NCBI GenBank assembly: GCA_964106645.2
Contig: OZ067039.1
Origin: Podarcis pityusensis
Lineage: Eukaryota
Reading direction: 5' to 3' (one strand)
Length of the DNA stretch: 64,000 nt
Of the stretch, positions 1-64,000 are shown piece after piece. A model generated the notes under the pieces. It was not told the DNA's origin and did not search any database. It was given only the letters and a program-made list of their open reading frames with translations. The translations under genes and the position numbers were made by a program. Every line of letters starts with the position of its first letter. The first letter of the stretch is position 1.

Positions 1-84
1 GGAACATGTCTTAAAAAAAAACGACTTCCCACAATTGTGGGTCTTTTTTTAACACTATGTATGTGTGATTAGACTAAATGTGAC

Positions 85-223
85 CCACCTAGAGAAGGAA
101 CTGGCAAACCACTCCAGTATTTTGCCAAGAAAACTCCATGGACATAAAAAAGGAGAAGCTTTGAGAAGAAAGTGAGAGTTTCCAAGGCATGCTCTGGTTC
201 ATGGGGTCACAACTAAACAACAA
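85..223 (+). mobile_element. BovB/RTE-related 3'-end fragment
   Basis: gagaaggaactggcaaaccactccagtattttgccaagaaaactccatgga...catggggtcacaactaaacaacaa resembles the BovB/Bov-A-type 3' end. Confidence 0.5.
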
Positions 224-1446
224 TGTGTGATCACTTTTTTAAAAATATGTGCATTGCATATCAATTTGGATCTCCCATTCTCTGATGCTCTATACAGAAC
301 TCTTACCTGCAGCTAGGATTCTGTTTTCACTCTGATTCGAGTCCTAGAATCATCTGGAGTCTCTTCTCCTGAGAAAGTTTTGGGACTCCAACATGATTGC
401 TTGACAAGCAAGCCTGTTGGCTGAAGTGCTACCTCAGTTCCAGCTCTAAGTACTTAAGGGCCATCTCATCTTCTAAAAGCAGTGTTTTGGCTCGAAGACA
501 CTGTATTCTCCTTCACACACGCCTCCTTATTTTTCTTCTTCTTCCCCCTGGTAGTTGCTCTGCTTGCACGGAAAGTCAAACAAAATATTTGGGCATTTGT
601 TGTCAGCTGAACCTCTGTCAGTGGTCACAGCCAGCCTTAGATCTTGGAAGGGGGGGAGGGGCTCCCAGCATTACTCATTAATGAAAGAGCTCATTTAGAT
701 AGCCTGGGAAGTGGGTCTCTTTCAAAGGCCTTGCCTAGCATTGTTAAGCCAGGAGAGTTTGATTGCAGTTTGCACAGCGGGGGATTTGATTTCTCAATTC
801 ACCTTGGAAAAATAAGCAGCAGCATAGAATCTCTCAATGGAATGCACCAGATTAAAAATTGTTACTAGGCCATGCCTGGTGAGGATATGCCACTAACTGG
901 ATTACGGTGTGGGTAGGTGTTTGGGAATGATTGGCCTCCATCAAAGTACATTTTGGCAAGCCCTTCATGGTCGAGTGGACTGTTGTGCAATCTCCAAGGA
1001 GTGACTAGTTTCCCCAGGAAATAAAGCAAAGAGGCAATACCTCTAATCTAATGTTGCCCACCACCCCAGTCTCCAAGCAGTGCAACATCCCAGGCACTTA
1101 CCCAGAGTTCAGTTTCCTTGGAATGAGGGATAGCAAAGATTTTGTTGTCTTTATGATATATGGTTTATTTACTCATATATACAACCTGAGCCTATGTTGG
1201 AGGAGCTCATAGTATTAATAGCCCAAGAGGGTCATGCTTTTCCCATAGCCACTGCCTTGGATCCCAGCAGAAATCAGGCATGGCTCTGTCTCTCAGCTGC
1301 CCAGCCTGCTTCCTCCTTCTAGCTTCTAGCTCACACACACAGCTCTGACTTTTGTCTTTCTAACTAACAGACAGTTAAGGGAGGGGGCCTCACCCATCTT
1401 CTATCTGGCACAGAGCCATTTCCTTTGCTGCCTTTAGGACCCATTA

Positions 1447-1809
1447 AAAAGGTAAAGGTACCCCTGACCATTAGGTCCAGTTGTGGACGACTCTGGGGTT
1501 GCGTGCTCATCTCGCTGTATAGGCCGAGGGAGCCGGCGTTTGTCTGCAGACAGTTTTTCTGAGTCATGTGGTCAGCATGACTAAGCCGGTTCTGGCGAAC
1601 CAGAGCAGGGCACGGAAATGCAGTTTACCTTCCCGCCAGAGCGGTACCTATTTATCTACTTGCACTTTGACGTGCTTTCGAACTGCTAGGTTGGCAGGAG
1701 CAGGGACCTAGCAATGGGCGCTCACCCAGTTGCGGGGATTTGAACCTCCGACCTTCTGATTGGCAAGTCCTAGGCTCTGTGGTTTAGACCACAGCGCCAC
1801 CCGTGTCCC
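1447..1809 (-). mobile_element. Sauria SINE, full length
   Basis: Minus strand starts GGGACACGGGTGGCGCTGTGG and ends in an (ACCTTT)n tail. 14-bp TSD tttaggacccatta at 1433-1446 and 1810-1823. Confidence 0.88.
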
Positions 1810-2022
1810 TTTAGGACCCATTACCAAGGGTCATTACCCATAAACTTGTCTGGCTATTCCAGCATTTAGATCCTTGTTGGATTCAAGAATTAGAAGGGAT
1901 TCAGGCATACAGACTACCTCCCCCTAAAAAACAAGAACATGTCACAACAATAACATTCTTCTGAAGTCTCAGTTACCATTCAAAATGGGTTGGTAGTTAG
2001 GAACATATGAAGTTTCCTTATA

Positions 2023-2280
2023 CAGTGGTACCTCGGGTTACATACGCTTCAAGTTACATACGCTTCAAGTTACATACGCTTCAGGTTACAAACTCCGCTA
2101 ACCCAGAAATAGTACCTTGGGTTAAAAACTTTGCTTCAGGATGAGAACAGAAATCGTGCTCCTGCGGCGCGGCAGCAGCAGGAGGCCCCATTAGCTAAAG
2201 TGGTGCTTCAGGTTAAGAACAGTTTCATGTTAAGAACGGACTTCCAGAACGAATTAAGTACTTAACCCGAGGTACCACTG
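2023..2280. mobile_element. Tc1/mariner (Tigger/pogo-like) MITE
   Basis: TIRs cagtggtacctcgggtta...taacccgaggtaccactg with TA TSD and an internal tandem ttacatacgcttca x3. Confidence 0.85.
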
Positions 2281-3273
2281 TACTGAGTCAAACCCATTGG
2301 CCCATCTAGCTTAATAGTGTCTACACTGCTGACTGGGGAATGACTCCCCAGTGTTTCCAACCAGCAGTCTTTCCCAGCCTTACATGAGGATACCGGGATT
2401 GAATTTGGGATCTTCCACACATGCTCTGTCACTGAACAACAGCCCTTCCCTTTTATCTGTGGAAACTACAGCAAACGCCTTTGAGAGATACTACGACTCA
2501 AAGCTTTTGCATAAGATTTGCTTGACTGCAGCTTATTTTATGAGATGTAACACTGTTATTGGCAAAAACTCATACTACAATAAGCCATGCAAGATACTTA
2601 AATCAATTTAGAAGATTTCTTAGAAGCATGCTGACCCACTACCAACTAGCTGCACACTTGATCCCTCTGATCTGAAGCAGAAGCTGAAAAATTGGCAGGG
2701 TCCCCACAGTCAAAACAAGGGTCTGTTATGGAAGACTCCACAGTTATACACTTTGTGTGTGTATAGCTGTACTGCTTTCCGTTCATTCAGCCGAGTCCTA
2801 ATCATAAAACCAGGAGTGTGGGAAACTTTTCATCAAACACTCCTAAAGTTTCAGTATTCTCAAAATCCCACAAAAAGTGAAGGTAACTTTGTTGACCCAT
2901 AAGAAAGAAATTAAAAATCTATGTTAGGGCAATAGTTTTCTTAGGCGAACCAAAATGTCACAGAGCATTGTGCAAACTTTACCATTTAGCCAGAGAACTC
3001 AAAGGCTGGCCACTATGTTGTGGCATATCAGTTGGCTAATATGGATCTTGGGACATTCAATATGATAATGTTTAATATAATAACTACTTACTTTGTAACT
3101 TGGTAATCTGCTCTTTGAAGGGAATGTTTAGTGTTGTAACAATGCATTACAGCACTTACAGTTATATTTCAACTGTGAAAGTTCTCAAACTCTAAAACGG
3201 AGGTCACTCCAGTACTTACACTGTTGTGCAGGAGGGCTGGAATAATACAAAATGTTTGAGAGTCAGTTGATAG

Positions 3274-3409
3274 CAGGCATAGGCAAACTCGGTCCTCCAG
3301 ATGTTTTGGGACTACAGCTCCCATCATCCCTAGCTAACAGGACCAGTGGTCAGGGGTGGTGGGAGTTGTAGTCATAAAACATATGGAGGGCCGAGTTTGC
3401 CTATGCCTG
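3274..3409. mobile_element. hAT-type palindromic MITE
   Basis: Long TIRs caggcataggcaaactcgg...ccgagtttgcctatgcctg with a degenerate 8-bp TSD gttgatag/gtttagag. Related degraded copies at ~30064-30203 and ~58427-58530. Confidence 0.7.
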
Positions 3410-3512
3410 GTTTAGAGGCTAGGTATGCTACATGCTGTATGTTTTTTTTGCTAATTTTGAGGCAGCACCTGGCCCCTACCACTGTCACCCAACCATGGAA
3501 TAGAAGCTTTCT

Positions 3513-3515
3513 ACA

Positions 3516-3564
<49 letters not shown>
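3513..3564. repeat. Compound microsatellite (AC)n(AG)n
   Basis: Direct reading of the sequence. Confidence 0.9.
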
Positions 3565-3570
<6 letters not shown>

Positions 3571-4130
3571 AATCCACAGGAGATAAGAGTTCCCTTTTGT
3601 CAGTAGTGCTGTCAAGACAGCACACTGAGGTGGATGTCTATCAAGTAGTACACATTATCATCTAAAAGCCCCATGCACACACACAAGAACATTAAGGCCA
3701 AAGTCTAAGATTACCCAACTGCACCACTATGTTTTGTGAAGAACATACAAGATTGATGACCCCCTTATCTATGGGAAGGAGTGCTGGATGAAGAGGGAGT
3801 TCATGCATGATCTCACTCCTGGGGTTGGTGAAGCACCCATAAGCTTTCTACAAGGCAAGCTGTGAGGCTACATATGTACACTGCATTTAAAGCACATGAC
3901 ATCCCCCCAAGAATCCTGGGAACTGTAGCTTATCACCCACAGAGCTACAATTCTTGGCATCCTTATCAAACTATGGTTTCCAGGATTCTTGGGGGGGGTA
4001 TTGCTTTAAATATATGGTGTGTTCGCAGCCAGAGATGGTGCTGCTGATGTAGATATTTGAAATGATTTAAACTCTAATTCTGCTCCTCCCCACACTGCAG
4101 ACCCACTGTGTCTCTCTGCCTGGCTGCACC

Positions 4131-4981
4131 ATGACTGTCACATACACAGCCCGCGTGGCCAACGCTCGCTTTGGTGGCTTCTACAAACTACTGACCCTCT
4201 GGCGTGGAAGCATCTACAAGTTGCTCTACAAGGAGTTCTTGGTCTTCTCTCTTTCATACCTGGGACTTAGTGTTACATATCGGTAAGTGGGAACGTGGAA
4301 GAACAGTCTCATATCTACCCTAAATGACCTTTGGTGTGTCAAACTCGCGCCACCAAAATTCAGGGCTCTTCAAATAGTTACCACTTGGATCCACTCTCTA
4401 GAAATACACTAATTTCCCAAGAGAAGGCATAGTTTTCCCTTAGTGGTGTCTTTAAATTAGAAACCTCATAGAAAAATTGTTTGTTCAGGAGCATGCCTTT
4501 ATTTGCCGGGATGGAGGACAGTGTTTGGCATTTTGATTGGCAACTTGTTTTGGTGGTTTTTTTAATTTTGCACAGCCCTTATAACAAACTTGGTCTAACC
4601 AGCCAAAGTTGAAACTTAACACACTGGAGTGGGATGGGCAGGACATATATAAATATGGCATTGCCCAGCCCCACCCCCTTTCACAACTGTAATTATGCTG
4701 TAGAACCCACTCTTTCTGGGTTCTGCTGGCTGCACACTGCCTCCTCTCCAAGTTCAAATTGCACTTCTCCACTTCTCAACCCCAGATCAGGGTGACTGAT
4801 TTGCTACTTTTGAAACCCTTGCTTAGTTTTGGGCACTTTGCTATCCTGCTGACGACTAGAGAGGACCTCCTGTGAGCAGCAGATCTGGAGTGGCATCAAT
4901 TCAGCTCACAGTTTGGGCAGTCACCTTATTGCACACACCACTCACTTATAGCAGAAGTGTGTGTGTGTGTGCGTGTATATG

Positions 4982-5036
<55 letters not shown>

Positions 5037-8000
5037 TATACAACCACCCATTTATGTGAGTCAGCCTAGCTCTTTGCATATATTATGTATGATACAGAAG
5101 TCCTCAGCTCCCAGCAGTTGTGTGATTCTAGCACTCTGGTGCAGTCTTTGCCAACCTGGTTGTCCATCAGCTGGAGCTGATGGAAGTTGCAGACTCCAAA
5201 TGTTTTGGGGACAACCAGGTTGGCGAAGGCTGCTCTGCTGTATAAAGTTGCTGCAGGATTTATGTCCTGTCCAATCATAACGTTTTTTAAAACAACCCTC
5301 ACTTGCCCTTCAGAATGCATTTAGATTCTCCCCTTACAAGCAGGTGGCTCTCAGCAAATGTGCTGCCAACCCCCTTGGGAAATATGCATCCTTCTTAATC
5401 CTTCTCTCATTCTTATTCCCACCTCTAGCTTCGTCTTAAGTGAGACTCAGAAAAGGGACTTCGAAAAGGTGGTGATTTACTGTGACAACTATGCCAATCT
5501 CATCCCTGTCTCCTTTGTCCTGGGTGAGATGCTTGAACGCCAGCTCCTTTCCTAAAGGAGGACATGCTCTTTCCTTATCTATGTGCCCATCCCAACGCTG
5601 GCTTCCAGGGCAGAACCTTCTTCCATGCCTAATCCAATTTACTGCTTGGCCTTTGAGTACTGCAAGGGTGTCAGACTATAATACAGGCTCAACTTTTAAT
5701 CATTAGAAATGCTTCTGGTTTAGACTTGGGTGTGATAGGACTCATTCCCTCCCCCCAGTCTATCAAAGCAACAGTATGGTGATAATAGGGTATTATGGAC
5801 TTTAATTATTTCATCTGGAAACTGGGTAGAGTATGGGTGACTTGTGCGTGTTATACTCAGCAGCTAACTTCTACAATTAGGCCTGGTGGTGTAGCACCCT
5901 GCTTGTGGTTAACGCTTAGCTGGAATGAAATATTCAACGCAGCAATAGAGAAATTAAAATAATAATTTATTTGTCAGACAAATAAATGAGAGGCACAGTG
6001 GTATATGGTTACCAAGCTCTGGCCTGGTCTCCTGCCATTATGGCCAGCACTTATATTCCCTCAGCCCAGCTCCCTTGCTCCTCCTTTGGCTGCCTCTGTC
6101 CAATCAGCCTGGTTGAATTTCCTATTGGCTGATTGCTACAACCAATCCTAAAAGATACACCCATTTCCTATTGCCTTTTATGGGATACAAAAAGCTATAT
6201 ATTCTTCTATCTATAAATGACAAATAAGTAGTCATATATCTTACATTTGTCTCAACAAGAAACCTTAATTACCAGCTCACCTCTTGCCCTCCTTGCCCTA
6301 TTGCCCTCCAAAACAGATGGTTAATAATTTTAATTTTTTATCTTAAACAGATGTCAGAGATCTTGGGTTCACATTCTCATGCATCATCAATGAAAGATCT
6401 CCTTTTTGGAGGTCTTTAAAACAAAGGCCTGACAACCATATATCAGGAGTGCTCGATGGCGTCTCCTGTCTGGCAGGGGGCTGGGCTCGTTTGCCCCTCT
6501 GGTCTCCTACAGCAATATGACTCTATGAAATAAGAATTTAACATTTCTTTCTTTCTAGATCCTTTGCATAATTACATTTAAGCCAGTATATTTCATACAT
6601 TATCATAGATAGCTTTTTAGAAGAATAAATCTTCTCAAAGTAACAGGAAGGAATCAGTTTACAGCCTCAAAATAAAATAGGAAAAAGCCTCTTTTTCTGT
6701 TTACACTTCTCCTTCTCCAGCCAGTTGCTCTTGGCCTTTAACCTTAGAAAGATATGGCTCAAGTTTAATGGTTTTTACTATTTACCAACTCTTAATTATG
6801 TAGGGTGGTGTAACCTTGCTCTCAGCTTGTAATTCTCTTTTTACGACTTTGAGAATTGTTTTCTGCTATAAATCAGGGGGCCCCCTTGTCCAGGAGGATA
6901 AACATCTTGACAAAGTACTTAGGCAGCTGGTCTTCTGCCTGGCATAAAACATTTGAAAATCTTTAAGCTCATTTTAAAATACAGACCCTAATCAAACTAT
7001 AAGCCTTGATAAAAATGCAGGCTATGATTAGATGCCTCAGTGGAGCTCAGAGCTCTCTGAAAGCCAGGAAGAGCAGCCCAGGACACTCCATGTCCTTGAT
7101 CCTGAACATATTGGCAATGAGAGAAAGGAACTCTGCACGTGCTCAGGGTAATGTCATGTGTACTGGCAGCAAGCAAACTCCCTTCTCTGAGCAATAGTCC
7201 TTATATGTAGCCAAAATGGCACCACCCATACACAGAAAAGGGGAGGTATCAAGCAGGCATGCTGAAGTATAGAAAGGAAACCTCAGAGGAGGGGACATCC
7301 CAAAATGGCCCAGTGAAGACTGAGTGTGCCCAGTGGGTATTGAATGCTGAGGGGGATCTAAAAACAACACAGTGGGCATGGAATGCTGTCTGCCTGTTGT
7401 GGGCTTTTTTGGGGGGGTGGGGATATAAGAAAATCAGTGGGGAGAATAGAATGGAGGGACTGGAAAGCTGAACAGAGGCATTCCATACTGCAATGTTTTG
7501 TGGCCAGTTTCTCTTGCACTTACTGTTTAATGTTGCCAGAACCGAGCTCTGTCTTTCATAATGTGTGAGCAGGGGGCGTCCTCAGTCCTGGTTCAAGTGA
7601 AGCATTCCTGTTTTATCTCAGAGTGAGGCTGCCTGACTTAGCAGCATGCCGTGGGGCAGAATTCTAATGCATCCCCTCCCCATCTCCTGGGTTCATTTAG
7701 GGTTCTATGTGACACTGGTGGTGAACCGCTGGTGGAGTCAGTACACCTGCATGCCTATGCCAGACCGCCTGATGTGTGCCATCTCTGGGAACGTGCACGG
7801 CACTGACGAGAAGGGGCGCCTTTACCGGCGAACTCTCATGCGGTACTGCAGCCTGTCTGCTGTCTTGATTCTTCGCTCAGTCAGCATTGCTGTGTTCAAG
7901 CGTTTCCCCACCATAGACCATGTGGTGGAGGCAGGTGAGTGCAGAAGGGAGACCTTTTTCCCCACTAAGCCAGTGGTTTTCAACCAGTGTGCCGTGGCAC

Positions 8001-11000
8001 CCTGGGGTGCCTTGAATGATGGTCAAGGGTGCTGTGGGTAACACTGGCCTCCCTCCCTCCCTCTTTCTTTCCCTCCCTCTTCTAGTGCCCTCTTGCGTTT
8101 CTGCCTCCCAAAGGCTTGCACAGCTGTTTATTGCAGCAGCCCTGGCTACAATCTCCTCAGGCGCATGGTGCCTCTGGGGCTGGCCAGGGGGTGCTCTCCA
8201 GGCCCCTGAGGGGCAGTGGGAGGAGGCACCTCTCTTTGGGGCAGAGGGAGCAGCTCAGAGACCAGGGACGGCAGCAGCAGCTGCCCAGAGGACTCCCAAG
8301 GAGAGAGGGGAGAGGAGGCTGAGGGAACACTCCACATGGGAAGGTATTTGAAAAAGGATGAGAGGCTGCCAGCTCTGCAAGCAAGGGGTGACATAACTGG
8401 GCTCCTGAGTCCCACAGGGGAGCCACAGAAAGAATGTAGTTGGTCAAGGGACTCAAAAAGGGTGAAAGCCTCTGCACTAAGCTTATAAGGATGAGAGGAC
8501 TGTGGGAAAGCCTGCAAGAGTTAGGTGTTCCCCTGCCCTTGCTCATTTGTTAGAATGAAATTGGGAAATTTCAAAGTTTTTTTTAAAGCAATAATAGGCA
8601 TAACTTTTAATCTAGAATATGTCATTTCGGAATGCCATGATTATGCAGCGTATAAAGTGGACTGCCTGTAAGCAGAGCATATTGCATTTAGTGTGAGCTT
8701 TACTACATATCTTGTGTCCTTCTTCAAGGCTTCTTCAAAAGCCTATAGCCTTTCAGAGTGCAGTTCTTCAGTATAAGATTGCATTCTGGACCTTCTAAAT
8801 AGAGTATTATTGACTGCATAACCTGTGCTGCATCTAACAGGGTTCATGACTCGTGAGGAGCGCAAGAAATACGAGAACCTGAACACTTCCTACAACAGAT
8901 ACTGGGTCCCCTGTGTCTGGTTTACCAACTTAGCTGCACAGGCACGCAAAGAAGGCCGCATCCGTGATAACTGTGCTCTCAAGTTACTCATGGAGGTGAG
9001 GTGGTAAATACTTGTCCCCCAGACTATAGATGTAATAGTTCTTTTGTATTTATACCTTTGACACCTGAGATGTGTGTTTTCAGGGCCCACCCTATTCCTG
9101 TGATCATAATATGATTTAATTGTTTTTAATTTTAAGCTGTTCACCTGCGAGTCAAGGGTGGGTTATAAATTTGATGATGATAATAGGAGCACCTCCAGAA
9201 CAAGAGCCTTTAGTGCAAGGTTTCTTTTGTGACCCATGCTCCCTGTTAGCTTATATAAAAATCTTACCCTTCCTGTCAAGCCTGGCTTCTCTAATTGTTT
9301 TATTAAAATTTAGAAATGGATTTCTATACTGGAGAGCTCAGTCACCTAAAAAAAAAAAAAATTCCAAGAAGTGTTCAAGAGCAAACATTACCAGTTTTAG
9401 CTATCATGTTTCGCAACAGGTAAAATGGAGGCTTGCATTGTGTATGTGGCAATATTGAATCATTTTGTTCTAATGTTTAATACTAGGCTATTGTGCAAGA
9501 GTAATATTTACTTGAATTTATAAAACTTACGCAAGATATAGTAGGTGTTGCATATGTGTTTGTATATATTTAAAAGAAGCTTGGTACATGTACTGTGATT
9601 AGTCTCCGAGGTAATCCCTCATATGTACTGGGTGGAGATCTTGAGAACAGCTACCGTTGCTGAATTTGGAATATGCCTTCATCATGTGGCAACTGGAAAT
9701 AAGCACACACATGTCATTTCTGCTGCCAGGGAAAAAAAGGCTAAGTTGTGTTCAGTTAAGGAGCATATGGTTGTTGTGATAGATGCCACCTATTGAAACA
9801 ACATCACTCATGTGACAAACGATGCCCCACCCCACCCCAAAAATTAATGAGTTTTCTCACCAGGGGTGATTGTGGATATATAATTGGTTATTATTGCCTG
9901 AAGGGAAAATCCAGATTAAATAAAAAAAAAAAGGATGGGCTTGCATTTTTATGATGGTGGACATCTTGTGGACTCAGTGAAAAACATATGTGCATGAGCA
10001 GTACCAATTGCATAATAAACTCTCTTGTGACTGCAGCCTAAATTTCAGTTTATTGGCCTTCACTCAGCCCATTACCAATTCAAGACACCAGTTCAGCACT
10101 TTCACTGCTTCATGTGACTCAGGTGAAAATTAGACTAGAGTTGGGTGTCATCTGCATATTGATGACACCCCACCCATAATCTTCATATGACCTCACCCAA
10201 TAGCTTCATACAGATGGTGAAAAGCATGGTATACAAAGTGGAATTCTTGGGGACCTTTCAACATAAATGCCATGGGGTCTCCCAGCATCACCTTCTGGAA
10301 GTGGCCTTCCAAGTAGGAGTGGAACCACTGGGACATCATATTTCCAGTCCCCAACCCCGATAACCTATTCAGAAGGATACCATAGTCAATGGTATCAAAG
10401 GTCCAGGAGAATTAGCAGGGTCGCATTCCTTCTGTTCTTCTCCCAGCATAGATCATCCATCAGGACAACCAAAGCTGTTTCTGAGCTGAAAGCAGGTCTG
10501 AAGATGGACTGAAAAGTTCTAGTTAGGCAGAAGTTTCAGTGCTTAGCCGTTAGAGATGGCTGTTTTCTTCCTTCAGGAACTGAATCTTTTTCGCGGAAAC
10601 TGCAGCATGCTCTACCACTATGATTGGATCAGTGTACCACTAGTCTACACTCAGGTGAGTTAAGGACCCAAAGCAGTCAGCAAGCCCAATTACATCCATT
10701 TGGGATCATATGATGAACCACCTGCTTCCAAACATTGGTAGTTATTTCACCCAAAGGCATGCATAGAGTCAAAAGCACTGAAGCCACTGAACAAGCACAT
10801 CATATATTAGGGAATTTGCATCCCAGCTAAGTTTAACACAGCCCAAAACGGCACATCTAGCCCAGCGGTAAGCCCAGCCCCACTCCAGAAAATTCATCAC
10901 ACTATGGAGCAAGCCTTATATGTAGAGCAGCAACGCACAGATCCTAATGTTATATGAGGACAGCTGAGGTCTAGCTATTCTAAAGCACATTTTGAGGATC

Positions 11001-13910
11001 TCATGCTAGATTAATCCAGAGCAGCCTCTAGTTGTGTGCTTACAATCACTATTTCAAGGAATGTACTCAGGATCATTAAAACAAAAACCCAGTTATCTGG
11101 CTTTGACACACACTAAATGCCTTTATATAGTCACATTTAGGGTGATTAAAGAGGAATAACATGTTTCTTCTCCTTCAGTATGTTTATATGGGAAGTAGTG
11201 GTACTAATTCGCACTAGCAACTGAGTATGGTGTGAAGGATCTTAACTCATTCCTATTTATTCAAGAATGAAAAGCTGCTGAAAATTAGAAACTCTGCCCT
11301 ATTTAATACAAACATACATTAGGACAAGGTTGAACCTCTTATATTACTGCTGCTTAGCATCCCTGATTCCATGCACAGAGGATAAATTATTAGGGATTAA
11401 ATCACAGATGAATTGTTTGGTCCTCAGTAAACAGCCCATAAGATTGAACTAGGGCTAAAAAACAGGGCTCTTAAATTCTGCAACTCATCCCCCCCTTCAG
11501 CCTCTCTACCTGCTTTTTCTTGCTCTGCTCTGACAGGTGGTTACCATTGCTGTGTACAGCTTCTTCGTTTCTTGTCTGATTGGGCGGCAGTTCCTTGACC
11601 CAGGCCAGGGCTACAAAGGACATGACCTGGATCTGTGGGTCCCTGTTTTCACCCTGCTGCAATTCTTCTTCTATGTTGGGTGGCTAAAGGTATGGCAGAC
11701 AGGAGGTAGTTTAAGATGTGTAAGGACAGTCATTATTGGGACACTTTCCTACAGATTAGGAAATAAATCAGGGGCAGAGGGATGGTCCATGAATCAGCTG
11801 CTGGGTGATTTAACAAGTGTCTGGAAGGAAGGAAGGAAGGAAGGAAGGAAGAGAGAATGTTTAATGCTGCACACCTTTGCCATGTCTGTTACCATATTGA
11901 TGGCAACAAATAAGGAGGCTGGGCACAAGTGTGTCCCTCTTTTGACTGTGCCTCTAAATACCTTACAGGTGGCTGAGCAGCTCATCAACCCTTTCGGGGA
12001 AGACGATGATGACTTTGAAACCAACCTGCTGATTGACAGGAATTTCCAGGTAACTCTGCCCTCCCCTTTTCTGCTGAATAAAGCAACACTTCTAAAACAG
12101 ATGAAGGATGCTTCCAGAATTGGGCAACTTAGCTTTTGTAGTGGGAATTGACTAGCAAATCAGCATTCAGACACCTAGTACGTGGGCATTCTGTCTTCCT
12201 CGTGGATTCAGATGTTGGAACAATATTTTTTTTTACTGGTTAAACATTCCCTTGCCCTCACTGAACTCCCAATCATGTGAAGGATTACCTTCCACTTGGA
12301 AATCTAAAACTAGGCCCTACATGTCAGATTTCCATACTGGTGCTGGAGGAGACTCTTGAGAGTCTCATGGACTGCAAGAAGATCAAACCTATCCATTCTT
12401 AAGGAAATCAGCCCTGAGTGCTCACTGGAAAGACAGATCCTGAAGCTGAGGCTCCAATATTTTGGCCACCTCATAAGAAGAGACGACTCCCTGGAAAAGA
12501 CCCAGATGTTGGGAAAGATTGAGGGCACAAGGAGAAGGGGATGACAGAGGACGAGATGGTTGGACAGTGTTCTCGAAGCTACCAGCATGAGTTTGACAAA
12601 ACTGCGGGAGTGGAAAACAGGAGTGCCTGGCGTGCTCTGGTTCATGGGGTCATGAAGAGTTGGACACAACTAAATGACTAACCAACAAGCATGCATACAC
12701 CTAGGCTAGTATTCACTTACTTTGCTGGTGACTCCTGAAGTCCTCCCTTCCTTTGCAGGTCTCCATGATGGCAGTGGACGAGATGTATGGGGACCTGCCT
12801 CTTCTGGAGAAGGACCGGTACTGGGATGCCTCCAACCCCCGAGCCCCATATACTGCAGCCACCGTTTTCCTCTTGCAACAGCCGTCGTTCCAGGGTTCCA
12901 CTTTTGATATGACGTAAGCCAAACTTCTCATTCTGTGGCAAGGAAAGGGAATGACGGTGGTCCTGGTTGGGTAGAGGGTTGGGGAGAGAAGGAGGGATTC
13001 CGTCGGTGGGAACAGTTTTCAGTCCGTGAAACTGGAGCTTGCTTTCTCCTTTTGGCCATTCCTCCCTGCTCATTTGGGGTAGGGCGAGGGCTCTTCTTCC
13101 GGCGCACATGGAGCCCCTGTTGGTTGCACAAATTCAGATCCCCATTTATACTACGCCATAGATATCCCCTCTCATTCCAGAGCACTAGTGTGGTGTCTGA
13201 GGGCAATAAGGAAGATCCCTGCACCACAAAGCAAGCTCTTCTGCAACTTGCGGTGGTGAAGCTACTCCCTTTAACTACTCCCCTCCTCGATTTCCAGCCT
13301 AGCCAAGGAAGACATGCAGTTCCAGCCCCTAGAGGACATCGCAGAGGGCTATGAACACAGCCGCCATGTCCCTGCACACCTCTTGAACCGCCTGCTATCC
13401 ACAGCCCCCGCGCCTGGCGGCTTTGGACGTCGGCTGTCTTTGCTGAGGCGCAAGAACAGCTGTGTTTCCGAAGCATCCACTACCTACAGCTGCCTCTGTC
13501 AGGATACACAGACCACGGACTGTACTTGTGGGCCTTCTGGGCAGTCTGTGCCCATCAATAGCATTCACTTCAGCTCTGAGGGGGAGGGAGACCTTGGGCC
13601 TGATGCCACTGGCCTGGGCACGGAGACACACAAGGACCTCTCTGAGGATCCCGCCGGCGAGCCCAGTGGCCCAGCTCAGACCTCGCTAGGCCATGACAGT
13701 GCTGTGGCCAACCCCCAGGATCCAGTGCCCCTTGTGGACATGTCTGTCCCTGCAGCAACAGATACCGACTCGTCTCAGCCTCTCCTAGACCACGGCTCTT
13801 CAGATGCCCCCTTCTTTCACAGCTCAAAGGAGGCCTCCAGCAAGGGTCTTCCGCCAGCCAATTACCCCCACTGGCTGCAGAGCCCTATCGAGGAGGAGAA
13901 TGTGGCATAA
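4131..13910 (+). CDS. BEST2: Bestrophin-2 (Ca2+-activated anion channel), 9 coding exons, 571 aa
   Basis: Exons with canonical AG/GT ends and consistent phase: 4131-4282, 5429-5523, 7701-7934, 8841-8995, 10577-10654, 11537-11689, 11969-12049, 12759-12913, 13298-13910 (sum 1716 nt). Translation has [17 protein letters not shown], the RFP motif (KRFPT) and the Ca2+ clasp [11 protein letters not shown]. The C-terminus ([10 protein letters not shown]...[17 protein letters not shown]...SPIEEENVA) is BEST2-type. Tail-to-tail with HOOK2, as in mammals. Confidence 0.95.
4957..5034. repeat. Compound microsatellite (GT)n(AT)n(GT)n
   Basis: Direct reading of the sequence. Confidence 0.9.
6405..6530 (+). 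mobile_element. CR1 LINE 3'-end fragment
   Basis: ttggaggtctttaaaacaaaggcctgacaacca...ggcagggggctgg...ctctatga matches the CR1 3' terminal pattern. Confidence 0.5.
12338..12688 (+). mobile_element. BovB (RTE) LINE 3' fragment in a BEST2 intron
   Basis: Encodes the BovB C-terminal signature [47 protein letters not shown] and ends in the (CAA)-type tail. Confidence 0.88.
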
Positions 13911-15731
13911 GCTATTACTTCAGCCTCCACAGGGTTGAGTGGAGCCATTACAAAGGGTGGCCCATGGCACGGTTCAATCTTAGGCCTCAGGACAGGAAAT
14001 CAGTGAAGACTGATAGTCCTTGCAGCTGCTAAAGGGAAATATGAATTGGTGGCCCCTGCTAGACACCTGGTTTTTAATGACACATTGTAATGTGGGGCCA
14101 CTTCATAAGGAGTCAGGAGGATTCTGTTAATCAGGCCTCTGTTTCTGTCCCCCCCCACCTCCCCTTTCCCTCCCCCCACGTGTTCTTGACTTGCATCTGC
14201 AGCCCCTAACTGAACATGCAGGGGCAATCATGGGCACTGAGCTACTCCTGAAGGTACTATTCTGTCCTATATTTACCCAAAGCCGCAGCTGGTTATTGCA
14301 TCTCATTCCTTTCTGTAATCATCAGATGGTGAACATGGAAGGAGGTAATCACTTCTGCGCTTACTACTACCCAAATGCCTCAGTGTGGATCTACTATGTT
14401 TTAAAATTCATGCTTTTCTAGTATTTTATTAAATGGTATTTTGTCTAGAGTAATGTTTTGTGGCCTGCCCTTTAAACCTCCAATGTATATGTCCAGTCAT
14501 ACTGAATACTATTAAGAGTTCTGTAGGTCTAGAAGTGAATTCCGATAGGCACAAATTAACTTGCCTGGATCAGACCAATGTCCCATCTGGCTGATTATAT
14601 GTATGTTTTGGTGTTACATGTGAACCCAGCATCCTTCCTCAGCCATGCTTTGTTCAGCCACTCCACCCGAAATACTCACCCAGCCAACAAATTGTACAAG
14701 GCAAGAGCAGATAGGAAATGTATTCCAATAGCTTCTGGAAACTAGATTGGGGAACCCCTGGTTAACTATGACCATGCTGGTTAGGGCTCCAGTCACAGTC
14801 CTCACATCCTCTCTGAAGCCCATAAAAGGCAAGGGAACCTGACTGAGCAGCTACCTCTTTGCCACTGCTTGCACACTTGGAGCAGCAGGGAGAAAAAGGG
14901 ATAATGGGGAAAGGAAATTCAAACCTCTCTGAAATTTCCCCACCCACCGCGCAACTAAGCTGCTCAGAAGAGAGTTGCAGTGACAAAGAGAAGCTGCTCC
15001 AGTGATTCTCTGTGCACTAAAAAAGTACCTGCTCCCTTCAAATGAAAAGAGATGGAAACAGGTCTGTGGGTGGGGTGGGGGAGCCGGGTATACTTGCTCC
15101 AGGCCTCGGAGGGGGCAGGGGGGTCATGGCAGGCGCTGTCATGCCAAGAATGCCCTGGGTCTCCCAGTCAACTGGGGAGAGCCTCAGACAAGCTGTACAT
15201 GGGCCTGGAGGGCAATGTTGGGAGCTGCCGATTCACTCAAGATATCAGTCTGTCCATAGCATCAGATCCTTTGGATTCCTCTTAGTGCACAGAGAAAAAG
15301 GGCTCATATGCCGTGTATTGTTATCCTACCTGATTCTGTGTTGTGTTAACTGGTACCTCAGTATACTAGGGAAGAAAGTTATTTGTAGTTCAAGCCTTCA
15401 GTAAGTACTGCAGAGGATAGTGAGACTAAATTTAATGGTGGATCACATTCTAAGAACCTTTAAACCATCTTTTATGGTAGTATTTAGCTAGGAGCAACAG
15501 GAGACATTCCCCTTAAGGCTGGGTGCTTGCTGTGAAGCCAAAGGGGACCTCTAACTCTAAAAACTCCATCAGCAACAAGGACAACCACACATCGATGTAC
15601 GGAGGATGTGCTTCTTTAACAAATGCTCTATTGCTGATCTTATGATGGCTTCCCAATTGAAAATGCTCCCTTTTGATAAATAAATCAACTGCCACTGTGC
15701 CAGCCTTTGTAGCAATCCTAAATGCAAAGTA

Positions 15732-15950
15732 CAGTGGTACCTCGGTTTAAGAACAGTCCTGTTTATGAATGATTCAGTTTACGAACTCCGCAAAACTGGA
15801 AGTAGTATCCCGGTTTGTGAACTTTACCTCTAAGAACGGAATCCGAACGGTAGAAGGGCACCAGTGGCAAGAGGCCCCAATAGGGAAAGCATGCCTCGGT
15901 TTAAGAACTGACTTCTGGAACGGATTAGTTTGTAAACCAAGGTACCACTT
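15732..15950. mobile_element. Tc1/mariner MITE, related subfamily
   Basis: cagtggtacctcggttta...taaaccaaggtaccactt flanked by TA. Confidence 0.75.
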
Positions 15951-16282
15951 TACTCTTGACCATCAATAATTTTCTTTGAGTTTTAACTGCTATCAGCCCA
16001 CCACCAGATTCTGAAGTAGGTCAAATCAACTAAGGACAATGACAAATCAACTAAGGACTTCTTCCAAGGCCCAATAGGGAACTGCACTTGATTGGTCTAC
16101 TAAACTTCCAAGAGAGAAAAATCCCATCTCAGAATTAATGGGAAGCCTGAACTACAGCAGTACAAAGGTACTGCAAAGAACTACTAACAGCTACAGCTGG
16201 TCCTCCCAGATGAAGGCTACTGCCCAACAGTAATAGTTGTTGCTACTAGAGGAATGAGGATACAGAAAAGATTTTATAACAT

Positions 16283-16288
16283 TTTATT
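16283..16288 (-). terminator. Probable HOOK2 polyadenylation signal (AATAAA)
   Basis: tttatt on the + strand, ~1.1 kb past the HOOK2 stop, at the end of an AT-rich 3' UTR-like stretch. Confidence 0.55.
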
Positions 16289-17375
16289 TGTAGTGTAAAG
16301 ATTCTATAGACATATCCCATCCTCCCACATTGCATGTCAGGCTTCTGTCCGATAGAAAAATAAAGAGGCAGAGATACAAGGTAGCTTTACAAAATGTATA
16401 ATTTACAGAATTAAAACTATGAACTTTACTTCAAAAAAAAAAAAGAATCAAAATTTGGAGAACATATTTTTAAAAGGATACTGCATCTTGCAATGTCTCT
16501 GAATATGATACTAACAGGGAGGGAAGAAAAAGAGTAGCACTTTTCAAAAAAAACACCAGGCACTAAATATTGCCGTGAAGACAACACAGTTACAGATGCG
16601 CGCACAAACTACTGTTGGGCAGGACTGCAGGCTCTCTTCACCCCTAGGGTCTAAAGTCAATTTAGTGTTCATACGTTTTCAAATGGGGCTTTTTTGTACC
16701 AAGGCCCTGGCCCTTCTTAAAGGGATTCTTAAGTCACTAAGAAAAGCTGTGCCATAATGTGCCTCAGGCAATGCAATCTGGCTCCTGAGGAACCGATGCT
16801 AGCTTTTCAAAGGAGTCAAACTCCAAATGCAGGGCCACTATCAAAGCAGCCATCTCATCCTTTTGCATTCATCACCACAAAAAATACCCAAGACTGAGGC
16901 CGATACCATAAGGGGAGATGTGAATGACAGTAAAAATATTTCCTCCATACCCTCTGCAGATGACATCATTAGGTAAAGAACATTTTTAATTGGTGGGGAA
17001 CAGGGCTATACAGAAACTATGTACAAAAGCAGAATTTTAAGTGGAAAGGTGGGTAAGGAACATGGTTGAAGGATACCTCTCCATCACCCAGGGTAGTGCC
17101 ATGCAACAGCTCCCAAATGCAGTGGAAGAGGGAACATGTAGGTCTGCAATGAATAGGGAAGATCCAGCTCCTTGCTGCTCAAGATTCCTCATTTTTTTAA
17201 AAACAAGCACTACAGTTGGGCATAGGAATAATCTTTAGTATCAGAGAATGAATTTCAACAATAGGGATAAAACGGGGGTTTCCAGAGGAAGTACCACTGC
17301 ATAACAGGTATTCCGATTTCACTCTCCCCGGGAAGTGAGCATTCTCTAGAAGATCCACAGGACAGCTTTTCCAGA

Positions 17376-18078
17376 TCAGGACAACTGAGGTTTGTCTGTA
17401 CCAACGTATCGAAGCAGCAAGGGTTGAGCTCGGTTCAGGTGGCCCCGTCGAGTATTGGTGGCCAATCTTTGCTGGGCCAAGAAGGACTGGACTGGTGTAG
17501 AGGTGGATGACCGCTCCTCTGTAGCCCGCTGGTGCAGCGCCAGGCCCTGCAGTGGGAAAGAAAAGAAACATTTGGCTTGTGCCAGGAGACTCTTGGATGG
17601 AGATGGAGGGTTCTTCACTGTTCTTCCTCCATAGGGCTCTGACCAGGACAGTATGTGTCAGAAGACATGAGGGTCTGAATTCAAAAAGGCCATGTTCTGT
17701 GATCCAGACATATACAGGATCATCAAAATGATCTACTGTAAAGAGCCCAACTTCAGACATTTTACTCAGCAGTGTTTAGCAGCTGCAAAACGTGTCTAGT
17801 ACCAAAATAGTTAGAAAAAGTAAGAGATTCTCAGGATGTTAAGCTCCACAGCAATTATGCATACTGTTCTCCTGCAAAGCAATGTGCCACACCCCTGCAT
17901 CAGTACATGCACCTCTATTTATGCCTAGTCCAATTCAAACTCACCATGTTATACCAAGCAGTGATGATGAGTTTCTCTTCTTGTTCTTGTTGAGATTTTG
18001 TCTTCTCAAAATCCGACTAATGAGATGAAGCACAGAGAGGAAAAAGGAGGTAAGTGGTCATGCTGCTAAACCCCAAGG

Positions 18079-18111
<33 letters not shown>

Positions 18112-21100
18112 GGGGGGATTATGGAAAACCCCAAGTTATGCTGCCAAGGCCAACCAAAACAGAGGGGAGATGAGAAGTGTACCTCTTCCTTTTATAGATG
18201 TGCAGGACCTCAGTCTACCAATTTGATCCCAAGTGAAAGCAAAGTAAGGACAAAAGAAAGAAACTACCTGAGCTGCTAACAGGGTGGTCGAAACAGGCAA
18301 CGCATGGCAAACCACTCATCTGAAATAATTTATATTGACTTTCGGAAGATAAGGAATTAATGCATTATACTCAAGACACCTGTAGCTTATGGGTAAGAGG
18401 GCTGCAGTGCGCACATCCTTGTTAATTTTGGAAACTTGTTATAATAAGTATTGCCCTGCTGGATCAGGCCAGTGGCCCACCAGATGCCCTTGGGAAGCTG
18501 TGAGCAGGTCCAGAGCACAACATCAGTGTCCCTTCCTGCAGTTTCCTGCAACTGGTATTTAGAAGTACATTCCTTCCAACAATGGAAGTAATACATAGCC
18601 ATCATGGTTAGTAACCTCTGATAGCCTAGTCCTCATTTAAAGCCATCAATGTTTGGTGGCCATTACTGCTTCTCAAGGGAGCAAATTCCATTGTTTAACT
18701 AGAGGGGGCTTTGGCCTAATCAGGCAGGCTCTTATGTAAGAGAAGCTGCAACCCTCATTCTCGGAAGAGGAGCTCACCTCCAGGTGGTTGATTTTCTTAT
18801 CCTTTTCCTGCAGCTGGTTTTTCAAAGCCTGGATCTCCAGTGGAACTCCATGAGGCTGCTGCTTGGGATCCAGTTTCTTGATGACCTGTGAAAGGATAAA
18901 GAGATCTTCCATAATCACTTAGCTTTGGGAGGCCAAGACCATATAGCTACTAGAAAGGCTGACTGAATCACACTGACCGCAGGGAAGCGTGTATGATCTA
19001 CAAAGCCATTTAGTGAGGCTTCGCCAATGTATGCCTGTGCAGTGGCAAAAGGCACTGAAAAGACTTGACTTACTGTGCAGGCTTTGTCCATATAACGCTT
19101 GTATCGTTCCTCCATGGCTCTCATATCTTCATCTTTCTTCTTCAAAGATTGCTGCAGTTCATCAATCTTCTTGGCAGCTGTTGAGAAAGGCGGGGACATC
19201 AATGCTGTCCTGACCCCAAAATGTGGATGGAGTAGCAAGAATCTTCACTCTATGCTCTACAAGGTCTTCTGATTTCTGGGTAGCCCAGCCCATCCCATCC
19301 CATTGTAGTACCCAGCAAAGGTTGGGCTTAGGTGAGACTCCTAAAGGAATGGATCTGTCATCCACCCACTTACTGTTGCTGTCCACTTTTGGCTCCAATT
19401 CATCAAGGCATTCCTTCTTCTTCTGAAGCTCTGCATGGGCCTCATGCAATTTCTCTCTGACCAGGAAACAGAAAGAGAAACAGAAGCTAGGCATGCAGGT
19501 GTCTTGAAGAATAAGGACCAGAAACCTGAAGGGCGTGGAACCAAAGCCCTGCTGTGTATTGTGTGACAGCATCAATATGTTGTTAAGTAGCACAGCTGGA
19601 CCCATAACAACCCCAGATATGTATTCATCAAATGCAACAAAGAAAACCAAGTGAGCTTTAGCCCTTTCCAACCCTGTCCCTCAAACTGAATTGAATCACT
19701 TACAGGTGCTCCTCCAGCTTCTTTTGTAGGAGAGAAGACTAAAAAGAGAGAGAAATGACTGTTTAGGATTTTTATTTTGTTTGCAGATCAATTAGCTAAG
19801 CTGCTGTTGTTGTCATCATCTGACCACTAGAGTGAGCTGGTGCTATGTTCAGTTTATCTTACACACAATACTAAAACCTGTGGAGTTGTAGTGTACCCTG
19901 TACTCTTGAAGACCTCCTGCACTCAGGTTATGCATAAATTTGCTGGCTTTGAAGGATTCATCCTGGGGGCACTAGGAGTTCAAGGTTTCAGTTCAGATTT
20001 GTCTTCATGAGCTAGGAAAGTTAAACTGGGATGCTGCTGACTCAGAAGCACTCTTAAAATGGAACAGAGAATTCCATTCAGTTCTGCAAACATGGTTGTC
20101 TATGCTGGCATGACGGGGAAGATAAAAATATCCAGTATACAGTAAGTGAACTAAACACAGCCGGTGGCTCAACTCTACGGTCAATCCTACTGTCAATTAA
20201 CAAGGCTGCAGTCTAAAAAACAAAAGGTCTTTCTATACTAGTTACTAATCCATTCATGCATTCAAACCTCACTCCCATCTCTGGCAGTAAAAGTCAAAGT
20301 CTCCTCTCTCCACCTGAGACCATTCAGGGTCTGTCACTCAAGTAGCATCAATAGATGTGGGCAATGCAAAAGCATTTACTTTTCAAAGTTTACTACAGCT
20401 TTTACTAGGTGTGCAAATGTTGGTTTACATTGCTCAATGTCACATCAACAGCATTTCTCTTTCACCTCCAGCCTAAAGGCTCTCAACCATTAGGAAGTTT
20501 TTCCTCTACTTCCTTTTCAATTATCCCAGTAGGGATAATTTAGAAAATGCTGAACCATAATTGTTTACGGACTTATTAATATACAAGACTCACAGGGCAG
20601 TAACATGAACAGTTACTGATTGTGTAGGAGACAGCACATCTCCTAAGAGATGTTGGTACAGTTAACTGCTTTGCACGAATTCAGAAACAAATCTAGACTG
20701 CTCCTACCTTTTCAGATTATCAGAATGCCGTTTGGAACAGAAGTTACCAATTCAAAACAGCACCTATGCTTCCCAGCTTCCCTTCTGCACTAAGAAAACT
20801 GAACTTGTGCTCCTTTAAACCTTCAGAATACGCAGGCCCCTTAGCAGCTCTTGGCAGGTGAACCCAGAGCAGCCCCTTATCTTTGACACACCAAGAATCA
20901 AGCAAAGACAGAAGAGAAGCAACAATGAGTTGGCAGCGGAGTAGGTTAGATGGTGGAAGCAACACAGAATGTGAAAGTACTTACAATGGCCTGGGCAGGA
21001 TAGCCAGCAAGTCAGAAGGGAGAAAGAGAGGGCTGTTAGCATAGTGAGATTAGGGAAGTGAGGAGGAAAAGAGGTCTGGGCAGAAGGTAATGGTGATCAT

Positions 21101-24100
21101 TAGAACAGGCCACAGGAGAGGGGACACAAGGCTCTCAAACTGGGGCAAAACTACACTTACAGCCTGCGAGTTCTTGCCCTCCCTCCCCCAATAGGCAACA
21201 AGCCCGTAAACCCGAGAAAAAAGGTTCTTAGCCAAATAGCACACCTTTGTCCAGCGTAGCTACCATAAACTGCAATTTTGCAGCTCCTAAGACCCACAAG
21301 TGTAGCCTTATCATTGAATTTGTATGTTCAAGGAATCTCTACCACCCACATTATAGCAACCCTGTCAAGCAGTAGTCAGTATCTGAGGATTAGCCCCACT
21401 CCTTTTTCATTGTTTTGAGCCCCAAGGTAATTTGGGAGGCTAAAACTTGCCAATACACAGGCAGAGTTCCCCCACTTGGTACACAGAGAGCACACAATCC
21501 TAGACTAGATGTTGCAACAAAGATCTCATACGGCCCAGCTCCTTTGTTTTGTCTTGGTTTTAAGTCTCCATTGAGAAACGGACAGGTGGGTTTATGCCAC
21601 CAGCTCCCATTACTGCCACCCTGTAAGAAGGTCTGGATTCAGGCTGAGAGTAGAGACCACCAGCCCCTGTGAAAATCTCCTTCAAAACTTCCCTGTGAGC
21701 CTGACTCTGACAAGGCCTCACAGAACCCTTTTTTCTCAAGCAAACTCACATCTTCTGCTTTGCTTCCTTGCTCCTGGAGGGCCCGTTGCAGCTCCTCTAC
21801 TTGCACCTTGAGCTCAGTGATCTGTTGCTGGCTCAGTCTGGATAGAGAGAAGGGCAAATCAAATTAAAACAGGCAAGAGAAAGGCCAGCTGCAAGCAGCA
21901 ACAAAGCCCACAGGACTGTCAGTACAGATGGTGCCTAGCTAAAAGCTGCTGTGATAAGTAGTACACCTTCAAATGGTCTGTTTATTTCTGAGCCAGGGCA
22001 ATGAGAGGAGAAGGGAGCTTGCCCTTCACTAGTTAACAAAGATAAGCTAGGACAAAATTCTATTTTTTAAAAAAATGTTAGTTTAACATTCCTAGTAGAT
22101 CATGCAAACAGTGCTTGAGCTCAAGGACACTCCCCAACTGACCATGTGTCAGGGGTTCAGGAGCAGAGGCACAGGAAACGGAGGAAATAGAGAGCGAGGG
22201 GGAGGAGTCCGAAGGAAATGTTAGCGATGACAGCGGTCCGAGGTCTCTGAGTCTTTCCAGCGAATCGGAAGATTCACAGAAAGGGGCTCCCATGGTCAGA
22301 GCAAGGGGGGTGCCTAGGGGGACACCCCAGGAAGAAGGGGCCAGAGGGGACTCAGAGAGCAGCAGTTGGAAATCAGGACCAGCGTCCACACCAGAGTGCA
22401 GTAGGGGGGAGGAGTCCCAGGCATCGGGATCAGGCGGCGCACTGCCAGTGGGAGGACATGAGTCAGGATTGGCCACGCCTCCATCGGGGAGCGAGGAAAC
22501 GGTCGAGAGGAAGGTTGAAGGCTGGGCGCGCGCGCCAAGTTCAAATGTACAGGAGGGCGGCGCAGTTGGCAGCCCGGATAGGGAGCCAGGTCCCAAAGCC
22601 CGCCGAAAAGAGGGGGAGGAGTCAGGGGGGTCAACGTCAGCGTCAGAAGAATCCAGGAAGGAAGGGACCCCGGGGGGTAGCAGGACCCAGAGGAGAAAGG
22701 AGAGACGGAAGAGGTGGAGCAAGGCTAGAATCTTAAACTGGTGTACAGGGGGCGGAGACTCAGATGGAGCTTCGCCGATCTAACCCCTAGACGTAGAGCT
22801 GGGGCGCTGCGGCTTGAAAATGGAAACTGTACTTCAATAAAGACTTTTGTACATTACTGCCGGCTAGCGTTGGTCCTCTGTGAGCTGGGACCTGGAGCCA
22901 GCTCTGACACCATGCAAATATGGTTTCACTTGATTGGCCAACAGTAAGAGTTTCCCCACTGGTTTTTAGAACAGGAGGTAGAATATTGCCTACCAGATAA
23001 GAGGAAGAACAGTGAATAAAAATAATTCTAAATTAGAATTGCAAATTTAATAGCTGGTCAAAGGTTAAGAGGGACTAGAGAAGGCAGGTTGGATCTTCTA
23101 AGACCAGTGGGGACAAACTGCAAACTTTTCAGCTTGTTGGATACCTTTGCTGTGCCTCTAGCTGGTTCTTAGTACGGTTAGATTCCTCCAGCAGCCCCTG
23201 CAATTCGGTCTGCTGCAGCCGATAGGACAGCTCTTGTGCACATAACATCTTGTTCTCATGCTGCAGCCGCACAATGGTCTCCCTGGCCGCAAGAAACACA
23301 GAATGTTACAATTATTAGCTGGGGCATTATCCAATGGTGTGGACCACCACCACCACCACTTCCCAGCCCCCCCCCCCCCGCTTCATGTGGGCCCAACTCC
23401 CAACCCTAAAAGCTGTACTAAAAGGCAGAACAGCTCATAGAGAGGATGCAATCTCTAGAATTGGGGGCCAAACCAGAGCAATGCATATTGGGATAGACAG
23501 TATTCACAGAGATTACCGTGCTGTATTATCTAGCATATACATTAGGAGCATTCACTTAGAGCCTGACCTTTTAAAGAATTTATGTCATGACTGTATGAAG
23601 CAGAAAACTGTACTCCAGTTTTCTTAAGCTTAAGCAAACAAGCTGAAGGTGATCTTGGGATGACACCTGTTTCATCTACAATATCAGAAAAATAAATCCA
23701 GGATAGCACTCCCCCCCCACCACTTTCTCTTTATCACCAAAAGGACACCAGGGTAACACTGACTCCAGCCTCTGGCTGATGGAAGTAATCAAGTATAATT
23801 ATGAATAACAGTAAGTCCCCAATTTCAAATAGGCCCCATAGGCTTTTGCCCTTCTGCCTCCCAAGACAGGATCCCCAAGGGGGCAAACTTTACTTGAGTT
23901 CTGCTGGCATGATCTCAGCTGCTAAGTTATCCACAGGAGAAGCAATTTCTTCTAGGATGGTATCTGCAAAGGGGGGGGGGGGGAGAGAAACAGAAGATAC
24001 ATTTATTTTTACTCTGGCTTTCTACCCAAAGGTGCAGGTGTTGTTGGAGGGGAGGAGCCGATCGTTCCCAAATACTACCTTGCTATAAAGCACAACCCTC

Positions 24101-27100
24101 TAAGATGCAATCACTCAAGCTTTTGGTGTCACTTGACCTAGCCAGGGCCGGACAACTCATCTACCCTGAGTTGGAGCAATAAAAGTGCAGTTATGGGTCC
24201 CAGCAGTATTAAGCAAAACATGGTCCACACTGGCATCTATCACATCAAGAGAAATACATTTAAACAGGAGAAGAATGAAGGCTGAGAAAAGCCACACAGA
24301 GATGGGAGGTGAAACCGGTAACCTCACTTCAGGCAGCAGCCAACCATAATACAAGGTCTTTCCCTACAAGCAGGTTCAGGCAACTGAATGGCAGACCAAG
24401 CACACACACCGGCTGTAGGCAAAGCTCTTGGAGACAGGTGTGTGAGATCCTATCAGGCTTAGCCTAAAATTTAATTTATATAATTTCTTTACCACCCTTC
24501 ATTAAAAGAAATCCTAGGGTGATTTACATATCAGAACAATTAAGATCACAAATCACATAATAAACATTAATTAAAATAAAACAGTAAAAAAATTGTTCCG
24601 TATAGCTGCTCATAGAACTGCAGAGTTGGAAGGGACCACAAGGGTCATCCAGTTCAACCCCCTGCAATGCAGGAATCTTTTGCCCAACGTAGGGCTCAAA
24701 CTCATGACCCTGAGATTAAGAGTCTCGTGCTCTACCGACTGAGCTATCCATTCAGCTTATAAAAACAGTCCAATCCATTAAAATCCTACCCTCTCAGCCC
24801 TCCTGTGGCTTCCAAGTAAGCTAACAGACAAGGGAATCCCCCTGGACATGCCTGTAGAAAGTTCTTAAAAATGAAAATGACAGCATTTAATTCATTTATT
24901 TTTAATGCACCCTTCCATCCCAAATGGAGTCTTCAGGTGTAAATAAAAAATATAAAATACATTTTCAAAAAACAGCCGTAACAACCAAAAAGGAATCGCA
25001 AAAATAGAAGCACAACGCTCAATCAGCAACTAAATCAAATTAAAGGACATTTCAATAAAATAAATGTCCAAACAATATGCTCTTAAATCAACACCTAAAT
25101 GCATAAAGAAGGGTCTAGTTGGTTTTCCTGCAACAAAAAATTATGGGCACCAACACTGAGGTGGCCCTAGCCCCCCCCCCCCCGGTTCATTTCAGATGGA
25201 ACAAATCTCCTCTAATGATTGCAGCAAGTAGGCAGCTCACTGTGGCTCTTCAGGTATTAACAAATGTTAAATGTAGTTGACTGCTAGTTTAGTGTAACTT
25301 GAGTGCACTTGGCCCTGTCAACACAAAGACGTGTCCCTTTTCTCCTTAACTTCCAATCTTTGTTCTGAGGCAGACTTTATTGGATTTCATTGGGGTGGGG
25401 AAGACTTCTGATACTCACCTGCTTGGTTTAGGAATTTCTGCTGCACCTGAGCACATCGCAGTTCTTCATTGGCTTCCCGTAAGGCATCCCGCTCTTCAAT
25501 CAGCCTCTAAGGGAAAATGGTCAGGAATCACTCCAGGAAAAGGACCACTTAAGCTATGGTGGGCTGATGCCTTATTGTACTACATTGTCAAAGTAACAGA
25601 AACTAGATGCTACTCCTGCCAGATTTCCCTATTCTTGCCACAAGACTAGGAGTAGAGAATCTCAGGCCAAATGCAGCCTTCAAGGCTCTCTGACATTTGG
25701 GACTCGCCCCACATGCTCTCCAGGCCTGCTCTGTGCCCTCCTTTACCAGGCTGGAATGAGCCATTGAACTGCGATAATGGATGGGTAGATAGGTGGTGCA
25801 TTTGTGCGCATATATAAAAAATTTGTATGGACATACCTATATCTATCCACACCCACCCACCACCAAGCTCGAGCTTTTGCGTGGCCAGAATGTAGCCCTT
25901 TCAATGAAGAGAGAAGTCACATCCATTGCTCCACCCACACTTGCATGCAACCTCCACAAGGCTGCCCATGAGAGGATGTGGCCCTCAAGCTGAAAAAGCT
26001 CCCTCACTCCTGGACTAGGCCTTCACCTGCAAGCCAAAGGAAACACTCATCATCCTCTTGTGGTACAAGGTCTGCATTACCTCTTTTTCTTTTACCAGGG
26101 CCTCAAACTTCTCCTTGAGGTTCTTGAACTCAAACTGCCATTTCTCCGCCTTCAAAGCCTCATCTGCATGTTTGCTGTGGAGCTCTTGCACCTGGAAGAG
26201 GGAAGAGTAGGGGTTTGCTGTGCTTATGATCTTTGCCCTCCTCTCCGGCTGCAAAGCAATCAGCAACGCTGCTTTTCATTACAGGTTGTCTTGAATCTAT
26301 GTTTAGTATTGAAGTCCTCCCAAACACCAAGAGTACAAGACTGTTTGAGACAACAGTTCTGCCTGCAAAGCCACAGCACAGCTACAGCTACCAGGTCAAT
26401 CCTGGTCAAATGGGTTTTGCCTTTCTGGCTCCAATGGTGCTCCAATCTGTCTTTAGGATTCCTTCAGGACAGAGTATTATTGCAAGTGCATTCTGAAGGC
26501 TGAGGTCTGCTCAAATGCATTCTCTTATTAACACCAACTCACCTGTCTCTTATGTGCCTCCAGCTGCACACGGACAGCATTTGCACGCCGAAGCTCCTCC
26601 TCCAGCTCACAAGTGCGCTGCATGTAGACGGTGTTTCTTTCCTCAAGCAGCCGAACTTGCCGCCGAAGGTCACCCAGGTCTTCCAGCTTCTTCTTGTAGG
26701 AGTCCACCATAGCCTCCAGCCGTCCCACCTTGTCTGAGGAGTGACTGCAGAACAGCAGGATATAGATATAAGTATAGGTATCTTTTACAGCTTTTAATGT
26801 CAGGTAACTCTGACTTTATTGGATAAAAAGTGGAGGGACAGAAAGTAACTCTACTAGCTATAGAAAACTACTGTGTAAGCAGGAATTGCTGCAGCAAGGT
26901 CAAAGGGTGCCAAAAACTGAAACAATAATGGATAAGCAACAAGTATCCCATGCATTTTAAGGCCAACATTCCAAGTTGGATTGTTGCAAACAAATTATAG
27001 TCAAATGGTAACTGTCCTTTGTTGGTTTGGACACAACAAACAAATAGTAAAGCATTTGATTCCCCACTTCTGCTTCTAGCCACTGGGATGTGGTAGAAAA

Positions 27101-30100
27101 GGATGCATGAAAGCCCAAGGCTTGCTGACACTCTTTTACATCACATGAAGTTATGGGTCAGTGCATCTATTCTAGAACTGAAGCACTATGTCTACATTTC
27201 TGTGTGAAACAGTCCAAAAATTGGCAAGTTACAACAAAACTTGAGTTTGCTTTAATGTATAGCAAAAAAAGAAATCTGTGTGAAGTTACCTAACAGCATG
27301 CTTTGTACAAAACTCACAAACACAGGAAAAGGAAGACTGGTAATAGTGAGAGACTGCAATGAATGCTGTTCCAGCACAGAAACCCATCCCCCTAGAGCTA
27401 CTAACATTCTCAATTAAACCAAATTATTTACACACAAGCTGCCCCACTTCCACCAAATTCCAGATAGCAGAGATTTTGATTATTCAGCAGAACTAATTGG
27501 ATTCCAAGTAAGAAGCCACATTCCACATATTCACTCAAAACTCCTGGACTAATTTGCTTCTGCTTTTCCAGAACTTCAAGCATTGGAAGAGAGACAGCAT
27601 TCATCAGGGCTCCAGTGCACAGGCATGTGCCACCCACAAACCCTCTGGTGGGACTGTCAACTCTTCTCCATCAGGTGTTTGGGAATCTGTTGCTCTGCCT
27701 TTTCAGTGGCAAAGATCACCATGTTAAACTTAAGGATGTGTGCAAAAATGGACTGTCTACCTAAGAGTGTCCAAATATGCAGAGAAGCAGACCTCTATTA
27801 GTCAGCTGCTGCAGTGGGAGGTTTGCCTATATGGCAACACAGCACACCTGAGGCCCAAGATTCACAAATGTGGAGTTTTGACACACAGCAGGCCCAGGCT
27901 GGACCATGGGCTGCTTCACAAGCCGTAACACATAACCAAAAAAATAAAAGGGTATATTCACAGTTCTTGCAGCTGAGGCATTGAGGCACACTTACCGCAG
28001 CACATCCATCTCGTCTTTCAGTGCTTGGGCTTCCTCAGCCAGGCTGGTCAGCTCCTCATTGCGGTGTTGAAGTTCCAGCACTTCCTTTTCGAGATCTTCA
28101 CAGCGCACTCGGAAGTCATCTCTGCTGCTTTCCAGCCTGGCCAAAATACATCTAGTTAGCTAGACTTTTCTTCTAATTATTCTCTGGACTCCACTGCCTT
28201 TGGGCACATTGTCCTGAGGGCAATATAACCTCCCCACCCCAGTATCTGCCTTACCGGAAGTTCTCCTCTTGCAGCTGCTCTATCTGGGTTTGAAGCAGAA
28301 GCAACTTCTTGCCAGTGAGCCCAGCAGCATCTGACTCAAGGGAGCTTTTCTGCTCCCGGAGACTCTTGTTCTCTAGAGACAAAGTATTCTTTTCTTCCAC
28401 CAGGATGGAGATCTGAGAGAAGGGAGGAGGAAGACTAGTTTCTAGGAGGCGGCCAAGTAATGGAGCTCTAAGTCCAGCTAAGAACTTTGCGGATTCTACC
28501 AGGTCCTTCATAAGCCCAACCAGCCTGTGACATTCAACCTCATTCTACTAGGGCCCTAGAAAAAGGGGAGAGTGGAAGCATAGCTGCTTAAGTCTTGGCT
28601 GTTCACTTCTTTCCCTTGGCTTTAAGCAGGCTGAAGAGAACCCTGCTCTCCCACTCTCTATCAAATTGCTACATGTAACCACAAGCAATTGGTTCCTTTT
28701 GCTGCTCTAGCAGACTTGTCCCCAGATTTTGCAAAACTATGGAACCATACAGTGGGTAACAGAGTAGGTTTAACAGACATTTGCATGCATGTGCAAAAGA
28801 ATGTCTACAGCTGGCCTCCTGCCCCAACACGCACAGCAGCCATTGAAATTAGCCTCATCAGGACTCCTCTTGCACCAGCTCATTTGGCGGGAAGGAATTA
28901 TCATCCACACAGGCACTACTAAAGCATGTGTGAGCTACTGAAAGGAACTGCTAGCAAGCAAGTTCACTTCCTCTCTCTGCAAATCTGGCAGACTTTTTGC
29001 CAAGGACCTATGCTCCCTGAATGGAAGCGAAAACTTCATTACAGGCACCTACCGACCTACTGCAGGGATCCAGAATTGCTACGAAGATTAAATGCTGCCA
29101 AATGAAGAGGCCACAAAAACCCCCTCAGCCTGTATATACATCCCCTAAACCTAAGTGATTCCAGAATCTTCATATGCAGTTTAGAACCTAGAATGCAGAA
29201 ATGTGGATTTGTAGCTGTATTAGCTCTCAAGCAGTTGTTAACTTGTCAACATGGCACATGCTCATGCAAGGAGGTTAGGCTGGTCCCACCAGGCATGGGG
29301 CTCCACTGCTGGGTGAGCAGGTCTGTTATCATAGGCAAGAGCATGGGAAGAGGGAAGACACTCACCTTCTTGAAGGGGGCTGCATCTCCAGGGGCACTTT
29401 AGCACCTTGGAGGAGTAAAGGGTTTGTTTTTGTAAAGGGAGCGAGATCAGTCTATCCTTTCTCAGGTCCCCCACAACCCACCCTTCCTGAAATATCCAAA
29501 ATCTCCACAGTTGCACTGTCTGCTCTTTAAATTTAGCCCCTCTGCTGGACACCAGTCTTGTTCATATGGCTTTAACAGGTAAAAAGAGGCATAAAGCCCA
29601 GGACCACTGAGTCCAAGGTCAGCCCCAAAACTACCAAGCTGATCTTGTTCTTCGTCCACAGCAATCTCAAAAACAATGAGGGAAAGGACAGCTGTGCATT
29701 AGGAGGAGGGACACGGACTCGCACACCACACCACACTGCAGCCAAGCCCAGCTGTCTCCATGCAGCCCAGCAAGCTCACACCATCCACAAAGAACTGCAC
29801 TTCCCACCCCACCCCAGAAACTGGACTGCATGAGGGAGGAAAGGAAGGCAGGACCTCACCTTGCCTTTATATAAGGAAAGACAGAATATCCAAATGACCA
29901 GAATAGGCCCGGTCCCCAAACACCACCAACTCAGTGCACATAGAGCTGTGCAATATGGAGAGGCAGGCAGGGAGGGAAGGGGAGAGAAAGGATGGTAATC
30001 AAGATAGCAGTTCAGAAAACGGCATGTCAGGGCTCCTGCAAAATTCCAGCACAGAATATATACCAGGGGTGGGGAACCTGTGGCCCTCCAGATGTTATTG

Positions 30101-33100
30101 GGAATCCTATCTGTCATCAGCCCCAGCCAGCATGGCTAATGCTCAGAGGTGACAGACAATGCAGTCAACCAAACGTTATGAGACAACAGGTTCCCTACCC
30201 CTGATATATACCTCCCCATAACTTCTGAGGAAGGGCAGAACCCATTGGAGACCTGATGGTGCTCAGTATTTTTCCATTGTTCCTATGAATAGTCTCCTGG
30301 CTTCCATCATCTGATGCACATTCTTTTAAGTCCACAGCAAACAGAGCTGGTTTCCACCTCCAATTTTCTTGGCTCCCAAGAGACACTCACCTGCTGCTCT
30401 AGGTCATGGCAGCGCTGGCGCATGTCATCTGTCTCCTCTAGGTCATCACTGAGAAAGTAATACTTCCTGGACTACAAGGGAAAACCAGAAAGGTACAAGG
30501 AGTCAGCCAGTCAGTCAATAAAAGTCTATATAGTACTACAGACACTGAACAAGGCAAGCCACTCCTAGTAGCTCAAGCCTAGCCTTCTTCCTTTGAATTA
30601 CCTGATCTGGCCACACCAAAAAAAAAAAGGACCTCTTTCTCCATTCCTGCTCAGCCTACATCTATTGAATTTGCACCATTAGGGCTCATGCCGCCCACCC
30701 ACTCTTAATATATATCACAAGTACCTGGCTGTCAAAGTTCCCATAAGTCTCTGAGCTCAGCGTGTCCGATGAATCTTTGTTTAAGAGCTGCAAAAGACAA
30801 AGAGGTTTGGTAACTGGTCACATAGAGGGGACTCACAGAACTTTCTAAGCCCTGTATTCCAGGAAGCAGGCATAGGTTAACTAGAACATCTTTCGGAACT
30901 TTCATCTAATGAGCACCAGGCCTGGCAGCAGGGAGTGGGCAGGACTTGGCGGGGGCAGGGACTAGCACAAAAGTAGCATCATTACCTGGGAAGACGCAAG
31001 ATTGTAGGTTGAGAATGAGGGGCACTTCCTGACCAGGGAGATCATTAGCAACACAAAGCAAGCATCCAGTTCCGGAGCCTAATGGCTTCACACTAGGCTG
31101 AAGGACACAGTCGAACTCACCTCCTGTATTGCTGTCATAACAACATGCTGCACAGATTCCTCCAGGGTCATGATCTGCTGGATGTGATCTGCAAACAGAT
31201 GAGGCTGGGCACTCAAGTTACTCTCCAACTAGTTCCTTCCTCCTCTGGCCAGATTCCCTCCCCTGCCCCAAATCATGCAGCCATGAGGGTTGGTACAGCC
31301 TCCAGGAGTGGGGCCCAAATTTCAATGAAGTATTTTTGTGGGTGTGGCAGAATGTCAGATCTGTCTGTCTGTCTCTCACTGCACCCTCCTTCTGTCTCAA
31401 ACTGATTTAAGAGGCTGATATCCCAACTAGTATCAGGGGTGAAGAAAACCAAGAGGAGAAAACCCAAGGAGAAAGATTGGAAGCTCCAGCTTAAGGAGAT
31501 CCAGAAGTTATATGGATGAGGCAGGAGCCACCTGAATAGAGAGGACTAATGAAGGGAAACTGTAAGTCCCTGTAAGCAGGACAGCAATGCCACAACAAAT
31601 AGGGCACCTGCTTCCTAGACCCCACCCACACATGGCAGGTATTTAAAGCAGCCATTGCAGAGTCATCCTCATGGCACAGATGCCCATAAAGCTCCACTGT
31701 GACATCCCCCCATCGTAATTGTCATTCGCACACATATACCTTGCTTCCTCTCACAGCTGATGGCACAGCCCAGCACCAGCTGCAGTAGCTTGCCCAGCTC
31801 AGCTGTGTCAGACAGTTCTCCAACCAGAGCTACATCAGGCAGGAGCTGCTCCGGGACTTGGTGGCCCAGGACCTGAGAAGACAGCAGCGGATATAGCTTC
31901 TGACAGCCAGCAGACCTTTCACTGTTGCTGCCACCTACTTATTCCACCTATCTCACTGTGTCTGTGACAGCAATTTGCCTGGGAGAGGACAGGTTACTTT
32001 TCAGTATCTTTTATCTTAGGTTTGAAATCTGCCACTTGTCCAGCACTAGTCTGTGGCAAGCCTCCAAGTGACCAAACAATGGAGCTTTTGAAACTGCAAC
32101 AGCCTCTGTCAGTGGGCAATAAGTGACTTACACAGGCATGTGAGGAAAGGTGAATAATTTTTTTAAAAAGTTATGGGCTAGTAACTTGAGTGGACTTGTT
32201 AGCAAGACTGCCTGTGCTAAGGAGCATTTACTACTACTACTACTACTACTACACTTCAATCCCATTCTTCCTCCAAACAGCTCAGGGTAGCATATATAGT
32301 TTTCCCACTGTTTTATCCCTGTGAGTGGATAGATTAGGCTAAGAGGTAGACCCAAAGTCACCACCCAGGAAGCTTTGGAGTAAATCAGGGATTTGAAACA
32401 AAATCTCCCCAGTCTAAGTCTCACTTGCCACTCCACTCCACTGGATGTCAACTGTGTCTTGGGAGTTCTGTACACAGAGAAAGCCACATCCATAGAGAAC
32501 CAATAACATTTACCCAGCTTTTCTAGAGCAGGGCTATTTCTATTATTATTTATTATCATTATTCAATTTATTACCCACCCTTCACCAGCAGGTCCCTGGG
32601 CAGACTACAACAATCTAAAACTCAGTATTACAACCAGCTAAAACTAATTACCATCAAAGAGATAGGTGGGTCCTGGGAAAAAAGAATGTTAGATTGGAAC
32701 CATGAGCTCCGTCTTTCAGTGATGGCTTCAATACAGCCAGGCTGAGTGATTGTCAGAGTTTTGTCCCTTGGCATTCACCTGCCGCTCTACTGCCCAAGCA
32801 GAGACCCTTAACTTACACTGGAGGCTTGGGCCATGCCCTGAAATACATCACCACCATGCCAGCAAAGCCAAACCAGAAAAGGTACTCACATCCTGGGAGT
32901 ATTCAACCACACTCTGCAGGACCTTCTTCAAGTTGCTCACCTGGAGACAAGATAGAGGATGAATGAACATAAATGTGCAGGTTTGTCAGAGTACTGAGAC
33001 CTGTCATTCCCACTATATTTCCCCTTTCCAAAAGCCATACAGCCAACAAGCAAGACTCCGCTATTTCCCATGCTGGTTTGGAATTAAAAAAAAAGCTGGC

Positions 33101-36100
33101 CATGCTCAGTCGTCTTCAGAACTACTCTGATGGGAGAGAAGAGTCCAGGGTTGATGCAGGACAGGTATCTAATTGGGGTGAAGAGCCCTTCCTACCAAAT
33201 CCCACCCTCATCTTCAAATCACAAAGCTGGCTGATCAACCTAAGCCAGCCAAGAAACCCTGAAAATTGAACAACTCTGCCTTCAAGGTATTGCTAAGTCA
33301 GAGTCTCATGACTTCTGGAGTTCATTTTGATACGGACCGGGAAGGGGGGGGGGGTACCTCTCCCGCTCCCTTTCCTTTGAACAACAGAGGCGATGACCTC
33401 GAGGGTACCCACAGTACACCCACCCTTGGTCCCCTCACCGTTGCACAAGCACCACACTTCTCCCGTAAACCCCTTTTCTTCTTCCTTTCACGAGCGAAAT
33501 AAGCTCACTTGTAAATATATTCCCCTATCCCTATACCTGCTTGCGCTCTATACTTAGAATGAATAGACCGGGTGTCCCTGCATCCCCGTCTATTCCTATG
33601 CCTGCGTTTTGGCCAATCACAGCCATGAATTCATCCTGCAGAGGCGAGCTCAGGGAGCTCTTGCACGCCTCATTTAACCTCCTGACGAGCTGCTGACAGC
33701 CCCCTGCTGCGAGAACAATGGAACCGAAACTCTTGACCTCGTAAAACTGTCAAAACCCTGTTACAATGTATCCATTTTTACTAGAATGGATACATTCTAT
33801 TTCCGCTTTTGATTTACGCTACGGGACAGGCTGGAAGCCATCGGAACCTTTCGAAAATCATATAAAATCAACCACAACTCCGATTTTCTTGTTCTTGGTG
33901 TCATTCGGCTCAGTTTCCCCTGGACTCCATGATGCTACCCAGACTCCATAATCCCCGAGACGACAAGTCACGTACACAGGAACTCCTTAATCCGGTCAGA
34001 TCGTTCTGCCCAGCCCTTCCTCCGGGCAGTGCCAGGTGGCAGACGATGCATATCACCAACCTATTGTCCTACCGCCACCGGTGCTCAGGAAATGTATATT
34101 TGTGTACCTCCCTCGCTCTGCATATTCCCCCTCCCTTATCTCAAATGTTAATTAGTGTAACCCCATCTCTCTCTGAGATATTCATGACGTGTGTAATGTA
34201 TTCATGATGTAACTGTGATGTATTTTGCACTGTATTCTGGGACTTGGAGGGAACTTTTAAAAGTTTATGTCGCCCCATTCTCGGGGTTCAATTTCATCTT
34301 GAACCTGTTGCGCAATAAACTTGGATCTTTGCATCTTGCTCCTGCGTCCGGCTGAGCTTCCTTTTCCTCCGCAAGGACCCGCGGACTCTGTCCGACGAGC
34401 TGGGTGGCAGGGTAAATACGCACCCAGATTTACCGTAACAGTTGGCGCCCAACGTGGGGCTCGAGCGGTTCTCCCGGGCTGCTGACCGGGGGTCCCGAAC
34501 TCTTCAGCCGGCTCCGGGCCACTTTGCCTGGGAAGACCCTTTTGGACCTCCGGCCATCTCCCGGGCGGTAATCGGGAGTCCCAGAAGTTCAGTCGGGGAG
34601 CAAAGGGGATCCAGCCGGCTTATTCAACGATCCCGGGATCGGATCAACGTAGAAGACGCGTGAGTATAGGAAATCCAGTGCACTGGTGGGAGAGGGGTGG
34701 AAATCTCCTGGCAACTGAATCTCTGCCCTCCTTCTATCGCTCTTTCTTACCTTTCTCTTGGTCCGGTTAGTGAGAGAGACCGTGGACCACCGCTCAGCCC
34801 GAAAGGGGGGCTCTGAGCTCTATCCCTTTCTCTAAACTCTCCAGCCAGCCGCACCAATTGGGAGTCCGAAGGTAAGACGGAGAGAGCCGACTTGAAAGAC
34901 AGCCGACTCTCCGCAACGGACATCCTAGTTGAAAGCAAGGGGTTGGAGTTCTTTTCCGAACTTCTTTAGCGCCCGGCAAGGGGGCGGGAAGCGGTCTTGC
35001 TTTCTATCACCAATCCCAGCCGCACCGGTCGAGCCACGTAACACGTGTATCGTGCGTGAGTTCGCTTCCGAAAGCAAGGGGGATTTTCGACCCGGAAAAC
35101 TCTATCCAGGGACAACCCGATCTGGCACCGCACGGAGCGGGCGTCCAGTAGGGCCCCTTTTCCTGAGATTGTACGATAGGTAGGAGGTTGCCAGGAGGGG
35201 AGCCCAGGAGGGATTGGGCGGGAAAACGGCAGAGTGGGAAGGAAACCCCAGGTAAATTGATAAAGTGAAGAAACAGGATAAGGAAGGTAGGTAGAATAGA
35301 GCTCTCTAAAGTAAACCCCGTTAGGAAGTTGCCAAGCAACAGAAATAACAGACCCAGATAAACCCCAGCACCCATAACGACCCTCCCTCTCTCCCCTTCT
35401 CTTTACCCAGACACGCGTGAAACTAAATGGGTACCCAAGCTTCCAAGCACGAGCGGGCTCGCTCCGGGAAGAAGGCTTCCAGAAAGCCATCTGAATCCCA
35501 GAGAGACCCCGACTCCCCCCTTGAATTCGTCATCTCATATTGGAAGTCTATCCCCGGGCACAAATTACTATCTAGACAGAAACTAGAGGACCTCTGTAGA
35601 GAAATCTGGCCTGAAGGCACGGCCTCCGCAAAACCTGAACTACGTTGGCCACCGGGAGGCTCTTTTAACGAGGACCGCCTGCAACACCTAAGAAAGTACC
35701 TGATGGAGGAGAAACCTCGTCAGTTAGAATATCTAGCCGCCTTTGAGACGGTCAGGAAAATGCTTCAGGCTCCAAAAGGAGCGACGACTTACCAACTCCC
35801 CATTCTAAACCAAGGGAGACAACCCCTGCCCCCCCCGTATGAAGGACACTCAGCAGACGATTCAACGGAGCGAGCGCTCATTCCCTTCTACTATAGGGAG
35901 ATTCCACCGTCCGCCTCGAGCGGGGAGTCCGAGAGCGAGGAAGAGAAAGGGGCACGGGGGGGCACAAGCCAAAGAATTACCCGACAACAGGCTAGAGTAA
36001 AGAAGAACACCCCCCAGGAAAACTCCAGCCCCCTAGAGAAACCCAGAGAAGCCCCAGGGACATCCAAACCATCGGACCCTGCAGTTGTCCAGATGCCCTT

Positions 36101-39100
36101 AAGGGCCCTACCAATCCCTCCCCTAGAACCGGATGGACCCCCTCGAATGGTATACACCCACCAGCCGTTCTATACCGCAGACTTGGTAACCTGGTCTAAT
36201 CAAATGCCATCCCTAAGAGACGACCCGGATAAATGCCACCGCCAGGTCAGCGCTATTTTTTCAACACATAACCCAACTTGGCCAGATGTTCACGTCCTTC
36301 TAAACGCCCTTTTCAACGATGCGGAAAAGACGGATATTTTAACTAAAGCTGGAGAAGCAATCGAGCTCCCGAACTACCAGGCGGGGCGCCCAGAAAGGCT
36401 GGAAGCACTCACAGCCCAATGCCTGCGTATCGAACCGTCTTGGGACTATAATACCACCAACGGAATCTGGTGTTTAAACATGTTTAAAAAGGCAATTTTA
36501 GACGGCATTAAAGCTGCGGGACAGCGTACCGTCAATTGGACGAAGGTCCAAACTGTGTTACAAGGGGCAAATGAGCACCCATCCGATTATTACACCAGGC
36601 TAGTATCGGCCATCAAGACCTGGGGTGGAATCGATCCAGAAAACCCCCAGCATGAGGTCATAGTGAAAGGCTTCTTTAAGGATCAAGCCTGCCCTGATAT
36701 TAGGAAAGCCCTGAACTTACAGATAGGATACGATGGAAAAAGTATTAGTGAAATCCTCTCCATTGCTAAGTCGGTCTATAATTCTCGAGACGAACGAAAA
36801 AAGAAAGACCCCAAGCCCGAAGTCGATCAGATCTTGGCTCTCAGCATGGAACCAAACTTCCACAGGGGAAGAGGTTTTAGCAGAGGAAAGGGGGCCCGGG
36901 GAGGAGGACCCCTAAATCCCCACAGGCCATGGGGACCTGCCGCCGGCGGTTGCTACTACTGCCAGGAAGAGGGCCACATAAAAAGATTTTGCCCTTACCT
37001 CAACAATAATATGTCTTATGGCATGCACTCCAACACGACCCACGGATACGGAAACCAACCACCCCCCACCAATACCCCTCGAACAACCTCTGCCCCTTAC
37101 AACCCACAAGTACCTGCAAACGCCTCTGGTCAAACCCACGGGCCCATGCCAGGGCCAAGAACCCAAATGCCTACAATGAATCCACCGACCCACCCTTGGA
37201 CAAATGCCACGGCACCACCCCTTCACCCCCCTAACCAGCCACCACCTGACGACCAAGAGGCATACTGACAATTAGAGGGGGATCCCGACCAACCTCAGAC
37301 TATCTGCCCAGTTCTAACGTTATCTGCTGAAGACCCATTTTGCACCATAGACATAGACGGCCATCCATACCAATGTCTACTGGACACTGGGGCCACATAC
37401 TCAACTCTGACCGATAGCCACCTGGAACCGGGCTCAGAAACCAGAAAAGTTATGGGTCTCGATGGGATTCCCCGCACGTGCCCACTTTCACGCCCAACTA
37501 AAGTTACGCTTGGACCCTTACTAGCCGAACACACCTTCCTCTTAACCACCAGCCCCGTAAACCTTCTCGGAAGAGACCTTCTATGCAAATTAAACGCAAC
37601 AATCAAATGCTCCAAGGAGGGTATCTATTTATATATGCCGGAGGATTCCATCCCCGCATTTCAGGGAATAATAGAGGAAGCGAAGACAGGCAGACAATTC
37701 CCGGAACTCCCACCTGAACTTGAGACTGATTTACCCCCCTCCCTATGGGGCACCGAGTCGACTTCCGTTGGCCTCTTACTATCAGCAGTCCCAGTAAAAA
37801 TCACTTATAGGGCCGATTTACCCTTTCCATGTACAAAACAATATCCTTTACCCAAGGAAGCCATCGAAGGATTAACCCCTATGATAGAGGACTTCCTCGA
37901 AAAGGGGATCCTGATCCCTTGCGCATCCCCATGCAACACTCCAGTACTTCCCGTAAAAAAACCATCTGCAGAAGGAGCCCCAGTCCGATACCGCTTTGTC
38001 CAAGATCTAAGGCTGGTGAATCAGTTTGTAATACCCCGCCACCCAGTGGTGGGCAATCCAAACTCCCTCCTGAATGCCATACCGGCTGACACTAAATGGT
38101 ACACTGCCGCGGATCTATGCTCCGCCTTCTTTAGTATACCCTTGGACCCAGCCAGCCAATTCCTCTTCGCCTTCACCTGGGGACCCAGTCAATTAACCTG
38201 GACAAGGTTGCCCCAGGGATACGTAGAATCGCCCGCAATTTTTTCGGCCATATTACACCAAGATTTACAAGACATCCACCTTCCGGCTGGCTCCGCCCTC
38301 CTTCTCTACGTAGACGATCTTCTTCTCTGCTCCACCAGTGAGGAAGCATGTAAAAAGGACACTAAATACCTCCTTGCTGAACTAGCGCGAAAGGGACACA
38401 AGGTGTCACCAAAAAAACTCCAATACTGCAAACAGGAAGTAAAGTACCTCGGACACATCCTAGGGATAGGTACCCGAAGTTTGGCCACAGATAGGATAGA
38501 AGCAGTCACAAGGATCCCCCTCCCTAAAACTAAACGACAACTGCGGGGATTCCTAGGAATGGCTGGCTTCTGCAGAGCCTGGATCGCGGGTTATAGTGAA
38601 ATAACCAAACCCCTGACGGCCATGACCCGCCAAGACCACCCAGACACCTTGGTCTGGGAGGAAGAAGCTTACAAAGCCTTTGAACGTGTAAAACGGGAAT
38701 TGCGGTCCGCTCCCGCCCTAGGCTTGCCGGACTACAGGATCCCTTTCAACCTGTTCATCCATGAACAAATGGGGGTAGCTTCAGGAGTCCTGACCCAACC
38801 TTTCCGTGACACTGAGCGGCCAGTAGCCTATTATAGCCTCCAACTAGATAACACCGCAAAGGGGGCAGTAGGCTGTCTGAGAGCCATTGCGGCCGCCGCG
38901 ATCCTTCTTGAGAAAGCCCAAGAGACGGTCCTAGGACATGAAATCACTATTCATGTCCCCCACTCCGTCTCCACTCTTCTGACCTTAAAAGGCTGCCATC
39001 ACTTCTCAAACTCCCGCCTCAACAGATACGAAGCTCTCCTACTGACCCCGTCAAATGTCACCATTAAACGAGTAAACTCCCTCAACCCAGCAACCCTACT

Positions 39101-42100
39101 CCCCCTCCCTGAAGACGGCACCCCACATCACGATTGCGCTACGATAGTCCGCCAGGCAGAGAAGCCCCGAGAGGACCTAGACCACCTCCCCCTAGAAAAC
39201 CCCGACATCATACTCTACACGGACGGTAGCTCGAAGGTTATTGATGGAGAAAGGAAAACTGGATATGCAGTAGCCTCCGATTTCGAAGTCTTAGAATCAA
39301 ACCCAATAAATCCCCAATATAGTGCCCAGGCCGCGGAACTAATTGCCCTCATACGCGCCTGTGAAATTAGTGAAGGTAAGAGAGCAACCATTTACACGGA
39401 TAGCAAATACTGTTTCGGACTCGTACATACAACTGGTCAAATTTGGCTCCAAAGGGGCTTCTTGACTGCTGCCGGCTCACAAATTTCTCACGCCGCACTG
39501 GTCGAGAGACTACTGACAGCAATCCATTTACCCACCGCAATAGCAGTAGTCCACTGTAAAGCGCACACAAAAGGAAGAGACCCCGTCTCTAAAGGAAATA
39601 GACGAGCCGACAAGGCGGCCCAGACCGCTGCCCTCCGCCCCCCGCAAGACGAGTCAGAATTCCAAGCCCTACAACTCCCCCTCAACATAGACCCCTCACA
39701 AATGTACCACATGGCCTCAGACGAGGAGAAAACTATGTGGGAGTCCCTAGGCGCAGTTAACCAAGCCGGAGTCTGGACCCTCCCCGATGGCAGAACCGTC
39801 CTTCCAAAATCCTGGACTCCAAAATTGGTGAGGGTCCTCCACCAACAGACTCACTGGGGAAAAGACAGATTAATTGAACACGTTAAAAGATCCTGGTTTG
39901 CTCCCGGGCTAGCTGCGGCAGCCACTGCAGCCTCCAAGAATTGTGTTACCTGCAATGCCTTCAACCCAAAGCGAGAACCCAAACGACCTCCAGGAGCCAG
40001 ACCATGGGCCTTTGTCCCCTTTGAGAGCTTACAATTGGATTTCATAGATTTACCACAGTGCCAGGGCTACAGACATGCTTTGATCATAATAGACCAATTC
40101 TCCTCATGGGTGGAAGGGTTCCCTTGCCGAAAGGCCACAGCCTCAGTAGTTGCCAGGGCACTCCTCCAGGACATTATACCCCGGTACGGGGTACCCCGGC
40201 GCTTGGACAGTGACAGGGGAACCCACTTCACCGCTGAAATAGTACAACTAATTGCCAGAGCCCTCCAGATAAAATGGGACTTACATACCCCTTACCACCC
40301 GCAATCCTCTGGCCAAGTAGAACGAATGAATCAGGAGATAAAAATACAACTGGGAAAGCTCTGCAGAGTTACAGGACTGAAGTGGGTGAATGCACTCCCA
40401 CTAGTTCTACACAACGTCCGGAGTGCCCCAACTGGACCACTAAAACTATCACCGTTCGAACTCCTGTTTGGGAGGCCCCCTCCCGTATATAATACTCTAT
40501 ATCCCCTCTCAGAACTTGAGGTGGGGGAAACAGAACTCACTAACTATGTTATTCAGCTCCAGACACAGCTGAAGCGCCTCCACCACTACGCTGCCGTCGA
40601 GGGACAGAACCTCCCCATCGACGTCCAAGCCCACTCCTTTCATCCAGCGGACTGGGTCCTGGTCAAGGTATATCCGAAACTACCTCTACAACCAGCCTGG
40701 GAAGGCCCCTATCAAGTACTCCTGACTTCACCAACTGCCGTAAAGGTGGGAGAAAAGGCCGCATGGATACATCACACGAGGTGTAAGTCGTCACCACCTC
40801 CCCAAGACACCCACGACAACCTCGGCGAGGATTACACCTTCGAACCTCCACCTTGCCCACCGACCTCCTACATCGACGACGTCGAGGAGGAAACTACAGC
40901 AGATCGGGGCCGAGATCGGGCTCAACAGACCGGACCAGCAGATCGGGGCCGAGATCGGGCTCAACAGACCGGACCAGCAGATCGGGGCCAAGATCGGGCT
41001 CAACAGACCGGACCGGCGGATCGGGGCCAAAGTCGGGCTCAACAGACCGGACCGGCGGATCGGGGCCAAAGTCGGGCTCAACAGACCGGACTAGACGCCT
41101 CGACATCCAACTGGACGTCTGAAATCATCCCAGATACCAACAACATCAAGCTGCGTTTCAAACGCTCTGACAGCTCCATTTGACAGCTCCATTGACAGCT
41201 TCTCGCTCTGACAGCTCCATCTGACAGCTCCATTTGACAGCTCCATTGACAGCTTCTCGCTCTGACAGCTCCATCTGACAGCTCCATTTGACAGCTCCAT
41301 TGACAGCTTCTCGCTCTGACAGCTCCATCTGACAGCTCCATTTGACAGCTCCATTGACAGCTTCTCGCTCTGACAGCTCCATCTGACAGCTCCATTTGAC
41401 AGCTCCATTGACAGCTTCTCGCTTTGACAGTTCATCTGACAGCTCCATCTGACAGCTCCATCGACAGCTTCCCCTGACAATAATTCCGCACCACCTGACA
41501 CAATTTGTACTCTCCCCGCGCGCCTCCAAGCTATGGCCTTTGCCCACATCGCCTTTCTTCTCGCCGCCCTACCCTGGATCCCGTCCACCTCATCGGACCA
41601 CTGCACAGGACTGCATACGGACTATCACTTCCTGGACTACCATGAGGTCGAGACGGGCAAGTCTAACCCCGATCGAATGGGGGACTTCGACTTCTGCCTT
41701 CCTGAGTCCCGGACCTTACTACGCCATTCCCTAGTACCCCAACTCGCCGACAACGAATATTGGGAACTTTTCATCCGAAACAAGGATTTACGCCGTATCG
41801 GCTCGGCGGCTCTCACTCTGGACCACTCCTCTTATCGACTGATCTGCAGAAATGGGACTTATCTTCTTTACGAGAAGGGAGAAGTCTTACGAACCCCAAA
41901 CTGGACCGAAGTTGAGTTAGGAGGGACCACTCATGCTTATACGGACTCGAACCACCCCTCTGGAAACTTGATTTTCGGGTTCCAGTGCCTCCGCTCCACC
42001 CCAAAAACCCCGAAACCCCAACTCCAAGGACTCTGCCTTCGACGGTTCTGCTGCTTATGGGACTTAGGGGTCGCTCATGAGTGGAAAGGGGCTGAATATC

Positions 42101-45100
42101 TCGAGGGGTGGCACCATCCTATACACCCCTCGCGCTCCCCCTCATGGGACCACGTCGGACCCCTGAGATGCGGCGGTATCGCCAGGGATAGGCGACTGCT
42201 GAACACCACCGACCCCCTCCACCCGGTCGGTACGGCACCCCGACACTTCGGCACCGACTCTGCACTCCCGGGAGAAGACCTCCTGTCATCCTGGGAACAA
42301 AACTCCTACATTAAACTTCTCAGCCAGGTGGCCAAGGAGGCACCCTACCCAGACTGCTGGATTTGCGCTCACGCGCCCAGCCATCTCCAACAAAGTCTTC
42401 CACTAGTTCCAGTTCCGGTCACCCTAGAACAGTTCCGTTCCGGAAACGTTACTTCCTGGAACTTAACCGCGCTCAACTTGACACACCAATACCTCTATCT
42501 CACTGGCCCTACGAAGGGACCCCTTTGCCGCAGTTTCTCAGGGGAAGGAACCTTCATCGGATCCAGTACATGTACCAACACTCTTGAAATCCTACCAACT
42601 GGGCTGGTCACTATCTCCAACACAAGAGATTCCCAGACTTTTCCTAACCTTACCACTGCCTGGGCCACTGCCATCGGACACCCCTTGGACTGGAAACCAC
42701 AACCCACAGACACCATGCTGCTGCAAACCTTTGCTTCAGGCAGAATGGAGTCTTACCTCAGCGGCCTATTCTGGGTGTGTGGACACCGCGCTTATACGTG
42801 GGTGAGCCCACACATGTCTGGATCCTGCTTCATTGGCTACATTGTCCCCGGGATTAGAATAATCCCACACCTACCCCCTGGCAGACAACGGAACAAAAGG
42901 GAGCAAAAGGGACTGTCAGACCTGTCAGACGTCGCCGCGAATGGAGAGACCGTGGGCCGAGCACTCTTCCCTGCCTACGGTGCTGGTTCAAACCATGTAG
43001 ATATTCTCCGACTCACCGACATCCTCCTGAAATTTATGCAGGAAGCGACACAGATCACAGATTCCCTCATGTCTGAACTATCCGAGGTAAGACAGTTGAG
43101 CTTACAGACGAGGATTGCGACCGACTTCCTCTTGTCCAGTCAAGGAGGAACCTGTGCCTTAATAGGTACAGAGTGCTGTACATATGTGACTGACCAGACT
43201 TTAAATATAACCGGACATTTAAATAACATTCACGAGTTAGCAGGGAGGCTACACAATATCCAACATGAGGGGCTATCCGATCTGGACTTGTGGGGATGGT
43301 TACCCAAGCTAGGATGGCTCCGACAGTTACTGAAAGTCGTGCTGCTCCTCATCTTGACCGCTATTTTTTGTGTCTCTATCTTATGTTGTACTGTGCACTG
43401 CATTAACCCTTGCTGTTCCCTCCTCCGCCACTCTACTTCCTCTAACTCATTCTCTCTTCGAGCCTATTCCCGTTCCCAACACACCCCTACCTTCCCAGAC
43501 TACGTACAGATGAGGCATCTGGGGGAAGGGGAATACGAGATCACTGAAATCTAACGCTTCTGTGGTGCGGAGAAAGGATTTGCAAGTTCCTTCAGAACTT
43601 TAATGCAAATCTATCTCCGAATGGGGGACTGATACGGACCGGGAAGGGGGGGGGGGTACCTCTCCCGCTCCCTTTCCTTTGAACAACAGAGGCGATGACC
43701 TCGAGGGTACCCACAGTACACCCACCCTTGGTCCCCTCACCGTTGCACAAGCACCACACTTCTCCCGTAAACCCCTTTTCTTCTTCCTTTCACGAGCGAA
43801 ATAAGCTCACTTGTAAATATATTCCCCTATCCCTATACCTGCTTGCGCTCTATACTTAGAATGAATAGACCGGGTGTCCCTGCATCCCCGTCTATTCCTA
43901 TGCCTGCGTTTTGGCCAATCACAGCCATGAATTCATCCTGCAGAGGCGAGCTCAGGGAGCTCTTGCACGCCTCATTTAACCTCCTGACGAGCTGCTGACA
44001 GCCCCCTGCTGCGAGAACAATGGAACCGAAACTCTTGACCTCGTAAAACTGTCAAAACCCTGTTACAATGTATCCATTTTTACTAGAATGGATACATTCT
44101 ATTTCCGCTTTTGATTTACGCTACGGGACAGGCTGGAAGCCATCGGAACCTTTCGAAAATCATATAAAATCAACCACAACTCCGATTTTCTTGTTCTTGG
44201 TGTCATTCGGCTCAGTTTCCCCTGGACTCCATGATGCTACCCAGACTCCATAATCCCCGAGACGACAAGTCACGTACACAGGAACTCCTTAATCCGGTCA
44301 GATCGTTCTGCCCAGCCCTTCCTCCGGGCAGTGCCAGGTGGCAGACGATGCATATCACCAACCTATTGTCCTACCGCCACCGGTGCTCAGGAAATGTATA
44401 TTTGTGTACCTCCCTCGCTCTGCATATTCCCCCTCCCTTATCTCAAATGTTAATTAGTGTAACCCCATCTCTCTCTGAGATATTCATGACGTGTGTAATG
44501 TATTCATGATGTAACTGTGATGTATTTTGCACTGTATTCTGGGACTTGGAGGGAACTTTTAAAAGTTTATGTCGCCCCATTCTCGGGGTTCAATTTCATC
44601 TTGAACCTGTTGCGCAATAAACTTGGATCTTTGCATCTTGCTCCTGCGTCCGGCTGAGCTTCCTTTTCCTCCGCAAGGACCCGCGGACTCTGTCCGACGA
44701 GCTGGGTGGCAGGGTAAATACGCACCCAGATTTACCGTAACAATTTCTTGGCAGTATTTGGTATTGCTAAGCATCTAGGTCTCAGAGACTACCACTCACC
44801 CTATTCTCACTTCATACCTTCAGCCTCCAGTTGTCACCGGCATCATCTTTAATCCTCAGGAGCCAGGTTTCATTGAACCAAGATGGGTCTCTGGAAATGA
44901 AAACCATAAAGCTGTTGCCTTTGGTTTGGGGGTGGAAAGCAAACTCTGAGCAACTTTGTGATCTTGCACATAAGCTTTGCGAAACAGATTCTATATTGGC
45001 TTTTCACCAGCCTAGAGTCAAGCTCTTCTGTCTTCTGTCTCACACACAGCTTCATTCACATTGTCCCAATGTGACAAAGAAGGCAACCACAGGAGCTTTC

Positions 45101-48100
45101 CTGCTGCTAAGCTATTGTCTGTCCTTCTCTAGTATCAAACTGTCAAATTAACTCATTAGGGAGGGAATTCTGATTTCTGGCAGCACAAACTTCAACCGTC
45201 AACTTGCTAACCAGGGGCAGAGATCAAAAAGAGATTTGTAGGGGAGTGAGGGGAGAATTTGGCCATGCTGACCATGATAACTCTTGTGAACACTCATTAA
45301 CCACCACGACACTCACATTTTGTGCAGCACCTGGGCAACTGTGACCCCGCTGGCCAAATCCTGTTCTTTGGCACATGGAGATGGAACATGAAACGTCTGC
45401 AGCTGGAGGAAACAAATCAAATCAGCAAGTGAATACTTTAGGTGAAAAAATAGTGAATTATTGGATCTGGGAACAGAGGAAGCCCATTCTGAACCAGCCT
45501 ACAGAGGGACATAACCTAAAATCTATCCGGGCTGCTGGTGACAGTGTCAATATCAAAGAAGAAAAACACACTTTTTCTGTATAACTCATCCAATGGGAAT
45601 ATATCCATAAGAATGAAAACTGTGGAGTTACAAAGAATCTTGGCTGAAGGTGGCAACCCTATGTAGGTTTAGGTGCCCTTAGGCTCCATGATTAGACACC
45701 AAGATCTTTAAAACCAAACTTGAAAATCTATGCCAATAGATAAGTCTGCTGCTGCAAGACAACAGTGCCTGCCACACACATGCACCCCCCCCCACAATGA
45801 GCTCGGCACGAGTACTCCCACATGCCTGCAAGGCGCTGATATACACAATGAATCATTAAGCAGAGGCAGCCCAGCTGTCACGCTCACAGTCAGGGCATCC
45901 TTGAGTATAATGAAATAGAAGTCTTCCAAACTACCTCCTGCCTCGAGAGCAGCTACAGGATTTACACCTAGGATTAGGAGTGGCCTTGGTCCTCTCCTCC
46001 AATATGCACACAGTCATCCCTGCTTGTTTTCCCATGATTTTAACCTTGCTTCCTCAATTGCAACTAACAGGCTGAAACAACACATTAAGGTTTTCATATT
46101 AACCAAAAAGATTACCAAAACAAGTAAGCTTTCCGTCTTTGAATTATCTAGTCCAATTTGGGGTTTTCTACAGGGTCAGATATTTCTCTTACCTACCTCA
46201 CTATTAAACAACACTCTCCTTTTGATTGTTAATGTGCCCTGTTTGGAAGATGGTGGCTACACTACATCCAGTGAATGCCACGAACACCCCATCTTCCTCT
46301 GTATTTTGGGTACCTCCCCCTTAAAATTTCATTTTGTTGATGTCCTAATTCTTATGGTTCTCAACTGAAACAGCTAAGTGGCAATACCTTAAATTGGATT
46401 AGGTCCTATTTGTGTCAAATGATCAGCCTCTCAAGTTACACTGAACTCTCAGTCGTGCAGAAATCAGATCCCATAGCTCTCTTATTCACTGGAATCAACA
46501 TGTTTAGACCAAATTTACATTTTAGGAAACCATGTGTGCCTACCTTCTCCAAATTGTTTACCCCTCTTAATAGAAGTCCCATCAACTACCTGCATGAGGT
46601 AAAGTACTGATGTTTTTCCTGAGATACAGTACTGCATCCCACATAAACACACATATCAGGCCTTCTTTAGTATCAGTGACTGCCATTTGACCTCAGCGTG
46701 CCTAAGAGTAGAAGGGTCTCTCCTGCTGGGGGCAGTCTTTACAGGTCTTGCCATGTGAAATCATCCTAAAGTGGTCCAATTAGCTCTGGCTAATAACATT
46801 ACAGCACATGGGTATCCACCTTCCCATCAGATCTCGCTTGGGTACCAACTCCAACCTTCTCACACAAGGCTGACAGATGCCTGATTCTTACTGGAGAAAT
46901 CAGCATTCCATTCTGAATCTGGCAGAAATACCAGCCATCTTGCATTAGTAAATTATTTCCTAAATATCCAGGTCTCATAAACAAAAGACCCTTCCTTGTT
47001 AGCCAAGAGTCCCCAACAGCATCTGCAGACTCAGGCACGGGGGTATTGAGGAAAAACAGTGTTAGGGCTGCTCAATTCAGCGTAAACAAAGACTCCTGTG
47101 TTTTTAATACTTGTGCAGGAGAGACAAGCTTGACAGGTTCAGCTCCTCCTCTCTTACGGCTGCAGTGCTACGAAAGGCTGATCATACCAAAATCCTTCCT
47201 TGTATGACAGCTGTTGCATATTGAATCTAAAAACAACAACTCCAGTATTTTCTGCCCTGGGCAGAGATAGAAGCATCCGGCATCTTTGGCATGGTGGGTT
47301 AGGGAGAAGGTGATTAGCACTGGAAGAACAAAGTCTTCTCATTACAGCTATTAGTGATAAACAGGACATAGGGCAATCTAACCAGGAAGCTGTTAGAGGG
47401 CAGAGCAGCAGCCACTCTTAATAAGCCAAGCAGCCATTCTTTAAGTCAGGCACAGAGGTATGTGCTGCTCTAGTTGTTCAAACACTAGTTTTTCCAGTAA
47501 AAACTAAAAATCATTTAAATCTAAAATATGACAATAATGGAAGTACACAAATATAAATATCACACAAATATAATACTTCAAAGAACCCCCCGGTTGGCTC
47601 TAATTGCAAAAGAAAAAGTTTTCCAGAAATATTTTCCTTGAGCAAGTTGGTGAAGTTTCTGAGTCAAAATCCACTTATTCTTCACCATCTTAATGCAAAA
47701 AACAAAAAGTCTTGTGGTACTTTAACGTAGGAGGATGGTATTCAATTAAATAATTGTGAGAGGGGAATGACTTCCACTTGTGCAAAAATGATTTCCCTCC
47801 TCTGCCCCCCTGCACCTCTCCCACGCTATCCCCAGATCTGCTCTAGAGAGTTGAGGGAACCCCCAGAACAGATTTAGGGAGTACATGGGGGGGGGAGCAT
47901 CGTTGCACAAACAGAAGTTGTTCTTCTCACACATAGAGGTATTTAGGAGTGCTCTGAATACAACCCTAACAAATTTACTATGGCATAAGCTTTTGTAGAC
48001 TACTACATCAGATGCCTGAATTGTTAACTCAAGTTAGCAGATACACACGGTGTGGGGGGAGTGAGTGAAGGAGAAAGTCAGCAATGAGCTAAGCAGCAGG

Positions 48101-49688
48101 GGTAGAAAGAAATGCAATGCAAAGGGTACAGACTGCAGCAATTACAGTAATGCTTAAAATTGTCACAGTAACAATTCATAAAGCATTGTTGATTATCATA
48201 AAAGTGTCCTGACATTCGTAAGCTACTTCAACACATGTAATAGGACAAAACCCTGTTACCTTGATTTGGCTCACAGGTGACACAACTGAACTTAACAATG
48301 CAGTAGTTTCCACATTGTAGACTTTATTACACATGTGGCCCAAAAGCATGAACGTTTGTCAGACCCCTGAATCTTCTACTCAAAACACTGAATCAAATTA
48401 ATGGACAGATAGCAGCTTCCACAAGGGTTCTCTCAAGAATAAGTAAATCAGCACAAATAAATGCTTTGCCTTATTTCAGGATTGGGATGAAATGGTCCAG
48501 TTTGGAACTGGGCCCCAGTTGAGTAGCATATATTTCTAATAATCCAGGCTCTGGTTCTCTCATATATTTAACCTCACCAATTAGACTGGTCTGAACTATA
48601 GATTGAGCAAGTGTTGCCTTCTTTCTTTTTTAAACATTCCAAGTAGTTTTAAGTTTGTTCCTCTGATGAACTACAAACCTCTATGTCTTGTTCTACACAT
48701 TTTTAAGCAGGATGAACTAGATTATCAACCTCACTCTCATTATGTTACTCCTTGGGGAGTTTGGCAAGATGGGAATTAATTAGATACCCTTCATTGTTCA
48801 GAATTTGGTGCTGGGCACAGCAGGTGGTGGGGAAAGATTCTTCCGAAGGAAGGACAGAGAAAGAGAATCTCAAGGAACAGCAGCCAACAGTTGGAAGCCC
48901 TAATCATTCCAGTTTTGGACACGAAAGAAAAAGCTAGTTTAAGGGAGCGGGTGGAGGGAACGGAGAAAATCCACAGCGCCAGGGGGCAAAGAGCGCAAAT
49001 GCAGAGTCACTGTGTGTCGAGTGGAGCCTACAAAAATAGCCGAGGCTTTAAGGCAGACTTGCCGCACCGGGAGGTTTTTAAGAGGATTTGGGAGTTGAGG
49101 AGCGGAGTTGGGAGGTAGCCGGGAGGCCTCAAGACTTTCCTGGAAGGAACTCCAGGGGCTGAGTAACCGGTGCTGCTAAGTTCAGGCCTCCGCCGCGGAC
49201 TTTAACCTACGTTCCTCCCGCCCGTGCTCACCAAACCAGGTGGTTATTACCGGTGTCCATGCACACGATACATTCATACACACACCCCCACACGCATCCT
49301 CTGTCGGTGCATAATGCTTATGGGTGGAACAGCGGGTGTAAAGCACGTCCGTGAGAATGCAGAAACGTGAGCGGCAATCCCGGGTTAAACTAACCCGGAA
49401 TAATAAAAAAAAACAGGGGCGCGTGTGGCCTTGTAGGCCATTCTTCCCCTTCCCCAAGTAAGGGTTATCCCAGGTGGCTGGGCGAGGAAGCCGGGCGGGA
49501 AGGCACCTGTTGAAGACATTGGGGGGGGGGCGGCAGTGGCAGCGGGGGTAACTCGGGGAGGGCGCCCTATGGAGGTGGTGGCGGGAATCAGCCGAGCGGC
49601 GGCGGCGGGCGACCCCCCGCGCTCCAGCTCCCGGGCTTACCCAAGTGAGAAGCGCCCCGCAGCGCCCGGCCGGGCCCGTCTCGCTCAT
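17376..49688 (-). CDS. HOOK2: Protein Hook homolog 2 (dynein-dynactin cargo adaptor), 22 coding exons plus optional 6-nt microexon, 723/725 aa
   Basis: Minus-strand exons with canonical splice sites: 49641-49688, 45317-45402, 44818-44890, 32890-32940, 31740-31872, 31121-31188, 30725-30787, 30391-30471, 28255-28412, 27996-28136, 26543-26744, 26081-26191, 25419-25506, 23894-23963, 23145-23282, 21750-21837, (20985-20990), 19704-19738, 19374-19456, 19074-19177, 18778-18885, 17945-18016, 17376-17546. Sum is 2172 nt (2178 with the microexon), in frame. Hook domain LLTWLQTFHVPSPC...NWRLKVSNLKKVL, long coiled coil, C-terminal EEKLIITAWYNMG...QSFLAQQRLATN. Confidence 0.95.
18080..18110. repeat. (TG)n microsatellite
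   Basis: Direct reading of the sequence. Confidence 0.9.
20985..20990 (-). CDS. HOOK2: HOOK2 6-nt microexon (GCC ATT = Ala-Ile)
   Basis: Minus strand reads ctctctttctcccttctgacttgctggctatcctgcccag|GCCATT|gtaagtac. It is phase 0 between the exons ending ...KAED and starting SSLLQKKL, giving EDAISSLL. This matches the EDAISILL stretch I recall from human HOOK2. Confidence 0.8.
22147..22909 (+). mobile_element. Solo LTR (763 bp), Gypsy/Ty3-like, antisense in HOOK2 intron 15
   Basis: TGTCAG...CTGACA inverted termini, perfect 5-bp TSD CCATG (22142-22146 and 22910-22914), AATAAA at 22836-22841, CpG-rich against AT-rich flanks. Superfamily is inferred from the 5-bp TSD and termini. Confidence 0.8.
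24609..24750 (-). mobile_element. SINE with tRNA-Lys(CUU)-derived head and CR1-like tail
   Basis: Minus strand tagctcagtcggtagagcacgagactcttaatctcagggtcatgagtttgagccctacgttgggc is tRNA-Lys-like. It is followed by the CR1-type tail ttgaactggatgacccttgtggtcccttccaactctgcagttctatga. Confidence 0.75.
33328..34440 (+). repeat. ERV 5' LTR (1113 bp)
   Basis: TGATACGG...CGTAACA, a direct repeat of 43630-44742 at constant offset 10302. CCAAT box ~33614, TATA-like catataaaa ~33859-33867, AATAAA 34314-34319. Confidence 0.96.
34443..34460 (+). other. Primer binding site complementary to tRNA-Lys1,2 (CUU)
   Basis: TGGCGCCCAACGTGGGGC starts 2 nt after the 5' LTR. It is the canonical Lys1,2 PBS, and complementarity continues through TCGA (to 34464). 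Confidence 0.93.
35427..37268 (+). CDS. gag: ERV Gag polyprotein (613 aa)
   Basis: Myristoylation-type start MGTQASK, PPPY late domain, major-homology-like QGANEHPSDYYTRL, single CCHC knuckle CYYCQEEGHIKRFC. Ends in TGA. Confidence 0.95.
   Translation: MGTQASKHERARSGKKASRKPSESQRDPDSPLEFVISYWKSIPGHKLLSRQKLEDLCREIWPEGTASAKPELRWPPGGSFNEDRLQHLRKYLMEEKPRQLEYLAAFETVRKMLQAPKGATTYQLPILNQGRQPLPPPYEGHSADDSTERALIPFYYREIPPSASSGESESEEEKGARGGTSQRITRQQARVKKNTPQENSSPLEKPREAPGTSKPSDPAVVQMPLRALPIPPLEPDGPPRMVYTHQPFYTADLVTWSNQMPSLRDDPDKCHRQVSAIFSTHNPTWPDVHVLLNALFNDAEKTDILTKAGEAIELPNYQAGRPERLEALTAQCLRIEPSWDYNTTNGIWCLNMFKKAILDGIKAAGQRTVNWTKVQTVLQGANEHPSDYYTRLVSAIKTWGGIDPENPQHEVIVKGFFKDQACPDIRKALNLQIGYDGKSISEILSIAKSVYNSRDERKKKDPKPEVDQILALSMEPNFHRGRGFSRGKGARGGGPLNPHRPWGPAAGGCYYCQEEGHIKRFCPYLNNNMSYGMHSNTTHGYGNQPPPTNTPRTTSAPYNPQVPANASGQTHGPMPGPRTQMPTMNPPTHPWTNATAPPLHPPNQPPPDDQEAY
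37269..41183 (+). CDS. pol: ERV Pro-Pol (protease, RT, RNase H, integrase), in frame with gag behind a single TGA
   Basis: The frame is open from the codon after the gag stop (QLEGDP...LLDTGATYS protease site) into the 1243-aa ORF. RT has LPQG and YVDD; RNase H has YTDGS/AELIA/YTDS/GNRRAD; integrase has HQQTH..CVTC, DD35E (LDF, DSDRG, VERMN) and the WEGPY motif. Confidence 0.96.
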   Translation, partial: QLEGDPDQPQTICPVLTLSAEDPFCTIDIDGHPYQCLLDTGATYSTLTDSHLEPGSETRKVMGLDGIPRTCPLSRPTKVTLGPLLAEHTFLLTTSPVNLLGRDLLCKLNATIKCSKEGIYLYMPEDSIPAFQGIIEEAKTGRQFPELPPELETDLPPSLWGTESTSVGLLLSAVPVKITYRADLPFPCTKQYPLPKEAIEGLTPMIEDFLEKGILIPCASPCNTPVLPVKKPSAEGAPVRYRFVQDLRLVNQFVIPRHPVVGNPNSLLNAIPADTKWYTAADLCSAFFSIPLDPASQFLFAFTWGPSQLTWTRLPQGYVESPAIFSAILHQDLQDIHLPAGSALLLYVDDLLLCSTSEEACKKDTKYLLAELARKGHKVSPKKLQYCKQEVKYLGHILGIGTRSLATDRIEAVTRIPLPKTKRQLRGFLGMAGFCRAWIAGYSEITKPLTAMTRQDHPDTLVWEEEAYKAFERVKRELRSAPALGLPDYRIPFNLFIHEQMGVASGVLTQPFRDTERPVAYYSLQLDNTAKGAVGCLRAIAAAAILLEKAQETVLGHEITIHVPHSVSTLLTLKGCHHFSNSRLNRYEALLLTPSNVTIKRVNSLNPATLLPLPEDGTPHHDCATIVRQAEKPREDLDHLPLENPDIILYTDGSSKVIDGERKTGYAVASDFEVLESNPINPQYSAQAAELIALIRACEISEGKRATIYTDSKYCFGLVHTTGQIWLQRGFLTAAGSQISHAALVERLLTAIHLPTAIAVVHCKAHTKGRDPVSKGNRRADKAAQTAALRPPQDESEFQALQLPLNIDPSQMYHMASDEEKTMWESLGAVNQAGVWTLPDGRTVLPKSWTPKLVRVLHQQTHWGKDRLIEHVKRSWFAPGLAAAATAASKNCVTCNAFNPKREPKRPPGARPWAFVPFESLQLDFIDLPQCQGYRHALIIIDQFSSWVEGFPCRKATASVVARALLQDIIPRYGVPRRLDSDRGTHFTAEIVQLIARALQIKWDLHTPYHPQSSGQVERMNQEIKIQLGKLCRVTGLKWVNALPLVLHNVRSAPTGPLKLSPFELLFGRPPPVYNTLYPLSELEVGETELTNYVIQLQTQLKRLHHYAAVEGQNLPIDVQAHSFHPADWVLVKVYPKLPLQPAWEGPYQVLLTSPTAVKVGEKAAWIHHTRCKSSPPPQDTHDNLGEDYTFEPPPCPPTSYIDDVEEETTADRGRDRAQQTGPADRGRDRAQQTGPADRGQDRAQQTGPADRGQSRAQQTGPADRGQSRAQQTGLDASTSNWTSEIIPDTNNIKLRFKRSDSSI
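40899..41093 (+). repeat. Coding tandem repeat, 5 x 39 bp (ADRG[RQ][DS]RAQQTGP) in the integrase C-terminal tail
   Basis: Unit gcagatcggggccgagatcgggctcaacagaccggacca occurs five times with graded substitutions. Confidence 0.93.
41164..41480 (+). repeat. Pol-env intergenic hierarchical tandem array: 12-16-bp TGACAGCT-core monomers in a 54-bp higher-order unit
   Basis: 22 exact TGACAG copies between 41168 and 41455. The higher-order unit is tgacagctccatc-tgacagctccatt-tgacagctccat-tgacagcttctcgctc (13+13+12+16 = 54 bp). Confidence 0.93.
41533..43554 (+). CDS. env: ERV envelope glycoprotein (gamma-type Env, 673 aa)
   Basis: Signal peptide MAFAHIAFLLAALPW, CWIC isomerase motif (aa 275-278), furin site RNKR (aa 453-456), ISD-like LQTRIATDFLLSSQGGTC, CX6CC (CALIGTECC), TM helix LLKVVLLLILTAIFCVSIL and a cytoplasmic tail. 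Confidence 0.95.
   Translation: MAFAHIAFLLAALPWIPSTSSDHCTGLHTDYHFLDYHEVETGKSNPDRMGDFDFCLPESRTLLRHSLVPQLADNEYWELFIRNKDLRRIGSAALTLDHSSYRLICRNGTYLLYEKGEVLRTPNWTEVELGGTTHAYTDSNHPSGNLIFGFQCLRSTPKTPKPQLQGLCLRRFCCLWDLGVAHEWKGAEYLEGWHHPIHPSRSPSWDHVGPLRCGGIARDRRLLNTTDPLHPVGTAPRHFGTDSALPGEDLLSSWEQNSYIKLLSQVAKEAPYPDCWICAHAPSHLQQSLPLVPVPVTLEQFRSGNVTSWNLTALNLTHQYLYLTGPTKGPLCRSFSGEGTFIGSSTCTNTLEILPTGLVTISNTRDSQTFPNLTTAWATAIGHPLDWKPQPTDTMLLQTFASGRMESYLSGLFWVCGHRAYTWVSPHMSGSCFIGYIVPGIRIIPHLPPGRQRNKREQKGLSDLSDVAANGETVGRALFPAYGAGSNHVDILRLTDILLKFMQEATQITDSLMSELSEVRQLSLQTRIATDFLLSSQGGTCALIGTECCTYVTDQTLNITGHLNNIHELAGRLHNIQHEGLSDLDLWGWLPKLGWLRQLLKVVLLLILTAIFCVSILCCTVHCINPCCSLLRHSTSSNSFSLRAYSRSQHTPTFPDYVQMRHLGEGEYEITEI
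43630..44742 (+). repeat. ERV 3' LTR (1113 bp)
   Basis: Same length as the 5' LTR with no difference found by eye. Preceded by the purine tract gaatgggggac and followed by TSD ATTT. Confidence 0.96.
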
Positions 49689-49960
49689 GGCTCCGGCGCT
49701 GCAAGCCGCGGTACCCCGACCGCCACGCCCCCTGCTGGCCTAGAGCGGCCCCTTGCGCAGCCCGCGCGTGACGTCAGCCGCCCGCGCCCCGCCGTTGGCG
49801 GCTGGGGCGGAACCGGAGAGGCTCAGCCCCGCCCGCGAGGCACCGAGACGCTCTAGGACGAGCGAGGGGGCGTCAGGCGAGCGCTTATGACTGTATATGG
49901 CGAAGGGGATCGCTCGTGGGTGGGGTCGGTGCTTCACTCCGGGGGCGCGGGGGGGGGGGG
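49480..49960 (-). promoter_or_regulatory. HOOK2 CpG-island promoter with CRE, GC boxes and CTCF-like site
   Basis: Very GC/CpG-rich around exon 1. Perfect CRE TGACGTCA at 49769-49776, GGGGCGG/CCGCCC boxes at ~49780-49835, and GGCCAGCAGGGGGCGT (CTCF consensus-like, minus strand) at ~49725-49740. Confidence 0.75.
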
Positions 49961-50811
49961 ACAGAAGCCGAGGCGGTTCAGGGCCACCTGGGAGGCATGC
50001 CAGCTGCCTTGCTTTTTAAGCGTGTGGGCCGCTCGGTGGAAATGAACTCTGCACATGCTCATGGTCACGTTTCTCTATGACTTGTCCTACACGTGTTGAA
50101 AAGATATTCCAGGAATTCTCTGTTTTCCGGGCGGCCGTTCCAGCTCCACACCGAGACGCAGCATACATGCCGAAGACTCTGTAGTAGTGTGTGTGACAAC
50201 AAACAGCCGACTTTCTTAACAGGGGAAGAAGATTTATTAAACTGGATTGATGCGAAATGAAAGGGGGCGCTATGAGGGAACAGATGTTTCAGCACCCGGC
50301 GCTGCAGGACCACGAGCCCCCGCCGGGGGACAGCAGTGTGCCTTCATTTGAGGCTGCTACCGTAGAGGAAACGACATGGGCGATGCCAGCTATGCAAAGC
50401 TTGTGTATGTTTGTGTGTGTGTGTCTGTGATTCGAAGGAATAACTTTCATGCCTACTGCTGCCAAGGAGTTTCATTTTATATGGGCAAGAAGAAGGCGGA
50501 AGAACATTGCCTGTTTCATATCCCAGCTGCTGAGGCTGAATCGAGAGTGTTGCAGTCTAAGGAAAAGGACTCAAATCCTATCTTACTCTTTATTCACTCT
50601 CCTTGCCCTGATGGGCCACACAATGCTGCTAGGTAGCATTTATTTACCTGTGGTTCCAAAAGCCACACTCTTTCTGCTGTATAGTTTTGTTTTTAAAGAT
50701 TCCCTCTTTGACATCCAAACTTATTTGCTGATCTACTCAGTCACAACCCACAACCGTGGTGTACAGAGAGCACAGGGCTACTGTTTTACTGGAGAGTAAG
50801 TCCCATTGAAA

Positions 50812-51143
50812 GGGACGCGGGTGGTGCTGTGGGTTAAACCACAGAGCCTAGGACTTGCCGATCAGAAGGTTGGCGATTCGGATCCCCGCGACAGGGTGAA
50901 CTCCCGTTGCTCGGTCCCAGCTCCTGCCAACCTAGCAGTTCGAAAGCATGTCAAAGTGCAAGTAGATAAATAGGTACCGCTCCAGCAGGAAGGTAAATGG
51001 CGTTTCCATGCGCTGCTCTGGTTCGCCAGAAGCGGCTTAGTCATGCTGCCACATGTACGCCGGCTCCCTCAGCCAATAAAGCGAGATGAGAGTTGGTCAT
51101 GACTGGACCTAATGGTCAGGGGCCCCTTTACCTTTACCTTTAC
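50812..51143 (+). mobile_element. Sauria SINE, near full length
   Basis: GGGACGCGGGTGGTGCTGTGG head and (TTTACC)n tail. 14-bp TSD taagtcccattgaa at 50797-50810 and 51144-51157. Homologous to 1447-1809. Confidence 0.88.
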
Positions 51144-52339
51144 TAAGTCCCATTGAACTGGGTTGGACTAATTCCTGCATAGGAGTAGCCAGCACAGCCC
51201 ATCAAACACTACAAAGTACCTTACAACAAAAACTAACCAAATGGGTCAGGGTCAGGGGACTCTTATCAGCCTGGGGGCCACATTCTCTCATGGACAAATT
51301 TCTTGGGGCCACTTGCATTGCTGAGAGGGGCCAGAGGCGAGTAGGTAGGGTTATGGGTGTGATTCTTTGCCTTTGTACAGTAAGCCACGTTCTAGGCATT
51401 CCAAAGGCAGATATTTATATACACACATCTCTCTCCATCTAGGCAAGCAAGGGCCATTTTTACAGTTCAAGAGCACTTTCCAGCCAGGCAAAAACTTTTG
51501 AAGAGAGTGTGGAGGAGGGGCATGGCTTGGGGACAGTTCAGAAGACGGATAAAGGGCCACATTTGACCTCCAGGCCTAAGGTTCTCCCACCTGACCCAGA
51601 CAGACTTGCCAGCTATCGGGAAATCCTCACATTTTAGGTAAGTCCTGGGTTTGGAGCTTGTTTTGTGTTTTAAGTTCTTATTTGAGGGGAACCATATTGG
51701 GTGCGTGAAACATTTATTTGTTACATGTGCATATCACCTTTCCAAGGCGCATAGCACTGTGTTTTTATCCTAAAGCAGCTCTGTGAGGTAGGATAGGCTG
51801 AAAGATTGCCGTTCTCTTATGGCCACCCAGTTTGCTTCATCATTAAGTAGCAACAAGACTTTTTGCTTCTCACACCCCAGCCCAACACTCCTGCCTATTG
51901 TGCCACACTAGCTGCCGAGGAGCATTTGGCAAATGTATGCCTCCTCAACAGGAGCCTTGTGTTTTATTCTCTCACATCCCCCGCCTCATGCAACCGCGGA
52001 GATGAAAAACAAACTCCATGTGGGAAAGTTCCCAGCCGGGTTATTTTGGCTGCCTTGGGTGGAAACGTGTTATCGGCCTATGTGACTCAGGAGCAACTCA
52101 GACACCGTCTGCTCCCAGCTTCCCTTCCTGGGATAGCCTGGTATTAACCCATCCAGGGCTAGCAGGAGGTCAGTTCTGCTTCAACAAGCTTGCCCTGAGG
52201 CTGTAAGGAAGGAACATGGGCTGTTTTTGTCCATGTCGTGCTTCAGCTGGTTTGGGGTGGCTTTCAGGCTTGAGCCTCACCACTGCTCTCTGGGAGTTGA
52301 TGTAGTAGACTGGCAAGGAGGAGTGTGAACCGTGACCCA

Positions 52340-52566
52340 GAGCCTGTGTGGTGGTTACTGTGTTGGACTAAGACCTAGTAGACCGAGGTTCTTCAAATCC
52401 CCACTCAGCCATGAAGCTCACTGGGTGAGCTTGGATCAATCATGGATCCTCAGCTTAACCTACCTCACAGGGTTGTTGTGAGGATAAAATGGAGTGGGAG
52501 AACCATGTACTTACTCCACGTTGAGCTCCTCAGAGGAAAAAAATGCGGGATTGAAATGTAATAAAT
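52340..52566 (+). mobile_element. tRNA-derived squamate SINE (Squam3-like)
   Basis: Degenerate A/B-box head, core cctacctcacagggttgttgtgaggataaaa and an aataaa-rich tail. Inverted copies at ~55350-55575, ~51710-51900 and ~32260-32430. Confidence 0.55.
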
Positions 52567-54779
52567 TAATTAATCCCCAGTTCAAATCCTTCCTCAGTCA
52601 CAAACCAGGGCCTCAGCGGATTCTCGATCCCATTCCTCAACCCCATTCTTTGTGTTTCTTTACAGCATTCAACCCCAACAGGATTGCCACCAGCTTTTTT
52701 TTTTTTTTAATTCTCAGTCTAATTTGTTTTTATATGACATTTAGTTGTTTTTTTAATTCTAAGTTTAATTTGTTTTTATATGGCATTTTTAATATGGCAT
52801 TTATCTTTGGCCCTTTCCCCACCCCCCTGTAGAACTGGCATTTCTCTGTCTTCCTCCCTCCCTTTCCTAACCGCACTGTAATACTCCTTACTGTTCAGGC
52901 AAGTCTTGGCATCCTTCAGGGCTTTATGTTGACAAGGAAATCTGCCCAAATCCACAAATGGAGTGTCTAGAGTGGGACTTTCTGGCAGGGATTTCCTTGT
53001 ACGCAAGGGAGATGAAACTTGCACAGCATGCCTTATTCAGCCTTGCAAATTCTAGTCAACTAAAATTATTAATCCGTAACATTATTTTTTTTTAACTTGC
53101 CCACCTGACCAGAGAGTTACTGGATTAGTGATTTGTGGTGTAAAAGAAACAAGTGCTGTAAACATCCCTTGCTAGTTGCCTGGAAGCGTTTTTTACCGCA
53201 AGCAACCAGGTGAATGAGTATTTACAAGCGAGCACAGAATCGTATTATTACTGCCCCTCTTCAGACATTCTCACACACCTTCTGTGCATGTTCACTTGCG
53301 CACACACTTTTGCTCTCATCTTTCTTCAGACACCATGTAAACAAACATGCTTTGTGACAGCTCTGAGGATGCTCATGTTTTATAGCATGTTATAGACAGT
53401 ACATACACAGATGCACTTTCCCACATACTACCCAAAGACAAGACCTTCCACATTCTGCATCAGTTGCTCGCAATGCACCACCACTCTCTGCACATTTGCA
53501 GAACATAAAAGCAACGCTGTTTTCAGCCAAACGTGCACTGTGCGCTAAACATACGCTGTGCCATTCTTTACACCAAGTGTTCCTCACCCCCCACAAACAC
53601 ACCCACAGGCTGTAGTTAGTATACCCCTACATACTCCCACCTACCCTCTGCAGGCTTTGACAATTCACCCTATCACAAACCCCACACCACGTACATCACC
53701 CTCTCTGTGCACATATACACACACCCTGTCTCTGGCGTGCGGTTCCTTGGCAGCTGTTCTGCTCTAGGCACGTCCTAGTTGGAGAAGCCGCCCACACTTA
53801 AAAACAGATGATTTCACAGAAAAGCAAACAGGGGAGGCACAACAGGGGAGGAAGAATATTTAGGAATGGAGTCAGAGGTCAGGAAAAGGGTCCTTAGCTG
53901 TCATTGTTTAGATACTTTGGCTGCTTTGAAGCAATCTCTCTGGTTGTGGGGAATGGGAAAACAAGAGAAGAGGTTGGATGTCTTAGAATATATTTATATA
54001 GCAATTCATTGCTTAGCACTGGTGTACAATTGCCTCTGAAGTGTGGTGCATTACCCATTCGGACAGAACGGAACAACACCCAGCTCTGGAACAGGAAGTG
54101 ATTAATTCCATGAAGAGCAGCCAGGGAATTTTAGGGAGCAGGAAGAGCAGAAACGGCTGGCTGGGCAATGAGCCAGAATTCTGGGGCTTGTACCCCAGCT
54201 CCAAGCCAATGTGTTTGGGCTTGGGGGTTACATGACTTTTGAGAAGCAGGATACTCCACTCCCTTTGTGCCACAGTAGGATGCTAGGGTGAGGGCTGGTT
54301 CTAAGTGGACATAGGCACCCGCAGCCCAAGATCCCCCCCTAATCCACTCTCTTTTCTGTGCCCACTGCTTGAGCCTCAGAAGTCTGCAGCCAGCCCTGGC
54401 TCCTTACAAAACTGCCTCTCAAGCATCCCTCCCTCTCTCCCAACCAACTCAAGGCGTCATCTATTCCGTCTGGTCTCTGCTTAGCGGTGGTATTCCAGCA
54501 GCTGGCAAAGCTGTAAACAGGCAGGTAGACAAGCCAACACCCCAGTGCTGAAGCCAAGTTGCTCCTACCTGGTCATTAACTCCCAGTTTGCTAATGACCT
54601 TTAATAACTGCTAATTACAGCCTGGGCAAGGGAGGGACACAGCCAGGTGCCAGTGTCCAGATCAGAGAGATCCAGAGCATGTTTAGGGGCAAGGGATGAT
54701 GTAGGGCCAGAGAGGGTGGGAAGGGAAGAAGCAGACCCAAAGGAGAAAGAGAGAGGTGGAGAATGTGTGAGTTGGGGAA

Positions 54780-54940
54780 GGGCTGTACCTCACTGGTAGA
54801 AGGTCCCAGTTTCAATCCCCAGCATCTCCAGGTAGGGCAGGGAGAAGTCCCTCTCTGAAGGCCTGGAAAGCTGCTTGTCAGCATAGTATTGAGCTGGATG
54901 GAGCAATGGTCTAACCTGGTATGAGGCAGCTTCCTATCTT
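54780..54940 (+). mobile_element. tRNA-headed SINE with CR1-like tail (degraded)
   Basis: gctgtacctcactggtaga...ccagtttcaatccccagcatctccag...ggcagcttcctat. An inverted relative spans ~1999-2440 and is split by the MITE. Confidence 0.5.
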
Positions 54941-57752
54941 TTTACGTCCCTTGTTGGACTGACTTTGGAGGCAGCTGTCCCAGGAGGACACAGCTGAATG
55001 AACCTAGCACAGCGAGGCCTCTGCTTTAGTCTCCAGTTGGGATTTCCCAGCTGGCAGTGAGGGGCAGAGAGAGTCAATTTGGGGCTGTCCCCAAGGTCAG
55101 AACAGGGAACTACATAAATGATCCAGCAATAAAGTCACCCACCCCATTTCTGGACCATTCGATGCCCCTGTTTAGGTTGGGATCTGCATAAGGCAGGATC
55201 TTGTAGTCTGAGATTAGCAGGTGTTGGGGGAAGGAGAAGAGGACTGAGGCAATGAGGCATGGACTACTTTCCCTTATTTTGAACAGGGTTGTTATTCTGT
55301 CAATCTGTCATACCTACTTTTGGAGCACATCAAGGATGCACTTTTATCTGTTTATTGCATTTATATCCCACTGCTTCCCCCCCCCCCCGAGGAGCTGAAG
55401 GTGACGTACATGGTTCTCCCTTGCCTCATTTACACCTCACAACAATCCTGTGAGGTAGGTTAGGCTAAGAGGCAGGGGCTGACCCAAAGACCCCCATTGA
55501 GCTTCATGGCTGAGTGGGGATTTGTACCCTGGTCTCCCAAGTCTGAGTCCGACACTGGCTCTAACCACTATACTGCACATGGGTGAGGATGAGATGGAGA
55601 TGTCTTCCCGAATTGCTCCTTCCTTAGAGCCAAGAAATCCATAACTGTTTGGCCGCTGTGAAGTGGGAGAGCATTCACAGTGAAATTAGTTGCAGCCAAG
55701 AGACAGTAAAATATGTCTTTGGGCTGTCCAAAAAACAAGAGTGCTTGGACTGGGATCAAAACTCTTCCACGCATCTCTCTCCGCCTCCTCCTCCTCCTCC
55801 TCCCCCAGCAGATGTTCTCACCAGAGACCCCTCTCCCACCCTTGCCAATGCCCACTTCAGAGCAGCCACGACTCTGACCCCGGCTAGCATACAGAGCCTT
55901 TCCCGGCAGGCAAGTGGCTGAGCCCAGGGCCCTGCTGGGAAGGGAAGTCTGCTCTCTGTGACTCATGCACTGGGCGAGGCAATCCCCCCTCCCTTCGTGA
56001 CCGCAGCCACCACCAGGCTGTAGTCCAGATAGCAGCGGGGAGGAGGGAGGTGAAACACAGCACGCATGCACGCACACACAAGAGAGCTCAACTCAATCCT
56101 TCCCTCCTTCTCTCTGTATACTTGGATGGCTCCCCTAAAATCCCCATGTGTTGCAGGCAGTGTGTTTGCCATAAGAGCTGTACACTGCTTTCTAATGTGC
56201 ACATACAAATGTTTGTTTAGTGCTGTGTGTGCCTGCGTGCATGTATACAGAGCATCTGGCCTTGCATGCATATGTGGTGTGTATGTGTTACAGAAGAGGT
56301 GTGGCATACAAATGTTGTGTTTTATTTTTTAATGCATCCTTTTTCTGTAACATGGCAAGTAGTGTGTGTGTTATGGCTGGGTTGCATATAGTGTGTCTCT
56401 GGGTGTACGCACACACACCTTGGGTTTGTGAATGGCGCTCTGTTACTGCAGCCCTATGTTTTGTGCTTGTGGACTTGGATCCCCAAGTTCTCAGGCTGTG
56501 TACACGTGTATACATTTCTGAAAACTGTGCAACCACTTGGATTTATGAGTTTTGCTGTATGTAGTACCACAAACTTCTGTCCATTTTGCCCTGTACATCA
56601 TTTAGGATAACTATTTCCATGGTTTTGTTAATTGGCTATGCGTTACCTCCAGTGCAGTGTGTCACGTATGTTCTGTGACCGTGTGTCTTTCTGGGAAGTG
56701 TTGTTTTGTGTGGTTGTGCCTCTGTGGCTGTCGGGCTAAGTGCATCTGAGGCTTCGCTACAGGTAAAGGCAGGTGGTGTACCCAGTGACCTTGTTTCCTT
56801 CACCCCTTGCTGTGGCATGCGAAGGGAAGCAGTCGGGACTTGCAGTGGGAGGAGAACAGAGAGAGGAGCCCGGCTAGCACAGTTCCCTGTTCCCATGACA
56901 GCAAGGAGACCGTGAATTGGGACATATCCCCACACCCATTATGGCGCAAGTTTTGCTTATGTCACACACCATTGCCATGGTAGCAGCTGCTTCCTTTATT
57001 GTCTGGCAGATCCCGGGACCTCAACAATGAACTTCCTGTCATGGGAGGGAAGGAGCTTCCCAGCTGGGGGTGGAAAGGGAAGGGGCAAAGGTGACTGCTA
57101 GGACCTGAGGCCTTTCTACCTAGAGGGCTTTGGGTTCAGCCAGCTGCATAAACCACGTACCAAACAAGATCTACTGCCAGCACAAGATCCACTCCCCAAA
57201 TTATAGCCGTTTCCCACCCACAATCACTTTTCTTCTGCCAATAACACAACATGTACATGGCTTATCCTCAGTGTGGTGTTCCTTGTTGTTTTGGATAGCC
57301 CCAAAGCCCAGACCCTTATGTCTTTATAGGTTGCCTCCCTGCAGGGGGCAGGCCTGGTGCCAGTGTGGAGCTTGATATTCGAGAACATACCCCCCCACTC
57401 CCAGCTTCCCTCTCTTAACTGGGCTTGGTCTAGCACAGCTGCTGGGAAAGGGAGCGGAGCTGAGCTGACGCAGGGATAGTGTGTGGGGAGCAGCTCCCAG
57501 GCCTTGGAGTGCAGCCCAGTTTGAGTTAACCCTTCCCTGAGCACCAATGCAGGATGTGCCAATCTGTGGGGGAGGCAGCACTTGCTTCCAGCTCTGTGGG
57601 CAAATGGCAGTGATTCACCACGGGATCCACCCACCCACCGTCCAGGATCCCCAGCTGTGTGCCATCGCAATGGGGAGCAAGGAGTAAGCCACAAAGGGGG
57701 CAAAAGAATGGGGCAAAGGCAAGTAAATAGAAACTAAATGAGAAGCATAGTA

Positions 57753-57978
57753 CAGTGGTACCTCGGGTTACATACGCTTCAGGTTACACACTCCGCTAAC
57801 CCAGAAATAGTGCTTCAAGTTAAGAACTTTGCTTCAGGATAAGAACAGAAATCAGGCTCCAGCGGCGCAGCGGCAGCAGGAGGCCCCATTAGCTAAAGTT
57901 GTGCTTCAGGTTAAGAACAGTTTCAGGTTAAGAACGGACCTCCAGAATGAATTAAGTACTTAACCCGAGGTACCACTG
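57753..57978. mobile_element. Tc1/mariner MITE, same family as 2023-2280
   Basis: Same TIRs, TA TSD and a largely alignable interior. Confidence 0.85.
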
Positions 57979-59499
57979 TATGTTACTGGCACTTCCCAAA
58001 GAGAGAATGCTTCCACATCTCTTTGCTTACTTACTAGGCACATATTTGACATGGATCTAAGATGATTTAGAGGGGAAAGAGGTGTTCTATCCAGTTTTCA
58101 AGCCCTCATGTCCCACCTTCTCCCACATCAGCCAGCTCTCCTAGCTGTGGTCTGGAATTGAATCAATATGCACACAGGGCACTTCCAAGTTGTTGCTGTT
58201 TGCAAGTGGGATTTGATCACATTCTGGTAATTATTCAGGTTGAGTAATTATAGTTGATTGAGCAGGGGGGTGTCTTGCCAACTCACCCACTTTCCCAAAA
58301 GATCATATTTTTTTGCGATAAAGAAAGTAATGGGGAAATGCACTTGGAAGTGTAGGATGACACTTGCCTTGATGCAACATCATCTAACCTCCCTATGAAC
58401 AAATCAGAACGAATGCTCCTTAAATCAGGTCTGGGGAACCATTGACCTCCAGATGTTGCTGAACTACAACTCTCATCAGCATTAGCAAGCATAGCCAGTG
58501 ACCCTAATTGATGGGGCTTGTAGTTCTACAACTAAGGGCCTGTTTATGCACAGCTATTGTTCATGTGTTGCACAAGATCCAGGCATAAATGGCATTTCAA
58601 CAAAAGGAAATGCTTCAGACCAGTAGTTTCCTAACAGTTCACACATGCAAGTCAAACCCATCCACACAGAGATTTTCCTCGCTCCCCCAGTATTTTTATT
58701 TTTATTATTTTAATTTAGTGCTGCCATAAGCTATATCTATTATCTCTCAAAGTAGCATTTCTGTTGCAGGAGCATGATTTTCCCAGCAGTCAACCTGCAA
58801 TATTTTGCCACTTGGGAAATATTATTCCAGCCCACCCATTGTGATTGTAAGTGGTGTGTGGGATATCATTAAGTGTGGCAGGCACCAAATGGATCGTGCC
58901 TGAATCTTTACAAAATTGTCTGTTTTTTCCGTTGCTGTACCACTAAAGAATAGAGCACGCATGTGAATCGAGTTTTTCAAATAAAATACTAGCAAGGATT
59001 CCCTGTCATAGCCCTGTCATTTCAAATGTTTTTATTTAGTGCTTGGAAGTCTGTGGACTTTATTTTCAGCCCCAGAGCATGAATCTCCCCTGTTTTTCTT
59101 TAACATCACAAACAGGAATATGACTGCCTTCCCTGCTACAGGTATCCCCTCCTTTCTCTTAGGTAGGAGCAGAATACTGTATTGTGATACTGACGCCTAA
59201 TGCATGCTAGTGCAAATATAACACTAGTGCTAAAATCCTGTGCCCAATTTCCTGAGAGTAAGTCTGCTCAGTGGGAGGAAACTGATTTCTTGGATCCATA
59301 TCTTCCCCAGGTTTGGTACAAAAACTATTTTGGTTGACATGTATCGGGAGAGAGAAGGAGCGTGTCCCTGTCGGTTTTCCTTGATGTCTTAGTAGCTTTC
59401 AGTTTCATTGGCCATATAGTGGCTTTCTGGGGTAACTGTCTGAATTGGGAGTTGATGGGTACTGTGGTGCTTGGGGGATATAGCTCAGTTCTGTGGATG

Positions 59500-60400
59500 G
59501 TCCTGTATAGAGTTTCTCAGGTGTTCTCTCCCATGTATTTAACATGAAGCCACTGGGTGTGGTCATTCCGAGCTCTGTAGCACATTATCATCAGTACACT
59601 GAGATGGTGCAGCTCAATTCTCCTTTTCATCTTTGGCTGGTGAGGTGGCGGATCTGCTGAACTGGTGTCTGGTCATAGCAATAGACTGGATGGAGGTCAA
59701 TAAACCTAAGCTCAGTCCAGACATGACCAAAATGCTATTAGTGGGTGGTTCCTCTGAGCAAAGGAACAGTCTCTAGCCTGTTCTAGATGGGGTCATACTT
59801 CAGGGTTCTCCTGGATTTGTTACTGTTAACTTGAGGCACACTGAGGTGGCCTCAGTTGTGCAGAATGCTTCCCCCCCAGCTTCAGCTTGGTAGCCTAGCT
59901 ATACCCTTTTCTGGCCAGGAATAATTTGACTTTAGGAACCTACAGATTAGAGAACAAAAACGCCTGTACATGAAGGTGCCTCTGAAGATGGTTTGGAAAC
60001 TGCACCATATGCAGAATGCCCAGGTCATATTGCTGTCTGAGAGTCGGCAGTTTGGCATGGCACCTGTCTTAGTACAACCGCAGTGGCTGCCTATATACAA
60101 TTTCGAGCCCATTAAAAAAGTGCTAGTTTAAACCTATAAAGCTTTATACAGTTTGAGATCCCAATACCTAAAATAACGCTTCTCCTGGCATGAAACTACC
60201 CAGGACCTTAGATTCTCATCCATGGCCTTTCTCCTTATGCCTCCCTTCAAGAGAGATTTGGCGGGTGGCAAGAAGGCAGGTAGTTGTGCCCCCCATCCCA
60301 GTCTATGGAATGCTCTTCCCAGAAAAGCCCCCCTAACATCAACACTTACAATTACTGTATTCTTTTTGCGCCTGGCTTTCTTCTTCTCCTCAGCATGTGA
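59500..60400 (+). mobile_element. Old, degraded L2/CR1-clade LINE RT fragment
   Basis: Remnant of the post-YADD region (catcagtacactgagatgg...actggatggaggtcaataaacctaagctcagtccagacatgacc, roughly WM..NKLKL.P.KT) and the LHWLP/LWNALP-like 3' region. Frameshifted. Confidence 0.55.
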
Positions 60401-61193
60401 TAGAATACGATGAGACAATTGCCTTGGCTTATTTGTTGGGCATATCCTGAGTTGTTGATAATCTTTTTGTTTTTGGAGGTCGGTGTGCTTTTTAACTTTG
60501 CTTCATATTTCTGATAAGTCACCAAGAATTAGACAACTAACAAATTAATTAAATTGATGATGAAGTAATCTCCTAGGCCCATGAGTCTGAGAATGATCAG
60601 ATGGTGCCACCTACAAACCCCCCCCCCAATGATGCTCAAATCAGCTGGCTTTTTCACGTTACCAAATTCATACTAAGGCTTATTCCTATATAGACATTTC
60701 TACCATGCTGTTCTAAAGCAACTGTTAATCAAGGAAGCACGCAACAATTAAAACCAACAAATCATCATAAAATATTGTTATTTTAAAAATGCAAGGTGGA
60801 CTAGCATGGCAGTTTGTTGGGTGGTCGTCCAATCAGGAGACAAGAGAGATAAAGAAACAAAAAACATCCTGAGAGAATTTTTTGCTTTCAGACCCCTTGC
60901 CTAAGAACTAAAGGCCAAGACTAGCTTATTTTCCTCTTGGCTCTTAAAGAAAAGAAGAATACCATCTGGGGTTTATCAGATCCTGTCACAACAGGCCTTG
61001 GGAAAGCCTTAAAGACCTATTTTTTCTCTTTGGCTTTCTTTTGAGCTGTTGCTGTATTGGAGGGCTGGTGGCTGGATAGTTGGTTTATTACAATCACTGG
61101 CTTTTATTAATGAACTGAGCAGGTTTCTGTACCTTCTCTTCTGTAAACAACACTGGGAGGGTTTCACTCACACTCTTCAAAATATTTTAAATA

Positions 61194-61452
61194 CCGTATT
61201 TTTTGCTCTATAAGACTCACTTTTCCCCTCCTAAAAAGTAAGGGGAAATGTGTGTGCGTCTTATGGAGCGAATGCAGGCTGCGCAGTTATCCCAGAAGCC
61301 AGAACAGCAAGAGGGATTGCTGCTTTCGCTGCGCAGCGATCCCTCTTGCTGTTCTGGCTTCTGAGATTCAGAATATTTTTTTCCTTGTTTTCCTCCTCCA
61401 AAAACTAGGTGCGTCTTGTGGTCTGGTGCGTCTTATAGAGCGAAAAATACGG
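61194..61452. mobile_element. Tc1/mariner-type non-autonomous DNA transposon
   Basis: TIRs ccgtatttttttgctctataagac...gtcttatagagcgaaaaatacgg with TA TSD, plus an internal inverted repeat agaagccagaacagcaagagggat/atccctcttgctgttctggcttct. Confidence 0.8.
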
Positions 61453-62212
61453 TAATTGAAAATGAATTTCAACAGATTTTGTCCTGAAGCTGCAAAAGCA
61501 CAGTGGGCTCTGCCTCAGCACTCACCCAAAGATGCTGCACCCTGCCCTGCCTCATGTATTCAGTCCTGGAATCATTATGGAGTTCTGGAGGCCAGATTTT
61601 TTAAAAATATTATTTCAAGAGGTGGCAAACCAGATTCCTACACATAAGCGAAGAAAGGTGAACTCCGCATGTAGACAGTCATCTGAGAGGATCTTAAAGC
61701 ATGTACTCTGCTGCACACCTTCTGTGCAGGAATTTGGAAACCTGTGATGTTGCCTTACGCGGAAAATAGCAGCAGTTGTGTGTTTTTGCAAATTCAGAGG
61801 CTGTTGTGGGGGGGGGGGGCAGGCCTTGTGTGTGTGGATCCTACTCTTTCCTTGTGTATTCCAAACAAGAGGCTAGAAAGAGGAAGCCACAAGGCCCCCA
61901 GAATCCTCTTCAGTTTCCCGGCTGAATGTTATTTTTATTATTTATTAATTCATGAATCATGTTTTTAATGCCTGTCAAAGTGATTTACAAACACACACAC
62001 ACACATGCTAGAAATAGTTTTAAAAACAGTACACACAGTACACCTACACCCCGGATATAGGTGTAAAAACAATGCAAAATGAACATCTAAGGCAGAGACT
62101 TTTTCGCCCAGGTGGAAAAGCAAATAGCAGCATGTTTGTTTGTCGTTGGGTGCATAGGTAGTGGAAAGCCACAGGCAATCCTAAAGCATGTGCCTGTGTA
62201 ATACATGCATTT

Positions 62213-62350
62213 GTCATACAGTTGTACAGCAGGAAGAGACCGCGAGGGTCATCTAATCCAACTCCCTGCAATGCAGGAATCTTTTGCCCAATGTGGGACT
62301 TGAACTCACAGCCCTGAAATTAAGAGTCTCGTGCTCTACCAGACAAGCTA
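62213..62350 (-). mobile_element. Second, more diverged copy of the tRNA-Lys/CR1-tail SINE
   Basis: Shares cctgcaatgcaggaatcttttgcccaa...attaagagtctcgtgctctacc with 24609-24750. Confidence 0.7.
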
Positions 62351-63352
62351 TTTGTCACATGCATGCAAACTCTGTGTCTTTACATGTACATGGAAGAAAC
62401 ATAATGTGCGAAGCGGCCCAAACGGGGAGAGGCAATTGAGAATGGATGTAGATTTTGTGGCAGGGCAGCGGCAGGGAATGAGAGGCATAACTTTTTGGAT
62501 AGCACGGGGTGGGTGTGGGGAATGGGGAAGCTTCCCACTGAGTCGATCCAACTTCTTGTGCCCTATCCAGCTCCATCTGGCTCGGTCTGCACCTCCCCGC
62601 AGGGCCCCCTCCCCGCCCTTTGCAGCTGTGTCGCCTCCGGCTTGGAGCCATTTGGATTTTGCAAACTAAGCAAGGTCAGGCCAGGAGAAAATGTGGAAGC
62701 GACAGCCCTGGGGAAAAACTAGGGTGCTGCAAGGGCACTCCCTTCAGCGTCAAAGCCTTCATAGCCGTGCTATTCCAGTGCCAGGAAGCACTGTAATTAT
62801 TGGGGTCACGAGGCTATGCCTTTTGTAATAGCTGGCTCAATCAAAGCTTCCCCTTTTGCAAGCAGTGCGCCCCCAGTTGACTTAAGGCGGCAGCAGGGTG
62901 TAGCGCTCTGGCGAGAGGTGCCTGCTCCAGACAGCACTGAAACGCAGGCATTCGCAGCCATTCAGTTTGAGTAATTCCAGCCACCTCCTTCACTTCCTCT
63001 CCTAAATTGCCCAGCAGGATTGTTGTGTGGCAATTAGAGAGCAAGCTGCTCTCCGCCCCAGAGGCAGCTGCATCGCAGAGATCCCTTTATAAACAGCTGC
63101 TCATGCCCTAGAGAGAACTGTAAACTCGGCTCTGGACAAGGAAGGCATCAGTGTTTAACTCAGTAAAGCTCTTTAATGTCTTCTGGCGGAAATGATACTG
63201 GACATTGTTGCCTGGTTCCTGCTTGCACACACAGAACTTCACTCTGTCCTCTCTGGGGCAAGTCAGAATTGTCCTAAATTATTTTCTTTTCATCTCATAC
63301 CTATCCCCAGTCTCTGTTTTCGTCTCTTTGGAGATTATTGCCAACCATCGCC

Positions 63353-63353
<1 letters not shown>

Positions 63354-63392
<39 letters not shown>

Positions 63393-63545
63393 CCCGCCCA
63401 TCTGTCTGGGTTGCCCCAGCCACTCTGGGTGGCTACATAATAAAACATCAAACATTAAAAACTTCCCAATACAGTGCTGCCTTCAGATCTCTTCTTAAAG
63501 TTGTATAGTTCTTTATCTCCTTGACATCTGATGGGAGGGAGTTCA
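63354..63545 (-). mobile_element. L2-like LINE 3' end with (TAA)n tail
   Basis: (tta)n at 63354-63391 next to sequence translating on minus as NSLPSDVKEIKNYTTLRRDLKAALY, typical of L2 C-termini. Confidence 0.6.
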
Positions 63546-64000
63546 GTATCCTCAAGGATTTCATTGCACACAAATCTGGAAACGTGGGTTTTACCATCTG
63601 TTTCCCACAGAATAATGTAGGAATCAATGGGAACCAGGATTTCTGTCTTGGACAAAAGGGGTGCAGACCTGAATCATAGTGCTGGTAGGCCTCCTTTAGA
63701 CACACTAATTCTCACCTCCACCCATTCCTCATTCTCCTATTAGGGTTCTTGGGGACTCTCCTTCCCATGTACATTGGTAACATTTTTGTGTTATGCCATG
63801 CCAAGAAAGGGCGTTCTCACATTCTATAATTCAGTTGTAATATATTCAGGCCAGCTGGAGCCAGGGATGAGGAACCATTTCAGCCCAGGGGCTACATTCC
63901 CCTATGGGCAAACTTCCAGAGACCACATGCCAGTGGCAGGCTGTGCCAGAAGCAAAAGAGGGCAGCGGGGGACATATGACCTGGGTAGAGGGGTGTGTGG

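Follow-up and report, generated by a model that had tools for sequence, protein, structure and literature searches.

A gag-pol junction with UGA, a tobamovirus-type hexamer and a predicted long-range helix in a class I provirus of the lizard Podarcis pityusensis

How does a provirus express pol when an in-frame stop codon separates it from gag? The question is raised by an element at 33328-44742 of a 64,000-nt stretch of Podarcis pityusensis DNA (contig OZ067039.1, assembly GCA_964106645.2), referred to here as the window. It is a class I provirus of LTR-gag-pro-pol-env-LTR organization, with all features on the plus strand, a 4-nt target duplication (ATTT) and a primer site. The 5' LTR (33328-34440) and the 3' LTR (43630-44742) are identical over 1113 nt. 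The primer-binding site (34443-34460), located 2 nt past the LTR, is presumably of the lysine-tRNA type, which would be unusual in a class I element. The gag gene (35427-37268) codes for 613 aa with a capsid p30 domain, one zinc knuckle and a proline-rich tail of 91 codons. It is followed by pro-pol (37269-41183; 1304 aa), with protease, RT, RNase H and integrase in a single open frame, and by an env frame (41440-43554; 704 aa from stop to stop) that matches TLV_coat. Since the two 1113-nt LTRs are identical and gag, pro-pol and env are all open, with the expected Pfam domains, the provirus is a very recent insertion.

The LTRs are long, and the leader of about 990 nt ahead of gag holds no Met-started ORF above 30 aa. 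Integrase has a 13-aa repeat in its C-terminal tail, encoded by five 39-nt units (40897-41091), and similar repeats occur in lacertid relatives. A 54-nt repeat of 5.7 copies, itself composed of 13-nt units, extends from the end of pol to env (41166-41471), where the env splice acceptor is expected. Two dispersed host repeats are also present in the window, namely 2069-2282 / 57767-57980 (92% alike) and 24610-24747 / 62214-62351 (80%).

The junction itself reads GCA TAC TGA CAA TTA GAG GGG GAT CCC GAC. The two genes share one frame with a single stop between them (TGA, 37266-37268), and decoding of this stop would yield a Gag-X-Pol protein of 1918 residues. Counted from the TGA, the protease motif LLDTGA starts at codon 37 and the first methionine is codon 62. 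An earlier note on this DNA had proposed a leaky stop here; all the numbers it gave (gag ending in TAC-TGA-CAA-TTA, the shared frame, LLDTGA, 61 codons before Met, 1918 aa) hold.

We wondered if the TGA is the natural end of gag or an inactivating lesion. The distance of 37 codons between stop and protease motif is in keeping with epsilon-like viruses, being 38 in walleye dermal sarcoma virus (WDSV, locus L015), 39 in L016, 33 in L039 and 30 in L017, while eight gammaretroviral loci have 25 or 27. Among 14 related Gags with a zinc knuckle, nine (47-81% identical) end at the stop position of the window. As for the other five, one ends just past it in the +1 frame, three end earlier and the gene model of one joins it to RT by splicing. 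Not one of the 14 runs through the stop, with the reservation that a protein end marks a stop and not which codon it is. Nine matches were obtained when proteins with Gag and Pol fused were sought, and in none of them is the stop position occupied by an amino acid, the fused lacertid models skipping the junction; a scan of cluster representatives gave 28 matches, none of which shows the codons directly after the stop. Because the motif distance is as in WDSV and the majority of related Gags end at this position with none running through, the TGA is most likely, judging from sequence comparison, a natural gag-pol readthrough site and not a lesion, as the earlier note had assumed. Readthrough between gag and pol is a textbook process. 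Most ribosomes would halt at the gag UGA and produce Gag, and a few percent would insert an amino acid and go on to Gag-Pro-Pol; we regard this as very probable.

Pol might alternatively be made without readthrough, the TGA being a lesion or being circumvented by splicing, frameshifting or an internal start. Gene models P0002, P0007, P0138 and P0139 do splice over the junction, and in fungal Tca2 a gag-pol junction with an in-frame UGA serves as pol promoter (PMC2194720). The models differ, however, in their splice points and look like the product of automatic stop avoidance. Related Gags share the end position, the LTRs are identical and the three genes open. A start at Met 62 would drop the protease active site. 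Frameshifting is at odds with gag and pol lying in one frame, the sole slippery-like heptamer (37162) being outside the gag frame. We consider production of Pol by any of these routes very improbable. A branch-point-like TACTGAC followed by AG does overlap the stop (37262-37275), and models P0138 and P0139 take a nearby AG as acceptor; real splicing there is unlikely, since the spacing is too short and a pyrimidine tract is missing.

To which retroviruses does the element belong? By Pol protein, its nearest matches are from Podarcis and Zootoca (best 87%). Two RT trees both group the element with lacertid sequences, in a clade separate from the MLV clade that holds L001-L009, so that it does not belong to the gammaretroviruses (MLV group). 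In the FastTree phylogeny (132 rows), the lacertid clade falls in a larger group with the SSSV-like L039 (support 92); in the IQ-TREE phylogeny (39 of these rows), a branch supported at 98 puts it with the amniote and gammaretrovirus sequences and apart from L039. The common frame of gag and pro-pol and the grouping of the RT with gamma- and epsilon-like viruses are those of a class I ERV, and from its sequence the element is placed in class I between gamma and epsilon. Close relatives were sought in viral and metagenome contigs, and none were found. Loci from alignment-based scans (39 and 78) were used as controls; 21 of them were put into the RT tree and none fell in the lizard clade. L015 and L006 have the contexts and lengths given for WDSV and MoMLV in Table 1 of PMC13517186, and L039 carries the SSSV hexamer.

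The codons that follow the stop, CAA-TTA (37269-37274), match exactly the CAR-YYA of the tobamovirus and pomovirus type I signal (UAG-CAR-YYA), and the third codon conforms to the xxG of the tobamovirus motif. The hexamer was thus correctly recognized as tobamovirus-type in the earlier note. The usual natural form of type I has UAG with A before the stop, the conserved tobamovirus motif being xxA-UAG (PMC3159437); here the sequence is C-TGA. Convergence with plant viruses, which the earlier note had also suggested, is by analogy a fair inference for the hexamer and does not extend to this 5' context. With the codon usage of this pol, CAR-YYA at two given codons has a chance of 0.0044, and of the in-frame dicodons, 5 of the 1303 in pol and 3 of the 612 in gag have this form. 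Taken together, the two strands of the window hold 17 instances of a stop followed by CARYYA; the 9-mer therefore counts only by its place at the gag stop.

Further, we examined conservation of this region. Contigs from four sequencing runs, representing four organisms, were aligned to 36850-37750, and about 11 of them (by depth sums) cover the stop. Nine of these differ synonymously at 37265, directly before the stop. No change is seen at 37266-37290 among the variants listed, which come from the best 40 of 258 rows, private changes being possible beyond these. In the same 40 rows, none of the 13 codons of stop, hexamer and helix arms (see below) has a listed variant, against 30 of 162 codons overall (P=0.06). 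The frameshifted Podarcis lilfordi Gag P0132 ends H-T-D-N-stop in the +1 frame, like the window, and its junction must therefore read NGA-YAA-YTR. In P0138 and P0139, members of the P0132 subfamily (P0132 and P0139 Gags are 95.6% identical), 7 of 10 residues after the junction differ from the window. This is suggestive, though only suggestive, of a linker that drifts in the P. lilfordi subfamily while the stop context stays. The hexamer is likely to contribute to readthrough.

A different explanation would have UGA-C together with an extended stem-loop suffice, the rest of the hexamer being incidental or coding for a Gln-Leu needed near a protease cleavage site. It is in line with L039, which has UGA and a predicted helix in the absence of CAR-YYA, and with WDSV, where the readthrough codon lies within the Gag-Pro cleavage site (PMC13517186) and nearby codons may be constrained by the protein. 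Agreement in six of six bases, with the low chance given above, speaks against it, as do the third positions of CAA and YTA, apparently kept while the linker changes, and the variation at 37265 next to a hexamer without listed variants in those 40 rows. We hold it to be quite unlikely and retain the hexamer as a candidate element of the signal.

UGA at a retroviral gag-pol junction is not new. The earlier note had set the UGA of this junction against the UAG of MLV-type viruses; UGA in this place is not special to the lineage: the unclassified class I viruses SSSV, ZFERV and RMEV have UGA as well, in the contexts UGA-AGA, UGA-CGA and UGA-AGU (PMC13517186), and so do L039, L092 and L096. Unlike the junction studied here, the three viruses do not have CAR-YYA. 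In L092 (positions 11-13) and L096 (272-274), class I ERV fragments from metagenome contigs, TGA-AG(A/G)-GGC stands 31 codons before the protease motif.

We then asked if RNA structure accompanies the stop. Moloney murine leukaemia virus (MoMLV, type III) resembles the window in having an in-frame gag-pol stop and structure from +12. Its UAG-G, purine-rich spacer, compact H-type pseudoknot and stop 25 codons before the protease motif are all absent here. A scan for H-type pseudoknots, positive in six of eight gammaretroviral controls, found none in the window, L015, L016, L017 or L039, which bears out the earlier statement that the MLV arrangement of TAG plus pseudoknot is lacking. For WDSV and snakehead retrovirus, PMC3835772 agrees with the absence of a pseudoknot. 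Local folds up to 160 nt past the stop gave nothing beyond shuffles. The same test assigned z values of -0.9 to 1.7 to known gammaretroviral pseudoknots, leaving them unflagged, and since it misses these, its null result is no evidence against structure. A small local stem (GAGG...CCTC), put forward in the earlier note, finds no support, 37266-37340 folding worse than 195 of 200 shuffles; in the prediction its bases are engaged with a segment lying about 190 nt further 3'. Search of Rfam returned two chance-level matches only and no SECIS family, which would indicate a selenocysteine reading of the UGA.

When folding is extended to 37500, an 11-bp helix is predicted between 37277-37287 and 37463-37473. 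It begins at +12 after an 8-nt spacer and encloses a loop of 175 nt (197 nt overall). The 3' arm thus lies outside 37269-37340, the stretch that had been proposed for folding, and the view of a short linear signal holds in part: the hexamer is exact, and the signal is probably not linear alone. Predicted pairing is about 0.98 in four folding contexts (0.96-1.0 for 10 of the 11 pairs, about 0.75 for the last), and the helix is stable in prediction at 20-42 C, also with the ribosome footprint blocked. The prediction hence contains a hallmark of type II signals, an extended stem-loop separated from the stop by about 8 nt. The interior of the stem-loop (37292-37457) consists of irregular, weakly supported inner helices with pair probabilities of 0.4-0.94, in which pairing is lost with four of the eight listed variants that fall on paired bases.

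Is such a helix expected by chance? Its strength is reached at one of 1204 in-frame positions in pol, which is its own, and in none of 300 synonymous shuffles; with the first 30 nt, including the G-rich 5' arm, kept fixed, 14 of 300 shuffles match it. Over gag and pol together, 5 of 1818 positions reach this strength, two of them seeing the junction helix and three one other helix near 35820. The latter, located in gag from near 35817-35823 onward, equals the junction helix in strength. For the G-rich 5' arm, alternative partners with the same duplex energy lie near 38510 and 40460, and the stability of the whole 235-nt region is not unusual (20 of 200 shuffles).

The 3' arm falls within protease flap codons for D-G-I-P-R, a sequence kept in every lacertid protease listed except P0007. 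Protein constraint could account for conservation of these codons. In run X4, position 37475 is the end of two contigs from different subfamilies and 37451 the start of two; these coinciding contig ends would imply that the two subfamilies have about 35 nt in common (about 37446-37480), covering the 3' arm. Two differences in P0138 and P0139, Asp to Asn and Pro to Leu, are at positions where a transition keeps the pair; their support for the helix is weak, since 6 of 11 helix positions tolerate a transition anyway. No compensatory, two-sided change was seen among the listed variants (best 40 of 258 rows).

We wondered if similar helices also occur at other junctions. In six of eight gammaretroviral controls, the long-range scan ranks stem 1 of the pseudoknot, at +12, first or second. 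In L039 (UGA-AGA), it finds a 10-bp helix from +13 to +175 with a probability of 0.99-1.0, reached by 3 of 300 and 18 of 300 shuffles and by 2 of 1000 positions. Its 3' arm is located in the protease flap region too, about five codons off that of the window and unrelated in sequence. A long extended stem-loop is predicted from about +5 to +183 past the gag UGA of L039, and in the available part of PMC13517186 such a stem-loop is not given for SSSV. The scan gave no significant helix in WDSV (L015), L016 and L017 (39, 80 and 30 of 300 shuffles). In L016 and L017, the region from +10 to +159 past the gag UAG folds better than shuffles (z -3.2 and -2.0), and these folds possibly represent other stimulatory structures. 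As modelled, the helix at the lizard junction is somewhat more apt to contribute to readthrough than to be neutral.

The hexamer could nevertheless set the leak alone, as in tobamoviruses, with the helix arising by chance between a G-rich run and a genome rich in C. Besides the exact CAR-YYA with its xxG third codon, this is supported by CAR-YYA being active in mammalian cells without structure (PMC13517186) and also with UGA (PMC3542737), and by the type I motif of TMV needing no structure (PMC13517186). The 14 of 300 shuffles obtained with a fixed 5' arm and the competing partners point in the same direction. Against this stand the position of the helix exactly at +12, its rank as the strongest of all pol positions scanned and its counterpart in L039. 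In addition, the tobamovirus 5' A is missing, and a benyvirus with an identical hexamer still relies on downstream sequence (PMC3159437). A hexamer acting by itself is in our opinion rather unlikely.

We favour a model in which both elements take part. CAA-UUA directly past the stop would weaken termination, and an extended stem-loop, with the basal 11-bp helix at +12, would meet the mRNA entry channel of the ribosome. The level of leak would be set jointly by the hexamer and the stem-loop, whose 3' arm follows after 175 nt, within the protease gene. That UGA, a tobamovirus-type hexamer and an alphavirus-type extended stem-loop act together in this way has, on the basis of the predicted fold, about an even chance of being correct. 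The same arrangement of hexamer and stem-loop was once built artificially in a VEEV reporter: with UGA, CAA-UUA and the stem-loop, readthrough in HEK293 cells was 10.1%, compared with 7.6% for the wild type and 0.8% without the stem-loop (PMC3159437).

Comparison with known systems places the junction between established types. From tobamovirus type I it differs by UGA instead of UAG, by the lack of A before the stop, by a predicted long-range helix that tobamoviruses do not have and by its occurrence in a vertebrate retrovirus. With the type II signals of alphaviruses and tobraviruses and with Drosophila kelch it shares UGA-C, the 8-nt spacer, a basal helix of about 11-14 bp and a large loop. 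Extended stem-loops described for these systems start at +12 (126 nt) in VEEV and at +16 (177 nt) in SINV, and kelch has an 8-nt spacer and a 268-nt loop (PMC3159437 and PMC13517186); structures of VEEV, CTFV and MoMLV all begin at +12 (PMC13517186 Table 1). Unlike in alphaviruses, the next codon is CAA and not CGG or CUA, and the structure is a predicted one. Beet necrotic yellow vein virus (BNYVV, a benyvirus; UAG-CAA-UUA) likewise combines the type I hexamer with downstream structure (PMC3542737, PMC3159437), but it has UAG, a compact hairpin with an 8-nt loop and a plant coat-protein extension as product. As far as prediction goes, the junction signal is a type I/type II hybrid and a full member of neither type. 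Providence virus, whose host is an insect, uses UAG and is no retrovirus. It does carry the type I motif outside plant viruses (UAG-CAA-CUA; PMC3542737 Table 5). Precedents therefore exist both for combining hexamer and structure, in BNYVV, and for type I motifs beyond plant viruses, in Providence virus.

In a literature search, with most subscription journals outside its scope, neither this junction nor a retroviral gag-pol boundary with CAR-YYA turned up, nor a hexamer with a long-range stem in a retrovirus. According to a 2026 review (PMC13517186), animal viruses lack type I signals, and it remains unclear which cis-elements direct readthrough in epsilon-like retroviruses. We tentatively propose, with less than even confidence, that class I retroviruses other than the MLV group use an undescribed stimulator, a long-range helix that starts at +12/+13 and whose other arm, 170-210 nt downstream, lies in the protease flap codons. 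To this, the lacertid lineage would have added the tobamovirus hexamer, becoming a natural type I plus type II hybrid and the first type I vertebrate retrovirus found in our search.

Here a vertebrate retrovirus provides a clear instance of the type I hexamer, together with a specific predicted structure that has a parallel in an SSSV-like virus. Short cassettes and short folding windows miss the 3' arm. If the proposal is true, retroviruses tune the ratio of Gag to Gag-Pol by modular parts common to plant viruses and alphaviruses.
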